DNA of 64,000 nucleotides from an uncultured Thermoleophilaceae bacterium (lineage in GTDB: Bacteria; Actinomycetota; Thermoleophilia; Solirubrobacterales; Thermoleophilaceae). Under the pieces are notes generated by a model that was given only the letters and a program-made list of their open reading frames with translations, was not told the origin of the DNA and made no database searches. The stretch covers positions 189,915 to 253,914 of the forward strand of contig CAVZVD010000011.1 in NCBI GenBank assembly GCA_963778615.1, in the 5' to 3' direction. Positions within the stretch are counted from its first letter, which is position 1. Each line of letters begins with the position of its first letter. Of the stretch, positions 1-64,000 are shown piece by piece. Made by a program: the position numbers and the translations under genes.

Positions 1-1966
1 CCTCACGTGCGCCGACTTCGGATATCGACGGCGGCGCGGGGTCGGTCGTGAAGGTCTGCTCAGCGGAAGTGGCACTGCCGCCGGCGAATTCCCTGGTGGC
101 GACCAGGCGCACCCGGTACTGCGTGTTCGGCTCCAGGGGCGGGTTCGGCGCCAGCCCGATCGGTTCGCTCACCGGCTGGTCGGCGGTGCCGTCGGGGACA
201 GGCTCATCGCTAGCGGGCACCCGGGTCCAGGTTGCGGTTCCTTCCTCGCGGTACTCGAAGCGGTAGCGGGTCTCCACCGCTGCGCCGTTCGGGTCGACGG
301 TGCCATTGAGCGTCGCGCTTGTGGCCGTCACGTTCGTCACGGCGCCGATCGTGACCGCCGGCGGCGTAACCAACCCGAGGACGAATACACGTTGGTTGGT
401 GCTGGTGGAGAGATAGAGCCGGCCCGTCGAGCCGCGAACGGCCAGCCCGTTGGTGACGGGCAGGCCGGCGCCCACGGCGTGCGTGTCGAGTCGGCTGCCG
501 CCCAGGTCGAGCTCGAGGACCTGCCGCTCTACGGGCGAGCCGGCCGCCTTTGTGACGAGGACGTGGTCGTTGGAGGGATCCACCGCGACGTCGGTCGGCG
601 CGGTGCCGGCACTGGTCCCAGAGACGTGTGCGGGGGCGAAGACGCCGCTGGAGCTCGCCGTTGGGCTGAACTTCTGCACTCGGAAGTTGCCGGCGCTCTC
701 GACCGTGTAGGAACTGCCGCTCGAGTCCACCGCAACGCGAGTGGGCTGGTTGTTGGCGAACTGGCCGGGGGCGGAACCGCTGACCGCGGCGATCTTGCAA
801 TCCGCCACCACGGTGCACACCTCGAAGGCGCTGCCGCCCTGAGTCGGCGTCGCGACCGTGACGGACGTGGTACCGCCGGTGAGGCCGGACGCGCTACCCG
901 TCATCTGCGCCACGTCTGTATCGGCGCGCGCCCCTGAGAACTCCACGGTCCACGGACCGCCGGCGTCCCCGGTGACGCTGACGTCACCGGGATCGAGGTT
1001 CGACAGGCCCTCGAGGGCCGCCTGCACCGCCGCGGCTGTGGCGTCGAAGGCGATCGGGGGGTTTGTCGTCTGACCGCTGAAAGTCAGCGTGAAGGTCCCT
1101 CCGGTCGCGACGACGGTCACCGTCTGCCGTTCGTTCACCGGGATGTTTCCGGTCCCGCCGGGCCTTACGACATCGAATCCCCAGGCGCGCACGAAGGCGC
1201 CCGCGGAGGTGAACTCCTGCACCCGCCGGTTGCCCGGATCGGCGACGACCAGGTTGCGGTTGACCGGATTGACGGCGACGTGGCCGGAGAACGTGCTGGC
1301 GAACGCGCCGCCAGTGGCCCCGGACACCCCCTGCTTGCAGCTGGCCGTGCAGACCTCGAAGTCGGTCCCACCGTCGTCGATGACTTGGTCGACGGTATCC
1401 ACGTCCTTGCCGAGGGCGTAGATGAAGTTGCCGTCCTTGTCGAACTTCTGGACCCGCAGGTTGCCCTGGTCAGTCACATACACGGAACCGTCGACCTGGT
1501 CCACCGCAATGCCCTGCGGAGTGCTGAGCTCACCAGCCGGACCGTCGGGAGGGCTGGGAGGCCCGGGAGGCGCGGTCGTGCCAATCTTGCAGGTCATCGC
1601 CACGATGCAGATCTCGAAGTCGGTGGTACCGCCGGTGATCACGTCGCGCCCCCAAGCGCTCACGAAGCCCGAAGTGTTGAAGCGCTGGACCCGGTGATTG
1701 GTCGAGTCGACTACGTAGATGTCGTCGGTCGATTGCCGGACCGCGACGCCGCGGGGCGCGTTGAACTGCCCCCCCTGGGTGCCGGTGGAGCCGAAGTAGT
1801 CGACGACGCCCTTTGGAGCGGCCTGCGCCATGGCAGCGCCGAGGGTGAGAACGAGCGCGCTGGCGACCAGCAATGCGGTCACCGCACGACCCGGCATGCG
1901 CCGTCGCCGAGCGACCGACCGCTCCTCGCGCGCCCTACCGCACTGCTTCGCGAGCGACCTTCTCAT
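1..1966 (-). CDS. Secreted NHL-repeat protein with Ig/FN3-like C-terminal repeats (partial; 3' end lies beyond the window start)
   Basis: Absent from the ORF track because it has no stop inside the window. My reverse-strand translation from ATG 1966 (GGAGG upstream; alternative in-frame ATG 1897) gives MRRSLAK...MPGRAVTALLVASALVLTLGAAMAQA (signal peptide). NHL-type repeats follow (YVVDSTNHRVQRFNTSG, VYVTDQGNLRVQKFDKDGNF). Near the edge it reads PPAVTIGAVTNVTATSATLNGTVDPNG. No listed minus-strand ORFs occupy this frame, consistent with one long open frame. Confidence 0.8.
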   Translation of the reverse strand, partial: MRRSLAKQCGRAREERSVARRRRMPGRAVTALLVASALVLTLGAAMAQAAPKGVVDYFGSTGTQGGQFNAPRGVAVRQSTDDIYVVDSTNHRVQRFNTSGFVSAWGRDVITGGTTDFEICIVAMTCKIGTTAPPGPPSPPDGPAGELSTPQGIAVDQVDGSVYVTDQGNLRVQKFDKDGNFIYALGKDVDTVDQVIDDGGTDFEVCTASCKQGVSGATGGAFASTFSGHVAVNPVNRNLVVADPGNRRVQEFTSAGAFVRAWGFDVVRPGGTGNIPVNERQTVTVVATGGTFTLTFSGQTTNPPIAFDATAAAVQAALEGLSNLDPGDVSVTGDAGGPWTVEFSGARADTDVAQMTGSASGLTGGTTSVTVATPTQGGSAFEVCTVVADCKIAAVSGSAPGQFANNQPTRVAVDSSGSSYTVESAGNFRVQKFSPTASSSGVFAPAHVSGTSAGTAPTDVAVDPSNDHVLVTKAAGSPVERQVLELDLGGSRLDTHAVGAGLPVTNGLAVRGSTGRLYLSTSTNQRVFVLGLVTPPAVTIGAVTNVTATSATLNGTVDPNGAAVETRYRFEYREEGTATWTRVPASDEPVPDGTADQPVSEPIGLAPNPPLEPNTQYRVRLVATREFAGGSATSAEQTFTTDPAPPSISEVGARE

Positions 1967-2311
1967 CTACGCTTCCCTCCTCCGCTGCGACCGGGGCCCG
2001 GCGCCGCGATGCGATCTGCCAATTGCCAAGCGCTTCAGCCGGGTCCACTCCCACCGGGACCTTATGGGCAGTCGCAGCGATTGTCAAACACGACTGTTCC
2101 TTGATGGCGTGGTGGGCAAACCATGCCCCCCCGCCAGGGCCACACGCGCGCGTTCCTGGAACGCGGTCTTTGCAACTGAACGACCCGACGGACGGTGCGC
2201 ACGGACGCGGACAGAGCTGCCTGGCGTCGACCGTCGGCCCTTTCGCCCTTACGACTGATCTGACCCTTTACCTGAGGATGAGTTTGTTGCTCGCGCTATC
2301 GGTGGGTCGGC

Positions 2312-2929
2312 CTAGGGGTCGAAGGTGACAGGCGCGTCGAGGTTGTAGACCGCGGCGAGGCCGGCGGTCCCGCTGGGAACCGGTCCGCAGAGGCTGTTGT
2401 TGTTCGACACGTGGATGTCCACGTCGGCGTTGATGGCCTCGCTGCCGCCGCTGCCCTCATTGAGAAGATCCGCGTCGTTCGAGCCACCGGGCAGGGGCAG
2501 ATCCTGTGGCGCGATCGTGATCGCACAGATGCCGCCCATCGCCAGCCGGCATTCGAAGCCCTCGTGGAGCTCGTCAACAACGCCCTGATTCGTGTCACCG
2601 TCCGTCGCCTCGAGCTCAGCGAACTCGCCGTCGTTGCACTCGATCGTGGCGCTCAGCCCGAGGGGCTGTTGGCTGCACGGCTCCTGAAACTCGATGTCAA
2701 CCAAGACGACGTGCGAGTCAGTCCCCGTCGTGCCGATCGCGGTACTGCTGTCGCAAGTCCAGACCCGGGTCCCATAGTTGAACGTGGGATTGTCCGCCGT
2801 GGCCGTGATCTGCGTGTCGCCGGGGCTGATCGAGACAGCCTGTGCGCCGCCGGCGGCCATTGTGGCGATCACAAGCGCACCGGCGGCCACGGCACCTGCC
2901 TTCGAGAGAGTCCTTGTCAGTCGGTCCAT
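2312..2929 (-). CDS. Secreted cysteine-containing protein of unknown function (tandem paralog A)
   Basis: ORF track 2312..2929 (205 aa). GGGAGGAAG lies just upstream of the ATG. Signal peptide ...AAGGAQA/VSISP. No family recognised. Clearly paralogous to the next gene. Confidence 0.8.
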   Translation of the reverse strand: MDRLTRTLSKAGAVAAGALVIATMAAGGAQAVSISPGDTQITATADNPTFNYGTRVWTCDSSTAIGTTGTDSHVVLVDIEFQEPCSQQPLGLSATIECNDGEFAELEATDGDTNQGVVDELHEGFECRLAMGGICAITIAPQDLPLPGGSNDADLLNEGSGGSEAINADVDIHVSNNNSLCGPVPSGTAGLAAVYNLDAPVTFDP

Positions 2930-3012
2930 TTCTTCCTCCCACGTGTCCCGAACGAACGAGGGGCCGGCGTGCGCCGGCCCCTCGTGCTACTGCTCGTTTG
3001 CAGCTCGCCGGC

Positions 3013-3618
3013 CTACGGCAAGAACTCGATGGCCGTGTCGAGGTTGTACACCCCAGCGAAGCCGCCTACCCCGCTCGGCACCGGGCCGCAGAGGCTGTTG
3101 TTGTTCGTCACAGTGACGTCCACGTCGGCGTTGATGGCCTCACTGCCGCCGCTGCCCTCATTCAGAAGGTCCGCGTCGTTCGTGCCACCGGAAAGGGGCA
3201 GATCCTGCGGACCGACGTTGAGTGTGCAGACACCGAGTGCCACAACCTGGCACTGGAAGCCCTCGTGGAGCTCGTCGACGATGCCCTGATCCGTGTTCCC
3301 GTCCGTCGCCTCGAGCTCCGTGAACTCGCCGTCAGCGCACTCGGCCGTGGCGTCCAGGCCGACCGGCTGGATGCTGCAGGGCTCCTGGAACTCGATGTCG
3401 ACGAAGACGACCGGTGAGCCGACGCCCGTCGTGCCGGTCGCGGTTCCCGTGTCGCACGCGACGATCCGGGACCCGTAGTTCAGCGTCGGATTGTCCGCCG
3501 TGCCCGTGATCGTCGTGCTGTCCGGGCTGATCGAAACAGCCTGGGCGCCCGCGGCGAACGCGGCACAGGTGACCAGCGCGACCGCAAACAGGAGACCAAA
3601 CTTAGAAGCCTTCTTCAT
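3013..3618 (-). CDS. Secreted cysteine-containing protein of unknown function (tandem paralog B)
   Basis: Lies within ORF 3013..3753. Internal ATG 3618, preceded by GGAAGG, gives MKKASKFGLLFAVALVTCAAFAAGAQA/VSISP. The mature part aligns along its full length with paralog A, including six conserved Cys and the block LLNEGSGGSEAINADVD. Confidence 0.8.
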   Translation of the reverse strand: MKKASKFGLLFAVALVTCAAFAAGAQAVSISPDSTTITGTADNPTLNYGSRIVACDTGTATGTTGVGSPVVFVDIEFQEPCSIQPVGLDATAECADGEFTELEATDGNTDQGIVDELHEGFQCQVVALGVCTLNVGPQDLPLSGGTNDADLLNEGSGGSEAINADVDVTVTNNNSLCGPVPSGVGGFAGVYNLDTAIEFLP

Positions 3619-3916
3619 CTCTCGACCTTCCTCTCTCTCCCAGGCGGCATCTGTCGCCCGAGGTCTCTTCCACGTCCAAACTCCTCCGTCGAAATCCTTC
3701 GTGGGTTCCTCCCTTCGGCGGACTCGGCACGCCTCGCAATGTCCCTTCTGCAACGAGTCATCGACTACCCGAGAGGACGTTTACCCCGGACAGCCCCGTT
3801 TCCAAACGGGTTGTAGACCGAAACCATCTGGGGCATGTGTCGTACGGCAATGGCCGTAGGCCCCGGGAGCCGCGCCTCGGCGCGGTAGAACCGGCAGCGG
3901 GCTGAACAGCGATGTC

Positions 3917-3922
3917 TATAAT
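3917..3922 (+). promoter_or_regulatory. Candidate -10 hexamer (TATAAT) for a leaderless or short-leader transcript of the downstream lipoprotein gene
   Basis: A perfect TATAAT in a GC-rich background, 9 nt upstream of ATG 3932. No Shine-Dalgarno in the spacer. Confidence 0.35.
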
Positions 3923-3931
3923 GCCGCGCGG

Positions 3932-4993
3932 ATGAGGCGGATCGCCCTCCTGATGCTCGCCGCAGCGGCTCTCACAGGCATCGCGACTGCGTCCGGTTGC
4001 GGTGGGGACGACGACGGACTGCCCGACGACGCGGTGGCCAAGGTAGGCGATGCCGTGATCACAAAGGCCGACTACGAGGAGGCCCTGCGCTTCGCCACGG
4101 GGCGCGACACCGATCCGCGCGACTATGCCGCCTGCGCTGAGGCCAAGGGGAAGGCCACCCTCGACCAAGCCGGGAACCGGTCGAGCAAGACGGAGCTCGA
4201 GGCTCAGTGCCGCGAGGAGTACGAACAGGTCAAGAGCAACGCCATGGACTACTTGATCAAGTCGGAGTGGACGCGACAGGAAGCGGACGCTCGGGGCATC
4301 GTCGTCACGGATGCGCGGGTCGAACAGGTTCTCGACCGGGCACAGAAGTTCGGCCTGCTCGACGCGGACACCGCCAGGAGGGCGGGCATCAGTGAAGAGA
4401 ACCTCCTCGGCCGCGTCCGGTACAACCAGCTTCAGGCCAAGGTCAGCCAGCAGATGAGGGACGAGGCGGAGATCTCCGACGAGGACATCGCGGACTACTA
4501 CCGCCGTAACGAGTCCGAGTTCGTCGTCCCCTACCGCCGGCGGGCACGCGTCGTGATCACCCGGACTCGGGCACCGGCGCAGGCAGCCAAGGCGGAGCTG
4601 TCAGGCGGTCGAAGCTGGGCGAGCGTCGCCAGGGAGTACTCGGTGCACTTCTCCCGCACCGACGGCGGCAGGATCAGCGCGACCTGGAAGCGGCCGGACC
4701 GGGCCGGATTCGGGGCCGCCCTGTTCCAGGCCCCGACGGGCAAGCTCACCGGCCCGGTCAAGAAGGGCGACACCTGGGCGGTGTTCGAGGCCGCCAGGTT
4801 GGAACGCTCTCGTCGGGCGACTCTCGATGAGGTGCGGGCCGAGGTCACTCGGCGGCTGCAAGCCAAGCGTCAGAAGCAGGCACTCGCGGCCTACGCCGAG
4901 AGGTATAGGGCCAAGACCACCTGCGCACCTGGCTTCAAGGTCCCCGCCTGCGAGAACGGCCCTGGGCAGACCGCCACAGAGCCGAGCGCCTGA
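3932..4993 (+). CDS. Putative lipoprotein, SurA/PpiC (parvulin)-like peptidyl-prolyl isomerase or chaperone
   Basis: ORF 3932..4993 (353 aa). MRRIALLMLAAAALTGIATASGC is a lipobox-like signal. The SurA-like N-domain plus parvulin-like C-terminal region is my recognition only; catalytic motifs are weakly conserved. Confidence 0.7.
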   Translation: MRRIALLMLAAAALTGIATASGCGGDDDGLPDDAVAKVGDAVITKADYEEALRFATGRDTDPRDYAACAEAKGKATLDQAGNRSSKTELEAQCREEYEQVKSNAMDYLIKSEWTRQEADARGIVVTDARVEQVLDRAQKFGLLDADTARRAGISEENLLGRVRYNQLQAKVSQQMRDEAEISDEDIADYYRRNESEFVVPYRRRARVVITRTRAPAQAAKAELSGGRSWASVAREYSVHFSRTDGGRISATWKRPDRAGFGAALFQAPTGKLTGPVKKGDTWAVFEAARLERSRRATLDEVRAEVTRRLQAKRQKQALAAYAERYRAKTTCAPGFKVPACENGPGQTATEPSA

Positions 4994-5034
4994 GGCGTCG
5001 GCTCATCCCGGGCGGCCGGGCCGTAGCCGCCGCC

Positions 5035-5703
5035 TCAACCGGTTCCGGTCGACTCCTTCGGAGGCGGGGAGTGCAGGCCTCGCCGATACGCGATCGAGAC
5101 GGCCTCCGCGCGGCTCCGGGCGGGCAGCTTCAGGAGGATGTGCTCGATGTGCTTGCCGACAGTCCTTGGCGAGACGAAGAGCCTCTTGGCGATCGCCTCC
5201 TGGTCGTCGCCGTCTGCCAGCAGCTGCAGCACCTCGAGCTCGCGCTGTGTGAGCCCGGCTTGAACCGCCGGTGCCTTCAGGTGCTCGTAGGCGCTCGTGC
5301 GGCGCGCGAGCCCCCTGGCCCGGGCGACCAGCTCGTCCGCGGCGAGAGGCTTGCCCAGGTAGTCGTCCGCCCCGATCATCAGTCCCGCGACCCGGTCGGA
5401 GGACTCATTCCGGTCGCGCGAGACGAAGATGACGCCCACGGCGTCGCCGAACTGGTCCTTCAGCGAGCGGCAGACCTCGTAGCCCGAGATGTCGCTCAGC
5501 CGCACCTCGAGCACCACGAGGTTGGGCCGCTCGCGGCGAGCCTCCTCGAGCGCCTCCTCGCCAGATTCGATGACCTTCACGCGGAAGCCGGCCCGCTCCA
5601 GCATCGCGGCCACTTCGCGACGCTGTTCGCCGTCCGGGTCCACGACCAGAACCGGCGCTTCGCCCAGACCCGCTGCGGCGCCGTTGGCGTCCTGCCCAGC
5701 CAT
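5035..5703 (-). CDS. NarL/LuxR-family response regulator, atypical (Glu at the phospho-acceptor position), orphan
   Basis: ORF 5035..5703 (222 aa). Receiver domain plus LuxR HTH (LTQRELEVLQLLADGDDQEAIAKRLFVSPRTVGKHIEHILLKL). PNLVVLEVRLSD aligns with the NarL PDLILLDLNMPG segment, placing E66 (codon 5506-5508, GAG) where the phosphorylated Asp normally sits. Confidence 0.9.
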   Translation of the reverse strand: MAGQDANGAAAGLGEAPVLVVDPDGEQRREVAAMLERAGFRVKVIESGEEALEEARRERPNLVVLEVRLSDISGYEVCRSLKDQFGDAVGVIFVSRDRNESSDRVAGLMIGADDYLGKPLAADELVARARGLARRTSAYEHLKAPAVQAGLTQRELEVLQLLADGDDQEAIAKRLFVSPRTVGKHIEHILLKLPARSRAEAVSIAYRRGLHSPPPKESTGTG

Positions 5704-5886
5704 ACTCCTCCCAGTCCGCGGTAAACGTAAATGTGTCTACTGGACGGCGAGAGACTACATGGTCCGCCAGAGCGCCACAAGAGCGGTCTGGGTTGGTCTG
5801 GGCTTTCGTGGAGGTTCCATGCCGAAGGCTCGCCAGGTGCACCAAATCCGTCGGAAACGCACTTGGCTCCAAGCCGGTTTCGGAGT

Positions 5887-6504
5887 ATGCTCGCGTACCC
5901 CTTGGCTGACAGCGACACCCAGCGACGGCGGCCGCCCGAGGCGCACCGCCGCCGTGCCGTGGCCGCCATGGCCGAGGCGGTCGGCGAGCACGGCTACGCC
6001 GGCACCACGGTCGAGGACGTCCTCAGCCGGGCGCGCATGTCCCGGCGCACCTTCTACCAGTTCTTCAGCAACCGGGAGGAGTGCTTCCTTGCTGCCTACG
6101 ACACGGCCCGCGATGAGGCCATGGAGCGGCTCGCCCTCGCCCACAACGGCAACGGGCGGCGCTGGCCAGGGCAGGTGGAGGTGGCGCTGGCGGCTCTGTT
6201 CGAGTACCTGGCCTCCGAGCCGGGCCTTGCGCGGGTGTGGCTCGTGGAGGCCCCGTCGCTCGGCCCCGCCGGGATCGAGCGGCACGAGCGCACGATGAGG
6301 CAGCTGGCCGAGCGGCTCGCGGGGCTGCACCCCGGCGGGCCTGCGGCGGGCGCCAACGGTCACCCGGCGGTCCGGTTCGAGGCGAGCGTGGGCGCGGTTC
6401 ACCGTGTTCTGCAGGCGCGGGTGCTCGCCGGACGGGCAGACGAGCTGCCCGAGCTCGCCCCTCACATGGCGCGCGTCGTGCGCGGCCTCGTCAGCCCGGG
6501 CTAG
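5887..6504 (+). CDS. TetR-family transcriptional regulator
   Basis: C-terminal 205 aa of ORF 5731..6504, starting at internal ATG 5887. TetR_N-like HTH GYAGTTVEDVLSRARMSRRTFYQFFSNREECFLAAY. Confidence 0.8.
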   Translation: MLAYPLADSDTQRRRPPEAHRRRAVAAMAEAVGEHGYAGTTVEDVLSRARMSRRTFYQFFSNREECFLAAYDTARDEAMERLALAHNGNGRRWPGQVEVALAALFEYLASEPGLARVWLVEAPSLGPAGIERHERTMRQLAERLAGLHPGGPAAGANGHPAVRFEASVGAVHRVLQARVLAGRADELPELAPHMARVVRGLVSPG

Positions 6505-7097
6505 GACGGCGCCGGCACGTAGCCGGCGATCAGGTCGTCGATCCGCGCTCGCATGGAGTCGAGATCGCAGCGCTCGCCGGTCATCTGGGCGCTCACGGCG
6601 TTGTGCGCCGCGCCGGTGACGAGCTCGAGGTGCAGCCGCGACGCCTCCCCCGCCCCGCGCCCGCGCTCCTCACTGAGGACGGTCACGAAGCGCTGCCGCG
6701 ACTCGATATGCCGCTCGCGCAGCCTCGGGATGGTGCTCCGCGGCACCTCCGCGAAGCAGAAGCGCGCCAGCTGGGGGCGCCGCGCGAAAGCGGACATCGT
6801 CCCCTCCACCGCGGCCTGAAGCCGCTCCTGCCACCCGCCGGCGCCCTGGAGCCCCTCGCGGAAGGTCCGCTCGAGCTGGCGAGCCCCCTCCTCGTAGGCG
6901 GCCACGAGGCACTCGTCCGCGTCGCGGTAGTGCCGCTCGAAGCCGTCGAGCGTCAGCCCGGCGCGGTCCGCGATCTCGTCGGCGGTGACCGTCTCGATGC
7001 CGCGCTCCGCCGCGAGGCGCACCGCGGCCCGGCGAAGGCCGGCGCATGCGGTGCATCTGAAGGCGACACAACGGGCGATGTCTTCATCCCACCACAT
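6501..7097 (-). CDS. Atypical TetR-like regulator with N-terminal CxxC
   Basis: Part of ORF 6501..7367; the upstream portion of that ORF is antisense to the next gene. ATG 7097 gives MWWDEDIARCVAFRCTACAGLRRAAVRLAAERGIETVTADEIADRAGLTLDGFERHYRDADECLVAAY (TetR-like HTH). The start is uncertain. Confidence 0.65.
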   Translation of the reverse strand: MWWDEDIARCVAFRCTACAGLRRAAVRLAAERGIETVTADEIADRAGLTLDGFERHYRDADECLVAAYEEGARQLERTFREGLQGAGGWQERLQAAVEGTMSAFARRPQLARFCFAEVPRSTIPRLRERHIESRQRFVTVLSEERGRGAGEASRLHLELVTGAAHNAVSAQMTGERCDLDSMRARIDDLIAGYVPAPS

Positions 7098-7107
7098 CCC
7101 GCGCCAA

Positions 7108-7123
7108 GAGACAAACAAGTCTC
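7108..7123. promoter_or_regulatory. Candidate operator: inverted repeat GAGAC-N6-GTCTC in an AT-rich divergent intergenic region
   Basis: GAGACAAACAAGTCTC lies in the 75-bp spacer between divergent TetR-like genes (7097 and 7173). A related sequence occurs in the paralogous spacer at 9910-9925. Confidence 0.3.
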
Positions 7124-7172
7124 CAAATCTCCGCTGGATTTCAGCCACGCCGGTAGGTATGGTCGGCACACC

Positions 7173-7829
7173 TTGGCAAGCCGGCGCGAGTCTCATCAGC
7201 TCCCCCCAGGGCGTCACGGACTGTCGCGGAGCTTCGTGATCCAGAACCAGCGCGAGCGCATGCTCGCGGCGGTCGCGGACGTGGCGAGCGCGGCGAGCTA
7301 CAACGAGATGAGCGTCGAGGACATCATCGTCACGGCCGGAGTGTCGCGGCGGACGTTCTACGAGCACTTCAAGAACAAGGACGATGCCTTCCTCGCCGCC
7401 TACGAGGAGGCTTCCGGCCGGCTGCTGGCGGCGGTGCGCGCCGGCTACGAGTCGCGCGAGGGCTTCGCGGACCGGGTGAGCGCCGGCATCGAGATGTTCT
7501 TGATGCTGCTGGCGGCCGATCCGGCCTTCGCCCGCATGTGCATCGTCGAGGTGATGGCCGCGGGGCCGGAGGCGGTGCAGCGGCGCAACGAGGCCATGCA
7601 GGCCTTCGCGGCGATGATCGAGGAGAACGCGCAGGCGTACCTCGACGAGCCTTCCCCCTCCGACCTCACCGCCGAGACCGTCGTCGGCGGCATCTACGAC
7701 GTCATCTACACGCGGATCCAGCGCGGCGAGATCCGCCAGCTACCGGAGCTGGCGCCCGATCTCGCGCAGTCGGCGCTGCTGCACTACCTCGGGCCCGAGG
7801 GCGTCGAGGCCGCCGCGCCGGCGGCCTGA
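7173..7829 (+). CDS. TetR-family transcriptional regulator
   Basis: C-terminal ~218 aa of ORF 6237..7829. In-frame TTG 7173 gives (M)ASRRESHQLPPGRHGLSRSFVIQNQRERMLAAVADVASAASYNEMSVEDIIVTAGVSRRTFYEHFKNK. Close paralog of 9986..10690. The start is uncertain. Confidence 0.8.
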   Translation: MASRRESHQLPPGRHGLSRSFVIQNQRERMLAAVADVASAASYNEMSVEDIIVTAGVSRRTFYEHFKNKDDAFLAAYEEASGRLLAAVRAGYESREGFADRVSAGIEMFLMLLAADPAFARMCIVEVMAAGPEAVQRRNEAMQAFAAMIEENAQAYLDEPSPSDLTAETVVGGIYDVIYTRIQRGEIRQLPELAPDLAQSALLHYLGPEGVEAAAPAA

Positions 7830-7844
7830 GCGCCGAAGAGGCGA

Positions 7845-8253
7845 TCACACGTCGAGATGGGTCAGCACGTCGACACGGGCATGCCGGCGCGCCGCACGGG
7901 CGAGGCGCAAGTCGGTGGTGAGAAGCGGCTGCGCCGTCGCCTCGGCAAGCGCTACGAAGATGCCGTCGTCAGTTGTGAGGTTGTCGCGTAGTTGCCAGGC
8001 GCGGAGAAGAAGCGGTTCGATCTGGGTCTCCTCGACGCCGAGGTCCATGAAGTCGGCCAGCGCCGCCTCTGCGTTGCGCCGCGAGAGCGCACCGTCGGCA
8101 ACCTTTGCGCCGCATGACGCGACCGACCTCGATCCAGCAGGTTGCCGCGGCGCGAGCAAGGCCGGTTCGGGGTCGCAGCAGTGGCCCTTGCAACGCGCGC
8201 CCAGCCTCGGTGTCGAGAACGAGATCGAGGCAGGCAGAGCTGTCCAGCACCAT
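7845..8253 (-). pseudogene. vapC: PIN-domain toxin VapC, interrupted by at least one frameshift as assembled
   Basis: The N-terminus MVLDSSACLDLVLDTEAG... lies in ORF 7969..8253. The C-terminus ...VADGALSRRNAEAALADFMDLGVEETQIEPLLLRAWQLRDNLTTDDGIFVALAEATAQPLLTTDLRLARAA lies in ORF 7845..8159. The frame changes near 8100. This could be an assembly indel. Confidence 0.75.
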
Positions 8254-8487
8254 CAGCCGGCGCGGTCGCGCATGCGGCGCACGGCGTCCGCGAGTGGCTC
8301 ACTCAGCTCGGGGGTGTCCTCGCCTGCCAATGCGCTCGAACAGCTCCCGGCGCGACGGACGCGTAGCCACGCGGTCGAGCTCCTCACGAACGAGGTCCGA
8401 CAGCGACCGACCTTCACGCGCTGCGCGTGCCTTGAGGGCGCGATGGGTCTCGTCGCTGAGATTGCGGACCTGTAGGTTCTGGCTCAT
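8253..8487 (-). pseudogene. vapB: Ribbon-helix-helix antitoxin (VapB/FitA-like), frameshifted near its 3' end as assembled
   Basis: ATG 8487 gives MSQNLQVRNLSDETHRALKARAAREGRSLSDLVREELDRVATRPSRRELFERI. A +1 shift near 8325 restores AGEDTPELSEPLADAVRRMRDRAG* with its TGA overlapping the vapC ATG (TGATG). Confidence 0.7.
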
Positions 8488-8528
8488 GCACGGTGCACCA
8501 TAGCATGCACGGTGCACTACAACGCGGG

Positions 8529-8946
8529 TCAGCGCAGGCTGCCTGCGGGTGCCAGCCAGCGCGTCGGCTGGCCGGTGATCTCGGCGATGCGATCGTAGTC
8601 CTCGTCGTAGTGCAGGACCGCGACCCCGGCCGCTTCCGCGCGCCGACGATCGACAGCGGGTCTCGATCGGCTGATGCAATCCGCCGCGCACGCTGAGCTG
8701 CTCGCATCGACACCGCGCGCTCCCAGTGCTGCTTGCCGATCGGGCAGTCAGGAAGCGCGGCGAGCTCGTCGCGGATCTCCGCGAACTCGACCGGGTCGAC
8801 GGGCGCTGTACAGCAGCTCGAGGCGAACCATGTCGCAGGTCGCGAGCTCACCGATCGACGAGGGCCGCGTCGAAGGCGTGGCGCAGCTCCGGGTACGCCG
8901 GCCGGCGCGACCAGACCCAGGCGCTCGTGTCGGCCAGCTCCGTCAA
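8529..8946 (-). pseudogene. vapC: PIN-domain toxin VapC (second module), about three frameshifts as assembled
   Basis: Stitched from three reverse frames: (TTG 8946) TELADTSAWVWSRRPAYPELRHAFDAALVD / PVEFAEIRDELAALPDCPIGKQHWERAVSMRAAQRAR...DPLSIVGA / AEAAGVAVLHYDEDYDRIAEITGQPTRWLAPAGSLR* (stop 8529-8531). Confidence 0.7.
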
Positions 8947-9150
8947 GCCGTCCGGCCGGCGGGGCGGCGCATGGCCTCCAGCGACTCCGGCGTCGAGGGC
9001 CCTCGAAGTCACGTTGAGCCAGCCGTGCGCGACGGGCACGTGCGATCACGTCGCGCAGCGCCTCGTGAACCGTGTCGGTCGTCCGCTGCGTGCGCGAGCG
9101 ATTGCGTCTCGTCGACGCGCTCTATGTCGAGCTGTCCCGAACGCTTGGCT
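8943..9150 (-). pseudogene. vapB: VapB-family antitoxin (second module), frameshifted; 5' end uncertain
   Basis: Reverse-strand fragments: QLDIERVDETQSLAHAA / TDTVHEALRDVIARARRARLAQRDFEG / SLEAMRRPAGRTA*. This matches the pattern MRTxLDIDDxL...TKxxTVxxALRxxV...EGDLDxMR. Its TGA overlaps the TTG start of vapC at 8946. Confidence 0.5.
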
Positions 9151-9260
9151 CGATCGCGCTGTTGACCACCGACGCCCGGTTGGCGCGTGAATGCGATCTG
9201 GCCGAGCTCATCGCATAGCGCCCGGCATCGCTCGCGAGCTGCTCGCGGAGGGCAGTAGGG

Positions 9261-9824
9261 CTACGCCGCCAGGGGCTCGAGCAGGCGCAGCGTCTCGCTG
9301 ACGCGCGCCGCCACGCGCGCCGGCTCCATACCGTCCGCCGCCTCGGCCTTGGCGGCGTGCGAGACGGCCCCGAGCATGAACTCGACCTGGAGGGCGGGCA
9401 GGTCCCGCTCCTGCTCGTGCTCGACCTCGTCGGCCACGAGCTGGGCGACCCGCTGCCGGGCCGCAGCCCGGCGGGTCCTCAGGCGCGGGTGGGCAAGGAG
9501 CTCGTCGGCGAAGAAGAGCCTCGCCGCGCCCGGGGTCGACCCGATGCGGTCGAGCGCGGCGCGCATGCCGTCGAGGAAGCGCGATTGCCAGTCACCGGGA
9601 CCGTCGAACGCGTCGACGTGCAGCGCGTACAGCTCCTCCGAGAGCTCGTCGTAGGTGGCCGCCAGGCAGCTGTCGACGGTGCCGTAGTGGGCGACAAGGT
9701 CGGCCTCCGCAAGGTCCGCGCGCTCGGCTAGGTCGGCGGCGGCAAGGGCGTGTGGGTCCTCATTCCGGGCGAGCGCGGCGAGGAGCGCCTGACGCAGGCG
9801 GCGACAGACGTCGCAGTCGCCCAT
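9261..9824 (-). CDS. Atypical TetR-like regulator with N-terminal CxxC (paralog of 6501..7097)
   Basis: Part of ORF 9261..9908. ATG 9824 gives MGDCDVCRRLRQALLAALARNEDPHALAAADLAERADLAEADLVAHYGTVDSCLAATYDE. The layout matches 6501..7097, but the HTH is degenerate. Confidence 0.6.
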   Translation of the reverse strand: MGDCDVCRRLRQALLAALARNEDPHALAAADLAERADLAEADLVAHYGTVDSCLAATYDELSEELYALHVDAFDGPGDWQSRFLDGMRAALDRIGSTPGAARLFFADELLAHPRLRTRRAAARQRVAQLVADEVEHEQERDLPALQVEFMLGAVSHAAKAEAADGMEPARVAARVSETLRLLEPLAA

Positions 9825-9909
9825 GCATCCCTCCTCCTCCAGCTGCTGCCTGTCGATGAGCACCGGGACTCGAGCAGACACGGCGCGCGACTCTAGTAGA
9901 TCGTCCACC

Positions 9910-9925
9910 GAGAAACAAGCGAGTC
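9910..9925. promoter_or_regulatory. Candidate operator-like AT-rich element related to 7108-7123
   Basis: GAGAAACAAGCGAGTC followed by TTTAAGAAATCTTTC, in the divergent spacer 9825-9985. It resembles AGAGACAAACAAGTCTCCAAATCTCC in the paralogous spacer. Confidence 0.25.
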
Positions 9926-9985
9926 TTTAAGAAATCTTTCGGACGCGCTCGTGCATCCCCCTTGGCTACGGGTAAGGAGACAGCT

Positions 9986-10690
9986 ATGTTCCGTTTGGAC
10001 GTGCCCCCGCAGGGCTCCAGGGACAAGCGCCAGCCACACCAGCTGCCTCCGGGACGGCACGGCCTGCCGCGCAGCTTCGTCGTGAGCAACCAGCGCGAGC
10101 GGATCCTCTCGGCGGTCGCATACGTGACGAGCGCGGCGAGCTACTCGGAGATGAGCGTCGAGGACATCATCGTGACCGCGGGGGTGTCGCGGCGGACGTT
10201 CTACGAGCACTTCAAGAACAAGGAGGACGTGTTCCTGGCCGCGTACGACGCGGTGGCGGGGCAGCTCGCGCAGGACGTCGTGGCGGCGGTGGAGTCCGCG
10301 GACACGTTCGCCGACCAGTGCGCGGCCGGGCTGCGGTCCTTCCTGGAGTTCGTGGCCTCGGAGCCGGCGTTCGCGCGGATGTGCATCGTGGAGGTGCTGG
10401 CGGCGGGCCCGGAGGCGATCAAGCGGCGCAACGACACGATGCACGCGTTCGCGGCCCTGATCCACCACAAGGCGGAGGAGCTGCTGGAGGGAAAGATCCC
10501 GCCGTCCCTGACCGCCGAGACCGTGGTGGGCGGGATCTACGAGGTGGTCTACACCCGGGTGCTGCGCGGCGAGATCCAGGACCTGCCCGCGATGCTGCCG
10601 GACCTCATCTACTCGTCGCTGCTCCCCTACATGGGCGTCGAGGCGGCCCGGGAGGAGCGGGCGCGGCTGCCGGAGGCGAAGGCGGCCTAA
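9986..10690 (+). CDS. TetR-family transcriptional regulator
   Basis: ORF 9962..10690. ATG 9986 is preceded by AAGGAG at a 6-nt spacing. MFRLDVPPQGSRDKRQPHQLPPGRHGLPRSFVVSNQRERILSAV...SYSEMSVEDIIVTAGVSRRTFYEHFKNK. Confidence 0.85.
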   Translation: MFRLDVPPQGSRDKRQPHQLPPGRHGLPRSFVVSNQRERILSAVAYVTSAASYSEMSVEDIIVTAGVSRRTFYEHFKNKEDVFLAAYDAVAGQLAQDVVAAVESADTFADQCAAGLRSFLEFVASEPAFARMCIVEVLAAGPEAIKRRNDTMHAFAALIHHKAEELLEGKIPPSLTAETVVGGIYEVVYTRVLRGEIQDLPAMLPDLIYSSLLPYMGVEAAREERARLPEAKAA

Positions 10691-10735
10691 GGGGCCCTCG
10701 AGGACGCCGCGCGACCGGCTGGTATCGTTAACTGG

Positions 10736-11047
10736 GTGGTTAACGATCCGTTCAAGGCGCTGTCGCATCCGATCCGCCGCGGCATCGTCGAGCGTCTGGC
10801 CGCAGGTTCGGCCACGGTCGGCGACGCCACCGCCGGCTTCGGGGTGTCCAAGCCCGCGATCTCCAAGCACCTGAAGGTGCTGGAGGAGACCGGCGTCGTC
10901 AGGCGTGAGGTCGTGGGCCGCACGCACCGGCTCTCGCTCGAGCCCGCTGTGCTCGGCGAGGCGGCCGACTGGATGGATCGCCAGCGCGCCCTGTGGGGCC
11001 GCCTGTTCGACGTAGTCGACGAGTACCTGAAGGAGGACAAGGACTGA
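10736..11047 (+). CDS. ArsR/SmtB-family transcriptional regulator
   Basis: ORF 10736..11047 (103 aa). FKALSHPIRRGIVERLAAGSATVGDATAGFGVSKPAISKHLKVLEETGVV is a winged HTH. Confidence 0.9.
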   Translation: MVNDPFKALSHPIRRGIVERLAAGSATVGDATAGFGVSKPAISKHLKVLEETGVVRREVVGRTHRLSLEPAVLGEAADWMDRQRALWGRLFDVVDEYLKEDKD

Positions 11048-11745
11048 TGGACACGCCCCCAATCGTCTCGCCGGAGGAGTGGATCGCCGCGCGGGAGAAG
11101 CTGCTCGTGAAGGAGAAGGCGCACATGCGGGCCGGCGACGCGCTGGTCGCCGAGCGCCGCCGGATGCCGTGGATGGCGGTGGAGAAGGAGTACAGGTTCG
11201 ACGGCCCGGATGGCCCGGCCAGCCTGCACGACCTGTTCGACGGCCGGCGCCAGCTGATCGTCTACCGCGCCTTCTACGCGCCGGACGTCACCACCTACCC
11301 GGAGTCGGGCGGCGCGTACCCGGAGCGGGCCTGCGTGGGTTGCTCGATGGTCGCCGACCAGGTCGCCCACCCCGCCCACCTGCACGCGCGCGACACGACG
11401 CTCGCGTTCGCCTCGCGCGCACCCCAGGCCGAGATCCAAGGCCTGAAGGAGCGCATGGGCTGGGAGCTGCTCCCCTGGTACACGGTCACCGACGACTTCG
11501 ACAAGGACTTCGGGGTGGACGAGTGGCACGGCCACAACGCGTTCATCCGTGAGGGCGACCGGATCTACCGCACCTACTTCATCACCGGCCGCGGCTCCGA
11601 GGCGATCGGCACCACCTGGAGCCACCTCGACATGACCGCGCTCGGCCGCCAGGAGGAGTGGGAGGACTCGCCCGAGGGCTACCCGCAGACCTCGCGGGCC
11701 GGCGGGTGGTGGAACTACCACGACGCCTACCCCAAGGCCTCGTGA
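11047..11745 (+). CDS. DUF899 thioredoxin-like family protein
   Basis: Within ORF 10993..11745. ATG 11047 overlaps the ArsR TGA by 1 nt. MDTPPIVSPEEWIAAREKLLVKEKAHMRAGDALVAERRRMPWMAVEKEYRFDGPDGPASLHDLFDGRRQLIVY...CVGCS matches my memory of DUF899. Confidence 0.85.
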   Translation: MDTPPIVSPEEWIAAREKLLVKEKAHMRAGDALVAERRRMPWMAVEKEYRFDGPDGPASLHDLFDGRRQLIVYRAFYAPDVTTYPESGGAYPERACVGCSMVADQVAHPAHLHARDTTLAFASRAPQAEIQGLKERMGWELLPWYTVTDDFDKDFGVDEWHGHNAFIREGDRIYRTYFITGRGSEAIGTTWSHLDMTALGRQEEWEDSPEGYPQTSRAGGWWNYHDAYPKAS

Positions 11746-11886
11746 TCGCCCACGTCGGACCTCTTCCGCTGGAGGAGATCCTGCCGTCCGTGACCGCAGC
11801 GGGCGCCGGGCTCGCGCTGGCGCGCACGTGGATAGTGCTCCACGTGCGACGCCGGCGCGAGCGCGGCAGTTGACGGGGCGCCGGGC

Positions 11887-12775
11887 CTAGCTCGGGTTGG
11901 CGGCGTCTGCCAGGGCGGCCACGAGCTGCTCGTCGGTCGGGCGGGCGCCGGTGTCGGGCAGCAGGGCGTAGACGTCGCGCTGGGCGGGTTGGTCCTGCAC
12001 GGTGGCGATGTGGACGCCGTGGAGGTGGGCGGCGAGCAGCCGCGGGGTGAGGCTGACGGCGAGTCCGGCGGCGATGATGGCGCGGATCGAGAGCGGGTCG
12101 CTGGAGATGTAGGCGATGCGGGGAGTGAAGCCGGCTCGGGCGCAGGCGCGCGCGATCAGGCCGTCGCGTGAGGCTGCGGTCCAGGGATCGTGAGCGAGGT
12201 CCGAGAGGGCGATGGGGTCGCGGCCGCGGAGGCGGTGGTGGGGCGGCAGGGCGGCGACCATGGGTTCGGTGAAGAGGTCGTGCCGGCGGGTGCCCGGGTG
12301 CTCCTGGCGGGCGGCGTGGGCGTCCTGGAAGGCGACGGCGAGATGCAGCGAGCCGTCGCGTACGCCGCTCGCGAGCTCGTCTGTGCGTCCTTCGGTGACG
12401 CTGACCTGCAGGTCTGGCTCTCTTGCGAGCAGGGCGGAGACGGCGACCGGGACGATCGTGGCCAGCACGCTGGGGAAGGCGCCTATGCGCAGCTCGCGGC
12501 GCTCGGCGGCGACTTCCTCGGCGATCTGAGCGTCCGCGAGGGTGAGGCGGTCGGCGATCGCGCCGGCGTGTTCGAGCAGCTGCTCGCCGGGTGGAGTGAG
12601 CCGCAGGCCGCCCGGGCGCGCGGTCCAGCAGCCGCGTGCCGAGCTGGCGCTCGAGCGCGGCGACCTGCTGGGAGACGGCGGATTGCGTGAGCGACAGCGT
12701 TTCGGCGGCGCGCGAGAACGATCGCTGGCGGGCGACCTCGCGGAAGGTCAGCAGGCGCCGCGGATCCATCGACAT
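11887..12775 (-). CDS. LysR-family transcriptional regulator (one frameshift near 12620 as assembled)
   Basis: The N-terminal HTH MSMDPRRLLTFREVARQRSFSRAAETLSLTQSAVSQQVAALERQLGTRLLDR lies in ORF 11582..12775. The substrate-binding domain lies in ORF 11887..12468 (...LATIVPVAVSALLAREPDLQVSVTEGRTDELASGVRDGSLHLAVAF...). Confidence 0.85.
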
Positions 12776-12880
12776 TAGTTCAGCTTATGCGACTCGCGGA
12801 TTTCGACTTGTGGCTACTGGCGCTTCGGCGGGCATTCTGTTGCCATGTATCCGACTGCGAGCCCGATCACCGGAACCCCC

Positions 12881-13903
12881 ATGAAGACCACGACGCTCGG
12901 ACCGTTCACCGTCGGCCGCCTGGCCCTCGGCACGATGCTGATGGGCGCCCAGACGCCGGTCGAGGAGTCCCACCGGATCCTCGACCGCTTCGTGGACGCG
13001 GGCGGCAACCTCCTCGACACCGCCGACACCTACTCGGACGGCGGCTCGGAGGAGACGCTCGCGCCGTGGCTGCGCCGGCACCGCGACGAGGTCGTGCTCG
13101 CCACCAAGTGCCGCTTTCCGGTGTCGGATCCGGGCGGCGAGGGGCTCGCACCGAGCCGGATCGTCAAGGCGTGCGACGCGAGCCTGCGCCGCATGGGCGT
13201 CGACGTGATCGACCTCTACCAGGTGCATGCGCCCGATCCCGACACGCCGCTGGAGGAGACGCTCGAGGCGCTCGACGGGCTCGTGCGCGCCGGCAAGGTG
13301 CGCGCGCTCGGGGCCTCCAACTTCCCCGCCTGGCTGCTGGCGTGGGCGGTCGCCACCCAGGACCGCGAGGGCTGGGCGCCGTTCGTCTCGCTGCAGCCCC
13401 AGTACTCGCTCGTCGAGCGCTCGATCGAGACCGAGATCCTGCCGTTCTGCCGCGCCGCCGGGCTGGGCGTCATCCCCTGGGGCCCGCTCGGCGCCGGCTT
13501 CCTGAGCGGCAAGTACCGGCGCGGCGAGCGCCCGCCCGCGGGCAGCCGGATCGACGGCGTGGACGAGACGTACGAAGAGGCCTTGCAGCGCCGCGGGATC
13601 GAACGCAACTTCGCCGTGGTCGACGCGGCAGCCGAGATCGCCGAGGCGCGCGGCGCCACGGTCGCGCAGGTCGCGATCGCCTGGCTGCTCGGGACGCCCG
13701 GCGTGACCGCGCCGGCAATCGGGCCGCGCACGTTCGAGCACCTCGAGGACCTGCTCGGCGCCGACGGCCTCGAGCTCACCGAAGACGAGCGCGCCCGGCT
13801 CGAGGCGCCCGCCGGCCCGCCGCCCGTGTACCCGCAGCGGTTGCTGCGCGAGCAGCTCGGGATCGGCGACGTTCCGTCCGTGAGGCGTACCATGGCTACA
13901 TGA
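12881..13903 (+). CDS. Aldo/keto reductase
   Basis: ORF 12845..13903. The likely start is ATG 12881 (MKTTTLGPFTVGRLALGTMLMG). Motifs: DTADTYSDGGSEE, IDLYQVHAPD, GKVRALGASNF. Divergent from the LysR gene. Intact. Confidence 0.9.
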   Translation: MKTTTLGPFTVGRLALGTMLMGAQTPVEESHRILDRFVDAGGNLLDTADTYSDGGSEETLAPWLRRHRDEVVLATKCRFPVSDPGGEGLAPSRIVKACDASLRRMGVDVIDLYQVHAPDPDTPLEETLEALDGLVRAGKVRALGASNFPAWLLAWAVATQDREGWAPFVSLQPQYSLVERSIETEILPFCRAAGLGVIPWGPLGAGFLSGKYRRGERPPAGSRIDGVDETYEEALQRRGIERNFAVVDAAAEIAEARGATVAQVAIAWLLGTPGVTAPAIGPRTFEHLEDLLGADGLELTEDERARLEAPAGPPPVYPQRLLREQLGIGDVPSVRRTMAT

Positions 13904-14151
13904 CCCGTGCCGAGGCGGAGGAGCGCGCCCGCACCCTGCAGGCAGAGGATCCCGAGAGGGACACGCACCGCTTCATCGCACGCCCGGGCCCCGACGGCGG
14001 CTGGCAGGTCGTGAAGGTGGAGATCCCGCAGCACCTGCGGCACGAGAAGCTGACGCCCACGATCGAGGAGCGTCCGCGGCCGAGCCACGCGGACGATCCC
14101 CGCACGGGTCACGAGCAGCGAGCGCCCGGGTTTCCGGGCGGCGTGGGGTAG
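13900..14151 (+). CDS. Small hypothetical protein (84 aa)
   Basis: Tail of ORF 12787..14151. ATG 13900 overlaps the AKR stop (ATGA). MTRAEAEERARTLQAEDPERDTHRFIARPGPDGGWQVVKVEIP... No family recognised. Confidence 0.5.
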   Translation: MTRAEAEERARTLQAEDPERDTHRFIARPGPDGGWQVVKVEIPQHLRHEKLTPTIEERPRPSHADDPRTGHEQRAPGFPGGVG

Positions 14152-14283
14152 CCGCGCTCTGACGCCAGGGGTTGGCGCCCGCCGACGGGGGTCGGCCTAC
14201 CACGGTTCCTCGCGAATCGCCGCACGGGCGCTGGCCTCTGTTCGGGAGGCTAGGCCCTAGACAGCCGTACAAGCCCTCCCTCC

Positions 14284-14311
14284 GATGTCTGTACACAGGG
14301 CGAAAGACATC
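14284..14311. promoter_or_regulatory. Inverted repeat GATGTCT-N14-AGACATC upstream of amtB (candidate regulator site)
   Basis: Perfect 7-bp arms at 14284-14290 and 14305-14311, 28-55 nt upstream of ATG 14339. A small hairpin TCGGGC-GTA-GCCCGA follows at 14313-14327. Confidence 0.3.
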
Positions 14312-14338
14312 GCTCGGGCGTAGCCCGACGATGCGGCC

Positions 14339-15716
14339 ATGGAACCCACGCTCAACGATGCTCTCGGCCGCATCGACACCGTCTGGGTGCTCGTCGCCGG
14401 CATCCTCGTCTTCTTCATGCAGGCCGGCTTCTTGCTGTTGGAGGTCGGGCTTCTCGCGCATGAAGAACGCCGGCACGGTGGTCGCGAAGGTCATCGCCAA
14501 CCTCTCGATCGCGGCGCTCTGCTACTGGGCGGTCGGGTTCGCCCTGGCGTTCGGCGGCACCGGCTGGTTCGCCGGCACCGAGGGCACCTTCCTCGGCACC
14601 ATCGAGCAGTCGGCCTTCCCCGCGATGGAGTTCTCCGCCGCGGCGGTGCCCGCCAAGTTCTTCTTCCAGTTCGCGTTCTGCGCCGTCTCGCTCGCGATCG
14701 TCTGGGGCACCACGCTCGAGCGCATCAAGTTCGGCGCCTACCTCATCTACGCGGTCATCTTCAGCGCGCTGATCTACCCGATCATCAGCCACTGGATCTT
14801 CGGCGGCGGCTGGCTCCAGGTGAACTTCGGCATGCAGGACTTCGCCGGCTCCACGGTGATCCACCTGATCGGGGCCACCGGCGCGCTCGCCGCGCTCCTC
14901 CTGCTCGGCCCGCGCCAGGGCAAGTACGGACGCGACGGCAAGCCCAACGTCATCCCCGGCCACTCCATGCCGCTCGTGGGCCTCGGCGTGCTGATCCTGT
15001 TCGTCGGCTGGTTCGGCTTCAACGCCGGCTCGACCCTGGGCGTGGCCGACGGCCGCTTCGCCGAGGTGGCCATCGTCACCGTGCTCGGCGCCGCCGGCGG
15101 CGTGATGGGCGCCATGGCCACGAGCTGGCTGATCACGCGGACCTTCGACATCGGCATGACCGGCAACGGCGTCATCGCCGGCCTTGTGGGCATCACCGCA
15201 GGCTCCGGCTATGTCGAGTACTGGGCCGCTCTGCCGATCGGGATCGTGGCCGGGATCCTGGTGGTGGTCTGCGTCATCGCGATCGACAAGGTGCTCGACG
15301 ACCCGATCGGCGCGCTCTCCGCGCACGGCGTGGCGGGCGTGTGGGGCACGATCGCCTGCGGCCTCTTCACCGCCCCGCGCCTTGCCGAGTACAACGCGAT
15401 CGGCGAGGGCGGCCTGTTCTACACCGGCTCGGTCGACCAGCTCGCCGCACAGGCGCTCGGCGTGGCCGCGGCGTTCAGCTCGGTGTTCGTGGTCAGCTTC
15501 ATCGTCTTCTTCCTGATCAAGGCCACCTACGGCCTGCGCGTGAAGCCCGAGGAGGAGCGCTACGGACTCGACCTCGTCGAGCACGGCATGTGGGGCTACC
15601 CCGAGCAGTTCATGCCGGTGCCCGGCTCCGAGTACCACCAGCCGGCGGCGCCCGCCCAGCGGCCGACGCCGAGACCGGTGCCGGTCGGGCTGTCGACCAG
15701 GACCCAGGAGAGCTAG
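14339..15716 (+). CDS. amtB: Ammonium transporter AmtB (one frameshift at the GGG run ~14446-14448 as assembled)
   Basis: The N-terminus MEPTLNDALGRIDTVWVLVAGILVFFMQAGFLLLEVG is in the ORF 14339 frame. The rest, FSRMKNAGTVVAKVIANLSIAALCYWAVGFALAFGG...GSTVIHLIGATGALAA...HGVAGVWGTIACGLF, is in ORF 14172..15716. Confidence 0.9.
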
Positions 15717-15725
15717 GAGCCATCC

Positions 15726-16094
15726 ATGAAGAAGATCGAGGCGATCATCCGGCCCGAGCGGCTCCAGGACGTGCAGGACGCGCTCGATGAGCTGGGCGTG
15801 TCCGGCCTCACCGTGTCCGAGGTGATGGGCTGCGGGCGCCAGAAGGGCTACACCGAGCAGTACCGCGGCTCGCGGGCGAACATCTCGCTGCTGCCGAAGC
15901 TCAAGATCGAGTCGGTGGTGTCCACCGAGGTGGTGGACAAGGCCGTCGACGCGATCGTGGGCGCCGCCTACACGGGCGAGATCGGAGACGGGCGGGTGTT
16001 CGTGTATCCGGTCGACCAGTCGGTGCGAATCCGGACCGGCGAACGCGGCGAGGAGACGGTGAGGCACGAGGCGCCCGTGGGCTGGGGCTACTAG
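15726..16094 (+). CDS. glnK: Nitrogen regulatory protein P-II (GlnK type, by linkage to amtB)
   Basis: ORF 15726..16094 (122 aa). MKKIEAIIRPERLQDVQDALDELGVSGLTVSEVMGCGRQKGYTEQYRGS, with the T-loop Tyr present. Confidence 0.95.
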   Translation: MKKIEAIIRPERLQDVQDALDELGVSGLTVSEVMGCGRQKGYTEQYRGSRANISLLPKLKIESVVSTEVVDKAVDAIVGAAYTGEIGDGRVFVYPVDQSVRIRTGERGEETVRHEAPVGWGY

Positions 16095-17179
16095 TGCTCA
16101 GCTGGATACGCGACGTCGTCGCGGATCGCGGCGAGCACGATCCGGTCCCGATCGTCCTGGAGCGCGACGGTCCCGCGAGCAGCGCCTACGCATTCCGCCT
16201 CGGCGTGCGCGCCGGCTACGGCGGCGGCGAGACCGCGCGCATCCCGGTCGGCCGGCGCGTGAACCCCTCCCCCCACCCCATCCTCAAGGAGATCCATCAC
16301 TGCGAGGTGGCCGGCCAGACGCTCGAGGCGGCCAACGTCTACGCGCTGAAGTCCAAGGTCGAGCGGCTGCTCGAGACGATCGCCCCGGCCCGGGCGCTGC
16401 CGCTCTGCTACTTCCGCGCGCCCGCGATGGACTACGAGCTGCCGGTCTACGAGCAGGGCGGCTGGCTCACGACACCGGTGCTGGGCGGCCCGCGAATCCG
16501 CTCGCGCGACCTGGCCGGCATCCGCCGGCAGGTATGCCGCTACCTCGAGGCGGCCGGCTACGTGAGCGACGCCGAGGAGGTGAGTGTCGGAGTCGTGCGC
16601 CCGCGCGACCTCTCGCGCGTGCCGCTGGCAGCGGTGCTGCGCTCGCTCTCGGACTCCGACCTCTGGCTGCCGTGTGTGGAGGGGACTTCCGAGGACGGGC
16701 CGGTTGTGGGCGTCGTCGGCCACGCACCGCAGCTGCGCCGTGACGCCCGGCGCCGGCCCAGCGGCGGTCCCGTGCTGGAGGACACGGCGCCGGCCGCGCC
16801 CGACGTGGTCTCGCTGATCCGCTATCTCCAGACGGAGCTGGGCCGCGCAGGAGAGCTGGCCGCGTGGGGCCTGTACGCCGGCGACGTCCGGCCCGAGATC
16901 TGGGCCGCCGCCCAGGCGCGAGCCGAGGACACCGGCTCCCGCCTGGTCGCCCACCTCACCGACGACGCGTCGACGCGCCTCGAGCTCGAGGTGCGCCGGA
17001 CCGGCGCGGGCGACGTGACGGCCGCGATCGAGGACCGCTGCATCAACGTCTTCCTGGCACCCGACGAGGGCGCCCTGGCCATCCAGGTGGGCCACCACCT
17101 GGCCGGCTCCGAGTTCCTCAGTCAAACGACGGAGGTCGAGATCCATCCCGCAAACGCAGACCAGGAGGTTCACGCATGA
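16094..17179 (+). CDS. Hypothetical protein (361 aa), translationally coupled between glnK and glnA
   Basis: ORF 16094..17179. Its GTG overlaps the glnK TAG (TAGTG) and its stop overlaps the glnA ATG (ATGA). Strong GC3 codon bias in this frame and a balanced amino-acid composition. No domain recognised. Confidence 0.8.
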   Translation: MLSWIRDVVADRGEHDPVPIVLERDGPASSAYAFRLGVRAGYGGGETARIPVGRRVNPSPHPILKEIHHCEVAGQTLEAANVYALKSKVERLLETIAPARALPLCYFRAPAMDYELPVYEQGGWLTTPVLGGPRIRSRDLAGIRRQVCRYLEAAGYVSDAEEVSVGVVRPRDLSRVPLAAVLRSLSDSDLWLPCVEGTSEDGPVVGVVGHAPQLRRDARRRPSGGPVLEDTAPAAPDVVSLIRYLQTELGRAGELAAWGLYAGDVRPEIWAAAQARAEDTGSRLVAHLTDDASTRLELEVRRTGAGDVTAAIEDRCINVFLAPDEGALAIQVGHHLAGSEFLSQTTEVEIHPANADQEVHA

Positions 17180-18652
17180 CGCCGCTCACCGTCGAGCGAT
17201 TCGTCGGCGGACGTGTCGCCGAGGCCAAGGACGTCCTCGCCCTCGCCCAGGAGCACGGCGTGCGGATGGTCGACTTCAAGTTCACCGACCTCCCCGGCAC
17301 CTGGCAGCACCTCGGCCTCTCGATCCACGCGCTCGACGAGGAGGCCTTCGCCGAGGGGCTCGGCTTCGACGGCTCCTCGATCCGCGGCTTCCAGGAGATC
17401 GCGGAGTCGGACATGGTGCTGCTGCCGGACCCGGCGTCGGCGCTGATCGACCCGTTCCACGAGCAGAAGACGATGTCGGTGCTCTGCGACGTGATCGACC
17501 CGATCACCCGCGAGCCCTACAGCCGCGACCCGCGCTACGTGGCGCTCAAGGCCGAGCGCTACCTGGCGGGGACCGGCATCGCCGACACCTGCTTCATGGG
17601 CCCGGAGGCCGAGTTCTACGTGTTCGAGCACGTGGCGTTCGACCAGACCGCCAACCGCGCGTTCTACGAGGTCGACTCGGAGGAGGGCTACTGGAACAGG
17701 GGCCGCGGATTCGGCGCGGAGCGCAACGGGACGCCGAATCTCGGTTACAAGATCCGCTCGCAGCAGGGCTACTTCCCCACCGTCCCCGGGCGACACTCAC
17801 GGCGACCTGCGCGCGCGGATGGTGGTGGCGCTCGAGTCGATGGGGCTGCGCTGCGAGTTCCAGCACCACGAGGTGGGCTCGGCGGGCCAGGCGGAGATCA
17901 ACGTCCGCTTCAACACGCTGCGCAAGATGGCCGACCAGATCCAGCTGCAGAAGTACGTGATCAAGAACGTGGCGAACCAGGCGGGCAAGACGGCCACGTT
18001 CATGCCGAAGCCGCTGTTCGAGGAGAACGGCTCGGGGATGCACGTGCACATGTCGCTGGGGCGCGGCGGCGAGAACCTGATGTTCGACTTCGACGGCTAC
18101 GCCCAGCTGTCGCGCGAGGCGCTGAACTTCATCGGCGGGATCCTGGCCCACGGGCGGGCGCTGATGGCGTTCTGCGCGCCGACCACGAACTCGTACCGCC
18201 GGCTGGTGCCGGGCTACGAGGCGCCGGTGAACCTCGTGTACTCGCAGCGGAACAGGTCGGCGGCGTGCCGGATCCCGGTGTACTCGGCGTCGCCGAAGGC
18301 GAAGCGGGTGGAGTTCCGGCCCCCGGACCCGTCGGCCAACCCGTACCTGGCGTTCTCGGCGCTGCTGATGGCGGGGCTCGACGGGATCCAGAACCGGATC
18401 GACCCGGGCCAGCCCGTCGACGTGGACCTGTTCGAGCTGCCCGAGGAGCAGCTACGGGACATCAAGCACGTGCCGGGCTCGCTGGACGAGGCGCTCGACG
18501 CGCTGGAGGCGGACCACGAGTTCCTGCTGAAGGGCGGCGTGTTCACCCAGGACCTGATCGACACCTGGATCGGCTGGAAGCGCCGCGAGGAGGCGGACCA
18601 GGTGCGGATGCGCCCGCACCCGTGGGAGTTCGCGCTGTACTACGACTCGTAG
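17176..18652 (+). CDS. glnA: Glutamine synthetase type I (one frameshift at CCCCGGG ~17784-17790 as assembled)
   Basis: The N-terminal part [12 protein letters not shown]...[15 protein letters not shown]...GYFPTVP is in the ORF 16864..18684 frame. The rest, [37 protein letters not shown]...[11 protein letters not shown]...[13 protein letters not shown]..., is in ORF 17819..18652. Confidence 0.9.
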
Positions 18653-18668
18653 GGGTCGCGGATCCGGG

Positions 18669-18718
18669 CGACTGTCCTGTCTAGGCGCTCCATACGAGCA
18701 CCAAAGGCAGGACAGTCG
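18669..18718. terminator. Inverted repeat between convergent glnA and the histidine kinase gene (possible bidirectional terminator)
   Basis: CGACTGTCCTG (18669-18679) pairs perfectly with CAGGACAGTCG (18708-18718). The loop is large (28 nt) and there is no clear U-tract. Confidence 0.35.
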
Positions 18719-18720
18719 GC

Positions 18721-20447
18721 TCAGGTGACCGGCGGCGTCGTGCCGTGCAGCCGGTCGTGCCAGGCGTGTGACCAGGGGATCGCCTTCAGCGCGAGGGCGA
18801 TCACCGAGCCGAGCATGACCCAGGCGGGCCAGAAGTAGCTCGAGCCGCTTGCGATCCAGATCCCGATCACGAACAGGTTCACGATCCCGAGCGTGCCTCC
18901 GGTGGCGATCAGGCGGCGGCGGGTGCTCATCTGGGCGCGGCCGGCGATGAAGCCGCCGGGCGGCTCCGTGTAGACGCGCCAGGCATCCAGGGCGGCGATG
19001 AAGGCCAGGCTGAGGATCGGCCACACCGGCCAGGCGTTCGGCGCGCCGGTGAGGCCCCAGATCGCCAGGATCACGAAGGCGACCGTGCCGAGCGCGATCA
19101 GGCGGTAGCGGAGGCCCCGCCGGCGGCGCTCGGCGAGCGCGCGCAGCTGGTCGTCGGTGAGGGCAGGGCGCTCGGGCGTGACCGGGCCGCCTGCGGGGGC
19201 GTTCAGCGGGATCGTCGCCATCACCGTCGTGCCGCCGCCGGCCGGGCTGTCGATGTCGACGCAGCCGTCCAGCGCGCCCACCCGGTCCTCGAGGCCCTGC
19301 AGCCCCGAGCCGTTGCCGAGATCTGCGCCGCCCACGCCGTCGTCCTTCACGACGACCTCGACCTCCTCCCCCACCACCGTCACGGCGACGGTCGCCTGCG
19401 TGGCCTCCGCGTGCTTGCCGACGTTGGCCAGGCTCTCCGACACGAGGAAGTACACCGCGGCCTCGACCTGGTCCGGCAGCCGCTGCGGCGGCACGGCCAC
19501 GAGCTCGACCGGCACCAAGGCGCGTGAGGACAGGTCGTCGAGCGCCGCGGCGAGGCCGCGGTTGGTGAGCATGGCCGGGTGGATGCCGCGGGCGAGGTCG
19601 CGAAGCTCCTTGAGCGCGAGCCCGGCCTCCTCCCCCGCGCTGCGCACCAGCTCGGCGGCGGCGGGGTCGCCCTCGGCGGCGCGCTTCTCGGCCATGCGGA
19701 GGTTGAGGGAGAGGGCGACGAGGCGCTGCTGGGCGCCGTCGTGGAGGTCGCGCTCGATGCGGCGGCGCTCGGCGTCGGCGGCCTCGATGATGCGGGCGCG
19801 GGCGTCGCGGAGGTCGGACATCTGGGCGGTGACGGCCGGGTCCTCGTTCGAGCCGAGGAGGAGCTCGGCGTAGGCGCCGTAGAAGCGGCCGAGCCAGCCG
19901 AGGGCGGGGATCGCCCACCCAGACGAGGAGCGCGCCGAGCGGGACGAAGGCGAGCGCCTCGCCGATCGTGTCGACCTCGATGAATGGTGATCTGGACGCC
20001 GTCGGGGATGGCCCAGTACCAGAGCGGAAGGGTGAGGCTGCCGACGGCGACGCTCAGGACCGTGACGGCGACGATGAACGAGAGGAGGCCGAAGGGGAAC
20101 TGGAGGAAGAGGAAGGTGAGGTCCTTCCAGGTGGCGGGGTCGGCGAGGCGGGCGCGGAGGCGCTCCCACCAGCCGTGCTCGGGGAGCGGGCGGTAGGGGC
20201 TGGCGATGTGGTTGCCGGTGAGCGCCCCGATGGTCCGCCGCTCGATCTCCGCGAGCCAGCCCCAGGCGTAGACGGAGGCGATCAGGATCGGGATGCCGAT
20301 GAGCGTTACGGCAAGCCCAACGCCGGTCGACAGGGCCGTCACGAGGAAGGTGAACTCGATGACCCCGAAGACGCCGGCGACAAGCAGATACGCGATGCGT
20401 GTGTAGGTACGCGGATCTACGAGATCCCTGTTGAGCCGGGCGATCAC
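18721..20447 (-). CDS. Sensor histidine kinase (HisKA_3/NarL-type) with membrane N-terminal sensor domain and C-terminal 2TM-type extension (at least 2 frameshifts as assembled)
   Basis: The N-terminus MIARLNRDLVDPRTYTRIAYLLVAGVFGVIEFTFLV... is in ORF 19380..20447. The frame changes near 19975 and 19915. The core ...AERRRIERDLHDGAQQRLVAL...GIHPAMLTNRGL...SESLANVGKHAEA...DDGVGGAD...GLQGLEDRV, plus C-terminal TM helices, is in ORF 18721..20169. Confidence 0.85.
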
Positions 20448-20518
20448 GAGATCAAATGTATGGCGGGTGCGACGGGCGGTCCATACGGGCAGCCGTACCT
20501 GGCGGTACGGTGCCCCGA

Positions 20519-21338
20519 ATGCGGGGCCTGCGTATCGCGATTGGAGTAGGGCTGGTCGGCCGTGGTGGCCGCGGCGGACGGCGAGCGCCGCGGTGCCGGC
20601 GCCGAGCGCGCGCGGAGCGCGCGCCCGCGGAACGCTCCGCGGCTGCGCGGCAGGCGGACGCGTTCCCCGCCGGTCGATCGATTCGGGCGGTGCGCGCCTT
20701 CGTCCGCCGGCGCGCCACCAGCTCCTTCGCGCTGATCGACTCGCGCGGCCGCCTCCACGGCTACCAGGCGCGGCGGCGCTACGCCTCGGGCAGCATCGTG
20801 AAGCTCATGCTGCTGGTCGCGTACCTGCGGCGGCTCGAGGGGCGCATGCCGCCGCCCGGCGGACCAGCAGCTGCTCCACACGATGATCGTGCTGTCGGGC
20901 AACAAGGTGGCGTCGATCATCCAGGGGAAGGTCGGGACCGCGGCGCTGTGGGAGGTCGCCCGGGATGCCGGGATGCGCGACTTCTCGGTCTCCGGCAGCT
21001 GGGGCTCCTCGCTCATCAGCGCGGCCGACCAGGCCCGCTTCTTCCGCCGCTTCGACGGCATGATCCCGGCCGGCACGCGCGACTACGCGCGCGAGCTGAT
21101 GTCGTCGATCGACCGTCGCCAGCGCTGGGGGTTCCCGCGCCCCGCGCTCGACCTCGGCTTCGAGGCGTTCTTCAAGATCGGCTGGCGCGGCACGGCGACC
21201 GGGCGGCTCGTCAATGCCGTGGGGATGTTCGAGCGGGATGGCGAGCGGGTGTCGCTCGCCGTGCTCACCGACGGCAACCCCTCGCATGACTACGGGACGG
21301 ACACGATTCGCGGCGCGGCCGAGCGGGCTTTCAGGGGG
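20519..21338 (+). CDS. Class A beta-lactamase-like serine hydrolase (frameshift near 20855; N-terminus uncertain; no stop before the next domain)
   Basis: SxxK in RRYASGSIVKLMLLVAYLRRLEG (ORF 20456 frame). SGN and KIG motifs in ADQQLLHTMIVLSGNKVASII...FFKIGWRGTATGRLVNAVGMFERDGERVSLAVLTDGN (ORF 20883 frame). Confidence 0.7.
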
Positions 21339-21948
21339 GTGCCGGCGGCCCCAGCCCAAGAGCTCGCCGGCTCCCCCGCCCACCGCCGCGCCGGCCTCGT
21401 CGACGTCCACCGCTACGCCCCCGGCATCGGCCTCGACATCACGCTACGCGGGCAAGGACAACATCACGGGCCGGCGGCTTCCGGGCTACTGCGAGGAATG
21501 GGCGCTCATGCTCGACCCGGCCGCCCGCGACCTCGGCCGCGTGCAGCGCTACCTGCGCCGCCGGAACAGAGGCCTCCTGATCCTCGACGCCTACCGCCCC
21601 GCCCGCGCCACCCGCGCGCTGGTCAGCTGGGCCGAGCGCACCGGCCGCGGCCACCTGGTGGGCACCTACATCGCGCGAAGAAGCCGCCACAACCTCGGCA
21701 GCGCCGTGGACCTCACGCTCGTCCGCGCCTCGGACGGCAAGCGCCTCAGGATGGGCCGCTACGACGCGCTCGGCCCCGGCGCCCACACCTTCGACGCCAC
21801 CGGCGCCGTGCTGCGCAACCGGCTCGCCCTGAAGGACGCCATGGAGCGCTTCGGCTTCACCAACTACTGGCGCGAGTGGTGGCACTACGAGCACCGGCTG
21901 ACCGGCACCACCTACCTGGACCTCCCGCTCGGCTGCGGGAAGCGCTAG
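21339..21948 (+). CDS. D-alanyl-D-alanine dipeptidase (VanX/DdpX, M15D family); frameshift near 21440; may be fused to the upstream hydrolase
   Basis: LVDVHRYAPGIGLDI is in the ORF 20883 frame. RYAGKDNITGRRLPGY...LLILDAYRPARATRALVSW...SRHNLGSAVDLTLV...FTNYWREWWHYEH is in ORF 21214..21948. In-frame GTG 21339 is a possible separate start. Confidence 0.8.
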
Positions 21949-22259
21949 CCGCCCACCGACTCCTTCAGGTCCGCCGCGAACGTCGTGTAGTCGTAGATCG
22001 GCAGCGCCTCGGTCTTCACCGTCGCGCCCATCTCAACGATGATCGGCAGGCCCGACAGGGCGCGGTCGAGCGTCTCGGCGTCCGGGAAGTCGCACACCGC
22101 CAGCACCACGCGCTGACCGGACACCTTCCAGGCGTGCTTGATTGCGCCCGCATCCATCGCCCCGAGGGCGGCGTCGGCCTCGCGATCCCACATCTCGATC
22201 AGCTCGCGATTCGACATGTGGTCCGCCTGGCGGACGTCGAAGCGCACGAAGAACAGCAT
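21945..22259 (-). CDS. Muconolactone delta-isomerase-like protein
   Basis: ORF 21945..22259 (104 aa). MLFFVRFDVRQADHMSNRELIEMWDREADAALGAMDAGAIKHAWKVSGQRVVLAVCDFPDAETLDRALSGLPI resembles the CatC/MIase fold family, from memory. Confidence 0.7.
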   Translation of the reverse strand: MLFFVRFDVRQADHMSNRELIEMWDREADAALGAMDAGAIKHAWKVSGQRVVLAVCDFPDAETLDRALSGLPIIVEMGATVKTEALPIYDYTTFAADLKESVGG

Positions 22260-22263
22260 TGGC

Positions 22264-22674
22264 TCAACCCTCCTGGTCCTGCGGCGTCTCGAAGGCGCCG
22301 TCGATCAGCTCGATGCGATACCCGTCCGGATCCTGCACGAAGCAGATGCGGAACTCCTCGCGCCCGCCCGGGTGGTACGGCGGCTTCTCCGGCTCGATCC
22401 CGGCCGCGGCCAGCCGCGAGAGCATGCCGTCGAGGTCCTCCACGGACAGCGCGATGTGCCCGTAGCCGCCGCCCAGGTCGTACGGCTCGGTCCGGTCCTC
22501 GTTGACGGTGAGCTCGAGCGTGTCGCCGTCGCCAGGCAGGCCGAGGTAGACGTTGTAGGCCCCCTCGAACTGGAGCCTCCCGCGCCGCTCGTAGCCGAGC
22601 GCCTCGTAGAAGCGCAGCGAGGCGTCGATGTCCCGCACGCGCATGTTGGTGTGGACGTGTCGCATGCGCGGCAT
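22264..22674 (-). CDS. VOC-family protein (glyoxalase I-like)
   Basis: C-terminal 136 aa of ORF 22264..22887, from ATG 22674. MPRMRHVHTNMRVRDIDASLRFYEALGYERRGRLQFEGAYNVYLGLPGDGDTLELTVN...GYGHIALSVEDLD...FVQDPDGYRIELI. Confidence 0.85.
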   Translation of the reverse strand: MPRMRHVHTNMRVRDIDASLRFYEALGYERRGRLQFEGAYNVYLGLPGDGDTLELTVNEDRTEPYDLGGGYGHIALSVEDLDGMLSRLAAAGIEPEKPPYHPGGREEFRICFVQDPDGYRIELIDGAFETPQDQEG

Positions 22675-22682
22675 CCTGACGC

Positions 22683-23499
22683 CTACGCGGCGGCGGTGTG
22701 GGCGACGATGGCGCCCAGGATCTGGTCCCAGTCGCGCTCGTGCAGCTCGTGGCCGCCGCCCTCGATCGTCACGAGCGTCGCGCCCGGCACCGCCTCCGCG
22801 AGCGCCACTCCGTGCGGGTGCGGGAACAGCGGGTCCGCGCTGCCGTGGATCACGAGCAACGGCACGGCGAGCCGGCCGGCCTTCCACCGCGACTCGTCGC
22901 CGCCGATGCTGCCGTGGTTCGCCATCCGCCTGGGGTCGATGGCGCGCTCGAGGTCACGGGTGACGAGCTCGCGCGCCGCGGCCTCGTCGAACGGGTGCCG
23001 CGTGCCCGCGAGGTGGCGCGCGTCCTCGACGATCAGGTCGGCGAGGGCCTGCGTGTCCGACCAGTCGAGGTCGTTGAAGGCGGCCGCGTGCTCCATGTAC
23101 TCGGCGGTCGGGCCGGGCAGGCCGGGGGTCTCCTCGCCGACGGCCGACGTGCTGATCGCGGTCACGCTCGCCACGCGCTCCGGGTACGCCAGCGCCACGA
23201 CCTGCGCGATCCCGCCTCCCATCGACATGCCGACGACGATGCGCCCGCTCCACCCCGTGCTCGTCGAGCACGCCCACGGCGTCGGCCGCCAGGTCGTCGC
23301 CGGTGTACGTGGCGGTGCCCGGCTCGTAGCCGGTCGAGCGCCCCGTGTCGCGGTTGTCGTAGCGGATCACGAAGCGGCCCGCGCGCGCCAGCCGCGCGCA
23401 GAACCCGTCGGGCCACCACAGCATCGAGGCCATCGCGCCCATGATCAGCAGCACGGCCGGATCGCCGCGGTCTCCGAAGGTCTCGCTGCAGATGGTCAC
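22683..23499 (-). CDS. Alpha/beta hydrolase (frameshift near 23235 as assembled)
   Basis: The N-terminus MTICSETFGDRGDPAVLLIMGAMASMLWWPDGFCARLARAGRFVIRYDNRDTGRS is in ORF 22954..23499. The nucleophile elbow and rest, MSMGGGIAQVVALAYPERV...LLVIHGSADPLFP...GGGHEL, are in ORF 22683..23228. Confidence 0.85.
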
Positions 23500-23610
23500 G
23501 CCTCAAACGTAACGGGGGTGGCCACGACCACCCCTAGGGCGCCTGGGAGCGGACTCGCTCCGACCCGACACTGCTCCTGTCGGATCAATCACCACCACAA
23601 GGGAGTCCAA

Positions 23611-24210
23611 ATGACCCGCATCCGCAACATCGTCGTCATCGCCGCCCTCGCTCTTCTCGCCGTTCCGGCCACGAGCATGGCGAGCGCCAAGTTCGGCGCG
23701 AAGCTCACCCCGGACGTGCAGCCCTCGAACGCCAACACCCCGCATTCGTGCGACATGCCCGAGGAGACCACGGGCCCCTGCACCCGCGTCCTGATGGACG
23801 CCTACGGCCGGCCCGACCAGCCCACGGCGCCCAAGAAGGGCAAGATCAAGCGCATCCGGCTGATCGCCGGCGCGCCGGGCACGTTCCAGCTCCAGATCGT
23901 CAAGGCGAACGCCCAGACACAGCAGGCGAAGCTGGTCCGCAACGGCCCGGTGTTCAGCTACCAGGGCCAGGAGTACACCGATCCCGAGACCGACCCGGAG
24001 ACGTACAAGATCGAGTCGTTCAAGGTGAACGTGCCGGTCAAGAAGGGCCAGTCCCTCGCGATCAAGTCCTCCTCCACCAGCATGCTGCGCTGCAGCTCCG
24101 GTGGCCCGAACCAGCTGATCTTCAGCCCGCCGCTGTCGCTCGGGAACCCGTTCCAGACGGCGACCGACACGGATGGCTGCTGGCTCCTGCTGGAGGCGGT
24201 GATGAAGTAG
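23611..24210 (+). CDS. Secreted hypothetical protein (200 aa)
   Basis: Last 200 aa of ORF 22138..24210. ATG 23611 is preceded by AAGGGAG. MTRIRNIVVIAALALLAVPATSMASA is a signal peptide. No family recognised. Confidence 0.75.
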   Translation: MTRIRNIVVIAALALLAVPATSMASAKFGAKLTPDVQPSNANTPHSCDMPEETTGPCTRVLMDAYGRPDQPTAPKKGKIKRIRLIAGAPGTFQLQIVKANAQTQQAKLVRNGPVFSYQGQEYTDPETDPETYKIESFKVNVPVKKGQSLAIKSSSTSMLRCSSGGPNQLIFSPPLSLGNPFQTATDTDGCWLLLEAVMK

Positions 24211-24211
24211 C

Positions 24212-24217
24212 GATAAT
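24212..24217 (+). promoter_or_regulatory. Candidate -10 hexamer (GATAAT) for leaderless nadE
   Basis: An AT-rich GATAATTAA island, 7 nt upstream of ATG 24225. No SD. Confidence 0.3.
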
Positions 24218-24224
24218 TAAGGGC

Positions 24225-26027
24225 ATGCCCCCTGGACAGGACCTGCTGAGGGTCGCCCTCGCCCAGATCGACCCGACCGTCGGCGACATCCGGGGCAACG
24301 CCCGCAAGATCGCAGAGCACACCAGCGCCGCCCGCGAGCAAGGGGCGGCGCTGGTCGTGTTTCCGGAGCTGACCATCAGCGGCTACCCGCCCGAGGACCT
24401 GCTGCTGAAGACGTCCTTCCTCGACCAGGTCGGCGAGGCGCTCGAGGACCTCGCCGCCCAGACGCGCGGCATCGTCGCGCTCGTGGGGTTCCCGGAGCGG
24501 GCCGACGACGTCTACAACTCGGCGGCCGTGCTCGCCGACGGGGAGGTCGCGGCGGTCTACCGCAAGATGTACCTCCCCAACTACGGCGTCTTCGACGAGC
24601 AGCGCTACTTCCAGTCGGGCTCCGAGGCCGGGATCTTCGAGCTGAACGGGATCCCGATCGGGGTGTCGATCTGCGAGGACATCTGGGAGCCGGGGCCGCC
24701 CGCGATGACCGAGGCGCTCGCGGGGGCGCAGGTGATCGTGAACCTGTCGGCCTCGCCGTACCGGGCCGGGTACGGCCACGCCCGCGAGCGCATGCTGATA
24801 CAGCGGGCGGTGGACAACCTGGCCGCGGTCGTGTTCGTCAACACGATCGGGGGCCAGGACGAGCTGGTGTTCGACGGCCACAGCCTCGCCATCGACCAGG
24901 ACGGCCGGGTGCTCGCCCGCTGCCCGCAGTTCGAGGAGTGCCTGACGCTCTGCACGATCGACCCGCGCGAGGTGGCCTCGGCGCGGCTGCGCGACACGCG
25001 CCACCGGGTGAACGTGCGGCGGCAGCGGCGCGCGTCGCACGTCGCGGAGCCGCCCGCGGTGCACCTGGCGAGCGTCGAGGTGGCGGGCGGCGACGGGGCC
25101 CCGACACCGTCGGCGGCCGCGTCGCCGACCTGCTCGACGCCGACGCCGAGCTCTACGCGGCCCTCCGCACCGGCCTGCGCGACTACGTCGAGAAGAACCG
25201 CTTCGAGCGCGTCGTGCTCGCCCTCTCCGGCGGGATCGACTCCGCGCTCGTGGCCATGGTCGCCGCCGACGCGCTCGGCCCCGACCGCGTGACCTGCGTC
25301 TCCATGCCCTCCCCCTTCTCGAGCGAGGGCACCCGCGCCGACGCCCGCAGCATCGCCGAGAACCTCGGCACCGAGTTCATGGAGATCCCCATCGAGGACG
25401 CCATGCGCGCCTACGACGCCATGCTCGCCGGCGCCTTCGCCGGCCGCGAGCCGGACGTGGCCGAGGAGAACGTGCAGGCCCGCATCCGCGGCAACGTGGT
25501 GATGGCGCTGTCGAACAAGTTCGGCTGGCTGGTCCTCACCACCGGGCAACAAGTCCGAGCTGTCGGTGGGCTACGCCACCCTCTACGGCGACATGGCCGG
25601 GGGCTTGGGCGTGCTGAAGGACGTGTTCAAGGGCACCGTCTACCGCCTGGTGCGCTGGCGCAACGAGCAGGCCGGCCGCGAGCTGGTCCCCGCGAGCGTG
25701 CTGGAGCGGCCGCCCTCGGCCGAGCTGCGGGCCGACCAGACCGACCAGGACTCGCTGCCCGAGTACGACGTGCTCGACGCCATCCTGGCCGGCTACGTCG
25801 AGGAGGACCTCGACGCCGTGGAGCTGGTCCGCCGCGGCCTGCCGCGCGAGGACGTGGAGCGCGTGATCCGGATGGTCGACAAGGCCGAGTACAAGCGGCG
25901 CCAGGCCCCGCCCGGCATCAAGATCTCGACGAAGGCGTTCGGCCGCGACCGGCGCCTGCCGATCACGAACCGCTACGAGGGCCGCGACGACGACACCCCC
26001 GAGCGGCGGCTGCGGGCCCTCGGCTAG
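24225..26027 (+). CDS. nadE: Glutamine-dependent NAD+ synthetase (CN-hydrolase + NAD synthase domains; 2 frameshifts as assembled)
   Basis: [25 protein letters not shown]...[16 protein letters not shown]...VSICEDIW is in ORF 23748..25292. ...[16 protein letters not shown]... is in ORF 24938 (shift ~25100). [19 protein letters not shown]...ERPPSAEL... is in ORF 25566..26027 (shift at GGG 25544-25546). Confidence 0.9.
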
Positions 26028-26100
26028 GGGATGACCGCGACCCTGGGACGCGCCGGATTCGCCGACGTCGAGCCGTGGCCGCGGGCGCTGAGCTGAACCG

Positions 26101-27493
26101 ATGACGGCGACTCGCACGTCGCTGCTCGCTCCGGAGCCGGACGGCGGCGTGCGGCTGGCGCTGTGGGTCGTGGCACTCGCCCTTCCCGTCCTCGGGCTCG
26201 TCCTCCTCCTCGCGGCGCCCGACACCGACGTCCAGTGGGAGCACCACCCGTCCCACTTCTGGCTCGTGCTGGCCGCGGGGCTGACGAGCGCGGCGCTTGC
26301 CTTCTCCACCTCGGCCGTCGCGCTGCAGGCGCTCCGACGCCCGCCTCTACCTCGTCTCGCTCGCCTTCCTCAGCGCCGCCGGGTTCCTCGGCCTCCACGC
26401 CCTCTCCACCCCCGGCGTGCTGCTCGACACGCCGAACCAGGGCTTCGCCGTGGCGACCCCGATCGGCCTGCTCCTGTCGAGTCTCTTCGCGGCCGCCTCG
26501 GCCCTGCCGCTGCGCCCCGACCGGGCCCAGGCGGTGATGCGGCACGCGCGGCTGCTGCGCGGCGTGCTCCTGGGCGCGATGGCCGTGTGGGCGGCGTGGT
26601 CGCTCCTCTCCGTGCCCCCGCTCGACGACCCCACGCCCGTCGAGCGCGCCTCGGGCCTGCTGCTGGCCGTGCCGGCGATCGCCCTCGTCCTCTACGCGTT
26701 CGCCGCCGCGCGCTACCTGGCCATGGCGATCCACTCCGGCTCGCCGATCCTGGTCGGCGTGACGAGCGCCTGGGTGCTCCTGGCCGAGGCGTGCATCTCC
26801 GTCGCCTTCGGGCGCAACTGGCACGCCAGCTGGTGGGAGTGGCACCTGCTCATGCTGGTCGCGTTCGGGGCGATCGCGGTGGTCGCCCGGCGCGAGGACG
26901 GCGAGGAGCGCTTCAGCGACCTGTACCTGGACCACACCGCCGCCGGCACGCGCGAGGTGAGCGTGCTGTTCGCCGACCTCGCCGGGTTCACCTCGTTCTC
27001 CGAGGGCCGCGAGCCGCGCGAGGTGTCGGAGATGCTGAACGCCTACTTCGAGGCGGCCATCCCGCCGATCGTGCGCGAGCACGGCGGCGAGATCGACCGC
27101 CTGATCGGCGACGCCATCATGGCCACCTGGGGAACCCGCGGCGACCAGCCCGACCACGCCGAGCGCGCCGTGAACGCGGCCGCGGCACTGCAGACGGAGA
27201 CCGCCCGCCTCGCGGCCGCGCACCCCGACTGGCCGCGCTTCCGGGCGGCGGTGAACACGGGTGAGGCGCTGGTGGGAGTGGTGGGCGCCGAGAGCGGGCG
27301 CAGCTACACCGTGATCGGCGACACCGTGAACGTGGCGGCGCGCCTGGAGAGCCGGGCGCCCACCGGCGGCGTGGTCGTCGGCGGCGCCACGCTCAAGGCC
27401 GTGCCGGGCCTGCGCGCCACCTCGCTCGGGGAGATCGAGGTGAAGGGCAAGCTCGAGCGGGTGGACGCGTACCTGCTGGACCTCAGGTCGTAG
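26101..27493 (+). CDS. Membrane-anchored class III adenylate/guanylate cyclase (frameshift near 26330 as assembled)
   Basis: The N-terminal TM region is in ORF 26101..27264, then continues in ORF 26297..27493. The cyclase core reads REVSVLFADLAGFTSFSEGREPREVSEMLNAYF...IGDAIMATWG...YTVIGDTVNVAARLES. Confidence 0.85.
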
Positions 27494-27900
27494 GCCCGGG
27501 CGGGCCGCACCGCGAGGATCACCCGCGTGATGGCGCACAGCCGGCCCTCGTCGTCGGTGAAGTTCACGTCCCACACCCATGAGGTGCGCCCGCGGTGCAG
27601 CGGCCGTCCCTCGGCGTGGATCTGGCCCTCCGTGACGGGGCGCAGGAAGGTCGTGTGGTTCGACTGCCCGACGGCCATGCTGCCGTTCCCGCTCACCTGC
27701 GCGTGGGTCGTGAGCGACACCATCGCCTCGGCCAGCGCCGCGTAGGCGCCCCCGTGCACGAGCCCCATCGGCTGCTGCACCCGACGCTCGACGGCGAAGC
27801 GCGCGCGGCAGCCGTCGGAGCTCGACTCGAGCAGCTCGAAGCCGAGCACGTCGTCCAGCGTGCCGGCTGCCGGATACGTCCCAACCGGCGAATCGCTCAT
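27304..27900 (-). CDS. PaaI-family hotdog thioesterase (the true stop is probably near 27484; the assembled ORF reads ~60 codons further into the cyclase gene)
   Basis: Part of ORF 27304..28182, from ATG 27900. MSDSPVGTYPAAGTLDDVLGFELLESSSDGCRARFAVERRVQQPMGLVHGGAYAALAEAMVS...GRTSWVWDVNFTDDEGRLCAITRVILAV. A 1-nt shift in the CCCGCCCGGGCC run would give a TGA at 27484-27486. Confidence 0.8.
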   Translation of the reverse strand: MSDSPVGTYPAAGTLDDVLGFELLESSSDGCRARFAVERRVQQPMGLVHGGAYAALAEAMVSLTTHAQVSGNGSMAVGQSNHTTFLRPVTEGQIHAEGRPLHRGRTSWVWDVNFTDDEGRLCAITRVILAVRPARAYDLRSSRYASTRSSLPFTSISPSEVARRPGTALSVAPPTTTPPVGARLSRRAATFTVSPITV

Positions 27901-27927
27901 CGCGTTCACACTACAGTTCGCCCTGCA

Positions 27928-28932
27928 TTGGCCACTTTCGACCAGCTGTCTGACGAGCAGCGGGCGATCGTCGAGCTGGTTCTCAAGCAGGGGAAGAGCT
28001 ACGACGAGCTGTCCGACATGCTCGGCCTCCCGGAGACCCGCGTGCGCGAGCTCGCGCGCGACGCCCTCGTCGACCTCGCCCCCATCACGGCCCGCGGGGT
28101 CGAGGAGGACTGGCGCGGCCAGCTCACCGACTACGTCCTGGGCCAGCAGGCCGGCCCGGAGGCGACCGCCACCCGCGGCCACCTGCGCCGCTCCGAGGCG
28201 GCCCGCGCCTGGACCAGCTCGCTGCTGGACGCGCTCGAGCAGCTCTACCCGAACGGCGACGTCCCCGCCATCCCCGACGGCGAACGCGGGCGGCGCGGCG
28301 CGGCGGCCGCGCCCAAGCCGGGCGGCGCCGAGACGGGCTCCCGCGGCCTCGCTTCCGGTGGCGCCGCGGCCGCCGGGCGCAGGCGCCTCCTGGCCGCCGC
28401 CGGAGTCCTCGTCCTCATCCTCGTGGTGGTGCTGCTCTGGCCCATCGGGGTCCTCACAGGCGGCGACGACGACGAGCCGAGCGAGGCGAGCGCGGGCTCA
28501 CAGAACCAGCCCCAGCAGGGGCAGGGAGGCGACGGCGCACCGATCCCGACCGGTACCCAGGGCCAGGCGATCATCGCCCGGCAGGAGGGCACGAACCAGA
28601 TCCTGGTCAACGCGTCCGGCCTCGAGCCCAGCACGCAGAACACCGCCTACCAGGTCTACCTCGCCAACTCCGAGGAGGACCGCAGGTCGCTCGGCGCGAC
28701 CGTGACCGACCAGCAGGGCAACCTCCAGGCCGGCGCCCCGCTGCCGAGGAACTTCGAGGACTACGAGTTCATCGACCTGGCGGCGGTGACGGTCGAGGGG
28801 CGCGGCGAGAACCAGCGCTTCGAGGAGGGCGCCACCGTCCTCCGCGGCCTCCTGGAGCTGCGCGACAACCCCCGCACGCGCAACGGGATCACGCTGCTCG
28901 GCCAGGTCCAGCTGCGCCCGCTGCCCGAGTAG
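27928..28932 (+). CDS. Membrane protein with N-terminal sigma-70 region-4-like HTH and C-terminal anti-sigma-K (RskA)-like domain
   Basis: C-terminal 335 aa of ORF 27595..28932, from in-frame TTG 27928. FDQLSDEQRAIVELVLKQGKSYDELSDMLGLPETRVRELARDAL; one TM helix (LLAAAGVLVLILVVVLLWPIGVL); the extracytoplasmic part ...TAYQVYLANSEEDRRSLGATVTDQQGNLQ... resembles the RskA C-domain. Confidence 0.65.
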   Translation: MATFDQLSDEQRAIVELVLKQGKSYDELSDMLGLPETRVRELARDALVDLAPITARGVEEDWRGQLTDYVLGQQAGPEATATRGHLRRSEAARAWTSSLLDALEQLYPNGDVPAIPDGERGRRGAAAAPKPGGAETGSRGLASGGAAAAGRRRLLAAAGVLVLILVVVLLWPIGVLTGGDDDEPSEASAGSQNQPQQGQGGDGAPIPTGTQGQAIIARQEGTNQILVNASGLEPSTQNTAYQVYLANSEEDRRSLGATVTDQQGNLQAGAPLPRNFEDYEFIDLAAVTVEGRGENQRFEEGATVLRGLLELRDNPRTRNGITLLGQVQLRPLPE

Positions 28933-28941
28933 CGGCCGGCG

Positions 28942-30096
28942 CTACGCCCCGCGCGGCGTGAAGCTGCAGTCCATCCGCTTCACCCCGCGGATGAACGCGC
29001 TCGCCAGCGGATCGGGCTCCTCCACCTCGATGTCCGGCACCTGGGTGAGCAGCTCGCCGAAGATCGACCGGAGCTGCGTGCGAGCCAGCGAGGCGCCCAG
29101 GCAGTAGTGCGGCCCGCCGCCGCCGAAGCCGACGTGGTAGTTCGGGTCGCGGGTCACGTCGAACCGGCCCGGCTCGTCGAAGGCCTGCTCGTCGCGGTTG
29201 CCGGACAGGAACCACATCACGACCTTGTCGCCGGGCTCGAGCCGCTCTCCGTGCAGCTCGACCTCGCGCGTCACCGTGCGGCGGAAGTGGAGCACGGGCG
29301 TCGCCCAGCGCACGAACTCCTCCACCGCCTGCGGAAGGCGGCCCTCGAGGTCGTCCTGCAGCAGGGCCCGCTGATCGGGATGCAGCGTCAGCGCCCGCAT
29401 CGCGTGCGAGGTGGTGTGGCGGGTCGTGTCGTTGCCGGCGACCGACAGCAGCACGAACCAGGCCGAGATCTCGGCATGGGTCAGCCGCTCGCCGTCGATC
29501 TCGGCCTCGACCAGCGCCGTCATCAGGTCGTCGGCCGGCTTGCGCTCGCGATGCGCGGCGAGCTCGCCCGCGAACTGCGACAGGGTCCAGATCGCCTCCC
29601 CCATCACCGCCATCGGCTCGCGCCCGGCGAGGAACCGCTCGTCGCCGGTCGAGACCAGGGCGTCCGCCGCGGCCACGACTCGCTCGCGGTCCGAGTCGGG
29701 CACCCCGATCATGTCCGAGATCGTCTGGAGCGGCAGCCGCTTCGCGATCAGGGACACGAAGTCACCGCCGCCGGCCGGCGCGGCCTCGGCGACGATCCGC
29801 TTCGCCGACCGCCGGATGCCCTCCTCGATGCGGGCGACCTGCCGCGGCGTGAAGGCGGAGGACACGAGGCCGCGCAGCTTGGTGTGGCGGGGCGCGTCCA
29901 TGCTGATGAAGGAGAGCGTGGCCTCCCGGATCTCGAGCGGCGCGTCGCCCGCGAGCACGCCCTCGCCGGAGCAGAACGTCTGCGGGTCGCGGGAGATGCG
30001 CCTGATGTCCTCGTAGCGGACGATCGAGCGGTAGCCGGTCGGGTTCTCCTGGAGCAAGCCGACGAGCTCGTCCTCGACCGGCGGCATCGGGGCCAT
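28942..30096 (-). CDS. Cytochrome P450 (the conserved N-terminal extension continues upstream to ~30219 without a canonical start)
   Basis: ORF 28942..30096 (384 aa). AGNDTT I-helix, EEFVRW (ExxR), and haem loop HVGFGGGGPHYCLGASLA. The in-frame upstream peptide DIAVDLSDPASIDTGSTAFWRLSDEERDEAFAVLRRDAP looks like a genuine P450 N-terminus. Confidence 0.9.
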   Translation of the reverse strand: MAPMPPVEDELVGLLQENPTGYRSIVRYEDIRRISRDPQTFCSGEGVLAGDAPLEIREATLSFISMDAPRHTKLRGLVSSAFTPRQVARIEEGIRRSAKRIVAEAAPAGGGDFVSLIAKRLPLQTISDMIGVPDSDRERVVAAADALVSTGDERFLAGREPMAVMGEAIWTLSQFAGELAAHRERKPADDLMTALVEAEIDGERLTHAEISAWFVLLSVAGNDTTRHTTSHAMRALTLHPDQRALLQDDLEGRLPQAVEEFVRWATPVLHFRRTVTREVELHGERLEPGDKVVMWFLSGNRDEQAFDEPGRFDVTRDPNYHVGFGGGGPHYCLGASLARTQLRSIFGELLTQVPDIEVEEPDPLASAFIRGVKRMDCSFTPRGA

Positions 30097-30246
30097 CGGG
30101 GCGTCGCGGCGCAGGACGGCGAACGCCTCGTCGCGCTCCTCGTCTGACAGGCGCCAGAAGGCGGTGCTGCCGGTGTCGATCGAGGCCGGGTCGCTGAGGT
30201 CGACGGCGATGTCGTGACTCTAACCAGGGCGGCTATCGTCAGGGGC

Positions 30247-30516
30247 ATGTGTCGCAACATCCGCACGCTCCACAACTTCGAGCCTCCGGCCACCGACGAC
30301 GAGGTTCGCTCGGCGGCGCTCCAGTACGTCCGCAAGATCAGCGGCTACACGAAGCCCTCGCAGGCCAACGCCGAGGCCTTCGAGCGCGCCGTGGACGCCG
30401 TGGCGGCGGCCTCGGCTGAGCTGCTCGGCGAGCTCGTGACGACCGCTCCGCCGAAGGACCGCGAGATCGAGGCCGCCAAGAAGCGCGCCAGGGCCGCCGA
30501 GCGGTACGCCGCTTAG
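30247..30516 (+). CDS. DUF2277 family protein
   Basis: Within ORF 30214..30516. ATG 30247 gives MCRNIRTLHNFEPPATDDEVRSAALQYVRKISGYTKPSQAN, which matches my memory of DUF2277. TATCGT lies 7 nt upstream (leaderless-type arrangement). Confidence 0.85.
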   Translation: MCRNIRTLHNFEPPATDDEVRSAALQYVRKISGYTKPSQANAEAFERAVDAVAAASAELLGELVTTAPPKDREIEAAKKRARAAERYAA

Positions 30517-30555
30517 CTCAAGCTTCTCCGCGCCGCTGCCGACGCACGTAGTGCG

Positions 30556-32464
30556 ATGGCGCGGCCCCCGCACCCGACGCCGGAAGTGGCCCGCGCGCGC
30601 CGTTACGCCGCCCGAGTGCGGATCCTGCTTGCCGTCGTGGGCGGCGGGCTGCTCGCGGTAGACCCCGCCGTGACCTCCCACCCGGTGCCCGCGGCGATCG
30701 GATTCGCGGTGATCGGCGTGACCGGCATCGTCGAGTGGGCGGTCCAGAACGAGCGCTGGCTCGCCGTGGAGGAGGCGCTCTCGTGCGTCGCGGTCGTCTG
30801 CATGGTCGGCTGGAGCGGCGGCGACGTGAACCTCGTCAGCATGCTCTGGCTCGTGGCCGCCGCAAGCGGCGTGCTCGCCCGCGGCGGGCGGGTCGGCGTC
30901 GTCGGCCGCGTGGTCGTGGTCGGGACGCTGCTCTCCCCGATCGTCACCCAGGGCACGATGACCCCCGAGGCGATCGGCTTCGGCGCCGCGTCGATCGCCC
31001 TGCTCCTGGCCACCGGCCGGATCTCGCGCGAGACGGCCGAGCTGCTCCACCGGGCCCGGCACGACGCCGCGCACGACTCGCTCACCGGCCTGCTGTCGCG
31101 CGCCTCCTTCCGTTCCCAGGTCGACCGCCTGACGGGGGTGGCGACGACGGAGCGGCCCGCCACGCTGATCGCCATCGACCTGGACGACTTCGGCGCGATC
31201 AACAAGCGCCTCGGCCACGCGGCCGGCGACCGGCTGCTCGTGCAGGCGGCCCGGGCCATGGAGGAGACGCTGCGCGAGGGCGACGTGCTGGGCCGGCTCG
31301 GCGGCGACGAGTTCGCCGCGCTCGTGTTCTGCGACGACCCCGTGCCGGTGGCCGAGCGGCTGCTCGACGCGGTCGCCTCGAACGGCGTGCGCGGCTCGTC
31401 GGGCTGCGCCGGAATCGCCAGCGCCCCGCACGACGGAATCGGTGCCGAGGCGCTCCTCGCCGCCGCCGACGTGGCGCTCCGGATCTCGAAGCGCGCCGGC
31501 AAGCAGGCCGTGAGCATCTACCAGGGCGCGCCGATCGCGGCGGGAGGAGCCGATGGCGCCCGGGCGGCGCTGGAGCGCCTCTGCCACGGCTACGGCCTGC
31601 GGATGGAGACCCAGCCGATCGTCGACCTGGAGAGCGGCCGCATCCACGCCTACGAGGCGCTGGCGCGCTTCGCCACCCGCGGCGGCGAGGGTCCGCTGCA
31701 CTGGTTCGCGCTGGCGGACGAGTTCGGCCTGCGGGCGGAGCTCGAGCTGGCCTGCCTCGAGGCGTCGCTCGCCCTGCTGCCGAAGCTGCCGGAGGACACC
31801 CGGCTGAGCGCCAACCTGTCCGCGCCGCTGCTCGTCGACACTCGCACGTCCGATCTGCTCGACGCCTCCGAGGACCTCTCGCGTCTGATCATCGAGGTGA
31901 CGGAGGAGACGCTGGTGCGGCACGGCGAGGCGATCGACCGCACGCTGGCGAGCCTGAGGCGCCGCGGCGTCCAGTTCGCGGTGGACGACGTGGGCGCCGG
32001 GTACTCGGGCCTCAGCCAGCTCGCCACGCTCGCGGCCCACCTACCTCAAGCTCGACCGCGGCCTCGTGAGCGAGATCGCCCGCGAGCCGGCCCGGGTGGA
32101 GCTGGTGCGGGCGCTGTCGGTCTACGCCCGCGGCACCGGCGGCATGCTGGTGGCGGAGGGCGTCGAGACCGCGGAGCAGCTCGCCCACGTGCGCGCCGCG
32201 GGAGCGCCGCTCGCGCAGGGCTACCTGCTCGCCCGGCCCGGCGCGCCCTGGCCGCAGCTCGACGAGAACGCCCGCGCGCTAGTCGGGGAGCAGCTTGCCG
32301 GGGTTCATGATCCCGGCGGGGTCGAGCCGCTGCTTGGCGGCGCGGATGAGGTCGAGCCCGACCTCGCCCACCTCGGCGGGCATCCAGGCGGCGTGGTCGC
32401 GGCCGACGGCGTGGTGGTGGGTGATGGTGCCGCCCGCGGCCAGGATCGCCTCGCTGGCGGCTGA
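30556..32464 (+). CDS. Membrane GGDEF-EAL protein (diguanylate cyclase/phosphodiesterase); frameshift near 32035; the true 3' end is probably ~32280-32300
   Basis: ORF 30556..32310: TM region, HDSLTGLLSR, an RxxD I-site plus GGDEF (LREGDVLGRLGGDEFAAL), and EAL (HAYEALARF, DDVGAGYSGLSQL). The continuation YLKLDRGLVSEIAREPARVELVRALSVYARGTGGMLVAEGVETAEQ...AQGYLLARP is in ORF 32066..32464. Confidence 0.85.
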
Positions 32465-33901
32465 CTTCGCCGCGCGCCATTGTTCGAGCGGCGCGTCCGA
32501 CTGGCGCGCCAGGAAGGTGAAGTAGAGCGAGGCGCCCGAGCGGTACAGGTGCGACACGTGGCACATGACCACCGGCGGCGTGCCGGCGTCGGTCAGCGAG
32601 CGGCGCAGGGCGCCGCCAACCGCGTCGTACAGCGCCTCGAGGCCGCTCCAGCTCCCCGCCGTCTCGAGCGTCTCGATCAGCAGGCCGCGGTCGAGCAGCT
32701 CGTCGCGCAGGTAGGGGCCCGCGTAGCGGCCGCGGAGCCACGCCTCCCCCGGCCTCCGCCCCAGCCTGATCCCCCCGCCCGCTCGCAGCAGCGCCGCGGC
32801 GCGCAGGCGGCGCCGCTCCACGTCCTCCTCCTCGCCCTCGAACCCCGTGATGGCCAGGCAGCCGCCCTCGTGGCCGCGCATGCGCATGTAGGCGCGCCTC
32901 GCCTTCTCGGCGGCGCCGCCCGCGCGGGAGGCGAGCGCGATCGCGAGGCGCGTCTCCTCCTCGTCCGAGAGCCGCGCCACGTCGGGTGCGGCGTCGGCCT
33001 GCTCCATCACCCTGAAGGCCTCGCGGCCCTCGGCGAAGGAGCGGAACGACCAGCCCTCGTAGCGGCGCACCTCCGGCACGGGCCGCACGCGCAGGGTGGC
33101 CTCGCAGATCACGCCCAGCACCCCCTCGGAGCCCACCACCAGCTCACCCAGGTCGGGACCGGCCGCGCTGGCCGGCACGGCGCGGCGGCGGATCTCGCCG
33201 GCGGGGGCGACGAGCCGCAGGCCCTCGACCAGCTCGTCGATCCGCCCGTACCCGCTCGAGGCCTGCCCGGCCGAGCGCGTGGCGACCCAGCCGCCCACCG
33301 TGGAGTACTCGAAGGACTGCGGGAAGTGGCCGAGCGTCACGCCCTGCTCGCCCAGCAGGCGCTCGGCCTCGGGGCCCAGCAGGCCCGCCTCGAGCGTCGC
33401 GGTCAGCGAGGCGCGGTCGACGTCGAGGACCCGGTCGAGCCGGCGCAGGTCGAGCGCCACGGCGCCGTCGAAGCCGTCCGAGAAGGGCTCCACGCCGCCC
33501 ACCACGCTGGTGCCGCCCCCGAACGGCACCACCGCCACGCGCGCCTCCGAGCAGGCCTCGAGAACCGCCCGGATCTCGTCTGCCGTGCGCGGCGCCACGA
33601 CGGCGTCGGGGGCGCGGGACGGGTCACCGGAGCGCAGGCGCAGCAGGTCCGGGTAGCTGCGCCCCGCCGCGTGCTCGACGCGCGCCGCGCGGTCGTCCAG
33701 CACGTGCTCCGCCCCCACCGCCGCCTCGAGCCGTGCCCGGGCGGCGCCCGGCAGGCGCGGCTCCGGCAGCCGCACCTCCTCGAGCGCCACGTGCTCGTGC
33801 CGGACGGAGAGGTCGGCGCCGAGCTCGTCGCGCAGCAGCGCAGTCGCCGGCTCGGGCAGGGAGACCTGATGGCCGTCCTCGCCCCAGCCCCACCACCTCA
33901 T
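32279..33901 (-). CDS. FAD-linked oxidase (alkyl-DHAP synthase/GlcD-like)
   Basis: Within ORF 32279..34117. ATG 33901 (MRWWGWGEDG) overlaps the upstream stop (ATGA). VVPFGGGTSVVGG is the FAD-binding motif. C-terminal ...HHHAVGRDHAAW...DPAGIMNPGKLL. Intact over 1.6 kb. Confidence 0.9.
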   Translation of the reverse strand: MRWWGWGEDGHQVSLPEPATALLRDELGADLSVRHEHVALEEVRLPEPRLPGAARARLEAAVGAEHVLDDRAARVEHAAGRSYPDLLRLRSGDPSRAPDAVVAPRTADEIRAVLEACSEARVAVVPFGGGTSVVGGVEPFSDGFDGAVALDLRRLDRVLDVDRASLTATLEAGLLGPEAERLLGEQGVTLGHFPQSFEYSTVGGWVATRSAGQASSGYGRIDELVEGLRLVAPAGEIRRRAVPASAAGPDLGELVVGSEGVLGVICEATLRVRPVPEVRRYEGWSFRSFAEGREAFRVMEQADAAPDVARLSDEEETRLAIALASRAGGAAEKARRAYMRMRGHEGGCLAITGFEGEEEDVERRRLRAAALLRAGGGIRLGRRPGEAWLRGRYAGPYLRDELLDRGLLIETLETAGSWSGLEALYDAVGGALRRSLTDAGTPPVVMCHVSHLYRSGASLYFTFLARQSDAPLEQWRAAKSAASEAILAAGGTITHHHAVGRDHAAWMPAEVGEVGLDLIRAAKQRLDPAGIMNPGKLLPD

Positions 33902-34332
33902 GGCTCGAAGACCGCCTTCAGGCCATCCAGCGCGCCCTGGACCTGTCGCACGCCTGCGCTGCGGAACTGGAGCGGGGCGAAGCGCGCCCAGCCGCGTGGC
34001 TTCTGGTCGAGCGTGACCGTGACCCTGGTTCCGTCCTCGTCGGGCACCAGGGCAATCTCCGTGGCCGCCGCGGCGAGGATCCGCTCGAACGGCGACTCCT
34101 CCACCTCCTGGCGCCACACCACGCGGCGCTCCGGCTCGATTTCGAGCCGCGTGTAGTCAGCCCGTACGACCTTCCCCTTCGGGGAGCTCAGCACGGTCGT
34201 CCAGGTTTCGGGCGTGGCCTCCTCCACTCGCGTGACCCCGGGCCACCACTGGGCCAGCCGCGCCGGGTCGCTCACCAGGCGCCAGACCTCCTCCGCCGGC
34301 GCCGGCACCAGCGTCTCGCGCCGAACAATCAC
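33898..34332 (-). CDS. SRPBCC (START/polyketide cyclase-like) family protein
   Basis: ORF 33898..34332 (144 aa). MIVRRETLVPAPAEEVWRLVSDPARLAQWWPGV... Confidence 0.8.
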   Translation of the reverse strand: MIVRRETLVPAPAEEVWRLVSDPARLAQWWPGVTRVEEATPETWTTVLSSPKGKVVRADYTRLEIEPERRVVWRQEVEESPFERILAAAATEIALVPDEDGTRVTVTLDQKPRGWARFAPLQFRSAGVRQVQGALDGLKAVFEP

Positions 34333-34856
34333 CCCTCGTCGTACACGACGAGCGAGTGGACGTCATACCCGGCCAGCCGCTCGCGCCCGTTCAGGAAGCC
34401 GAGCTCGATCACGAACGCGCATCCTGCCACGACGCCGCCGGCCTGTTCGACCAGGTCGCACAGCGCCCGCGCGGTGCCGCCGGTGGCGAGCAGGTCGTCG
34501 TGCACCAGCACGCGCGCACCACCGCGCACCGCGTCGGCATGCATCTCGAGAGCGTCCACCCCGTACTCGAGCTGGTACTCGACCGAGGACACCTCGCGCG
34601 GCAGCTTCCCGGGCTTCCGGCCCAGGATGAACCCGGCGCCCGCAGCGGCGGCCACGGCGGCGCCGAGCACGAAGCCCCGGGCCTCCGCCGATGCCACGTA
34701 GTCGATCTGCTTGGAGCGGGCGAAGTCGGCCAGCTCGTCGATCGCGTGCCGTAGCGCCTCGGGGTCGAGGAACAGCGTCGTGACGTCGTAGAAGAGGATC
34801 CCCGGCTTGGGGAAGTCGGGCACTCGCCCGATGTGCTTGTCGAGGTCGACAGTCAG
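34329..34856 (-). CDS. apt: Adenine phosphoribosyltransferase (no ATG/GTG/TTG at the conserved N-terminus; possible CTG start at 34856)
   Basis: C-terminal part of ORF 34329..36038. TVDLDKHIGRVPDFPKPGILFYDVTTLFLDPEAL...VLVHDDLLATGGTA (PRPP motif). It begins right at the stop of the upstream MerR gene (34853). Confidence 0.85.
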   Translation of the reverse strand: MTVDLDKHIGRVPDFPKPGILFYDVTTLFLDPEALRHAIDELADFARSKQIDYVASAEARGFVLGAAVAAAAGAGFILGRKPGKLPREVSSVEYQLEYGVDALEMHADAVRGGARVLVHDDLLATGGTARALCDLVEQAGGVVAGCAFVIELGFLNGRERLAGYDVHSLVVYDEG

Positions 34857-35588
34857 CGGGCGAGCTTCCGCAGGTCCCGGATCAGCAGCAGGTGCTTCAG
34901 GTGCGACGCGATGGCGGCCAGGTTCTCGAGCGCCTCCACCGCCTCCTTGCGCCGCTCGGGGTTCCGCGACCGCAGCGCCGGGGCGAGGATCTGCTCGAGC
35001 AGCGCCGCCTCGCGGTCCGCCGAGGTGCGGAACACGCGCAGGTTGCGACCGCCCACGCCGAAGCGCTTCAGCTCGGTCACGGCGCGCACTATCTCGCGCT
35101 CCGTGTCGTCGTAGAGCAGCTCGCCGTCGCGGCGCTCCGCCTTGATCACCCCGTAGTCCTCGAGCTCCTTGACGAGGCGCCGGGTCGGCGCCCGTTTCCT
35201 CGAGCACCTCCTCCAGGCGGTAGACCGAGCCCGGGCCGCGCAGCGCGAAGCTGGCCCGCCGCGCGGCCGGCCGCGGCTCCGGGGCGGAGGGCTGCGGCGA
35301 GTCGGAGTCCGCCCGGCCCGCGGCCAGCTCCTGGCGGATCACGCGGAGCGGCAGGAACTCGTCGCGCTGGAGGCGCAGGATCGTGCGCAGCCGGTCCACG
35401 TCCGCCGGGCCGTAGAGGCGGTAGCCGCCCGGCGTGCGCCGCGGCGCCAGCAGCTTCTGGTCCTCCAGGTAGCGGATCTTGGAGATCGAGATCTCCGGGA
35501 ACTCGCGCTCGAGCTGCTTGACGACCGCACCGATCGTGAGCGCCTTCTCCTTGCGGGGCTGGGGGCCTCCCGCTACCTCTGTGCTCAT
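34853..35588 (-). CDS. MerR-family regulator (FtsR-like, by position next to the FHA gene); frameshift near 35175 as assembled
   Basis: ATG 35588 overlaps the FHA stop (ATGA). MSTEVAGGPQPRKEKALTIGAVVKQLEREFPEISISKIRYLEDQKLLAPRRTPGGYRLYGPADVDRLRTILRLQRDEFLPLRVIRQEL is in the ORF 34329..36038 frame. The C-terminus RLVKELEDYGVIKAERRDGELLYDDTEREIVRAVTELKRFG... is in ORF 34853..35149. Confidence 0.85.
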
Positions 35589-36052
35589 CTCTCGTCCAGG
35601 TATGTGAGCTTGTACTTGCCGACCTGCAGCTCGTCGCTGTCGGTCAGCCGGTGCGACTCGATCCGGCGCCTGTTCACGTAGGTGCCGTTGAGCGAGCCCA
35701 GGTCGTCTATGTAGAGCCCGTCGCGGCGGCGCACGATCAGGGCGTGGTTGCGGGACACGGTCACGTCGTCGAGGAAGATCTCCGCCTCCGGGCTGCGGCC
35801 GATCGTCATGCGCTCGCCGCTCAGCGTGAAGGCCTCGCCCGCGCGCCCGCCGCCCGACCGGATGACGATCGTGGCGCCCTCGTGGGTGACCTCGTCGAGG
35901 TCGACCGCGCGCAGCTCGCCGGTCTCGTCGACCTGGTAGACCTCGGTCGTGTCGCCGGCCTTGCCCGACTCGGCCTCGCCGAGGAACGCGCCACAGCGCT
36001 GGCAGTAGTTGGCGCCCTCCGCGTTGACGAATCCGCACTCGGGGCAGTGCAC
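35585..36052 (-). CDS. FHA-domain protein (GarA/OdhI-like) with N-terminal zinc-ribbon
   Basis: ORF 35585..36052 (155 aa). MHCPECGFVNAEGANYCQRCG (CxxC...CxxC). A DTTEVY segment. FHA core MTIGRSPEAEIFLDDVTVSRNHALIVRRRDGLYIDDLGSLNGTYVN. Confidence 0.9.
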   Translation of the reverse strand: MHCPECGFVNAEGANYCQRCGAFLGEAESGKAGDTTEVYQVDETGELRAVDLDEVTHEGATIVIRSGGGRAGEAFTLSGERMTIGRSPEAEIFLDDVTVSRNHALIVRRRDGLYIDDLGSLNGTYVNRRRIESHRLTDSDELQVGKYKLTYLDER

Positions 36053-36058
36053 GGCGGC

Positions 36059-36319
36059 CTACCCGGGTCCGTCGTCGGCCGGGATTCCCTTCCCGGACAG
36101 GATGTCGGTGAGCTGCTGCACGTCGTCGCCGCTGATCACGGACTCGCCTTCAGCATGCTTCTTGCGCAGCCTGTTCACAAGTTCCGCGCGCAAGATGTCG
36201 ATCTTGCCGTGCAGGATGCGGCGACGGTACGACACCTCCTGCTCCTCCTCGGTCAGTTGCTGGATGAGGTCCTTCAGCTCCTGGTCGGAGAGGGCACCCA
36301 GATCCGGGAAAGTGTCCAT
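36059..36319 (-). CDS. Small coiled-coil protein with an RsiG-like c-di-GMP-binding motif (87 aa)
   Basis: Within ORF 36059..36376. ATG 36319 gives MDTFPDLGALSDQELKDLIQQLTEEEQEVSYRRRILHGKIDILRAELVNRLRKK... It contains E-x3-S-x2-R-x3-H-x3-D; the RsiG motif is E-x3-S-x2-R-x3-Q-x3-D. Confidence 0.7.
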   Translation of the reverse strand: MDTFPDLGALSDQELKDLIQQLTEEEQEVSYRRRILHGKIDILRAELVNRLRKKHAEGESVISGDDVQQLTDILSGKGIPADDGPG

Positions 36320-36325
36320 TCGGCG

Positions 36326-36331
36326 ACTATA
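36326..36331 (-). promoter_or_regulatory. Candidate -10 hexamer (TATAGT) for a leaderless transcript of the RsiG-like gene
   Basis: The minus strand reads GCTATAGTCGCCGAATG: TATAGT, a 6-nt spacer, then ATG 36319. The motif TATAGTCGCC also occurs upstream of proS. Confidence 0.35.
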
Positions 36332-36339
36332 GCCGATGC

Positions 36340-36951
36340 TCAAGTAGAGGTTGAGCCTTGGTGAAGGCCTCGCCATCCATCTTGCATGTAGCGCGCCGTA
36401 GCCGCAAGCGTCAGGGCGAGGCCCAGGTAGAGCAGGGCGGCGGAGACCCAGGTCTCGACGATCATGGCGAGGCCGAGCGCCCCCATCACCGGCCAGACGG
36501 CCCAGCGGCCCAGCATGTTCACGCTCAGGTCGATGCCGCGCCGCAGCGCGATCTGGGTCAGGAGCAGCATCAGCGCCTCACGCGCCGCCAGCACCAGCAG
36601 CGCCCAGCGCGGCAGCAGCTCGAACTCCCAGGCCACGATGGCGCCCGAGATCACGAGCAGGCGGTCCGTGAGCGGGTCGAGCAGGGCGCCCAGGCGGCTG
36701 TACTGGCCGGTGATCCGCGCGGCCATGCCGTCGAGCTGGTCGGCCCAGGCGATGAAGGCGAACAGGATGGTGGCGGCGGTGTCGCGGCCGTCGCCCGAGT
36801 CGAGCGCCATGATCAGGAAGACCGGGATCAGGGCGAGCCGCACGAACCCGATGGCGTTGGGGATCGTCCAGGGGTGGAGCGCCTCCCCGCGGAGCGTCTC
36901 GGGGGGCGGGCCGCCGGAGCGGTCGAGGCCGACGAGGCGCCGGAACGTCAG
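36340..36951 (-). CDS. pgsA: CDP-diacylglycerol--glycerol-3-phosphate 3-phosphatidyltransferase (CDP-alcohol phosphatidyltransferase family); start uncertain
   Basis: ORF 36340..36843 begins at a GTG inside the conserved N-terminus. The in-frame upstream peptide ...LRGEALHPWTIPNAIGFVRLALIPVFL must be part of the protein. The only candidate start after the proS stop is CTG 36951. Motif DQLDGMAARITGQYSRLGALLDPLTDR. Confidence 0.8.
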   Translation of the reverse strand: MTFRRLVGLDRSGGPPPETLRGEALHPWTIPNAIGFVRLALIPVFLIMALDSGDGRDTAATILFAFIAWADQLDGMAARITGQYSRLGALLDPLTDRLLVISGAIVAWEFELLPRWALLVLAAREALMLLLTQIALRRGIDLSVNMLGRWAVWPVMGALGLAMIVETWVSAALLYLGLALTLAATARYMQDGWRGLHQGSTST

Positions 36952-36996
36952 GGGCGGCGCTCGGCCCGCCGCCTTCGCCGTCGCCCTCGCGGCGGC

Positions 36997-38695
36997 TCAG
37001 GGAAGGCTTGCCCAAAGCTCCGCGGCCGCCGCGGCGGCGCCCTCGAGGGGCAGCGAGCGCTTCTCCTGGGCGCGCCGGATCTGCACGTCCACCTCGCCGG
37101 CCTCGAGTCCTCGCTTGCCGATCGTCAGGCGCAGCGGGCAGCCGAGCAGCTCGGCGTCGGCGAACTTCTCGCCCGCGCTGCCCTCGCGGTCGTCGTAGAG
37201 CACGTCGAGGCCGTGCGACGCGGAGCTCCTCGTAGAGCCGGTCCGACACCTCGCGGGCCTCCTCACCCTGCTTCCCGAGCGTGACGAGCTCGACGTCGAA
37301 GGGCGCCATGGCGCGCGGCCAGGAGATGCCCTGCTCGTCGGCGTACTGCTCGATGGCCGCGGCGACGATCCGGGCCGGCCCGATCCCGTACGAGCCCATC
37401 CAGATGAGCTGCTCCTTGCCGTGCTCGTCGAGGTAGCGGGCGCCCAGCGGCTCCGAGTAGCGCGTGCCCAGCTTGAAGATGTTGCCCACCTCGATCGCCG
37501 GCTCGATCGTGATCGGCGCCCCGTCCGGGCAGGTGTCGCCCTCCTCCACCCGCCGGACGTCGCCCCAGCTGGGGTCGAAGTCGCGGCCGGGCTCCACGCC
37601 GCGCAGGTGCAGGTCGTGCTCGTTGCCGCCCGTGACGAGGCCATGCAGGCCGCGCAGGGCTTCGTCGGCGAGCACCTCCACAGGCGCGCCGACCGGGCCG
37701 ATGAAGCCGGGCTCGGCCTTGAAGATCGAGCGCACCTCCTCGGGCTCGGCGGGCCTGGCCGCGGTGCCCAGCGCGTTCTGAAGCTTGATCTCGTTGAGGC
37801 GGTGGTCGCCGCGCACCAGCACCAGCACCGGCCCGCGGCCGTCCGCCACCACGGGCATCGCCTTGATCACGGCGCCGGCGGGCACGCCGAGCAGGCGCGT
37901 CACGTCCTCGACCGTGGTGGCGCCGGGCGTCTCGACCCGCTCGGGCGCGTCGAGCGGCCCGGGCAGACCGTCGACGGGCCGCGGGCTGGCGCTCGCCACC
38001 TCTATGTTGGCCGCGTAGCCCGCCGAGGAGAGCGCGACGTCGTTCTCGCCCGCCCCGCAGGGCGCCATGTACTCGTGGGCGCCGATGCCGCCCATCATCC
38101 CCACGTCCGACTCGACCCGGTACCACTCGAGCCCGGTCCGGTCGAAGATGCGGTCGTAGGCCTCGATATGGAGCTGATACGAGCGCTCGAGGCCGTCCGG
38201 ATCAACGTCGAACGAGTACGAGTCCTTCATGATGAACTCGCGGGTGCGGAGCACCCCGGCGCGGGGCCGCGCCTCGTCGCGCTCCTTGGTCTGGAAGTGG
38301 TAGAGGATCTTCGGCAGGTCGCGGTACGAGCGGACCTCGCGCGAGACGTGCCAGGTGACGTTCTCCTCGTGGCTCAGCGCGAGCACGAAGTCGGCGCCGC
38401 GCCGGTCCTTGAGCTTGAAGACCTCGTCGATGTCGTAGCGGCCGGTGCGCCTCCAGGTCTCGGCCGGCTGGATCACCGGCATCAGCATCTCCATCGCGCC
38501 GATCGCGTCGAGCTCCTCGCGGACGATCTGCTCGACCTTGCGGTGCGCCCGCCAGCCGGCCGGCAGCCAGGTCCAGAAGCCGGCGCTGACCTGCCTGGCG
38601 AGGCCCGCCCGCACGGTCAGGCGGTGCGAAATGGCCTCGGCGTCGGCCGGGGCCTCGCGCGTGGTAGGGAGGAAATAGCGGGAAAGCCGGGTCAC
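36997..38695 (-). CDS. proS: Proline--tRNA ligase (frameshift near 37220 as assembled)
   Basis: ORF 36578..38695 gives [32 protein letters not shown]...[29 protein letters not shown]...[17 protein letters not shown]. The C-terminal anticodon-binding part [46 protein letters not shown]... is in ORF 36997..37644. Confidence 0.95.
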
Positions 38696-38704
38696 GAGTG
38701 GGCG

Positions 38705-38710
38705 ACTATA
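38705..38710 (-). promoter_or_regulatory. Candidate -10 hexamer (TATAGT) upstream of proS
   Basis: The minus strand reads GATATAGTCGCCCACTCGTG: TATAGT, 9 nt, then GTG 38695. No SD. Confidence 0.3.
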
Positions 38711-38756
38711 TCCCCGTAGGGCTCAATTTCCTGGCCGAAACGCCGATGTAGAGGGG

Positions 38757-40761
38757 ATGGACCCTCCTGGGACCCAACGCGTGCTTCTACGCGTGTGCTG
38801 GTACGGCGCGGCCGTGCTGCTGGCGGCGTTCGTGCTGCAGGCCGCGACCGGCGTCGCCGGCGAGGCCGCGACCGGCTTCTTCCAGGACTACGTGTACAAC
38901 GCCCTGCTCCTGGCCGGGGCCGGCTTCTGCCTGTGGCGGGCGGCGGCGTTCCGCGAGGAGCGCGTCGCCTGGCTCGTCATTGGCGCGGGGCTCGTGGCCT
39001 GGACGGGTGCGGACGTGCTCTGGACCGCCGTATACGCGGACGACGCGAGCCCGCCCTACCCCGAGCGTGTCCGACGCGCTCTGGCTCGTCTACTACCCCG
39101 CCGCCTGCGTCACGCTGCTGCTCCTGGCCCGCGCCCGGGTCGGGAACGATCCGCCTCAACCTCCTCTTCGACGGGCTCATCGCCGCCCTGACGGTGGCCG
39201 CGCTCGGCTGCGCGGTGCTGTACGGGCCGGTCGTGCACGCGAGCGCCGGGGAGCTGAGCCCCGAGGTCCTCACCAACCTGGCCTACCCCGTCGGCGACCT
39301 GCTTCTGCTCGGCCTCGTCGTGGCGATCCTCGGCCTCACCGGCTGGCGCCCCGGGCGCGCCTGGATCCTGCTCGGGCTCGGCCTGGCGCTCGCCGCCGTG
39401 GCGGACGGCGTCTACCTGCTGCAGACGGTGGAGGGCACCTACGTCGAGGGCACGCTGCTCGAGACGCTGTGGCCCGCCTCGGCGCTCCTCGTGGGCCTCT
39501 CCGCCTGGCAGCCGGCCGAGCGGGCGGCGGCGACCACCCACGAGAGCCTCCGGTGGTGCTGGTGCCGTTCGCGGCCGGCCTGACGGGGATCGCGCCTGCT
39601 CACATACGACCACTTCGACCGCCTGAACGAGGTCACGGCTGATCCTCGGCTCGGTGGCGCTCCTGCTCGTGGTGGTGCGGACCGGCGCTGCTGTTCTCGG
39701 AGAACCAGCGCATGATCTCGCGCATCCACGACGAGGCGCGCACGGACCCGCTGACCGGCCTGCGCAACCGGCGCAGCCTGATGGACGACCTGGCCGACGA
39801 GCTGCGCGCTCGCGACGCGCGGACGAGCCGCGGGCGATCGTGCTGTTCGACCTCGACGGCTTCAAGGAGTACAACGACGCCTTCGGCCACCCCGCCGGGG
39901 ACGGGCTGCTGGTGCGGCTCGGGATGCGGCTGGCGGACGTCGTAGCGGGGCCACGGCCGGGCCTACCGGCTCGGCGGCGACGAGTTCTGCGTGCTGCTGC
40001 GGCCCGGCGCGGGCGGCGTCGAGCCGCTGACGCTGGCCTGCGTGGCGGCGCTGAGCGAGCACGGCGAGGGCTTCGACGTGACGACCTCGCACGGCGCCGT
40101 GCTGGCCCCCGCCGAGGCGCGCACCGCGACAGAGGCGCTGCAGCTCGCCGACCGGCGCATGTACGCCCGCAAGGGCGGGCGGCGGCTGTCGGCGTGGAAC
40201 CAGTCGCGCGACGTGCTGCTGCGGACCCTGTCCGAGACGCGGCCGGACCTGCACGCCCACCTGCGCGGCACCGCGGAGCTGGCGACGGCGGTGGGGCGCG
40301 AGCTGGGGATGCGCCCGGAGGCCTTGGACGAGGTCGCCCGGGCCGCCGAGCTCCACGACGTGGGCAAGATGGCGATCCCGGACGCGATCCTCGAGAAGAC
40401 GGGGCCGCTCGACGACGCCGAGTGGAGCTTCATGCGGCGCCACACGATCATCGGCGAGCGGATCCTGCTGGCGGCGCCGGCGCTCCGCTCGGCCGCGCGG
40501 CTGGTGCGCGCGAGCCACGAGCGCTGGGACGGGCTCGGGTACCCCGACGGCCTCGCCGGCGAGGACATCCCGCTGGGCGCCCGGGTGGTGGCCGCCTGCG
40601 ACGCCTACCACGCGATGACGACCGACCGCCCGCACCGGCCCCGCCAAAGCGCCTCGGAGGCGCTGGGGGAGCTGTCCCGCTGCGCCGGAACGCAGTTCGA
40701 CCCGGAGGTCGTGGAGGCGTTCGCGCGGGTGCTGGAGCGGGAAGCCGCCCACGCCGCGTAG
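38757..40761 (+). CDS. Membrane sensor GGDEF / HD-GYP protein (at least 5 frameshifts as assembled)
   Basis: Stitched from ORFs 38757, 38980, 38795, 39712, 39654 and 39991. Multi-TM N-terminus; DPLTGLRNRRSL, IVLFDLDGFKEYNDAFGHPAGD, YRLGGDEFCVLL; then ELHDVGKMAIPDAILEKTGPLDDAEW...HTIIGERIL...SHERWDGLGYPDGLAGEDIPLGARVVAACDAYHAMTTDRPHR. Confidence 0.85.
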
Positions 40762-40818
40762 TCACGAAGTACGGCTGCCCCCACCGAAATCCGCCGGGCT
40801 GCGAGCAATACTCGTTCG

Positions 40819-41274
40819 GTGCTGGTTCGGAACAAGACCGTCAACGGCGTAGAGCTCGTCCGGCGCTCGTACCGGATGCTCGAGGACCTGCGGAAGGCCC
40901 CGGACGGGCCGGCCGACCGGCTGCTGCGCGAGCTGGTGCACGAGCGCTTCGAGCTGCACCTGCCCCCCGTCTATCCGGACACCCAGGTCTTCCGCGGCCG
41001 CGACGGGCTCAAGCGCTGGGTCGTCAGGACCAGGGAGGTCTGGGGCGAATGGCGCTTCGACGTCGAGCGGTTCATCGACATGGGCGAGCGCGTCGTCGTG
41101 CTCGTGCACCTCGTGGCCGAGGGCGGGCAGAGCGGCGTCCGCCTCGAACGGGACACGGCGCACGTGTGGACGATCGCGGACGGGCAGGTGACCCGATGCG
41201 CGGTGTACCTGGATCGCGCCGAGGCCCTGGAGGCGCTGGGCCTGAGCGAGGGTCAGACCCTTGAGTCGGGGCGA
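40819..41274 (+). CDS. SnoaL/NTF2-like family protein (the assembled ORF stays open to 42576; the true end is likely ~41250-41275)
   Basis: The first ~145 aa of ORF 40819..42576 read ...FRGRDGLKRWVVRTREVWGEWRFDVERFIDMGERVVVLVHLVAEGGQSGVRLERDTAHVWTIADGQVTRCAVYLDRAEALEALGL. Paralogous to 59481..59876. The remainder is antisense to the LysR gene. Confidence 0.6.
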
Positions 41275-42150
41275 CTAGATCTCAGGCCGCATCGCGGACA
41301 GCACGTGCTCGCGGAACGCCTGCGCGGCGGGCGTCGGGCGCTCGCCCGCGCGCCACACCAGCGAGACGGGCAGGGCTTGCGGCGGGCTCAACGGGCGGAT
41401 CGCCAGGCGGTCGGCGTGCGACGCCACGACCGAGCGCGGCATGAGCGTGACGCCCAGCCCGCGTGCGGTGAGCTCCCGCACGGTCTCCAGCTCGTTGGCC
41501 TCGGCGACGACGCGGCCACCCGGCACCAGCGCGACCAGCGCATCGCGCAGCGCCGACCCGGCGCCGTAGGCCACCAGCGCCTCGCCGGCCAGGCGCTCCA
41601 CGCGCACGCGCTTGGCTCGCGCAAGCGGATGTTCAAGGGGCGCGACGAGGACGAGCTCCTCGTCGCGCAGCCGCGCGCCATCGAGCCCGTCGAGGGCGCC
41701 GACGTCGACGAGCGCCAGCACGAGGTCCAGGCCGCCGTCGCGGAGCGCGCCGAGCAGCGTGAACGCCACGTCCTCGCGCACGGTGATGGCCACCCCCGGG
41801 TGGGCACGGCTGAAGTCGGCGATCAGCGCAGCGGGGTGAACGGGGCCGACCGGCGGCACGCCGCCGAGGCGCAGCGTCCCCCGGACCAGCCCCTGGAGGG
41901 CGTCCAGATCCGCGCGCACGCCGTCCACCTCGGTCGAGCGCGCGCCGCGCGCGCGCCAGGACGAGCTCGCCCGCCTCGGTCACCTCGACGCGACGGGTGG
42001 TGCGGCGCAGGAGCTCGACGCCGAGCTCGCGCTCGAGCCGCCCCACCTGCTGCGAGAGCGCCGACTGTGCGACGTGGAGGTCCAGCGCGCCTGGGTGAAC
42101 GAGCGACGGCGGGCGACGGCGTCCAGGTAGCGCAGCTGGCGCAGCTCCAT
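41275..42150 (-). CDS. LysR-family transcriptional regulator (2-3 frameshifts as assembled)
   Basis: MELRQLRYLDAVARRRSFTQA is in ORF 41980..42366 (ATG 42150). GRLERELGVELLRRTTRRVEVTEAGELVLARARRAL is in ORF 41633..42046. The effector domain is in ORF 41275..41928. Confidence 0.85.
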
Positions 42151-42235
42151 GCAGGGCAATTTATCTCGTCTGCTTATGAGTGCTGGCAGATCTTCGTATT
42201 GCGCGATGGATCGGTCCCGTGCAACCGTGTGGCCC

Positions 42236-42553
42236 ATGCCCCCTCCGCCGACCTCTCCGCGCGTCGACGGTGTGCTGCTACGCATGGCACGCGCCGACGA
42301 CGACGCCGACCTCGTCCGCTTGGCCGCGCTGGACAGCGCGCGCCCGCCGGCGGGTCCCGCCCTCATCGCCGAGGAGAACGGCGCGATCGTCGCTGCGCTG
42401 TGCCTGTCGACCGGCCGCGCCGTCGCGGACCCGTTCGTCCCGTCGCTGCACCTCGTCGAGCTGCTGCGCCGGCACGCGGCCTGCCGGCACGCGTCCGCCG
42501 CCCCGCCGCGCGGCCGCCGGCTGCTGCCCCGCCTCGCGCTACGGGCGGGCTGA
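42236..42553 (+). CDS. Hypothetical protein (105 aa)
   Basis: Within ORF 42149..42553, from ATG 42236. MPPPPTSPRVDGVLLRMARADDDADLVRLAALDSARPPAGPALIAEENGAIVAALCLSTGRAVADPF... Divergent from the LysR gene. No family assigned. Confidence 0.5.
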   Translation: MPPPPTSPRVDGVLLRMARADDDADLVRLAALDSARPPAGPALIAEENGAIVAALCLSTGRAVADPFVPSLHLVELLRRHAACRHASAAPPRGRRLLPRLALRAG

Positions 42554-42569
42554 AGGGCGATCGGCTTTC

Positions 42570-42982
42570 GTGGTGACGGCCGAGGTCAAGCTGCTCGCTC
42601 CCGACGAGGCGAGCGACGAGGCCCTCGTCGACGAGCTCGTCCGCATAGTCAACGCGGCATACGCCGTCGGCGAGGCCGGACTGTGGCTCGAGGGCACGGC
42701 GCGTATCGGGCCGGGCGAGATCGCCGAGGCGATCCGCAGTGGTGGGATGCTCGCGGCCACGCGCCAGGGCCGGCTTGTTCGCGCGGCGTGACGACGATGC
42801 AGCTCGAGCTGCTCGTCCCGAAGGGATGGGCCCATCCGGAGAAGGACCGCCTCCGCAGCTGGTACACCCGACTCGGCTACCGAGTGGTGCGGTCGGCGCC
42901 GTTCGACGAAGTGGCGTCGCCCCCCGCGTCCCAGCTGGCGGCGCCGTGCGAGTTCCTCATCTTCCGCAAGGCGCTGGCGTAG
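42570..42982 (+). CDS. GNAT-like acetyltransferase-fold protein (frameshift near 42785 as assembled)
   Basis: GTG 42570 gives VVTAEVKLLAPDEASDEALVDELVRIVNAAYAVGEAGLWLEGTARIG... (ORF 42180 frame). The C-terminus ...QLELLVPKGWAHPEKDRLRSWYTRLGYRVV... is in ORF 42683..42982. Confidence 0.55.
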
Positions 42983-43001
42983 GCGCTAGGCGCGCGCCCG
43001 C

Positions 43002-43074
43002 GTGAAGCGCCGCCCCGCCGTCGGCGAGGCCGCTGCTAGGCCCGGGTGAAGCGCCGCCCCGCCGTCGGCGAGGC
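43002..43074. repeat. 43-bp-period tandem duplication of the 3' end of ispG
   Basis: The identical 30-mer GTGAAGCGCCGCCCCGCCGTCGGCGAGGCC occurs at 43002-43031 and 43045-43074. A CTAGG precedes each copy, immediately or within ~12 nt. Confidence 0.85.
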
Positions 43075-44338
43075 CTCTTCGTCCAGCGTGATCCGCTTCG
43101 CCTTCGGGGCGCCCGCCATCGGCAGCGTCTGGCCGTTACCGCCCAGCGCGTCCTCGCTCGCGGCCGCGGCCTCCATCGCCGCGATCCGCTCCGGGGTCAG
43201 CTCGCCGGCGTTCTCCTCCTCGATCTTCTCGAGCCAGGCCGCGCCCTCGGCCGACTTGCCCTCGTCGACCACGCACCTCGCCGCGGTCGATCGACTTGTC
43301 GATCTCGGCGAACAGGGCGTCGACCAGGTCGTCCTGCGGCACCTTCCGCAGCGGCTTGCCGTGGGCGAAGATCAGCCCCTCGTTCTTGGCGCCGGTGATG
43401 CCGAAGTCGGCGTGCGACGCCTCGCCGATCCCGTTCACGGCGCAGCCGAGCACGGCCACCTCGATCGGGTCGTCGTAGCCCCGCAGCCGCTCCTCGATCT
43501 CGGCCACGACGGTGTCCATGTCGAACTGGAGCCGCCCGCAGGTCGGGCAGGCGATCAGCACCGGGCCGCGCTCGCGCAGCTTCAAGCGCCTTGAGGATCT
43601 CCCAGGCGACCTTGACCTCCTCCTCCGCGTGGAAGGTGGAGAGCGAGATGCGGATGGTGTCCCCCACGCCGTCGGCCAGCAGCGTGCCGAGCCCGACCGC
43701 CGACTTCAGCGAGCCGGACCACTTCGTGCCCGCCTCGGTGATGCCGAGGTGGAGCGGATAGTCGATCCGCTCGGCCAGGAGCCGGTTGGAGGCGATCGTG
43801 TTGGGCACGCTGGTCGACTTGATCGGAGACCTTGAAGTCCTCGAAGCGGAGCCGCTCCATCAGCTCGACGTGCTCGATGGCGGCGGCGACGAGCGCCTCG
43901 ACCGCGTTCTCGCGCTCGAGCTCGTGGAGGTGCTTGGGCAGCGAGCCGGAGTTGACCCCGATCCGCATCGGAACGCCCGCGGCGCGCGCCTTCTCGACGA
44001 CCTCGCCGACCTTCTCGTGGCCGCCGATGTTGCCGGGGTTGATGCGGACGCAGTGGGCGCCGGCGTCGATCGCCTTGAGCGCGAGCGTGTGGTTGAAGTG
44101 GATGTCGGCGATGATCGGGAATCGGCGACTCGCGAACGATCCGCTCGAGCGCCCGAACGTCGTCGTCGCGCGGAACGGCGCACCGAACGAGGTCCCCGCC
44201 GGCCTCGGCGATCGCATGGATCTGGCGCATGGTCGCGTCGTAGTCGGCGGTCTCGGTCTTCGTCATCGACTGAACGGCGACGGGAGCGCCGCCGCCGATC
44301 TTCACCCCGCCGACGTCGATCTGTCGCTTCGAGGCCAT
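43036..44338 (-). CDS. ispG: 4-hydroxy-3-methylbut-2-en-1-yl diphosphate synthase IspG/GcpE (at least 4 frameshifts as assembled)
   Basis: Stitched from ORFs 43706..44650 ([31 protein letters not shown] 44338), 43582..44217 ([31 protein letters not shown]...), 43197..43808 ([27 protein letters not shown]...), 43136..43585 ([11 protein letters not shown]...[11 protein letters not shown]) and 43036..43272 (C-terminal tail). Confidence 0.9.
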
Positions 44339-44644
44339 CGCGCATCCAGAGTAGTGGCTCGACGATGCGCTGCGATGCCTAACACGCCGCGCCGTCGCGG
44401 GGCTGCGCGAGCTCTGGAGGCCGCGCGCGCCGCGCGCGGCGCAAGGGTCTGAGGCGACCGTCGATGCCGCCCTGCAAGGAGTCCTGCCGGCTAGCGCTGG
44501 CGGAATTCGATCCGTCGCCACGGCGACGAGCGACGGCACTCCGACGAGTCGAGACCAACCGGGCGGAGCGCTCCTGAATGCCGCCTGAGCTGCCGGTCCG
44601 CTGACCGCTCCTCCCAGTCCGGCACCGAGGTCGTAGCGACGCCG

Positions 44645-45012
44645 GTGCACCGGCGCTTGCCCGACCTGGCGACCTGGTACAACTCTCAGGTACCGCAGCC
44701 GGCGGGCGCCGTCTGCGACCTCGGCCGGACTCGTGCGGCTCGCGCCAAACGACTCGAGCTCGCGCTATCGCAGACCGATGGACTCAGTCGATCCGTGCCC
44801 GATGCCGGGCCGGCTGTCACGCCGGGCGTCGCGAGCTGCAGCTCGGCTCACCGCGGAGAACGAGCACCGCCGCGTGCCGCCGGAGGACCGTGCGTGATCG
44901 CCGCTCGGCCGACGACGCGCGTACCGCTCGTCCACTACGACCGCGACTAGCGATGCGGATCGCGGCCGTGGGCGCCATCTCGAGCGACGAGCGGTTCGTG
45001 CAGCCGACGGCG
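44645..45012 (+). pseudogene. Possible relic PIN-domain (VapC-like) gene in the ispG-fadD gap
   Basis: ORF 44645..44950 ends ...GGPCVIAARPTTRVPLVHYDRD*. A +1 shift continues LAMRIAAVGAISSDERFVQP. This resembles the PIN C-terminal pattern D.lIAA.A...g.pLvHyDrDFd.IA.vtG (compare vapC at 8529: VAVLHYDEDYDRIAEITGQP). The N-terminal half is not recognisable. Confidence 0.3.
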
Positions 45013-45030
45013 GCTCTTGCCGGACCGGCC

Positions 45031-46774
45031 CTAGCCCGCGTACAGCGCCTCGATCTCCTCCGCGTACTTCGCGTGGATCGGCTTTCGCTTCAGCTTCATC
45101 GTCGGCGTCAGCTCGTCGCCGCCGGGCTGCCATTCGTCCGGCAGCACCTTGAACTTCTTGATCTGCTCCACGCGGGCCATCTGCTCGTTCGCCGCGTCCA
45201 CCCCGCGCTGCACCTCGGCCTGGACGGCGTCGCTCGCCGTGCTGCTCCACGAAGCCGGGCGCGAACGTCCGGGTCGAGCGTGATCAGCGCCACGTTGTAG
45301 GGCTTTCCGTCCCCGATCGCGATCGCCTGGCCGATCAGCGGGCTCGACGCCTTCACCTTCGCCTCGATGTTCGCCGGCGACATGTTCTTGCCGGCCGCGT
45401 TGATGATCAGCTCCTTCTTGCGGTCGACGATCTTCAGGTAGCCGTCGTCGTCGAACTCGCCGACGTCGCCCGTGTGCAGCCAGCCCTCGTCGTCGATCGC
45501 CTCGCGCGTCTTCTCCGGCTGGTTGCGGTAGCCGGGCATGACGAACGGGCCGCGGATCAGCACCTCGCCGTCGTCCGCGAGCCTGATCTCCGCCCCGGGT
45601 GCCGGCGGGCCGACCGTCCCGATCTTGATCTTCTCCGGCGGGTTGCAGGCGCCGTAGCCGCTCGTCTCGGACATCCCCCACAGCTCGGCCAGCGGCACCC
45701 CGATCGCGTGGAAGAACTCGATCACCTCGCGCGGCGTGGGCGCGGCGCCGACGTTCACCGACTCCACCTGGTCGAGCCCCAGCCGCGCGCGGATCTTCGA
45801 GAGCACGAGCTCGTCGGCCTTGGCGTGCTCCTGGGCGAGCTCCTCGGGCACCTCCTCGCCCGCCTGCATCGGCCCGCACCTTCTGCAGCCCCACCCCGAG
45901 CGCCCACTCGGTGGCCTGCTTCTTCGCCTCGTCCTGCTCGGCCGCCACGCCCGCCTCGATCGCCGCCTTGAGCTTCTCCCAGATGCGCGGCACCGCGAAG
46001 AACCACGTCGGCCGGACCTCGGGCAGATAGGCCACCACCTGGCGCGGGTCCGGGCAGCAGGTGGTGGTGAACCCCAGGAACATCGGCAGGTAGTGCGAGC
46101 AGGCGCGCTCGGCGATGTGGGCCATCGGCAGCCACGACACCACCCGGCCGTCGTCCGGGAAGGCGATCACCTGGTCGAAGCCGTTGATCCCGGCCGTCAG
46201 GTTCGCGTGGGTGAGCTGCACGCCCTTGGGCGGCCCGGTGGTGCCCGAGGTGTAGATCAGCGTGAGGATGTCGTCCGGCTCGACCGCCCGCCAGGCGGCC
46301 TCGAAGTCGAAGTCGTCCGCGCGCGTGCGACTCGACCTCTCCCCCGTCGTCCACCACGATCACGTGCTCGACGCCCGCGGATCCGGTCGGCGAAGGCCTT
46401 CTCGGTGATGACGATGCTTCGCCCCCGAGTCCTGCAGCTGGTACTCGACCTGCTCGGACGTGTAGGTGTTGTAGACCGAGAACGGCGTCGCGCCCAGGTG
46501 CAGCGCCGCCGCGTCGAACCAGTGGAACTCGGGCCGGTTGGTGAGCATGATGCCCGAGGCGTCGCCCCGGCCGAGGCCCAGCCCGGCCAGCCCGGCGGCC
46601 GTGCGGCGCACCTTGTCGGCGTACTCGGCCCAGGTGATCGAGAAGCTCGTCGTCCTTCGTGCGCAGGGCGCAGCGGTCCGGATGAGCCTGCGCCGTGAGC
46701 TGGAACGCCTCGGCGACGGTCGACGCGTCGAGGCCCGCGGGCCTCTCTTTACGAGTGGCTGTGGTGGCCTCCAT
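45031..46774 (-). CDS. AMP-dependent synthetase/ligase (long-chain fatty-acid--CoA ligase-like); at least 5 frameshifts as assembled
   Basis: Stitched from ORFs 45755..46774, 46360..46809, 45031..46221 and 45108..45869. ITWAEYADKVRRTAAGLAGLGLGRGD, GVQLTHANLTAGINGF, WGMSETSG, GWLHTGDVGEFDDDGYLKIVDRKKELIINAAGKNMSPANIE, KKFKVLPDEWQPGGDELTPTMKLKRKPI. Confidence 0.85.
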
Positions 46775-46830
46775 GCGCGGAATCTAACGGCCGCTGCGCG
46801 GCCGGCCAAGCCGGCTGCTTGCCGACGACG

Positions 46831-47944
46831 CTAGCGCACCTGGAAGCCCTCACCCGACAGTCGATCGATGTCGTTCGACAGCCCCACCAGGAAGATCAGG
46901 ATCACCAGCATGAAGCCGACCACGCCGGCCCGCTCCATCACGCTGAACGGCACCGGCTTGCGCCTGATCTTCTCCACGATCGCCCAGAAGATGTGTCCCC
47001 CGTCCAGGGGAAGGAACGGGAACAGGTTCACGATCGCCAGCGACAGCGAGATGATCGCGAGGATCCCGACGACCTCGGCTCGAGGTCGTTGAGGATCGTC
47101 TGCCGCGTGGTCTCGTAGGACCCGACCACGCCGGAGATCTCCTTGCGCTGCTCGGGGTCGATCAGCCGGGCCGGCAGCTCGAGCGTCGCCTTCGTGATGA
47201 ACCAGAACTGGTCGACGGTCACGTCGAGCGCCGTCGCCGAAGGGCAGCGGTCTCGCGCGGGCCCGGCGCATAGGCGAAGCCGAGCCGCGTCGCCCGCGCG
47301 GGTCGTCCTGTCCGGTGGGCGTCGGCGTCGTAGATCGGCGTGAGCTCGAAGGTGCGCTCGCTGGCCGTCGCGCACGACCGTGACCTGCGCCGGCTGTGGC
47401 CGCCTTGCAGCCCTCGCGTCGGCCGCCCCGGCGCACTCGTGCGACGCGATCCGCTCCGACAGCTCGCGCGGGGTCCCGCCGCTGCCGTCGATCGGCGACG
47501 AGCGCGGTCGCCCGGCTGGAGCACCTGCCGCGGCCGGGTAGCCGCGCTCGATCGGCGTCCACGTCGCGCGGTGCCGGTCTCGGGCCCGATCAGCCAGAAG
47601 AAGACGAACAGCAGCAGGAACGCCAGCAGCAGGTTCATCGCCGGCCCGGCGGCGATCACCACGATCCGCTTCCAGACCGGCTGCGAGTAGTACGCCCGCG
47701 TCCGGACCTCGTCGGGGAGGTCCTCGGACGGGTTCATCCCGCTGATCTTCACGTAGCCGCCCGCGGGGATCGCCCCGATCGCGTACTCGGTCTCGCCGCG
47801 CTTCACGCTGAACAGGGTCGGCGGGAAGAAGAGCGAGAACTTCTCGACCCGCATCCCGACCGCCTTGGCCGCCCAGAAGTGGCCCAGCTCGTGCAGGATC
47901 ACGAGCATCGCGAAGCCGACGAAGGCGAGGAAGCGCCAGCTCAC
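46831..47944 (-). CDS. rseP: RIP metalloprotease RseP (M50 site-2 protease); about 3 or more frameshifts as assembled
   Basis: GTG 47944 overlaps the dxr stop (GTGA). [40 protein letters not shown]...GGYVKISGM is in ORF 47219..48526. The C-terminus ...[33 protein letters not shown]... is in ORF 46831..47562. Confidence 0.8.
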
Positions 47945-49067
47945 GCGGCCACCCCCCTCGCCACCTCGCGCGCCTCGCCGTCCGCCTCGTAGAGGTCCGA
48001 GAAGTGGCGCACCGGCCGCGCCGGCAGCTCGGCCAGGGTCGACTCGATCACCCGCGCGATCCCGGTGAACGACAGCTCGCCGCGCAGGAAGGCGTGCACC
48101 GCCACCTCGTTGGCCGCGTTCAGCACGCAGGGCGCCGTGCCGCCGGCCCGGGCCGCCTCGCGCGCCAGGCGCAGGCAGGCGAAGGTGGCCTCGTCCGGGC
48201 GCCTCGAAGGTGAGCGCGCCCAGCTCGACCAGGTCGAGCGTCCGCACCGGCACGTCGGCGCGCTCCGGGTGGTGGAGCGCGTAGGAGATCGGCACTCGCA
48301 TGTCGGGATAGCCGAGGTGCGCCAGCGAGGCGCCGTCGTTCAGGTGCACCAGCGCGTGGACGATCGACTGCGGGTGCACCACCACGTCGATCGCCTCGTA
48401 CGGCACGCCGAACAGGTGGTGGGCCTCGATCAGCTCGAGCCCCTTGTTCATCAGCGTCGCGGAGTCGACCGTGATCTTCCCGCCCATCCGCCAGGTCGGG
48501 TGCGCGAGCGCCTCCTCCACGGTCACGCCGTCGAGGTCGCGTGCGGCCGCGGAACGGGCCGCCGCTCGCGGTGAGCACCAGCCGGTCGACCGTGCCCGGC
48601 CGCTCGCCCTCCAGCAGCTGGAACAGGGCCGAGTGCTCGGAGTCGACCGGGATCAGCTGGGCGCCGGTGGCCTCGGCCAGCGCCGTGACCAGCTCGCCGC
48701 CCACCACGAGGCTCTCCTTGTTGGCGAGCGCGAGGTCGATCCCCTCGCCCAGCGCGGCGACGGTCGGCCCCAGGCCGGCGGAGCCCACGAGGGCGTTCAG
48801 CACGAGGTCGCAGTCGGTCTCCACGATCAGCTCGACGAGGCCCTCCGGCCCGCTCAGCACCTCGGCGTGCTCGCCGGCGCGGGCCGCGGCGTCGGGGTCG
48901 GCCAGGGCGAGCCGGTCCACGCCGAAGCGGCCCGCCTGCTCGAGCAGCAGCTCCCAGCTCGAGCCGGCCGCCAGCCCGGCGATCTCGAGCTCGCCGCTCC
49001 GCTCGACCACGTCGAGCGCCTGCGTTCCGATCGACCCGGTCGACCCGACGATGAGGACCCTTCTCAC
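47941..49067 (-). CDS. dxr: 1-deoxy-D-xylulose-5-phosphate reductoisomerase (at least 2 frameshifts as assembled)
   Basis: [21 protein letters not shown]...[11 protein letters not shown]...[11 protein letters not shown] is in ORF 48120..49067. [32 protein letters not shown] is in ORF 47219..48526. The C-terminus [13 protein letters not shown]... is in ORF 47941..48126. Confidence 0.9.
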
Positions 49068-49134
49068 CCGGTCGATGTTAGGGAGCGGTGCGCACCCGGC
49101 CGCGCCGGGCGCTTCGCGGCCTGGGAGGGCCCCG

Positions 49135-51857
49135 CTAGCCGATCACGGCCAGCAGCGCCTCCACGACCCGCGGGTCGAGCTGCGTGCCCGCCACGCGGCG
49201 CAGCTCCGCCCGGGCCTCCTCCTCCGGCAGCGCGGCCCGGTACGGCCGCGGCGCCGTCATCGCCTCGTACGTGTCGCAGGCGAACACGATGCGGGCGCCC
49301 AGCGGGATCTCCTCGCCGGCCAGACCGTCGGGGTAACCGCGCGCCGTCCCAGCGCTCGTGGGCGCCGCGCACCAGCGGCAGCACGTCGGCCAGGAACTCG
49401 ATCGGCGCGAGGATCTGCTCCCCGATCACCGGGTGGCGCTGCACGATCTCGCGCTCGTCGTCGGTCAGCGGCCCCGGCTTGTTCAGGATCTCCTCCGGCA
49501 CGGCCAGCTTGCCGATGTCGTGGAACGCCGCCCCGTAGCGCAGCGTACGGAGCGCCTGCTCGGGCATGCCCAGGAGCCGCCCGACCGCCTCGGCACGCTG
49601 AACCAGCGAGCGCGAGTGCGTCGGCGGTGTAGGAGTCCTTGGCCTCGAGCGCCGCGTTGAGCGCCTCCGCGGTGCCGAGGTAGGCGCGCTCGAGCTGCTC
49701 GTAGAGCGTCGCCGACCGCAGCGCGGCGGCGAGCTGGTCCGCCACGGCGCGCAGCAGGCGGGCGTCCTCCTCGTCGAAGGCCTCCAGGGCGTCGCTCTGG
49801 ACCGAGATCGCGCCCCACGGGCGCCCGTTCACCACCACCGGCACGTCGAGCTCGCAGCGCGTCGACGCGGTGACCGGGGTCGAGTGGTAGTCCGGCTCGC
49901 GGCGCACGTCGGGGGCGAGCACGGGCCGGCTCTCGCGCAGGCAGCGCGAGATCAGGCCGCGCCCGGCGGGCGGCATGTAGCGGCGGACGCTCGGGGCGTC
50001 GAGGCGGCCGGCGCCGGCGACCAGCTCGTGCGCCCCGTCCGAGCAGAGCCGCGCGATCGCGGACGCGTCCGCGCCCATGCCGGCGTGCACCTGGTCGATC
50101 GTCGCCCGCACGATGCGGTCGAGGTCGCTCACACCGGCCAGCCGCGCCGCCAGCCCGCTCGTGAGCTGCACCTGCCGGGTGCGCCGCTGGAGCAGCGCGG
50201 CGCCGCCCTTGCCGGCCGGGCGCGGCGGGATCGCGGCGCGGAGCAGCAGCCCGCACTCGTACATGGCCTCCTCGAGCGGAGCGGAGCGCTCGTCGGAGTA
50301 GATCTCGAGCAGCCAGGTGAAGTCGTGGTCGGCCGCCGCGGCGGCCAGCACGCCGGTGCGGTTGTGCACCCTCAGCAGCGCCCGCTCGGCCGCGTCGGAG
50401 TGGCTGTCGTCCGCGCGCGCCACGAAGGCCCCGGCGCCCGCGCGGATCAGCCGGGCCGTGGCCGGATAGTCGTCGATGGCGTAGATGTCGTTGTCGGCCT
50501 CGAGGCGCAGCCCCTCGACGCGCTGGTCGCGCGAGTCGGCCTGGGCGACGGTGTGGATCTTGTCTCCGCCGGCAGGCGCGAACGAGACCGCCCAGGCAGC
50601 CGCGTTCAGGGCCTCGGAGATGTGCACGGCCACCGCCTCGATCCGCTCGAGCGGCCCCTCGTCCGCCAGCGCGCCCTCGAACCGCTCGGCCAGCTCCTGC
50701 ATGGCGTCGCGGACCCGGTCGCGCGTGTTGCGCCGCAGGGTGCGCCGTTCGCCCCGCGCGGCCCGCTCGGGCGCCCGCGATCCCGCGGTGAAGATCTGCC
50801 CGCCGCCGTTCCGCTTGGCGCGGTAGAGCGCGGCGTCGGCCGCCCGCAGCAGCTGGATCGGCGAGTCCACGCCGGCGCCGAGCGCCGCGGCGCCGCAGGA
50901 GATCGAGATGTGGACCTCGGACGGGCCCGCCAGGGACGCGAGCGTCGCTCCCGCCAGCGCGCGCGCCTCGTCGAGGGTGGCGCCCTCCATCACCACGCAG
51001 AACTCGTCGCCCGACAGGCGCCCGACCAGGTTGCCGGGCCGCGTGGCCGCGGCGGCCACCAGCGCCTCGCCGACGCGCCGCAGCGCCCGGTCGCCGCCGT
51101 CGTGGCCGTGCTCGTCGTTGACGACCTTCAGATCGTCCACGTCGCAGAGCAGCAGCGCGAGCGCGGCGTCGCGCTCGACCGCCCTGGCCACGGCGCGCTC
51201 GAGCCGCTCCTCGAGCGCCCGCCGGTTGGCGAGGCCCGTGAGCGGGTCCTCGTAGGCCAGCCGCGAGACGCGAGAGAACAGCTCGGCCCGCTCGATCGCC
51301 ACCGCCAGCTGGCCGGCCACGGCCTCGAGGAAGCGCACGTCCTCGCTGCGGAAGCGCGGCTCGCCCGGCGCCGTGGTGGCGTACACCTCGCCCCACGGCT
51401 CGCCCTCGACGACGATCGGGACCCCGACCTCCGACTCCTTGCCGAGCCGCCGCAGGCGGGCGGCGCACCAGGGATCGACGCCGGTGTCGTCCACCGCGTT
51501 GAAGTACGGGACCCCCTCGATGAGCAGTCGCTGGCCGCTCAGGTCCTCGCCGAGCTCGTAGATCTCACCGTCCGGCCAGCGCTCCTCGCCGGGACCCAGC
51601 ACGCCGACGTTGATCATCGTCCGCAGGGCGGAGCCGTCACGGTCCCAGCGGCTCACCGACAGCGAAGCCGCGCCGGTCGCGGCGCGCGCCTCCTCGGCGG
51701 CCACCTCGAGCACCTGGTCGAGGTCGTGCGCCCCCGCCGCGGCGGCCGCCACGCGAAGAAGCGCCTCGCGCTCGGAACCGGCGGGCCGCAGCCCCCCGTT
51801 TCGCGCCGCTCCGCCGGGACGCGCCCGCGCAGCGGTAAGACCCCCTACGGGCTCCAT
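49135..51857 (-). CDS. Multidomain c-di-GMP signalling protein GAF-GGDEF(SGDEF)-GAF-GAF-HD-GYP (2 frameshifts near the 3' end as assembled)
   Basis: ATG 51857 within ORF 49257..52817. MEPVGGL..., GAF, EDPLTGLANRRAL...LCDVDDLKVVNDEHGHDGGD...GRLSGDEFCVVM, two further GAF-like regions, then HDIGKLAVPEEILNKPGPLTDDEREIVQRHPVIGEQIL...HERWDG (ORF 49064..49567). GYPDGLAGEEIPLGARIVFACDTYEAMTAPRPYR...ALLAVIG* lies in a third frame (stop 49135). Confidence 0.85.
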
Positions 51858-51897
51858 CCGATCACCATCGGCCAAACGCGGCCGGGACTTGAGGCCC

Positions 51898-52756
51898 TCA
51901 GCCGTAGCCGAGCGCGATCGCCGCGTAGTACGCCACGACGACCGTGAAGAACACCGCGTCCAGGCGGTCGAGCACGCCGCCGTGGGGGCCGAACAGGCGT
52001 GCCGGTGTCCTTCACCTCGAGGTCCCGCTTGATCATCGACTCGAACAGGTCCCCGATCGGCGCCGTGAACGCCACCAGCGCGCCCATCACCAGCGCGTGC
52101 CAGCCGGTCAGCCAGTCCTGGTAGAGGCCGGCGAACCAGAACGCCATCGTGGCGCCGATGAAGCCCGCAACCAGCCCCTCGAACGTCTTGTTCGGCGAGA
52201 TCAGCGGCGCGATCCGCCTGCTCCCGTACCAGCGCCCGCCGAAGTAGGCGAACGTGTCCCCCACGAAGGTGGCCACCAGCACGTCGATCAGGAGCCCGTC
52301 GCCGTGCGCCAGCTCGCGCAGCCAGATCGCGTGCACCATCGGCAGCCCGATCCAGAGGACCCCGAAGAGCACGGCGGCGATCGCCCAGGACACGTGCTCC
52401 CGCCGCGGCCGGATCAGCGCCAGGAAGAACGTGATCGGGAAGGCCGCGACCAGCACCATGATCACGTGCTTCGGCTCGCCGTAGAGGGCGGCCACCAGCA
52501 GGGCGATCAACGTGGCGAACCCCGCCAGGGCCGGCGGCCGCACCCGCCCCATCAGCACGTAGAGCTCCCCGAGCGCCATCACGCCGAGCAGAGCCAGGCC
52601 GATCGCGAACACCTCGCCGCCCTGCCAGACGATGAGGATCGCGAAGAGGATGGCGGGGATCGCGAAGACGATCCGGGGCGCCAGGTCCGCTCCAGGCTGG
52701 CGGGAGGGCGCGGGCTGGCCCGCGCCGGACCGATCGCTTCCCCGTTCCGTGCTCAT
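51898..52756 (-). CDS. cdsA: Phosphatidate cytidylyltransferase (frameshift near 51975 as assembled)
   Basis: ORF 51845..52756: ...FVGDTFAYFGGRWYGSRRIAPLISPNKTFEG...FESMIKRDLEVKDTG. After a shift: RLFGPHGGVLDRLDAVFFTVVVAYYAAIALGYG* (TGA 51898-51900). The start overlaps the uppS stop. Confidence 0.9.
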
Positions 52757-53424
52757 CGGCCGCCGAACCTGCGCCCGCGCGCCGCGTACTCCTCGAGCGA
52801 CGCCTCGAACGCCTCACGCGAGAAGTCGGGCCACAGCTCGTCGCGGAAGACGAACTCGGCGTAGGCGAGCTGCCACAGCAGGTAGTTCGAGATGCGGCGC
52901 TCGCCGCTGGTCCGGATGAGGAGGTCTGGGTCGTGCATGTCGGGTGCGTAGAGGTGGCGCCGGAACTCCTCCTCCGTCTCCCCCTGGAAGCTTCGCGCCG
53001 CGTCCACGATCTCCGCCCTGCCGCCGTAGTTGAAGGCCACGAACAGGGTGATGCGCTCGTTGCCGGCCGTGGTCCGCTCGGCCCAGTCCATGCGCCGTAC
53101 GAGCCCGGCGTCGAGCCGGTCGCGGCGGCCGATGAAGCGCATCCGCACGCCCTCCTCGTCCAGCTCGGGGGTCTCGCGGTCGATGCGCCGGGCGAACATC
53201 GCCATCAGGCCGTCCACCTCGGCCTGCGACCGGTTCCAGTTCTCGGTCGAGAACGAGTACACGGTCAGCTCCTCGATCCCGAACTCGGCGGCGTCGCGGA
53301 GACGGGCTTTGACGGTGTCCGCCCCCGCCTCGTGGCCCGCCAGGACGGGAAGGCCGCGGCTCTGGGCCCACCGCCCGTTCCCGTCGGTGATGATCGCGAC
53401 GTAGCGCGCCCGCGACGCGCTCAC
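52753..53424 (-). CDS. uppS: Isoprenyl transferase (undecaprenyl-diphosphate synthase family)
   Basis: ORF 52753..53424 (223 aa). VAIITDGNGRWA, LTVYSFSTENWNR, RTSGERRISNYLLWQLAYAEF. Intact. Confidence 0.95.
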   Translation of the reverse strand: MSASRARYVAIITDGNGRWAQSRGLPVLAGHEAGADTVKARLRDAAEFGIEELTVYSFSTENWNRSQAEVDGLMAMFARRIDRETPELDEEGVRMRFIGRRDRLDAGLVRRMDWAERTTAGNERITLFVAFNYGGRAEIVDAARSFQGETEEEFRRHLYAPDMHDPDLLIRTSGERRISNYLLWQLAYAEFVFRDELWPDFSREAFEASLEEYAARGRRFGGR

Positions 53425-53987
53425 ACCTCGAGGATTTCCTCTTCCTTGCCGGCCAGCGCCTTGTCGATCTCGCCGGTGTGCGAGTCGGTCAGCTTCTGCA
53501 GCTCGCTCTCGGCGCGGTGCTCGTCGTCGGAGCCGACCTCGCCCTCGCTCTTCAGCTCGCGCAGGTCGTGCATCACGTCCCGGCGGATGTTCCGCACGGC
53601 CACGCGGCCCTGCTCGGCGATGTTGTGCACCACCTTGACCAGCTCGCGGCGGCGCTCCTCGGTCAGCTCCGGGATCTGCAGGCGGATCACCTGGCCGTCG
53701 TTCGAGGGCGTCAGGCCCACGTCGGACTCGAGGATCGACTTCTCGATCGCCTTGATCGAGTTCTTGTCGTAGGGGGTGATCGTGAGGAGCCGCGCCTCGG
53801 TGGCCGAGATCTGCGCCAGCTGGCGGAGCGGGGTGCTGGCGCCGTAGTAGTCGACATCGATCCGGTCCAGCAGGTGGGGCGACGCGCGGCCCGTGCGGAC
53901 GGTCGAGAACTCGGTGCGCGTGGCGTCCACGGACTTCTGCATCCGGGCCTGCGCTTCGTCGAGAAAGTCTTTAATCAACCCGTTCAT
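53421..53987 (-). CDS. frr: Ribosome recycling factor
   Basis: ORF 53421..53987 (188 aa). ...TVRTGRASPHLLDRIDVDYYGASTPLRQLAQISATEARLLTITPYDK... Intact. Confidence 0.95.
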   Translation of the reverse strand: MNGLIKDFLDEAQARMQKSVDATRTEFSTVRTGRASPHLLDRIDVDYYGASTPLRQLAQISATEARLLTITPYDKNSIKAIEKSILESDVGLTPSNDGQVIRLQIPELTEERRRELVKVVHNIAEQGRVAVRNIRRDVMHDLRELKSEGEVGSDDEHRAESELQKLTDSHTGEIDKALAGKEEEILEV

Positions 53988-54015
53988 CGCGAAACACGCG
54001 TGTAACCAACGTCGG

Positions 54016-54735
54016 TCATCCGCTCCTCACAACGGTTCCCACTCGCTCGCCGCAGACTATGCGATCAATGTTCCGCTCGTCGTCCATGTTGAAGACGTGG
54101 ATCGGAAGCGAGTTGTCCATGCAGAGCGACAGCGCCGTGGAGTCCATCACGCCCAGCCGCTGCTCGATCGCGGCCTGGTGGCTGATCTCCGGGATGAACT
54201 CGGCGGCGGGGTCGGTGCGCGGGTCGGCGGTGTAGACCCCCTCCACCCCGTTCTTCCCCATCAGGATCGCCTCGGCGTGGATCTCGAGCGCCCGCAGCGC
54301 CGCCGCGGTGTCGGTCGTGAAGAACGGGTTGCCGGTGCCGGCGGCGAAGATCACGATCCGCCCCTTCTCCAGGTGGCGCATGGCGCGGCGCCGGATGTAG
54401 GGCTCGGCGACCTCGGAGATCGTGATCGCCGACTGCACCCGCGTGACGGCGCCGACCTTCTCGAGGGCGTCCTGCAGCGCGAGGGCGTTCAGCACGGTGG
54501 CGAGCATGCCCATGTAGTCGCCGGTGGCCCGGTCCATCCCGGCGGCGGCGCCCTTGAGGCCGCGGTAGATGTTGCCCCCGCCGACCACGATCGCCACCTC
54601 CACGCCGCGGTCGGCCACGTGCTTGACCTGCTCGGCGATCGAGGCGATGCGGCCCGCGTCCGCCCCGTAGGCGAGGTCACCCATGAGCGCCTCACCCGAG
54701 AGCTTGAGCAGGACCCTCTTGAAGCTCGGGGTCAC
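54016..54735 (-). CDS. pyrH: UMP kinase
   Basis: C-terminal 240 aa of ORF 54016..55443. GTG 54735 overlaps the tsf stop (GTGA), with GGGGAGGAG upstream. [15 protein letters not shown]...[10 protein letters not shown]...[12 protein letters not shown]...[21 protein letters not shown]. Intact. Confidence 0.95.
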
Positions 54736-55341
54736 TCCTCCCCGACCTGGAAGCGGGCGAACCTCCGGATCACGACGTTCTCGCCCGTGCTCGCCGCGAT
54801 CTCCGTGCGGAGCTGCTCGAGCGTCTTGCTCTCGTGCTTGTCCTCGTTCACGTGGCGCTGGTTGAGGAGCACGACTTCGTCGAGCCACTTGCGCAGCCGG
54901 CCCTCGACGATCTTCTCCTGCACGTTCTCGGGCTTGCCCTCGGAGGCGGCCTGCTCGCGCAGCACGCGCAGCTCGGCGTCCTTGTCCTCCTGCGGCACGT
55001 CGTCCTCGGACACGTAGCGGACGCTGGGCGCGGCGGCCACGTGCAGCGCCACGTCGCGGGCGAACTCCTGGAACTGCTCGTTGCGGGCCACGAAGTCGGT
55101 CTCGCAGTCGATCTCCACCAGCACGCCGATCTTGCCGGTCGCGTGGATGTAGCTCGTCACCAGTCCCTCGGATGCCACCCGTCCCGCCCCGCTTCGCGGC
55201 GGAGGCCTGTCCCTTCACGCGCAGGATCTCGGCGGCGCGCTCGAAGTCGCCGTCCGCCTCCTGGAGGGCGCCCTTGGCATCCATGATGCCGGCGCCCGTG
55301 CGCTCCCTCAGGGTCTTCACGTCAGCTGCGGAGATCGTCAT
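54732..55341 (-). CDS. tsf: Elongation factor Ts (short form; frameshift near 55180 as assembled)
   Basis: ATG 55341 gives [51 protein letters not shown] (ORF 54016..55443 frame). [48 protein letters not shown]... is in ORF 54732..55178. Confidence 0.9.
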
Positions 55342-55345
55342 CGCT

Positions 55346-56281
55346 CTAGGACTCGTCGTCGGGGTCGAAGGTACGGCGCTCGCGCGGCGCGGCCGCGCCG
55401 GCGACTTCTTCGGCCCGCGTGCCGCTCGGGGTGGCGGGCTCATCGGGGGCGAAGCCCGCCTCCGCAGACTCCCGCCGCGCGCGCTCCTCGGCCTCGCGGC
55501 GCTCCTGCTCCTCGGCCTCGCGCTGGGCGCGCTCCTCGGCCTCGCGGCGCTCCTGCTCCTCGCGCTCGAGCCGGGCGGCCTCCTCCTCGGCGCGGAACCG
55601 CGCGGAGCGCTCGCTCACCACGTCGGAGATGGCGTGGATCACGAGCCGGCACGAGCGGATCGCGTCGTCGTTGCCCGGGATCACGTAGGTGACCGGGTCG
55701 GGGTCGCAGTTGGTGTCCACGAGCCCGATGATCGGGATCTTGAGGCGCATCGCCTCGCGCACGCCGATCGTCTCGGTCTTCATGTCGATCACGACCATCG
55801 CGTCGGGCGGGCGCTGCATGTCGGCCACGCCGCCGAGGTTCGTCTCGAGCTTGTCGCGCTCCGCCATGGCGGCGATCCGCTCGCGCACCGGCAGCAGCTC
55901 CATCGAGCCGGACTCGGTCCACTCGCGGAGCTCGTGCAGGCGCTTGATGCGCTTCGAGATCGTCTGGAAGTTGGTGAGCAGCCCGCCCAGCCAGCGCTGG
56001 TTGACGTAGGGCATGCCGCAGCTCTCCGCGGCCTCCCGGATCGTGTCGCGGGCCTGCTTCTTGGTCCCCACGAAGAGGATCGTGCCGCCGCGCCCGGCGA
56101 GCTCGCCGGCGAACTCCTGCGCCCTGTGCAGCAGCTTCTCGGTCTTCTGCAGGTCGATGATGTGGATCCCGCCGCGCTCGCCGTGGATGAAACGGCGCAT
56201 CTTGGGATTCCAGCGGCGGGTCTGGTGGCCGAAGTGGACCCCGGCCTCCAGCAGCTCCTTGATGCCTATCTCAGTGGCCAA
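55346..56281 (-). CDS. rpsB: 30S ribosomal protein S2 with a long acidic C-terminal tail
   Basis: ORF 55346..56281 (311 aa). The start is TTG, with AAAGGGAG upstream. [47 protein letters not shown]. Intact. Confidence 0.95.
55481..55561. repeat. 48-bp-period tandem duplication inside the rpsB tail
   Basis: The identical 33-mer GCGCTCCTCGGCCTCGCGGCGCTCCTGCTCCTC occurs at 55481-55513 and 55529-55561. It encodes the repeated [12 protein letters not shown]. Confidence 0.7.
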
Positions 56282-56419
56282 CGAAATGCTCCCTTTTCGG
56301 TGTTCTCGCCCCCACCGGCCGCGAAGCGGGACCCGGGTCGTCAGTCGCCCGGGCAGGGCCGCTCGCGTACATGCCCGCGGGGTCAGGTCATACGGTCGCC
56401 GAAGAGGATAGTGGTCCCA

Positions 56420-56455
56420 GAACTAAAGCGAGGCGGCTTGGAAGCCGCCTCGCTC
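56420..56455 (-). terminator. Intrinsic terminator hairpin after the pseudouridine synthase gene, upstream of rpsB
   Basis: A perfect 11-bp stem, AGCGAGGCGGC (56427-56437) / GCCGCCTCGCT (56444-56454), with a 6-nt loop. On the minus strand it is followed by TTTAGTT. It lies 7 nt after the stop at 56462. Confidence 0.65.
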
Positions 56456-56461
56456 TATATC

Positions 56462-57335
56462 TCAGTCCCCGTCTGGCCCTCCGGAGACTGGCTCCCGTTT
56501 CGCTACGTCGAGCGCGCGACGTAGGTCTACGGGTGGTTTGGACTCGCAATCGTGAATTTCCCCGGTAGCGGGATGGCTAAACATCAACTTCGTCGCATGT
56601 AGAAATTGGCGATCCAGCCCGAGCCTCAGGCCGCACGCCCGGCCGCCGTAGGCGGGGTCTCCGCAGACCGGATGGTCGATCGCCGCGAGGTGCGCGCGGA
56701 TCTGGTGGGTGCGGCCGGTCTCGAGCCTGACCCGTAGCAGCGCGGTGCGCGGGAGGCGCTCGGCGACCTCGAAGTGGGTGACGGCATCGCGGGGCTTGTC
56801 CGTGCGGGTCGACATCAGCGTCCGGTTGCGCCTGTCGCGCCCCAGCGGGGCGTCGATCGTGCCGGTCTCGGTGTCGGGGTGGCCGCTCACGAGGGCGAGG
56901 TACTCGCGGGTGATCCGCCGCGCTTGCAGCTCGGCCTGGAGCGCGTCGCGGACGGCCTCGGTCTTGGCCACCAGGAGGAGCCCGGACGTGTAGCGGTCGA
57001 GCCGGTGGACGAGGAACCCGTCGATCGCGTCGGCAAGCGTGGGATCGTCGTGGCCCGGGGCCGGGTGGCTCACCAGGCCGGCCGGCTTGTCGACCACGAG
57101 CAGGTGCTCGTCCTCGAACACGATCTCGACCTCCGGCGCGGCCTGCTCGGGCACCTCGTGGTCGGCAACCGTGACCGTCTCCCCCGCCAGCCACGCGGTG
57201 GTTCTTCGCGAGGACACGGCCTTCCACCGCCACCGACCCGGCTTCGATCAGGCGCTGGGCGGCCGAGCGGGACGGAGCGGCGCCACGGGCGGCCAGGAAC
57301 GCGTCCAGTCGGAGGCCGGCCTCCTCGCCGGTCAC
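56462..57335 (-). CDS. rluD: RluA-family 23S rRNA pseudouridine synthase (RluD-like; frameshift near 57190 as assembled)
   Basis: GTG 57335 overlaps the lspA stop (GTGA). The S4 domain VTGEEAGLRLDAFLAARGAAPSRSAAQRLIEAGSVAVEGRVLAKNHRV is in the ORF 56577..57719 frame. The catalytic part HLLVVDKPAGLVSHPA...VHRLDRYTSGLLLVAK...GRTHQIRAHL is in ORF 56462..57217. Confidence 0.85.
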
Positions 57336-57793
57336 GCGGAGCGTTTCCGTCTCTCCCTCCCCTCCACCACGTACAGCAGCGACACCACGCCGATCACGAT
57401 GCAGCTGTCGGCGACGTTGAAGGCCGGCCACGCGATCGGGTCGATGAAGTCGATCACCGCGCCGATCCGCGCGCGGTCGGCCAGGTTGCCGAGCGCTCCG
57501 CCGAGCAGCAGGCCGACCGGCAGCCAGAGCCAGGGGCGGTCGCGGTTGAACGCGAAGTAGCCCACCAGCAGCGCCAGCGACAGCGCGATCAGCACCGCCA
57601 CGATGGCGCCGCCGCCCTCGAAGGCCCCGAAGGCGACGCCGGTGTTGCGGGCGTTCGTCAGGTCGAGGCCGAAGAACACCTCCACCTCCTCGCCGCGCTC
57701 GATCCCGCTGATGGCCCACTGCTTCGTGGCCTGGTCGACGACGACCACAAGGCCCGCGGTAGCCAGCGCCGCGGCGGCGCCGGAGGTCCTCAC
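57332..57793 (-). CDS. lspA: Lipoprotein signal peptidase (signal peptidase II)
   Basis: ORF 57332..57793 (153 aa). ...NTGVAFG...GGALGNLADR...VIDFID...PAFNVADS. Intact. Confidence 0.9.
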   Translation of the reverse strand: MRTSGAAAALATAGLVVVVDQATKQWAISGIERGEEVEVFFGLDLTNARNTGVAFGAFEGGGAIVAVLIALSLALLVGYFAFNRDRPWLWLPVGLLLGGALGNLADRARIGAVIDFIDPIAWPAFNVADSCIVIGVVSLLYVVEGRERRKRSA

Positions 57794-58080
57794 CCGGGTC
57801 TGATGAGGCCCGTCACGACCGCACTCAGGAGGATGAGCACGAAGGTGGCGACGATCGGGCTGAGGTCGAGGGCGCCCGGACCCATGCGGACCGGCGGCAG
57901 GATGCGCCGGAAGAGGTTGAGGTACGGGTCGGTCACGTCGGTCACGAACTTCAGGAAGCCCGCCAGGAAGCGGTTGTAGGGGATCCGCGGGATCCAGCTC
58001 ATGATGATCCGGACGAAGATCAGGACCAGGTAGACGAGCGCCAGCGTCTTGACGTAGTCGGCGATGTCGTCGCGGCTCAT
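57790..58080 (-). CDS. yggT: YggT-family membrane protein
   Basis: ORF 57790..58080 (96 aa). ...LVYLVLIFVRIIMSWIP...FVTDVTDPYLNLFRRILPPVRMGPGALDLSPIV. Confidence 0.85.
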   Translation of the reverse strand: MSRDDIADYVKTLALVYLVLIFVRIIMSWIPRIPYNRFLAGFLKFVTDVTDPYLNLFRRILPPVRMGPGALDLSPIVATFVLILLSAVVTGLIRPG

Positions 58081-58833
58081 CTCCTGGTTCCCTCCACGAC
58101 GGCGTCGACGGCTGCGCGGCAGACGTTCACGATGCCCTCTTCCTCGAGCCTGATCAGCCCGCGTTCCGTGGCTCCGCCGGGCGTCGCGACACGCCGCTTG
58201 AGCGCACCCGTGTCGTACGCGCTCTCAGCCAGGTAGGCGGCCGTGCCGCCCATCGCCTCCACGACCATGCGCATTGCGTCGTCGCGCGGGAGGCCGTGCT
58301 GGGTGCCGGCGTCGGCGAACGACTCGGCGACGAGCGCTATGAAGGCCGGCCCGCAGCTCATCAGCGCCATCGCCGGCTCGATGAGGGGCTCGTCGTCCAG
58401 CCCGATGATCGTGCCGGCGCGGCCGAAGAGCTCGAGGATCTCGTTCTCAGGCCCCTGTGCGGCGAGGCTGCCGCGCACGTAGCAGAGCACGCCCTTCCGG
58501 ACTTCGGCCGGGATGTTGGGGATGAAGCGGTAGACGGGGGTGTCCGGGTAGGCGGCCTCGATCTGCGCCGTGGTCGTCGCCGCCAGGATGGACGCGATCG
58601 CACGCGCGGAGATCTGCTCGGCCACCTCGTGCAGCTGCTGGGGCTTGTGGCACAGCACGACGACGTCGGCGCGCTCCGCGAGGGCGGGGGCGCTCTCCAC
58701 GGCCTCGCCGCCGAGCTCAGCGGCCAGCTGCTCCGCCTTCGGCGGCGTCGATGTCGTACACGAGCACGGGCTCGCCGATGCCCCGCGCGAGCGCGGAAGC
58801 CATGTTCCCTGCCCCGATCAGTCCGAGCTTCAC
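58077..58833 (-). CDS. proC: Pyrroline-5-carboxylate reductase (frameshift near 58740 as assembled)
   Basis: GTG 58833 gives VKLGLIGAGNMASALARGIGEPVLVYDID. After a shift: KAEQLAAELGGEAVESAPALAERADVVVLCHKPQQL...MSCGPAFIALVAE...TPGGATERGL (ORF 58077..58700). Confidence 0.9.
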
Positions 58834-58852
58834 TGCGGGTGAAGCCTAGTCG

Positions 58853-59395
58853 TCAGGACTGGTTGAAGAAGCCCTTCTCGATGAGCCGCGCGCGCTCCTC
58901 CGCGGAGACCTCGACGTTGCGCGGCGTGAGCAGGAACACCTTGTCGGCAATCCGCTGCATCCCGCCGTCCAGCGCGTAGGTCAGGCCCGAGGCGAAGTCG
59001 ATCAGGCGCTTCGAGAGGTCGGTGTCGCTGCCCTGCAGGTTGAGGATCACCGGGATCGAGTCCTTGAACTGATCGGCGATCTGCTGGGCGTCGTTGAAGT
59101 TCTTGGGGATCACCAGGTGGACCTGGATGTCCCCGCCGGCGGTGCTCCGGCCGTTGCCGCCCACGGGACGCAGCACGCGCGTCTCGCGGCCCCCGCCGCG
59201 CGGCTCGTCGGCGAAGATGTCGTCGATCTCGTCGCGGCGGCGGCGCTGCAGCCGCCGCACGTTGGGCCGCTCGCGATACCGGTCCTCGATCTCGGCCTCG
59301 GGCTCCGGCTCGCGCACGGGCTCGTAGCGAGGGTCCTCCTCCTCGGCGAGACCGAAGTAGACCAGCGTCCGATGCCAAGTGTCGCGAAGCGCCAT
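58853..59395 (-). CDS. sepF: Cell division protein SepF
   Basis: Within ORF 58853..59611, from ATG 59395. MALRDTWHRTLVYFGLAEEE...VHLVIPKNFNDAQQIADQFKDSIPVILNLQGSDTDLSKRLIDFASGLTYALDGGMQRIADKVFLLTP. Confidence 0.9.
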   Translation of the reverse strand: MALRDTWHRTLVYFGLAEEEDPRYEPVREPEPEAEIEDRYRERPNVRRLQRRRRDEIDDIFADEPRGGGRETRVLRPVGGNGRSTAGGDIQVHLVIPKNFNDAQQIADQFKDSIPVILNLQGSDTDLSKRLIDFASGLTYALDGGMQRIADKVFLLTPRNVEVSAEERARLIEKGFFNQS

Positions 59396-59480
59396 GCTGA
59401 CCTGCTTTTCGAGCGTAAGGGGGAAACTCCTTGTCACAGCGCAGGGTAGCGCCGTAGGTCCGGACGGCATACTGGGCGCG

Positions 59481-59876
59481 ATGTCCCAGGCAGATGTCCA
59501 GCTCGCGCGAAACGCGGTCGCCGCCTTCAACCGGCGGGACGTGGCGGGCCTCGTCGAGATGACCACGGACGACTTCGAATGGGTGACGTGGACCGGGACG
59601 GTGGAGCCCACGGCCTACCACGGGGCCGAAGGGCTCGCGCGCTACTTCCAGGACGCCGACGTCTGGGAGGTCCTCAACCTGGACGCGCGGGAGTTCCGCG
59701 ACCTCGGTGACGGGGTGCTCGTGGTCGGGACGTTCCACGCACGAGGCGGCGGCAGCGGCGCGGAGATCCACGTGCCGTACTACTCCGCGTTCTTCACGAG
59801 CGGCGGAAAGCTGGCGCGGGTCCTCAGCTTCCGGACGGAGGACGAGGCCCTCCGTGCCGCGGGGCCGCGGGAGTAG
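59481..59876 (+). CDS. SnoaL/NTF2-like family protein
   Basis: Within ORF 59379..59876, from ATG 59481, with CATACT 7 nt upstream. MSQADVQLARNAVAAFNRRDVAGLVEMTTDDFEWVTWTG...GAEGLARYFQDADVWEVLNLDAREFRDLGDGVLVVGTFHARGGGSGAEI... Confidence 0.7.
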   Translation: MSQADVQLARNAVAAFNRRDVAGLVEMTTDDFEWVTWTGTVEPTAYHGAEGLARYFQDADVWEVLNLDAREFRDLGDGVLVVGTFHARGGGSGAEIHVPYYSAFFTSGGKLARVLSFRTEDEALRAAGPRE

Positions 59877-59880
59877 GAGC

Positions 59881-60706
59881 GTGGAGACCACTTCGTTCCA
59901 GGTCGAGCGCGACGGCGTCGTCCTCCGCGGCGAGCAGGCCGGCGACGGGCCCCCGATCGTGCTCCTGCACGGGCTTTCGGCCACGCGGCGCAACGTCGTT
60001 CAGGGCTCGCGCCACCTCATCAAGCGGGGCTACCGCCTGATCGCCTACGACGCCCGCGGCCACGGCGCCTCCTCCCCCGGGGAGGGCTACGAGTACGCCG
60101 AGCTCGTGGACGATCTCGAGGCGGTGCTCGACCATCTCGGCATCGACCGCACCGCCCTGGTTGGCAGCTCCATGGGCGCCGCCACGGCGATGGCGTTCAC
60201 CCTCGAGCACCCCGAGCGCGTGGCGGCGCTGGTGCAGATCACGCCCGGCCTACACGGGCTACGCCCGCACCGGCGACGTGGACGGCGACACCTGGGAGCG
60301 CATGGCCGCCGAGCTCGAGCGCGGCGGCGTCGACGCCTTCGTGGAGGTCGCGCAGCCCGAGGGCCTCCCTGAGCGCTGGCGCGAGATCGCCCGCGAGGCC
60401 ACGCGCCAGCGCATGGAGCGCCACGACGACCCGGCGGCGGTGGCCGCGGCCCTGCGCGAGGTGCCGCGCTCGATCGCGTGGAAGGGCCTGGACGTGCTCA
60501 GCGACCTCGACGTGCCGGTCCTGATCGTGGGCTCCCGGGACGAGGCCGACAGCCTGCACCCGCTCGGGGTCGCCGAGGAATACGACCGGAGGCTCCCGAG
60601 GAGCGAGCTCGTGGTCGAAGACAAGGGACAGTCGCCGCTTGCCTGGCAGGGCGCCCGGCTCTCGGGAGAGATCGGCGACTTCCTCGAGCGGCATGGGTAC
60701 TCGTAG
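59881..60706 (+). CDS. Alpha/beta hydrolase (frameshift near 60245 as assembled)
   Basis: GTG 59881 gives VETTSFQVERDGVVLRGEQAGDGPPIVLLHGLSATRRN...AYDARGHGAS...LVGSSMGAATAMAF (ORF 59707 frame). The C-terminus ...VLIVGSRDEADSLHPLG... is in ORF 60161..60706. Confidence 0.8.
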
Positions 60707-61266
60707 CCTCGGGATCCTGCTCGCCCTGGTCGCCCTGGCCGGCTGCAGCGAGGAGGACGAGGAGCCGCCGCAGGTCGAGGGCACCGGCTACACGTACGCC
60801 GTGCCCGGTGGCTGGGAGGAGGCGACCGGCGCCGACATCGAGGTGGGCGGGTTCCGGCCCGACTCGCTGGTCATCGCCGAGAGGGAGGACGACTTCACCA
60901 CCAACGTGAACGTGGTCCGGGAGGACGGGTTGCCGGGCGGGGTCACGGTCGACGACTACGCCGAGGCGAGCGTCGCCGGGCTGCGCGACCCGGCCGCGGC
61001 GGGCCTCCCGCCCGAGCTCGTCGAGGTCATCGAGGCCCTGAGCCCGACCCAGATCAGCGAGCTGCGCGACGCCGAGTTGGGCGGCGAGGAGGCGGTCGCG
61101 TGGGAGTACAGGGCGACCCAGGATGGACGCCGCGTTCAGATCCGCCAGGTGGCGGCGGTGATGGACGGCGCCGGCTACACGGTCACGCTGACGGTGCTCC
61201 CCGACGGGCTTCGACGACGGGACCGGCGCGCTCGACGAGGTCGTCGAGTCCTGGAACTGGGAGTGA
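60693..61266 (+). CDS. Putative lipoprotein (frameshift near 61210 as assembled)
   Basis: ATG 60693 within ORF 60639..61781. MGTRSLGILLALVALAGCSEE (LAGC lipobox). ...GYTYAVPGGWEEATG...NVNVVRED... After a shift the C-terminus reads FDDGTGALDEVVESWNWE* (TGA 61264-61266). Confidence 0.7.
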
Positions 61267-61270
61267 GCGC

Positions 61271-61877
61271 TCAGGCCGTACAGGACGCTTCCGAGGCGCA
61301 CGATCGTCGCGCCCTCCTGCACCGCCACCTCGTAGTCCTGCGACGTCCCCATCGAGAGCCGCTCGAGGCCGTGCTCGGCGGCCAGCTCCGCCAGGCGGGC
61401 GAAGTGGCGCCGGCTGTCCTCCGGGTCCTCGACGAACGGCGGCATCGTCATCAGGCCGGTGACCGGGCAGGGGCAGCGCTCGATGTAGGAGGCGAGCTCG
61501 GAGGGGTCCACGCCCTCCTTCGAGTCCTCGCCCGCCACGTTCACCTGGATCAGCACCTCCGGCGCCGGGTTCTGCTCGAGCCGCCGCAGCGCCGACTCCG
61601 ACGCGATCGAGTGGATCAGCCGGACGTTCGGGGCGATGTCCTTCAGCTTGCGGCTCTGGATGGCGCCGATGAAGTCCCAGGTGAACAGGTCGCGGTGCTC
61701 CTCCTGCTTGGCGAGGAGGTCCTGGGCGCGGTTCTCCCCCACGAGGTCGATGCCCGCCTCCGCCAGCGCGGGCAGGTCTGACGCCTCGACGTACTTGATC
61801 GCCGCCAGCACCTCCACGTCGGGCCCGATCCGCTCCCGCACCCGCTCGAGGTTGCGGCGGACGGTCTCAGCGTCCAT
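61271..61877 (-). CDS. yggS: YggS-family pyridoxal-phosphate-binding protein (3' end uncertain; the assembled ORF reads on to 60498)
   Basis: The first ~200 aa of ORF 60498..61877 read MDAETVRRNLERVRERIGPDVEVLAAIKYV...LVGENRAQDL...WDFIGAIQSRKLK...LSMGTSQDYEVAVQEGATIVRLGSVLYG. A 1-nt shift gives a TGA at 61271-61273. Confidence 0.85.
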
Positions 61878-62595
61878 CGAGCACGACCATCCCCGCCTGG
61901 CGGCCGGTCAGGCCGTCGTCGCGGCGGTGGGAGAAGTAGAGGTCGGGGTGGCAGCTGGTGCAGCAGTCGAGGTGCTCGACCTCCGTGACGCCCGCGGCGG
62001 CGAGCCGCGCTTCGATCACCTTGCGAAGGTCGAGCATGCGGCCGTCGGCGGCGCCCTTGACGTCCTCGAACTCGGCGAGCACCTCGGGGCCGACCTCGTA
62101 GCAGCACCCGCCGATGCCGGGGCCGACGGCGGCGGCCGGCGGGCGCTCGAAGCGCTCGACGGCCTTCTGGACGATGCCGCCCGCGAGCGGCCGCCAGCCG
62201 CAGTGGAGCATGGCCGCCTGGCGGCCGTCGGAGAGGGCGACCGGGAAGCAGTCGGCCACGAGCACGAGCAGCGCGAGCGCGCGCTCGGTCGTGAGGTGGC
62301 CGTCCACGCGCGGGAGCTGCTTGCCGCCCGGCTCGGCGTAGACGTTCTGGGGATCGGGACCGTCCCAGTCGCGGAGGTCGCTGCCGTGGACCTGCCAGCC
62401 CATCACGACCCGCTCGGGCTGCACGCGCGCGCCGTGGGCGAGCCGCCGCCGGTTCTCGGCGACGTGCTGGGGCTCGTCGTCGGTGAGGATCCCGAGGTTG
62501 AGCGAGCGGTAGGGGCCGTGGGAGACGCCGCCGTTGCGGGTGGAGAAGATGGCCCGCGCGCCGGGCAGCGGGAGCTCGTCGAGGAGCTCGCTCAT
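61867..62595 (-). CDS. pgeF: Peptidoglycan editing factor PgeF (YfiH/DUF152 laccase-domain protein)
   Basis: ORF 61867..62595 (242 aa). ...FSTRNGGVSHGPYRSLNLG...VADCFPVAL...MLHCGWRPLAGGIV...GPGIGGCCYEVG...CTSCHPDLYFSHRRD. Intact. Confidence 0.9.
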   Translation of the reverse strand: MSELLDELPLPGARAIFSTRNGGVSHGPYRSLNLGILTDDEPQHVAENRRRLAHGARVQPERVVMGWQVHGSDLRDWDGPDPQNVYAEPGGKQLPRVDGHLTTERALALLVLVADCFPVALSDGRQAAMLHCGWRPLAGGIVQKAVERFERPPAAAVGPGIGGCCYEVGPEVLAEFEDVKGAADGRMLDLRKVIEARLAAAGVTEVEHLDCCTSCHPDLYFSHRRDDGLTGRQAGMVVLDGR

Positions 62596-62634
62596 CGCGC
62601 GCCCTCGGGCGAGCGGCCGCTGTCGCGGGCTCGC

Positions 62635-63869
62635 TCATTCCCCGTCGCTCCGGGCGAGCGCCAGCGCCGTCTCGAGCTCCTCGTCGCGCCCGTCCACCAG
62701 GCCGTCCAGCTTCCGCCGCAGCGTCTCCTCGAGCGCCCGGCCGATCGCCGGCCCCTCGGGCACGCCCGCCTCCAGCAGGTCGTCGCCGCCGATCTCCAGT
62801 CCCACGCGCGCTCAGGGACGTCGCCCAGCGGATCACCGGGTCCGCCGGCGCCCCCAGCGCGAGCGCCAGCGCCAGCGCCTCCGGCGGCTCGCTTCCCAGG
62901 AGCTCCCGCAGCTCGGACGGCGTGTGCTCCCGCTCCCGCAGCGCCGTGCACAGCCGCGGCGCCACACGGGCGGCGCGCGCCACCGCGTCCCGGTCGCGCG
63001 CCTCGAGCGGCAGCGCCGCCACCCACAGGTCCAGCTCCTGCGGATTCTCGACCACCATCGCCGCGAGCTCCGAGGTCACCCGGTTCGCGCCCAGCGTGAC
63101 CGCCCCGAGCGCCGCGGAGGCCACCTGCTCGGGATCGGGATCGAGCGCCGGGTGCAGCGCCGTGTGGATCTCGAGCTCCTTCAGCCGCTTCACCGCCGCC
63201 GGCGCCTCGGTCTCCTCGAGGATCTTCACGAGCTCCCGCCCGGTGCGGTCGGACGACACCGTCGCCAGCGCCTCCGCAGCCGACCGCGTCGCGTGCGAGC
63301 ACCTCGGTGTCCGGGTCGAAGCTGAATCCCAGCCGCGCCTCGAACCTCACACCGCGCAGGAGCCGGGTCGGGTCGTCGCGGAAGCTCTGGTCGTGAAGCA
63401 CGCGCAGCAGACCGGCGTCGAGGTCGGAGAGCCCACCGTGCGGATCGTAGAGGTGGCCCAGATCGTCGCCCTTGAGGCCGATCGCCATGGCGTTGACCGT
63501 GAAGTCGCGACGGGCGAGGTCCTCGCGAAGCGGGGCCGCCTCCACCCGCGGCAGGGCGCCCGGCTCGTCGTAGGTCTCCTTGCGCGAGGTGACCAGGTCG
63601 ACCTCCACGTCGCCGATCCTGACGATCGCCGTGCGGAAGCGCTCGTACTCGCGCACCTCGCCGCCGAGCCGGTCGGCGAGCGCACGCGCCACCAGCGGGG
63701 CGTCGCCCTCCACGACGAGATCCGGCCCGCGGTCGGGCAGCTCGCCGCGCAGCAGGTCCCGCACCCAGCCTCCGACGAGGTAGGTCGGGGGCAGCCCGAC
63801 CAGCGCCGTCAGCAGGCGCTCCATGCCGGACAGGCGGCGGACTCGCTCTCGCAGGTCCGCCGTGCTCAC
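62635..63869 (-). CDS. tRNA nucleotidyltransferase/poly(A) polymerase family protein (CCA-adding enzyme-like); 2 frameshifts as assembled
   Basis: GTG 63869 overlaps the hisF stop. ...[27 protein letters not shown]...[11 protein letters not shown]...[17 protein letters not shown] is in ORF 62592..63953. The middle part is in ORF 61643..63259. The C-terminus [33 protein letters not shown]...* lies in a third frame (TGA 62635). Confidence 0.8.
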
Positions 63870-64000
63870 AGCCGCACCGGGATCCCCGCCGCCCGCATCC
63901 GCTCCTTCGCCTCGCGCACCGTGTAGTGGCCGTAGTGGAAGATCGACGCGCACAGCACCGCGTCGGCGCCGCCCTTGTCGATGGCGTCCACGAGGTGGTC
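63866..64000 (-). CDS. hisF: Imidazole glycerol phosphate synthase cyclase subunit HisF (C-terminal 44 codons only; the rest lies outside the window)
   Basis: My reverse translation of 63866-64000 gives [44 protein letters not shown]. Not in the ORF track because it runs off the window edge. Confidence 0.85.

Follow-up and report, generated by a model that had tools for sequence, protein, structure and literature searches.

Prokaryotic nitrogen control centres on PII, AmtB and glutamine synthetase (GS), and it is rare for a new direct partner of these proteins to be found. DraG in Azospirillum and TnrA in Bacillus are sequestered via GlnK/AmtB, while PipX in cyanobacteria is a PII-binding adaptor. 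The C-terminus of AmtB is cytoplasmic and lies on the face to which GlnK binds, and Amt proteins carrying a fused C-terminal signalling domain are represented by the ammonium sensor histidine kinase of 'Ca. Kuenenia'. Thermoleophilia are among the most abundant soil actinobacteria. In the Actinomycetales (Streptomyces, Corynebacterium, Mycobacterium) the genes form an amtB-glnK-glnD operon, in which the co-transcribed third gene is presumed to act on PII/AmtB (PMC3612183). For Methanosarcina mazei, two papers describe a GlnK1-GS complex and a small protein that inhibits Amt (PMC10651883, PMC10714827).

Here we analyzed a stretch of 64,000 nucleotides (the window) from an uncultured Thermoleophilaceae bacterium (contig CAVZVD010000011.1). 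It contains an operon that starts with the same two genes in the same order as that of the Actinomycetales and continues with a gene, termed X, and glnA. The features of the locus are listed in Table 1.

Layout and coding evidence

A preliminary description of the DNA had placed X as a 361-aa frame overlapping the ends of both glnK and glnA, and the coordinates agree with this. The glnK stop codon TAG (16092-16094) and the X start codon GTG (16094-16096) have one base in common (TAGTG), and the X stop codon TGA (17177-17179) overlaps the glnA ATG (17176-17178) in the sequence ATGA. The data support X as a real gene that is translated and translationally coupled. The Shine-Dalgarno sequence of glnA lies inside the final codons of X. 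A terminator scan found no terminator-like site between the operon genes, the only matches being three intragenic ones at chance level. Neither Rfam families nor tRNA genes were detected in the window.

Table 1. Features of the amtB-glnK-X-glnA locus (window coordinates).
Feature	Position	Strand	Remarks
Candidate operator 5' of amtB	14267..14308	+	GTACAAG-N17-TGTACA-N6-GAAAGAC; putative function
amtB, ammonium transporter	14339..15716	+	First operon gene; tblastn; 1-nt insertion near 14450
glnK (PII)	15726..16094	+	122 aa; PF00543, E=9e-31
Gene X	16094..17179	+	361 aa, 38.9 kDa, pI 5.4; predicted soluble
X module 1	16139..16387	+	Residues 16-98; four strands and a helix (AF2 secondary structure)
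X module 2	16388..16567	+	Residues 99-158; beta-meander and helix repeat
X module 3	16568..16861	+	Residues 159-256; includes Arg-rich disordered loop
X module 4	16862..17149	+	Residues 257-352; repeat homologous to module 2
X C-terminal tail, shortened	17150..17179	+	Lacks PRAERLxxESI(R/W); contains AGGAGG (17163-17168)
glnA, GSI-beta-type glutamine synthetase	17176..18652	+	tblastn in two frames; 1-nt insertion near 17785 vs L006

The X reading frame was found to be uninterrupted and biased towards GC in the third position, as described earlier: it is intact in a locus where amtB and glnA each carry a one-nucleotide insertion compared to intact homologs, and its GC content by codon position is 0.78, 0.51 and 0.91. 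The dN/dS ratio of X relative to nine homologous genes is 0.17-0.29, which indicates purifying selection. Together with the conservation of the gene this rules out a spurious open reading frame in GC-rich DNA and, judged from codon-position GC, dN/dS and the number of homologs, the coding status of X is well beyond chance. The inserted nucleotide in amtB is a G within a G-run, by comparison with L012. In tblastn the AmtB of the window matches that of L004 in two frames with 92-96% identity, and amtB homologs carry PF00909.

The candidate operator 5' of amtB is shared by 14 such regions from Thermoleophilaceae, in which the flanking sequences diverge. Its pattern is unique in the window and was found in 0 of 100 shuffled sequences.

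Modification sites of the linked GlnK and GS

The T-loop of the window GlnK carries Ser49 and Ala51, and thus lacks the Tyr51 that a GlnD would modify. The X-linked GlnK proteins of Thermoleophilia all have Ala or Val at this position, and all of these keep the T-loop as well as a C-terminal 10-aa extension, which in the window reads RHEAPVGWGY (16062-16091).

The best PDB match of the window GS is 1HTO, whose DLYELP aligns to DLFELP in the window. A Phe (18431-18433) is therefore found where the M. tuberculosis GS has the adenylylated Tyr. The same Phe is present in all 18 Thermoleophilia loci, the window included, from which the GS motif was recovered, whereas the GS proteins of Chloroflexota and of L044 keep the Tyr. 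The L009 locus has GlnE nearby, and the Pfam library that was used detects both GlnE and GlnD_UR_UTase there. With a linked GlnK lacking Tyr51 and a linked GS carrying Phe, targets of the GlnD/GlnE type are not present. Within the X family as a whole these losses are not general.

The X family and its predicted fold

At least 625 homologs of X were found at E≤1e-3, and identity was 66-89% to 120 homologs among the matches listed. Database entries are annotated as hypothetical proteins, and the family is an undescribed one. All named sources among the family clusters looked up are metagenome-assembled genomes, with no isolate. X aligns to the family over its full length and shares the motif KEI(H/Y)xxE(V/I)AGxxLExxN, and its gene has the family position directly 3' of glnK and/or amtB and 5' of (flotillin-)glnA. 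Members of distant clades align with X and keep E78 and N81.

The lack of a recognisable domain in X was confirmed. No match to Pfam or NCBIfam was accepted for X (reported to E≤1), and none of 51 diverse family members matched either library at E≤0.01. The matches of X to Dak1 and PRK14479 (E 0.04-0.07) reached 12 bits relative to cut-offs of 31 and 492 and were discarded as noise. Profile matches to de novo designed TIM barrels in the PDB (E 8e-5) were a compositional artefact of a helix region rich in Ala, Arg, Glu and Leu; they disappeared with the broader profile A7 and had no Foldseek support. The preliminary description had also placed a protein unrelated to GlnD where the actinobacterial operon has glnD, which agrees with our searches: nucleotidyltransferase and GlnD_UR_UTase (PF08335) domains were not detected in X (Pfam/NCBIfam, E≤1), nor were HD and C-terminal ACT domains (Pfam), and Foldseek returned nothing ACT- or HD-like. 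X matched no Pfam-A family, which would include those of PipX and DraG as far as the Pfam copy used represents them.

Two AlphaFold models of the family are confident (pLDDT 81 and 93). When both were compared to the PDB with Foldseek the best E-values were 0.025 and 0.016 with a whole-query TM of 0.15, and no match was obtained at our threshold for a shared fold (probability >0.5 and TM >0.4 over a domain). PH, Tudor, clamp and FACT folds recurred, but only at probability ≤0.2, and Foldseek found no significant superposition of X with PH-like, PUR/Whirly-like or sliding-clamp-like beta/alpha repeat folds. The BFVD viral structure library gave no match. Altogether, the profile and structure searches placed X in no known family of Pfam, NCBIfam or the PDB.

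Family members are 320-390 aa long and consist of four tandem modules of a beta-meander and a helix. Internal repeats were seen in hhalign comparisons: module 2 matched module 4 with a probability of 93% (E 2e-7) and module 3 with 80%, and the N-terminal half of X matched the C-terminal half with 92% (E 6.5e-7). The most conserved motif of the family (above) lies in module 1, where LEAAN is encoded by 16322-16336. Invariant residues are few and mostly structural, the polar ones being E78, N81, D172 and R55, and E78 and N81 are invariant or nearly so in alignments A1, A2 and A7. The positions of LExxN, D172 and R55 could form a catalytic or ligand-binding site, so that an enzymatic or sensory role is possible. 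The Arg-rich loop (residues 208-236, 16715-16801; pLDDT <50 at residues 217-230) is dispensable, as it is missing from the X proteins of P0014, P0031 and L016. The maximal Kyte-Doolittle score over 19 residues is 0.85, and a transmembrane segment is therefore not predicted.

Conservation of gene order

Gene order was compared in 84 non-redundant loci picked by X homology alone. glnK was directly 5' of X in 76 of the 80 loci with an upstream flank, and amtB preceded glnK in 62 of 63. A flotillin gene was the 3' neighbour of X in 58 out of 70 loci; in nine others it was glnA. Where the gene after flotillin was readable it was glnA in each case (38/38); the script count was 38/41, the remaining three loci listing a second fragment of a frameshifted flotillin gene. 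A survey of X homologs for linkage to nitrogen genes had been proposed beforehand, and the linkage to glnK, amtB and glnA is indeed kept in the 84 loci and across phyla. The direct link between X and GS, also put forward earlier, holds for the window itself but not for most relatives, in which flotillin intervenes.

Judged from these loci, a flotillin gene between X and glnA is ancestral, and the X-glnA adjacency of the window is a derived deletion state that results from loss of flotillin in the window lineage. Misassembly of the junction was ruled out, since two independent contigs from short reads, L006 and L007, show the same junction and the same X C-terminus and carry an intact glnA. Flotillin-linked X homologs end in the tail motif PRAERLxxESI(R/W). 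It was present in 50 of 52 flotillin-linked X proteins and in one of eight flotillin-less ones (raw counts that ignore kinship), and tail motif and flotillin were both lost in two separate Thermoleophilia lineages. Since the tail overlaps the ribosome-binding region of flotillin, constraint on the mRNA could account for some of its conservation.

Chloroflexota, Thermodesulfobacteriota and a contig that is probably archaeal have more distant relatives of X (~25% identity), and these retain the gene neighbourhood. Chloroflexota loci have the order amtB-X-flot-glnA-glnA and, in another case, amtB-X. A clade with a GC content of 0.61 has amtB-glnK-X-glnA, and the probably archaeal contig glnK-X-flot-glnA. 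Across phyla, X is accompanied most constantly by amtB and/or glnK, and less so by GS. In Chloroflexota glnK is not a neighbour of X, and in the archaeal-like locus amtB is not, so that either could be the direct partner.

Two proteins, P0211 and P0271, are AmtB-X fusions in which AmtB (PF00909, aa 14-416) is followed by a Pro/Ala linker and an X-like domain. In the fusion X comes to lie at the cytoplasmic C-terminal end of AmtB, on the face bound by GlnK. In Thermodesulfobacteriota an X-like domain is fused to a PDC/Cache sensor domain.

Possible role of X

The conserved linkage and the fusion to AmtB make it very probable that the machinery for ammonium uptake and assimilation has in X a partner that had been missing. 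The earlier proposal of a PII- or GS-associated factor thus stands as far as association is concerned (84 loci and the fusions), while PII modification and GS inactivation, two of the mechanisms named with it, found no support. We tentatively favor, at a little short of an even chance, X as a non-enzymatic cytoplasmic adaptor or regulator that docks on AmtB/GlnK and couples them to GS, with flotillin taking part in most lineages. The anatomy of X is in line with this, as the protein has internal repeats, is acidic and soluble, and matches no catalytic family. The few invariant polar residues, the repeat architecture and the absence of a nucleotide-binding motif recognised by eye lean towards an adaptor or regulator over a modifying enzyme.

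X would then dock on the cytoplasmic face of AmtB or of the AmtB-GlnK complex and link the channel to GS, the direction of the regulation being presumed like the partners. In most lineages a short motif in its C-terminal tail would also tie it to a flotillin scaffold in the membrane. NH3 that has been taken up could thereby be assimilated, or uptake be gated, at one membrane site, and in Thermoleophilia this protein-protein layer would stand where other actinobacteria use GlnD.

A different reading, which we consider rather unlikely, is that X senses glutamine, 2-oxoglutarate or ammonium status and allosterically gates AmtB or GS, as a GlnK-like regulator that replaces or supplements GlnK. In the Chloroflexota amtB-X order no glnK lies in between, the X domain of the fusions sits on AmtB like a tethered regulator, the PDC/Cache partner in Thermodesulfobacteriota is a ligand-binding domain, and the conserved polar motif is located at a strand-helix junction. 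However, X matched no known ligand-binding fold and is not homologous to PII, as hmmscan was negative for PF00543 and hhalign of X with the GlnK profile gave a probability of 0.15%. The presence of glnK in nearly all loci with an upstream flank also means that X is not a general replacement for it.

Still less likely is an enzymatic role, in which X would add a covalent modification to GlnK (for instance at the conserved T-loop Ser49) or to GS, or remove it, and so replace GlnD/GlnE without being homologous to them. X does occupy the position that glnD has in the actinobacterial operon (PMC3612183), Thermoleophilia GlnK keeps Ser49 while lacking Tyr51, and the four polar residues are invariant. 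On the other hand, Ser49 is not kept in distant clades, and X occurs without an adjacent glnK in Chloroflexota and as a lone AmtB fusion. Searches of the 51 members gave no sign of a nucleotidyltransferase, kinase, phosphatase or HD domain, Foldseek showed no fold likeness to any enzyme, and the repeat architecture is typical of scaffolds.

We regard it as highly improbable that X is a flotillin accessory protein analogous to NfeD, with a nitrogen link only because flotillin serves AmtB. In most Thermoleophilaceae loci the end of X and the beginning of flotillin share 10 nt, and the tail motif co-varies with flotillin, but X persists, still under purifying selection, where flotillin is missing (at least three lineages, the window included), its fusion partner is AmtB and not flotillin, and neither an NfeD domain (PF01957) nor a membrane-spanning segment was found in it. 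A nucleic-acid-binding operon regulator is scarcely credible: the four-stranded meanders, each followed by a helix, fit beta-beta-beta-beta-alpha units of the PUR/Whirly/PC4 type and one Foldseek match was to PURA (rank 37, probability 0.06), but that match is insignificant (TM 0.12), the protein is acidic, searches gave no match to HTH or other DNA-binding families, and fusion to the C-terminus of AmtB is hard to square with DNA or RNA binding.

The adaptor reading can be extended, with clear reserve, to the possibility that X and flotillin assemble AmtB, GlnK and GS into an 'ammonium assimilation metabolon' within a microdomain of the membrane. X may in that case be an effector with a new fold that reads the state of GlnK/AmtB and switches GS and/or the channel, common to Actinomycetota, Chloroflexota, Thermodesulfobacteriota and probably Archaea. 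If true, this would be an ancient protein-scaffold alternative to the covalent GlnD/GlnE cascade, and the flotillin link of the operon, if true, would give bacterial flotillins a defined client. X, with no sequence or structural relative found, is located in a core nitrogen operon of Thermoleophilia and at least three other lineages. It is a candidate answer to how ammonium uptake and GS are regulated in organisms without the classical modification sites on GlnK and GS, and to whether AmtB is physically coupled to GS.

Comparison with known systems

Literature on amtB, glnK, flotillin and GS yielded no paper linking AmtB/GlnK/GS to flotillin and no description of the arrangement reported here. 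Compared to the amtB-glnK-glnD operon of the Actinomycetales, the third gene encodes a protein of a different fold without NTP-transferase, HD or ACT domains, the operon continues to flotillin and glnA, and its GlnK lacks the Tyr51 that GlnD adenylylates.

DraG, TnrA and PipX act by docking on PII or AmtB-GlnK, as proposed for X. X, which matched no Pfam family, shows no relation to them in sequence or fold, and they are not known to be encoded between the glnK and glnA genes, to be fused to AmtB or to be coupled to flotillin. The regulators of M. mazei act on GS and Amt by direct protein contact and not by covalent modification, again as proposed for X (PMC10651883, PMC10714827). There the partners are GlnK itself or proteins of less than 70 aa, whereas X is a four-module protein of 320-390 aa from another family.

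In bacterial flotillin operons (floT/yuaG with nfeD) flotillin is likewise translationally coupled to the gene of a partner and serves a single membrane client, and a flotillin-associated rhodopsin cluster is cited as precedent in PMC12379486. In the X operon the partner is not NfeD, and the client set would be AmtB/GlnK/GS. The AmtB-X fusions P0211 and P0271 resemble the Amt-kinase of 'Ca. Kuenenia' in having a cytoplasmic C-terminal domain, but the domain fused to the channel is an X module in place of a kinase or GGDEF domain.

Organization of the operon

The ORF map and the raw sequence agree exactly with the preliminary description of the gene order, the coordinates and the glnK/X and X/glnA overlaps. 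The last base of the glnK stop codon TAG is the first base of the GTG start codon of X, upstream of which the raw sequence holds no in-frame start, and the TGA stop codon of X overlaps the ATG of glnA. The Shine-Dalgarno sequence of glnA, AGGAGG, lies within the final X codons. A terminator scan found no convincing terminator between the amtB, glnK, X and glnA genes. The next gene after glnA runs convergently and encodes a HisKA_3 sensor kinase that has a 2TM domain; the operon therefore ends at glnA. The same kinase gene was also found after glnA in three other loci (L001, L004, and L005).

The sequence GTACAAG-N17-TGTACA-N6-GAAAGAC is conserved 30-70 nt before the amtB start and is common to 14 Thermoleophilaceae amtB upstream regions with diverged flanks. 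It recalls the actinobacterial GlnR box (gTnAc-n6-GaAAc) without matching it exactly, and is a candidate operator for a nitrogen regulator.

The reading frame of X was found intact in this indel-prone assembly, as originally noted, unlike those of amtB and glnA. Compared to intact homologs, these two genes each contain a single-base insertion (in amtB an extra G in a G-run) and occupy two frames. The downstream beta-lactamase/peptidase_M15 gene also appears split, and is a single 557-aa gene in L001. Single-base insertions of this kind are typical of long-read consensus errors, which likely explain the breaks in amtB and glnA, and probably that in the downstream gene, better than pseudogene formation does. 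The third-position GC bias of X was borne out by GC contents of 0.78, 0.51, and 0.91 at the three codon positions, and dN/dS relative to nine homologous genes was 0.17-0.29 (Nei-Gojobori).

Positions of features in the window and in related loci
Feature	Position	Strand	Remark
Motif upstream of amtB	14267-14308	+	Candidate operator
amtB	14339-15716	+	
Insertion in amtB	about 14448-14452		
glnK	15726-16094	+	
GlnK T-loop	15834-15890		
GlnK C-terminal extension	16062-16091		
glnK stop codon	16092-16094		TAG
X	16094-17179	+	
X start codon	16094-16096		GTG
Arg-rich loop of X	16715-16801		Residues 208-236
Flotillin/tail loss region	17150-17179		Compare L004 7040-7160
glnA Shine-Dalgarno sequence	17163-17168		AGGAGG
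glnA	17176-18652	+	
glnA start codon	17176-17178		ATG
X stop codon	17177-17179		TGA
Insertion in glnA	about 17777-17790		
GS adenylylation position	18431-18433		Phe
HisKA_3 sensor kinase	18721-20169	-	
Beta-lactamase/peptidase_M15	20456-22505		
NAD synthetase	L002 12113-13882; L001 16383-17134		CN_hydrolase + NAD_synthase
103-aa gene and glnK-X-flotillin-glnA	L086 5171-9592		172-kb contig
AmtB-X fusion	L088 302-2563		5-kb contig

Family and predicted fold of X

Among 5.8 billion proteins, a word-indexed search detected at least 625 homologs of X at E<=1e-3, and an exhaustive phmmer search of 1.84 billion cluster representatives gave 99 matches, down to relatives of 25-35% identity. Among the matches listed by the word-indexed search, each named one is a 'hypothetical protein' and the named sources are Thermoleophilaceae MAGs; all sources in the analysis are metagenomic. 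The statement that X has no recognisable domain holds for the wider family: Pfam and NCBIfam gave nothing for X at E<=1 beyond 12-bit noise, and no match at E<=0.01 for 51 diverse members. X was found to be unrelated to PII (hhalign probability 0.15%), and membership of NfeD, PII or any Pfam family, which would include the DraG and PipX families, was ruled out. Matches to PDB sequences in searches with family profiles were only compositional or insignificant and were discarded.

X is an acidic protein of 38.9 kDa (pI 5.4) with no hydrophobic segment. The AlphaFold2 models of X (pLDDT 81, pTM 0.78; 33-sequence alignment) and of the distant member P0170 (pLDDT 93.3, pTM 0.90; 51-sequence alignment) share a predicted topology in which a module made of a 4-5-stranded beta-meander and a subsequent helix occurs four times in a row. 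Profile-profile comparison identifies these modules as genuine internal repeats: the second matches the fourth with a probability of 93% (E 2e-7) and the third with a probability of 80%. The structure prediction and Foldseek search suggested at the outset gave no significant match for either model among 350,542 PDB chains (best E 0.016, whole-query TM about 0.15); PH-like, Tudor, FACT, and sliding-clamp scaffolds recurred as weak, insignificant matches. The viral structure library BFVD gave no match. The novelty of the fold is judged against PDB and BFVD only. X also contains an Arg-rich loop of variable length that is predicted to be disordered (HAPQLRRDARRRPSGGPVLEDTAPAAP). The loop is entirely missing in three close homologs (P0014, P0031, and L016) and is therefore dispensable for the fold.

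Gene neighbourhood of X homologs

Through X homology alone we gathered ten contigs with close homologs or Chloroflexota relatives, 31 loci found by scanning GTDB at one genome per species, and 43 loci from a metagenome scan seeded with a distant clade, plus two further look-ups; these yielded 84 non-redundant loci. The 31 loci all came from Thermoleophilia MAGs (Thermoleophilaceae, Solirubrobacteraceae, and Solirubrobacterales). AmtB, GlnK, flotillin, and GS were placed on the loci by tblastn. In this survey, which had been proposed in the preliminary description, glnK lay directly upstream of X in 76 of the 80 loci with flank, preceded by amtB in 62 of 63. Directly downstream was flotillin (PF01145 + PF15975) in 58 of 70 loci and glnA in nine of 70. 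Flotillin was followed by glnA in all 38 readable loci, or 38/41 by the script's count; in the remaining three the flotillin gene is frameshifted and a second flotillin fragment was listed next. The canonical order of the operon in Thermoleophilia is therefore amtB-glnK-X-flotillin-glnA, with an overlap of 10 nt between the X stop and the flotillin start and one of 4 nt between the flotillin stop and the glnA start.

A glutamine-dependent NAD synthetase gene lies just 3' of glnA in some Thermoleophilaceae. NadE(Gln) has been reported as a target of PII (PMC7196632), so that another enzyme under PII control may be encoded nearby.

Loss of flotillin and of the X tail

In the lineage of the window a flotillin gene of about 1.3 kb, kept by most relatives, has been cleanly lost between X and glnA. 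Two independent short-read contigs, L006 and L007, in which glnA is intact, show the same X-glnA junction and the same X C-terminus as the window, which rules out misassembly. The junction is consistent with a clean excision of the flotillin ORF, whose former Shine-Dalgarno/start region now serves glnA. Flotillin was also lost, independently, from L027 and L030, which belong to a second Thermoleophilia clade at a greater distance.

Along with flotillin, X of the window lost about 16 tail codons (EPPRAERLGVESIRAH). The tail motif PRAERLxxESI(R/W), which reads ERLDPDSIW in more divergent members, is present throughout flotillin-linked Thermoleophilia homologs and is lost in both flotillin-less clades. 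A regular expression for the tail matched 50 of 52 flotillin-linked X proteins vs. one of eight flotillin-less ones (Fisher p = 7e-7, with kinship ignored). The two flotillin-linked misses are a frameshifted locus (L037) and a Chloroflexota protein whose tail bears a motif of its own, SILDRLL (L010). In L066 flotillin is gone and the motif still there. We infer that the tail contacts flotillin, with the caveat that it overlaps the flotillin translation-initiation region as well.

Distant relatives and fusion proteins

The linkage to ammonium transport extends well outside Thermoleophilia. Chloroflexota relatives (about 20-27% identity; names include Caldilineales, Anaerolineae, and Dehalococcoidia) were found in the order amtB-X-flotillin-glnA-glnA or amtB-X, with no glnK in between. 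A clade with a GC content of 0.61 has amtB-glnK-X-glnA; its AmtB shares only 35-38% identity with that of Thermoleophilia. Contig L086 carries a 103-aa gene, the product of which has no Pfam match, and after it glnK-X-flotillin-glnA, without amtB alongside; the contig is probably archaeal, because the neighbours, which also encode AsnC and RHH proteins, include an archaeosine-type TGT+PUA gene.

Members were also found in Desulfobaccales and Thermodesulfobacteriota. In the Thermodesulfobacteriota cluster P0204 (465 aa; NCBI name 'PDC sensor domain-containing protein') an X-like domain is joined to a C-terminal PDC/Cache-type sensor domain, and no membrane segment is apparent on reading the sequence. 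Two proteins of 748 and 753 aa (P0211 and P0271) consist of AmtB (PF00909, residues 14-416), a Pro/Ala-rich linker and an X-like domain; one such fusion lies on a contig (L088) without glnK, flotillin or glnA. The C-terminus of AmtB lies in the cytoplasm and belongs to the GlnK-binding surface, so the fusion puts the X module at that face. These fusions are the most telling link of the family to ammonium transport.

Modification sites of GlnK and GS

Tyr51 of PII is the residue uridylylated or adenylylated by GlnD. All X-linked GlnK proteins of Thermoleophilia have the T-loop YRGS(R/Q)AN, with Ser49 kept and Ala or Val at position 51 (Ala in the window). They all carry a 10-residue C-terminal extension, RH(E/Q)xP(V/A)GWGY, found in none of the distant clades. 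The best PDB match of the X-linked GS is M. tuberculosis GSI-beta (1HTO, E 3e-113), but in the X-linked GS the adenylylation Tyr is replaced by Phe (DLFELP vs. DLYELP) in every Thermoleophilia locus with a recovered GS motif. Tyr is retained in L044 and in the Chloroflexota loci L009, near which GlnE is encoded, and L010. Judged by these residues, neither classical covalent-modification site is present in Thermoleophilia. This fits with glnD being missing from the place it usually has in the actinomycete operon amtB-glnK-glnD (PMC3612183), but does not prove that X has assumed the role of GlnD.

Role of X

Because of the synteny across phyla and the AmtB-X fusion, X is very probably a functional part of the AmtB/GlnK/GS module for ammonium uptake and assimilation. 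The original proposal of a PII- or GS-associated factor thus stands as regards the association; the mechanism is a matter of weighing alternatives. We tentatively favour a non-enzymatic adaptor or regulator, on account of the repeat architecture, the few invariant polar residues and the lack of a catalytic signature, together with the AmtB fusion and the co-loss of tail and flotillin. In this model X would bind AmtB or the AmtB-GlnK complex and connect it to GS; the tail would provide a further connection to flotillin.

That X senses a metabolite and gates AmtB or GS, to which the PDC fusion and the Chloroflexota loci without glnK point, seems rather unlikely, and it is more doubtful still that X is a non-homologous enzyme modifying PII or GS. 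That X merely serves flotillin as an accessory is quite improbable, as X is kept after flotillin loss, and a nucleic-acid binder is scarcely credible.

We found no paper linking amtB/glnK to flotillin or describing the X family. Both the family, its fold compared with PDB and BFVD only, and the amtB-glnK-X-flotillin-glnA module appear to be new. The actinomycete amtB-glnK-glnD operon resembles the X operon in layout only; X lacks every GlnD membership feature tested, in agreement with the initial view that the two are unrelated. Membrane-sequestration partners act by docking on AmtB-GlnK, and the proposed working principle of X would be closest to theirs. It would likewise be close to that of Methanosarcina, where GS and Amt are regulated by protein-protein interaction according to two reports (PMC10651883, PMC10714827).

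Follow-up and report, generated by a model that had tools for sequence, protein, structure and literature searches.

The window, a 64-kb stretch of DNA from an uncultured Thermoleophilaceae bacterium, carries on its minus strand a small open reading frame designated rsiG below. It lies between a pgsA/clsA-like gene and a gene for a zinc-ribbon protein with an FHA domain, with a MerR-family gene next, as the initial annotation had described. The reading frame runs from ATG (36319-36317) to TAG (36061-36059), and the pgsA stop codon lies 20 nt before its start. The initial delimitation and the quoted product were exact; the length given, 87 residues, included the stop codon, and the protein has 86 aa. 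An identical protein is encoded on 41 public contigs, where it is annotated as "hypothetical protein". Three genes of c-di-GMP turnover, in accordance with the earlier remark that the region is rich in such enzymes, complete the features considered here (Table 1).

Table 1. Features of the window. Apparent frameshifts were placed by comparison with intact ORFs in relatives.
Feature	Position	Strand	Remarks
rsiG CDS	36059..36319	minus	86 aa plus stop; translation, Pfam RsiG-like, PDB RsiG matches
c-di-GMP-binding signature codons, E26-x3-S30-x2-R33-x3-H37-x3-D41	36197..36244	minus	translation, ortholog alignment, published motif
-10-like hexamer TATAGT	36326..36331	minus	6 nt (CGCCGA) upstream of rsiG ATG
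Palindrome CTCAA-N7-TTGAG, putative FtsR box	36339..36355 (within 36335-36359)		-35 region; overlaps pgsA stop
pgsA/clsA-like CDP-alcohol phosphatidyltransferase	36340..36957	minus	start codon uncertain
Zn-ribbon + FHA protein (OdhI/GarA-like)	35585..36052	minus	start 6 nt past rsiG stop
ftsR (MerR N-domain + Rv1828_C)	34853..35588	minus	ATGA overlap with FHA stop; frameshifted
GGDEF-EAL gene	30556-32461	plus
TM-GGDEF-HD-GYP gene	38757-40761	plus
GAF-GGDEF-GAF(-HD-GYP) gene	51857-~49150	minus
WhiG-type match TCAA-N16-GCCGACGC	30518..30545	plus	10 nt before ATG 30556, GGDEF-EAL gene
WhiG/sigma-28-type match TCAA-N15-GCCGATGT	38723..38749	plus	7 nt before ATG 38757, TM-GGDEF-HD-GYP gene
WhiG-type match TCAA-N16-GCCGATGG	51865..51892	minus	7 nt before ATG 51857, GAF-GGDEF-GAF gene
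Apparent frameshift, proS	~37212-37223
Apparent frameshift, ftsR	~35176-35184
Apparent frameshift, GGDEF-EAL	~32031-32036
Apparent frameshift, GGDEF-HD-GYP	39055-39950
Apparent frameshift, GAF-GGDEF-HD-GYP	49150-49620
Apparent frameshift, dxr	~48120-48530

The genes that appear frameshifted are conserved or essential and are intact in near-identical contigs. Compared with the related locus L083, the window shows 95.9% nucleotide identity and 34 gap openings in 15.8 kb. It looks like an indel-prone, possibly long-read, assembly and not like a set of pseudogenes. The rsiG reading frame is intact despite the frameshifts in other genes.

The arrangement of the genes around rsiG had been called a conserved block, and the order proS-pgsA-rsiG-FHA-MerR-apt is indeed found in all 80 related loci where the flanks exist, as well as on six contigs with an identical RsiG protein. 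Mean identity over the 80 loci (34853-38695) was 83.8% for RsiG, 81-84% for FtsR, 75% for ProS, 71% for the FHA protein, 66% for Apt and 61% for PgsA, a ranking biased by the choice of these loci for RsiG similarity. By profile score and gene context, the MerR-family gene two positions downstream of rsiG is ftsR. It encodes a Pfam Rv1828_C domain, its best PDB match is Rv1828 (5ydc), and the intact copy on L083 matches the NCBIfam FtsR equivalog NF050798 with 225.9 bits (cutoff 150). The FtsR gene of other actinobacteria follows an OdhI/GarA-like FHA gene, and in the window, too, such a gene adjoins it on the upstream side.

The rsiG product is matched by the Pfam family PF22802 (RsiG-like) with 76.1 bits (cutoff 27; E 1.8e-21), residues 3-74 aligning with positions 3-65 of the 65 in the profile. 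In a phmmer search against the PDB, the significant matches were RsiG proteins only (E 2.8e-12 to 2.5e-10). Both repeats of Streptomyces venezuelae RsiG/AmfC (6pfj/6pfv) match the product with E 2.8e-12, and Rubrobacter radiotolerans RsiG (7lq2, 7lq3, 7lq4) with E ~2e-10, the alignments to both species covering residues 5-51 of the product. The homology to the RsiG family thus extends beyond the short motif from which it had been proposed. That motif, E26-QEV-S30-YR-R33-RIL-H37-GKI-D41, is present as a single copy, and its five signature residues are invariant in an alignment of 14 homologs that are 49-90% identical to the window protein. A search for E...S..R...[QH]...D in the six frames of the whole window gave a single match, with a shuffle mean of 0.05. 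The initial annotation had counted four of five signature positions, with His in place of Gln. The four matches stand, but the histidine is no mismatch, since the published motif reads E(X)3S(X)2R(X)3[Q/H](X)3D and His was judged capable of the same stacking contact (Schumacher et al. 2021, PNAS, PMC8325347). His is in fact usual at this position in the clade, with 268 H against 9 Q (267 relatives).

The family is large in metagenomes: at least 7,994 matches were found among 8,000 scored 90% clusters, PF22802 is present on every metagenome cluster listed, and 1,061 representatives remain at 50% identity. The best 80 genome loci, with 73-96% identity, all belong to Thermoleophilaceae, Solirubrobacterales or Conexibacter, and one member of the 90% cluster of the identical protein comes from a Thermoleophilaceae MAG. 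In NCBIfam release 20 there is no RsiG model matching the product, whereas Pfam has one. Taken together, these results make the window gene very probably the RsiG ortholog of Thermoleophilia; RsiG is an anti-sigma factor that acts, dependent on c-di-GMP, on WhiG, a sigma factor of the sigma-28 type.

Some RsiG-like metagenome ORFs (P0121, P0123, P0001, P0002, P0004, P0182-P0262) contain twin repeats that are 38-73% identical to each other, compared with 33-40% in the published twin-motif RsiGs. P0121 resembles a fusion of two complete single-motif units. These ORFs could be the result of more recent or independent duplications, and some of them may be chimeric, given their origin in very short contigs.

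Single-motif RsiGs have been reported to be confined to Rubrobacteria and Thermoleophilia, the latter represented by T. album, P. medicamentivorans and Conexibacter woesei (Cwoe_3492, RsiGCw) (PMC8325347). All five single-motif RsiGs studied, including the three from Thermoleophilia, co-purify with their cognate WhiG, and all five, RsiGCw among them, self-interact in BACTH assays (PMC8325347). RsiGCw, whose motif has the histidine, binds fluorescent c-di-GMP with a Kd of 25 uM alone and of 1.7 uM together with WhiGCw; c-di-AMP is not bound (PMC8325347). According to the cloning primers of that study, the protein begins with MDTFPDL in C. woesei, with MMDTFPD in T. album and with MEDTFPD in P. 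medicamentivorans (PMC8325347). The window protein shares with RsiGCw the class Thermoleophilia, the single motif with His, the N-terminus MDTFPDL and a length of ~86 aa. The C. woesei reverse primer encodes VPGGEPN, and the protein of C. arvalis, a close relative whose gene is 84% identical and lies in the same gene order as in the window, reads MDTFPDLGSL...VPGGEQS. Judged by these likenesses, the window protein is an ortholog of the characterised RsiGCw. Unlike the latter, it belongs to a lineage that has lost the 5' leader, so that rsiG appears leaderless, and the family differs, its nearest relatives being Thermoleophilaceae MAGs.

The R. radiotolerans protein (RsiGRr; PDB 7LQ2, 7LQ3, 7LQ4), which is homodimeric, also has a single motif. 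However, it has Gln at the stacking position and a longer N-terminal extension, and its C-terminal region is not alignable with that of the window protein by phmmer. RsiGSv/AmfC of S. venezuelae (PDB 6PFJ, 6PFV) has the same fold family and motif; with two motifs in its ~200 aa, it is monomeric and governs sporulation, and the window protein is the equivalent of one of its repeats. Homology, motif and clade thus support the initial reading as a single-motif, RsiG-type c-di-GMP binder, for which the Rubrobacter precedent had been correctly named. Since this clade and its His variant are already published and tested, the entity as such is not new and the interest first attached to it was overrated.

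The published WhiG consensus is T(A/C)AA-N16-GCCGATAA. Seven matches to TCAA-N15/16-GCCGA were counted in the window where 1.04 would be expected, and none of 100 shuffles reached this number. Three of the seven lie in short intergenic gaps, 7-10 nt before the starts of the three c-di-GMP turnover genes, which are the only ones in the window. The other four fall inside genes and may be an effect of codon composition. Twelve Thermoleophilaceae loci retain the HD-GYP gene, and 11 of them have GCCGAT before it, the exception being L010 with TCGATAG; in L083-L085, which are independent assemblies, the match has N16 spacing. A search with the strict form TAAA-N16-GCCGATAA, allowing 2 mismatches, gave one intragenic match (19% chance expectation), and inspection by eye of the ~70 nt before rsiG showed no WhiG-type promoter. 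In Rubrobacter, five of the 12 promoters of WhiG lie before DGC/PDE genes, so that the regulon under RsiGRr control includes c-di-GMP enzyme genes, and the matches at the c-di-GMP genes of the window mirror this arrangement. The candidate promoters before all three genes point, indirectly, to WhiG as the partner of the window RsiG.

In an AF2 monomer model (pLDDT 84.9) the protein consists of helices 12-56 and 64-74 with linker glycines G8, G58 and G63. This agrees with the RsiG-type layout of a small protein with one long helix and terminal extensions on Gly-containing linkers. A Foldseek search of the PDB with this model found nothing (best E 8.8), because a single long helix is not searchable in this way. 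When the polar WhiG contacts of RsiGRr are transferred to the window protein through the phmmer alignment (offset +33), D39 corresponds to D6 and R77 to R44, both invariant, and R72 to K39, a conservative exchange. The position of K60, which contacts WhiG sigma4, is occupied by Q27, and this counts against the RsiG-WhiG reading.

On the basis of orthology to the solved Rubrobacter complex and to the biochemically tested Conexibacter protein, the ortholog on which binding was measured, the window RsiG can be expected to dimerise and to bind c-di-GMP and WhiG. Two 86-aa protomers would pair their long helices (~12-56) as an antiparallel coiled coil, in which E26, S30, R33, H37 and D41 of each helix would jointly clamp a c-di-GMP dimer, with H37 stacking on guanine as does Gln in other RsiGs. 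The N-terminus and the short helix 64-74 would wrap sigma2 and sigma4 of WhiG. WhiG would then be sequestered at high c-di-GMP and free at low c-di-GMP, and free WhiG would transcribe promoters of the TCAA-N16-GCCGATAA type. As candidate promoters of this type precede each of the three genes of c-di-GMP turnover in the window, the circuit would include feedback.

The region upstream of rsiG contains further conserved elements. The palindrome CTCAA-N7-TTGAG has one exact match in the window and occurs essentially once per 20-kb locus. Upstream of rsiG, nA(c/g)cCTCAAgCTcAgCTTGA is found in 78 of 81 sequences, followed by a -10 element of the form gcTAtAcTcgc that is kept in nearly all relatives; in its conserved form the palindrome just upstream of this element reads (A)CCCTCAA-N7-TTGA(G/C). 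The experimental FtsR box, AACCCTAAAGTAAAGGTTGAGGGTA in C. glutamicum and AACtCTAAgcctAtGGTTGAGGtTt in M. tuberculosis, can be written ACCCTnAA-N7-TTGAGGGT, and half-site and spacing are identical to those of the rsiG palindrome. This similarity suggests that FtsR may control the rsiG-FHA-ftsR unit. It is conceivable, at a tentative level, that in Thermoleophilia rsiG stands nearest the promoter in a conserved rsiG/odhI-like FHA/ftsR operon with an FtsR box (ACCCTCAA-N7-TTGA), through which FtsR would control the levels of the anti-sigma factor and its own. If true, the c-di-GMP/WhiG switch would be coupled to cell division and to 2-oxoglutarate signalling. ftsZ was not found in the window or in the related loci. 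A link to FtsR is mentioned in neither of two papers on RsiG. The FtsR-box-like palindrome, the conserved unit of rsiG, FHA and ftsR headed by rsiG, and the apparently leaderless rsiG may be new.

The leaderless-type promoter noted initially is supported by the -10-like TATAGT, which lies at the same distance from the ATG in six independent assemblies, and rsiG of the window lineage appears to be leaderless. Most relatives have an rsiG leader of 20-45 nt with a GGA/GGAG Shine-Dalgarno sequence. The start codon is TTG in eight close Thermoleophilaceae, and in close relatives (L001, L005, L006, L009, L011, L029) a TTG start is combined with a leader of 22-35 nt and a Shine-Dalgarno sequence. In the window lineage the leader is shorter by about 22-34 nt and the start is ATG. 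The same layout is found, independently, in seven loci of Solirubrobacterales, where the start is again always ATG. A scan of 35400-37000 for two-hexamer sigma-70 promoters found none. TTGAG was rejected as the -35 element of rsiG, being only 6 nt from the -10 element in the window lineage; Solirubrobacteraceae-type loci have TTGACC 16 nt from TATACT.

A Rubrobacter-like Gln-variant rsiG occupies positions 487-874 of an 874-bp contig (L089, GCA_020063745.1). Its stop codon overlaps (ATGA) a Zn-ribbon ORF, MSVCPECGSEV..., comparable to the Zn-ribbon FHA gene of the window. The called start at 573 looks wrong, and ATG 487, which sits 7 nt past TATACT, gives MGEE... as in RsiGRr. From the Rubrobacter context as represented by this one 874-bp contig, the linkage of rsiG to a Zn-ribbon gene and the leaderless layout may predate Thermoleophilia.

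A FliA/WhiG-type sigma factor gene had been reported as missing from the window, and tblastn searches with FliA of E. coli and WhiG of S. venezuelae likewise gave no match in the 64 kb. With the same queries, no whiG was found at a distance of up to 10 kb from rsiG in any of 86 related loci. However, RsiG and WhiG are described in two RsiG papers as co-occurring within genomes and not as encoded by adjacent genes, so that the missing whiG near rsiG is uninformative as counter-evidence. The initial description of the partner as unknown is therefore not upheld: by orthology the partner would be WhiG, presumably encoded elsewhere in the source genome. A candidate on L083 (17367-18374) was discarded as WhiG since it has only a Sigma70_r4 domain (Pfam) and no tblastn match with WhiG. 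This 335-aa protein is encoded ~7 kb from rsiG, would be expected at ~27600-28930 on the plus strand of the window, and scores weakly, below the cutoffs, against an anti-sigma model of NCBIfam and against ECF sigma region 4.

Alternatively, the protein could be a c-di-GMP receptor of the RsiG fold that in Thermoleophilia pairs mainly with another protein encoded in its operon, either FtsR or the OdhI-like FHA protein, and not with WhiG; c-di-GMP would then act directly on the control of cell division or central metabolism. The order rsiG-FHA-ftsR never varies in the 80 loci, and the genes lie close together (6-nt gap, ATGA overlap), which could be read in this way. However, operon linkage indicates co-expression and not physical partnership. 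Within the block, sequence conservation is highest for RsiG and FtsR (~84%), a figure biased by the selection of loci by RsiG similarity. The FtsR-box-like palindrome in the rsiG promoter region, and the fact that whiG was never linked to rsiG in the loci searched, also fit an operon partner. Against this, three Thermoleophilia RsiGs co-purify with their own WhiG, the affinity of RsiGCw for c-di-GMP is 15-fold higher with WhiG, and WhiG-contact residues are conserved in RsiG. A partner from the operon is thus unlikely, and WhiG is the preferred one.

It is still less probable, to a degree that makes it very doubtful, that rsiG is unexpressed or mis-delimited and that the true product is a 105-aa protein from the in-frame ATG at 36376, upstream of the rsiG start, as 105-aa versions from some gene callers would have it. 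The extension overlaps the 3' end of pgsA and lacks conservation, the orthologs and the published constructs begin with M(D/E)TFPD, and both the conserved -10 element and the Shine-Dalgarno sequence of relatives lie downstream of ATG 36376. Finally, a generic small coiled-coil protein with a chance motif and no c-di-GMP binding is practically discounted by the full-length family match (Pfam, PDB), by the invariance of the motif in orthologs and its single occurrence against 0.05 expected, and by the c-di-GMP binding measured on the ortholog RsiGCw.

The finding as such adds one more ortholog to a published, structurally and biochemically characterised family, and in this respect matters little. 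It has some practical value, since this protein is publicly labelled "hypothetical" and has no NCBIfam model, whereas its family is huge in soil metagenomes; the annotation could therefore be transferred. A second look by a specialist is warranted for the WhiG-type promoters and the FtsR-box operon. These two observations, with WhiG-type promoters present on every local c-di-GMP gene, and the leader loss that occurred repeatedly provide testable hypotheses on how the RsiG-WhiG switch may be wired in the abundant uncultured Thermoleophilia of soil.
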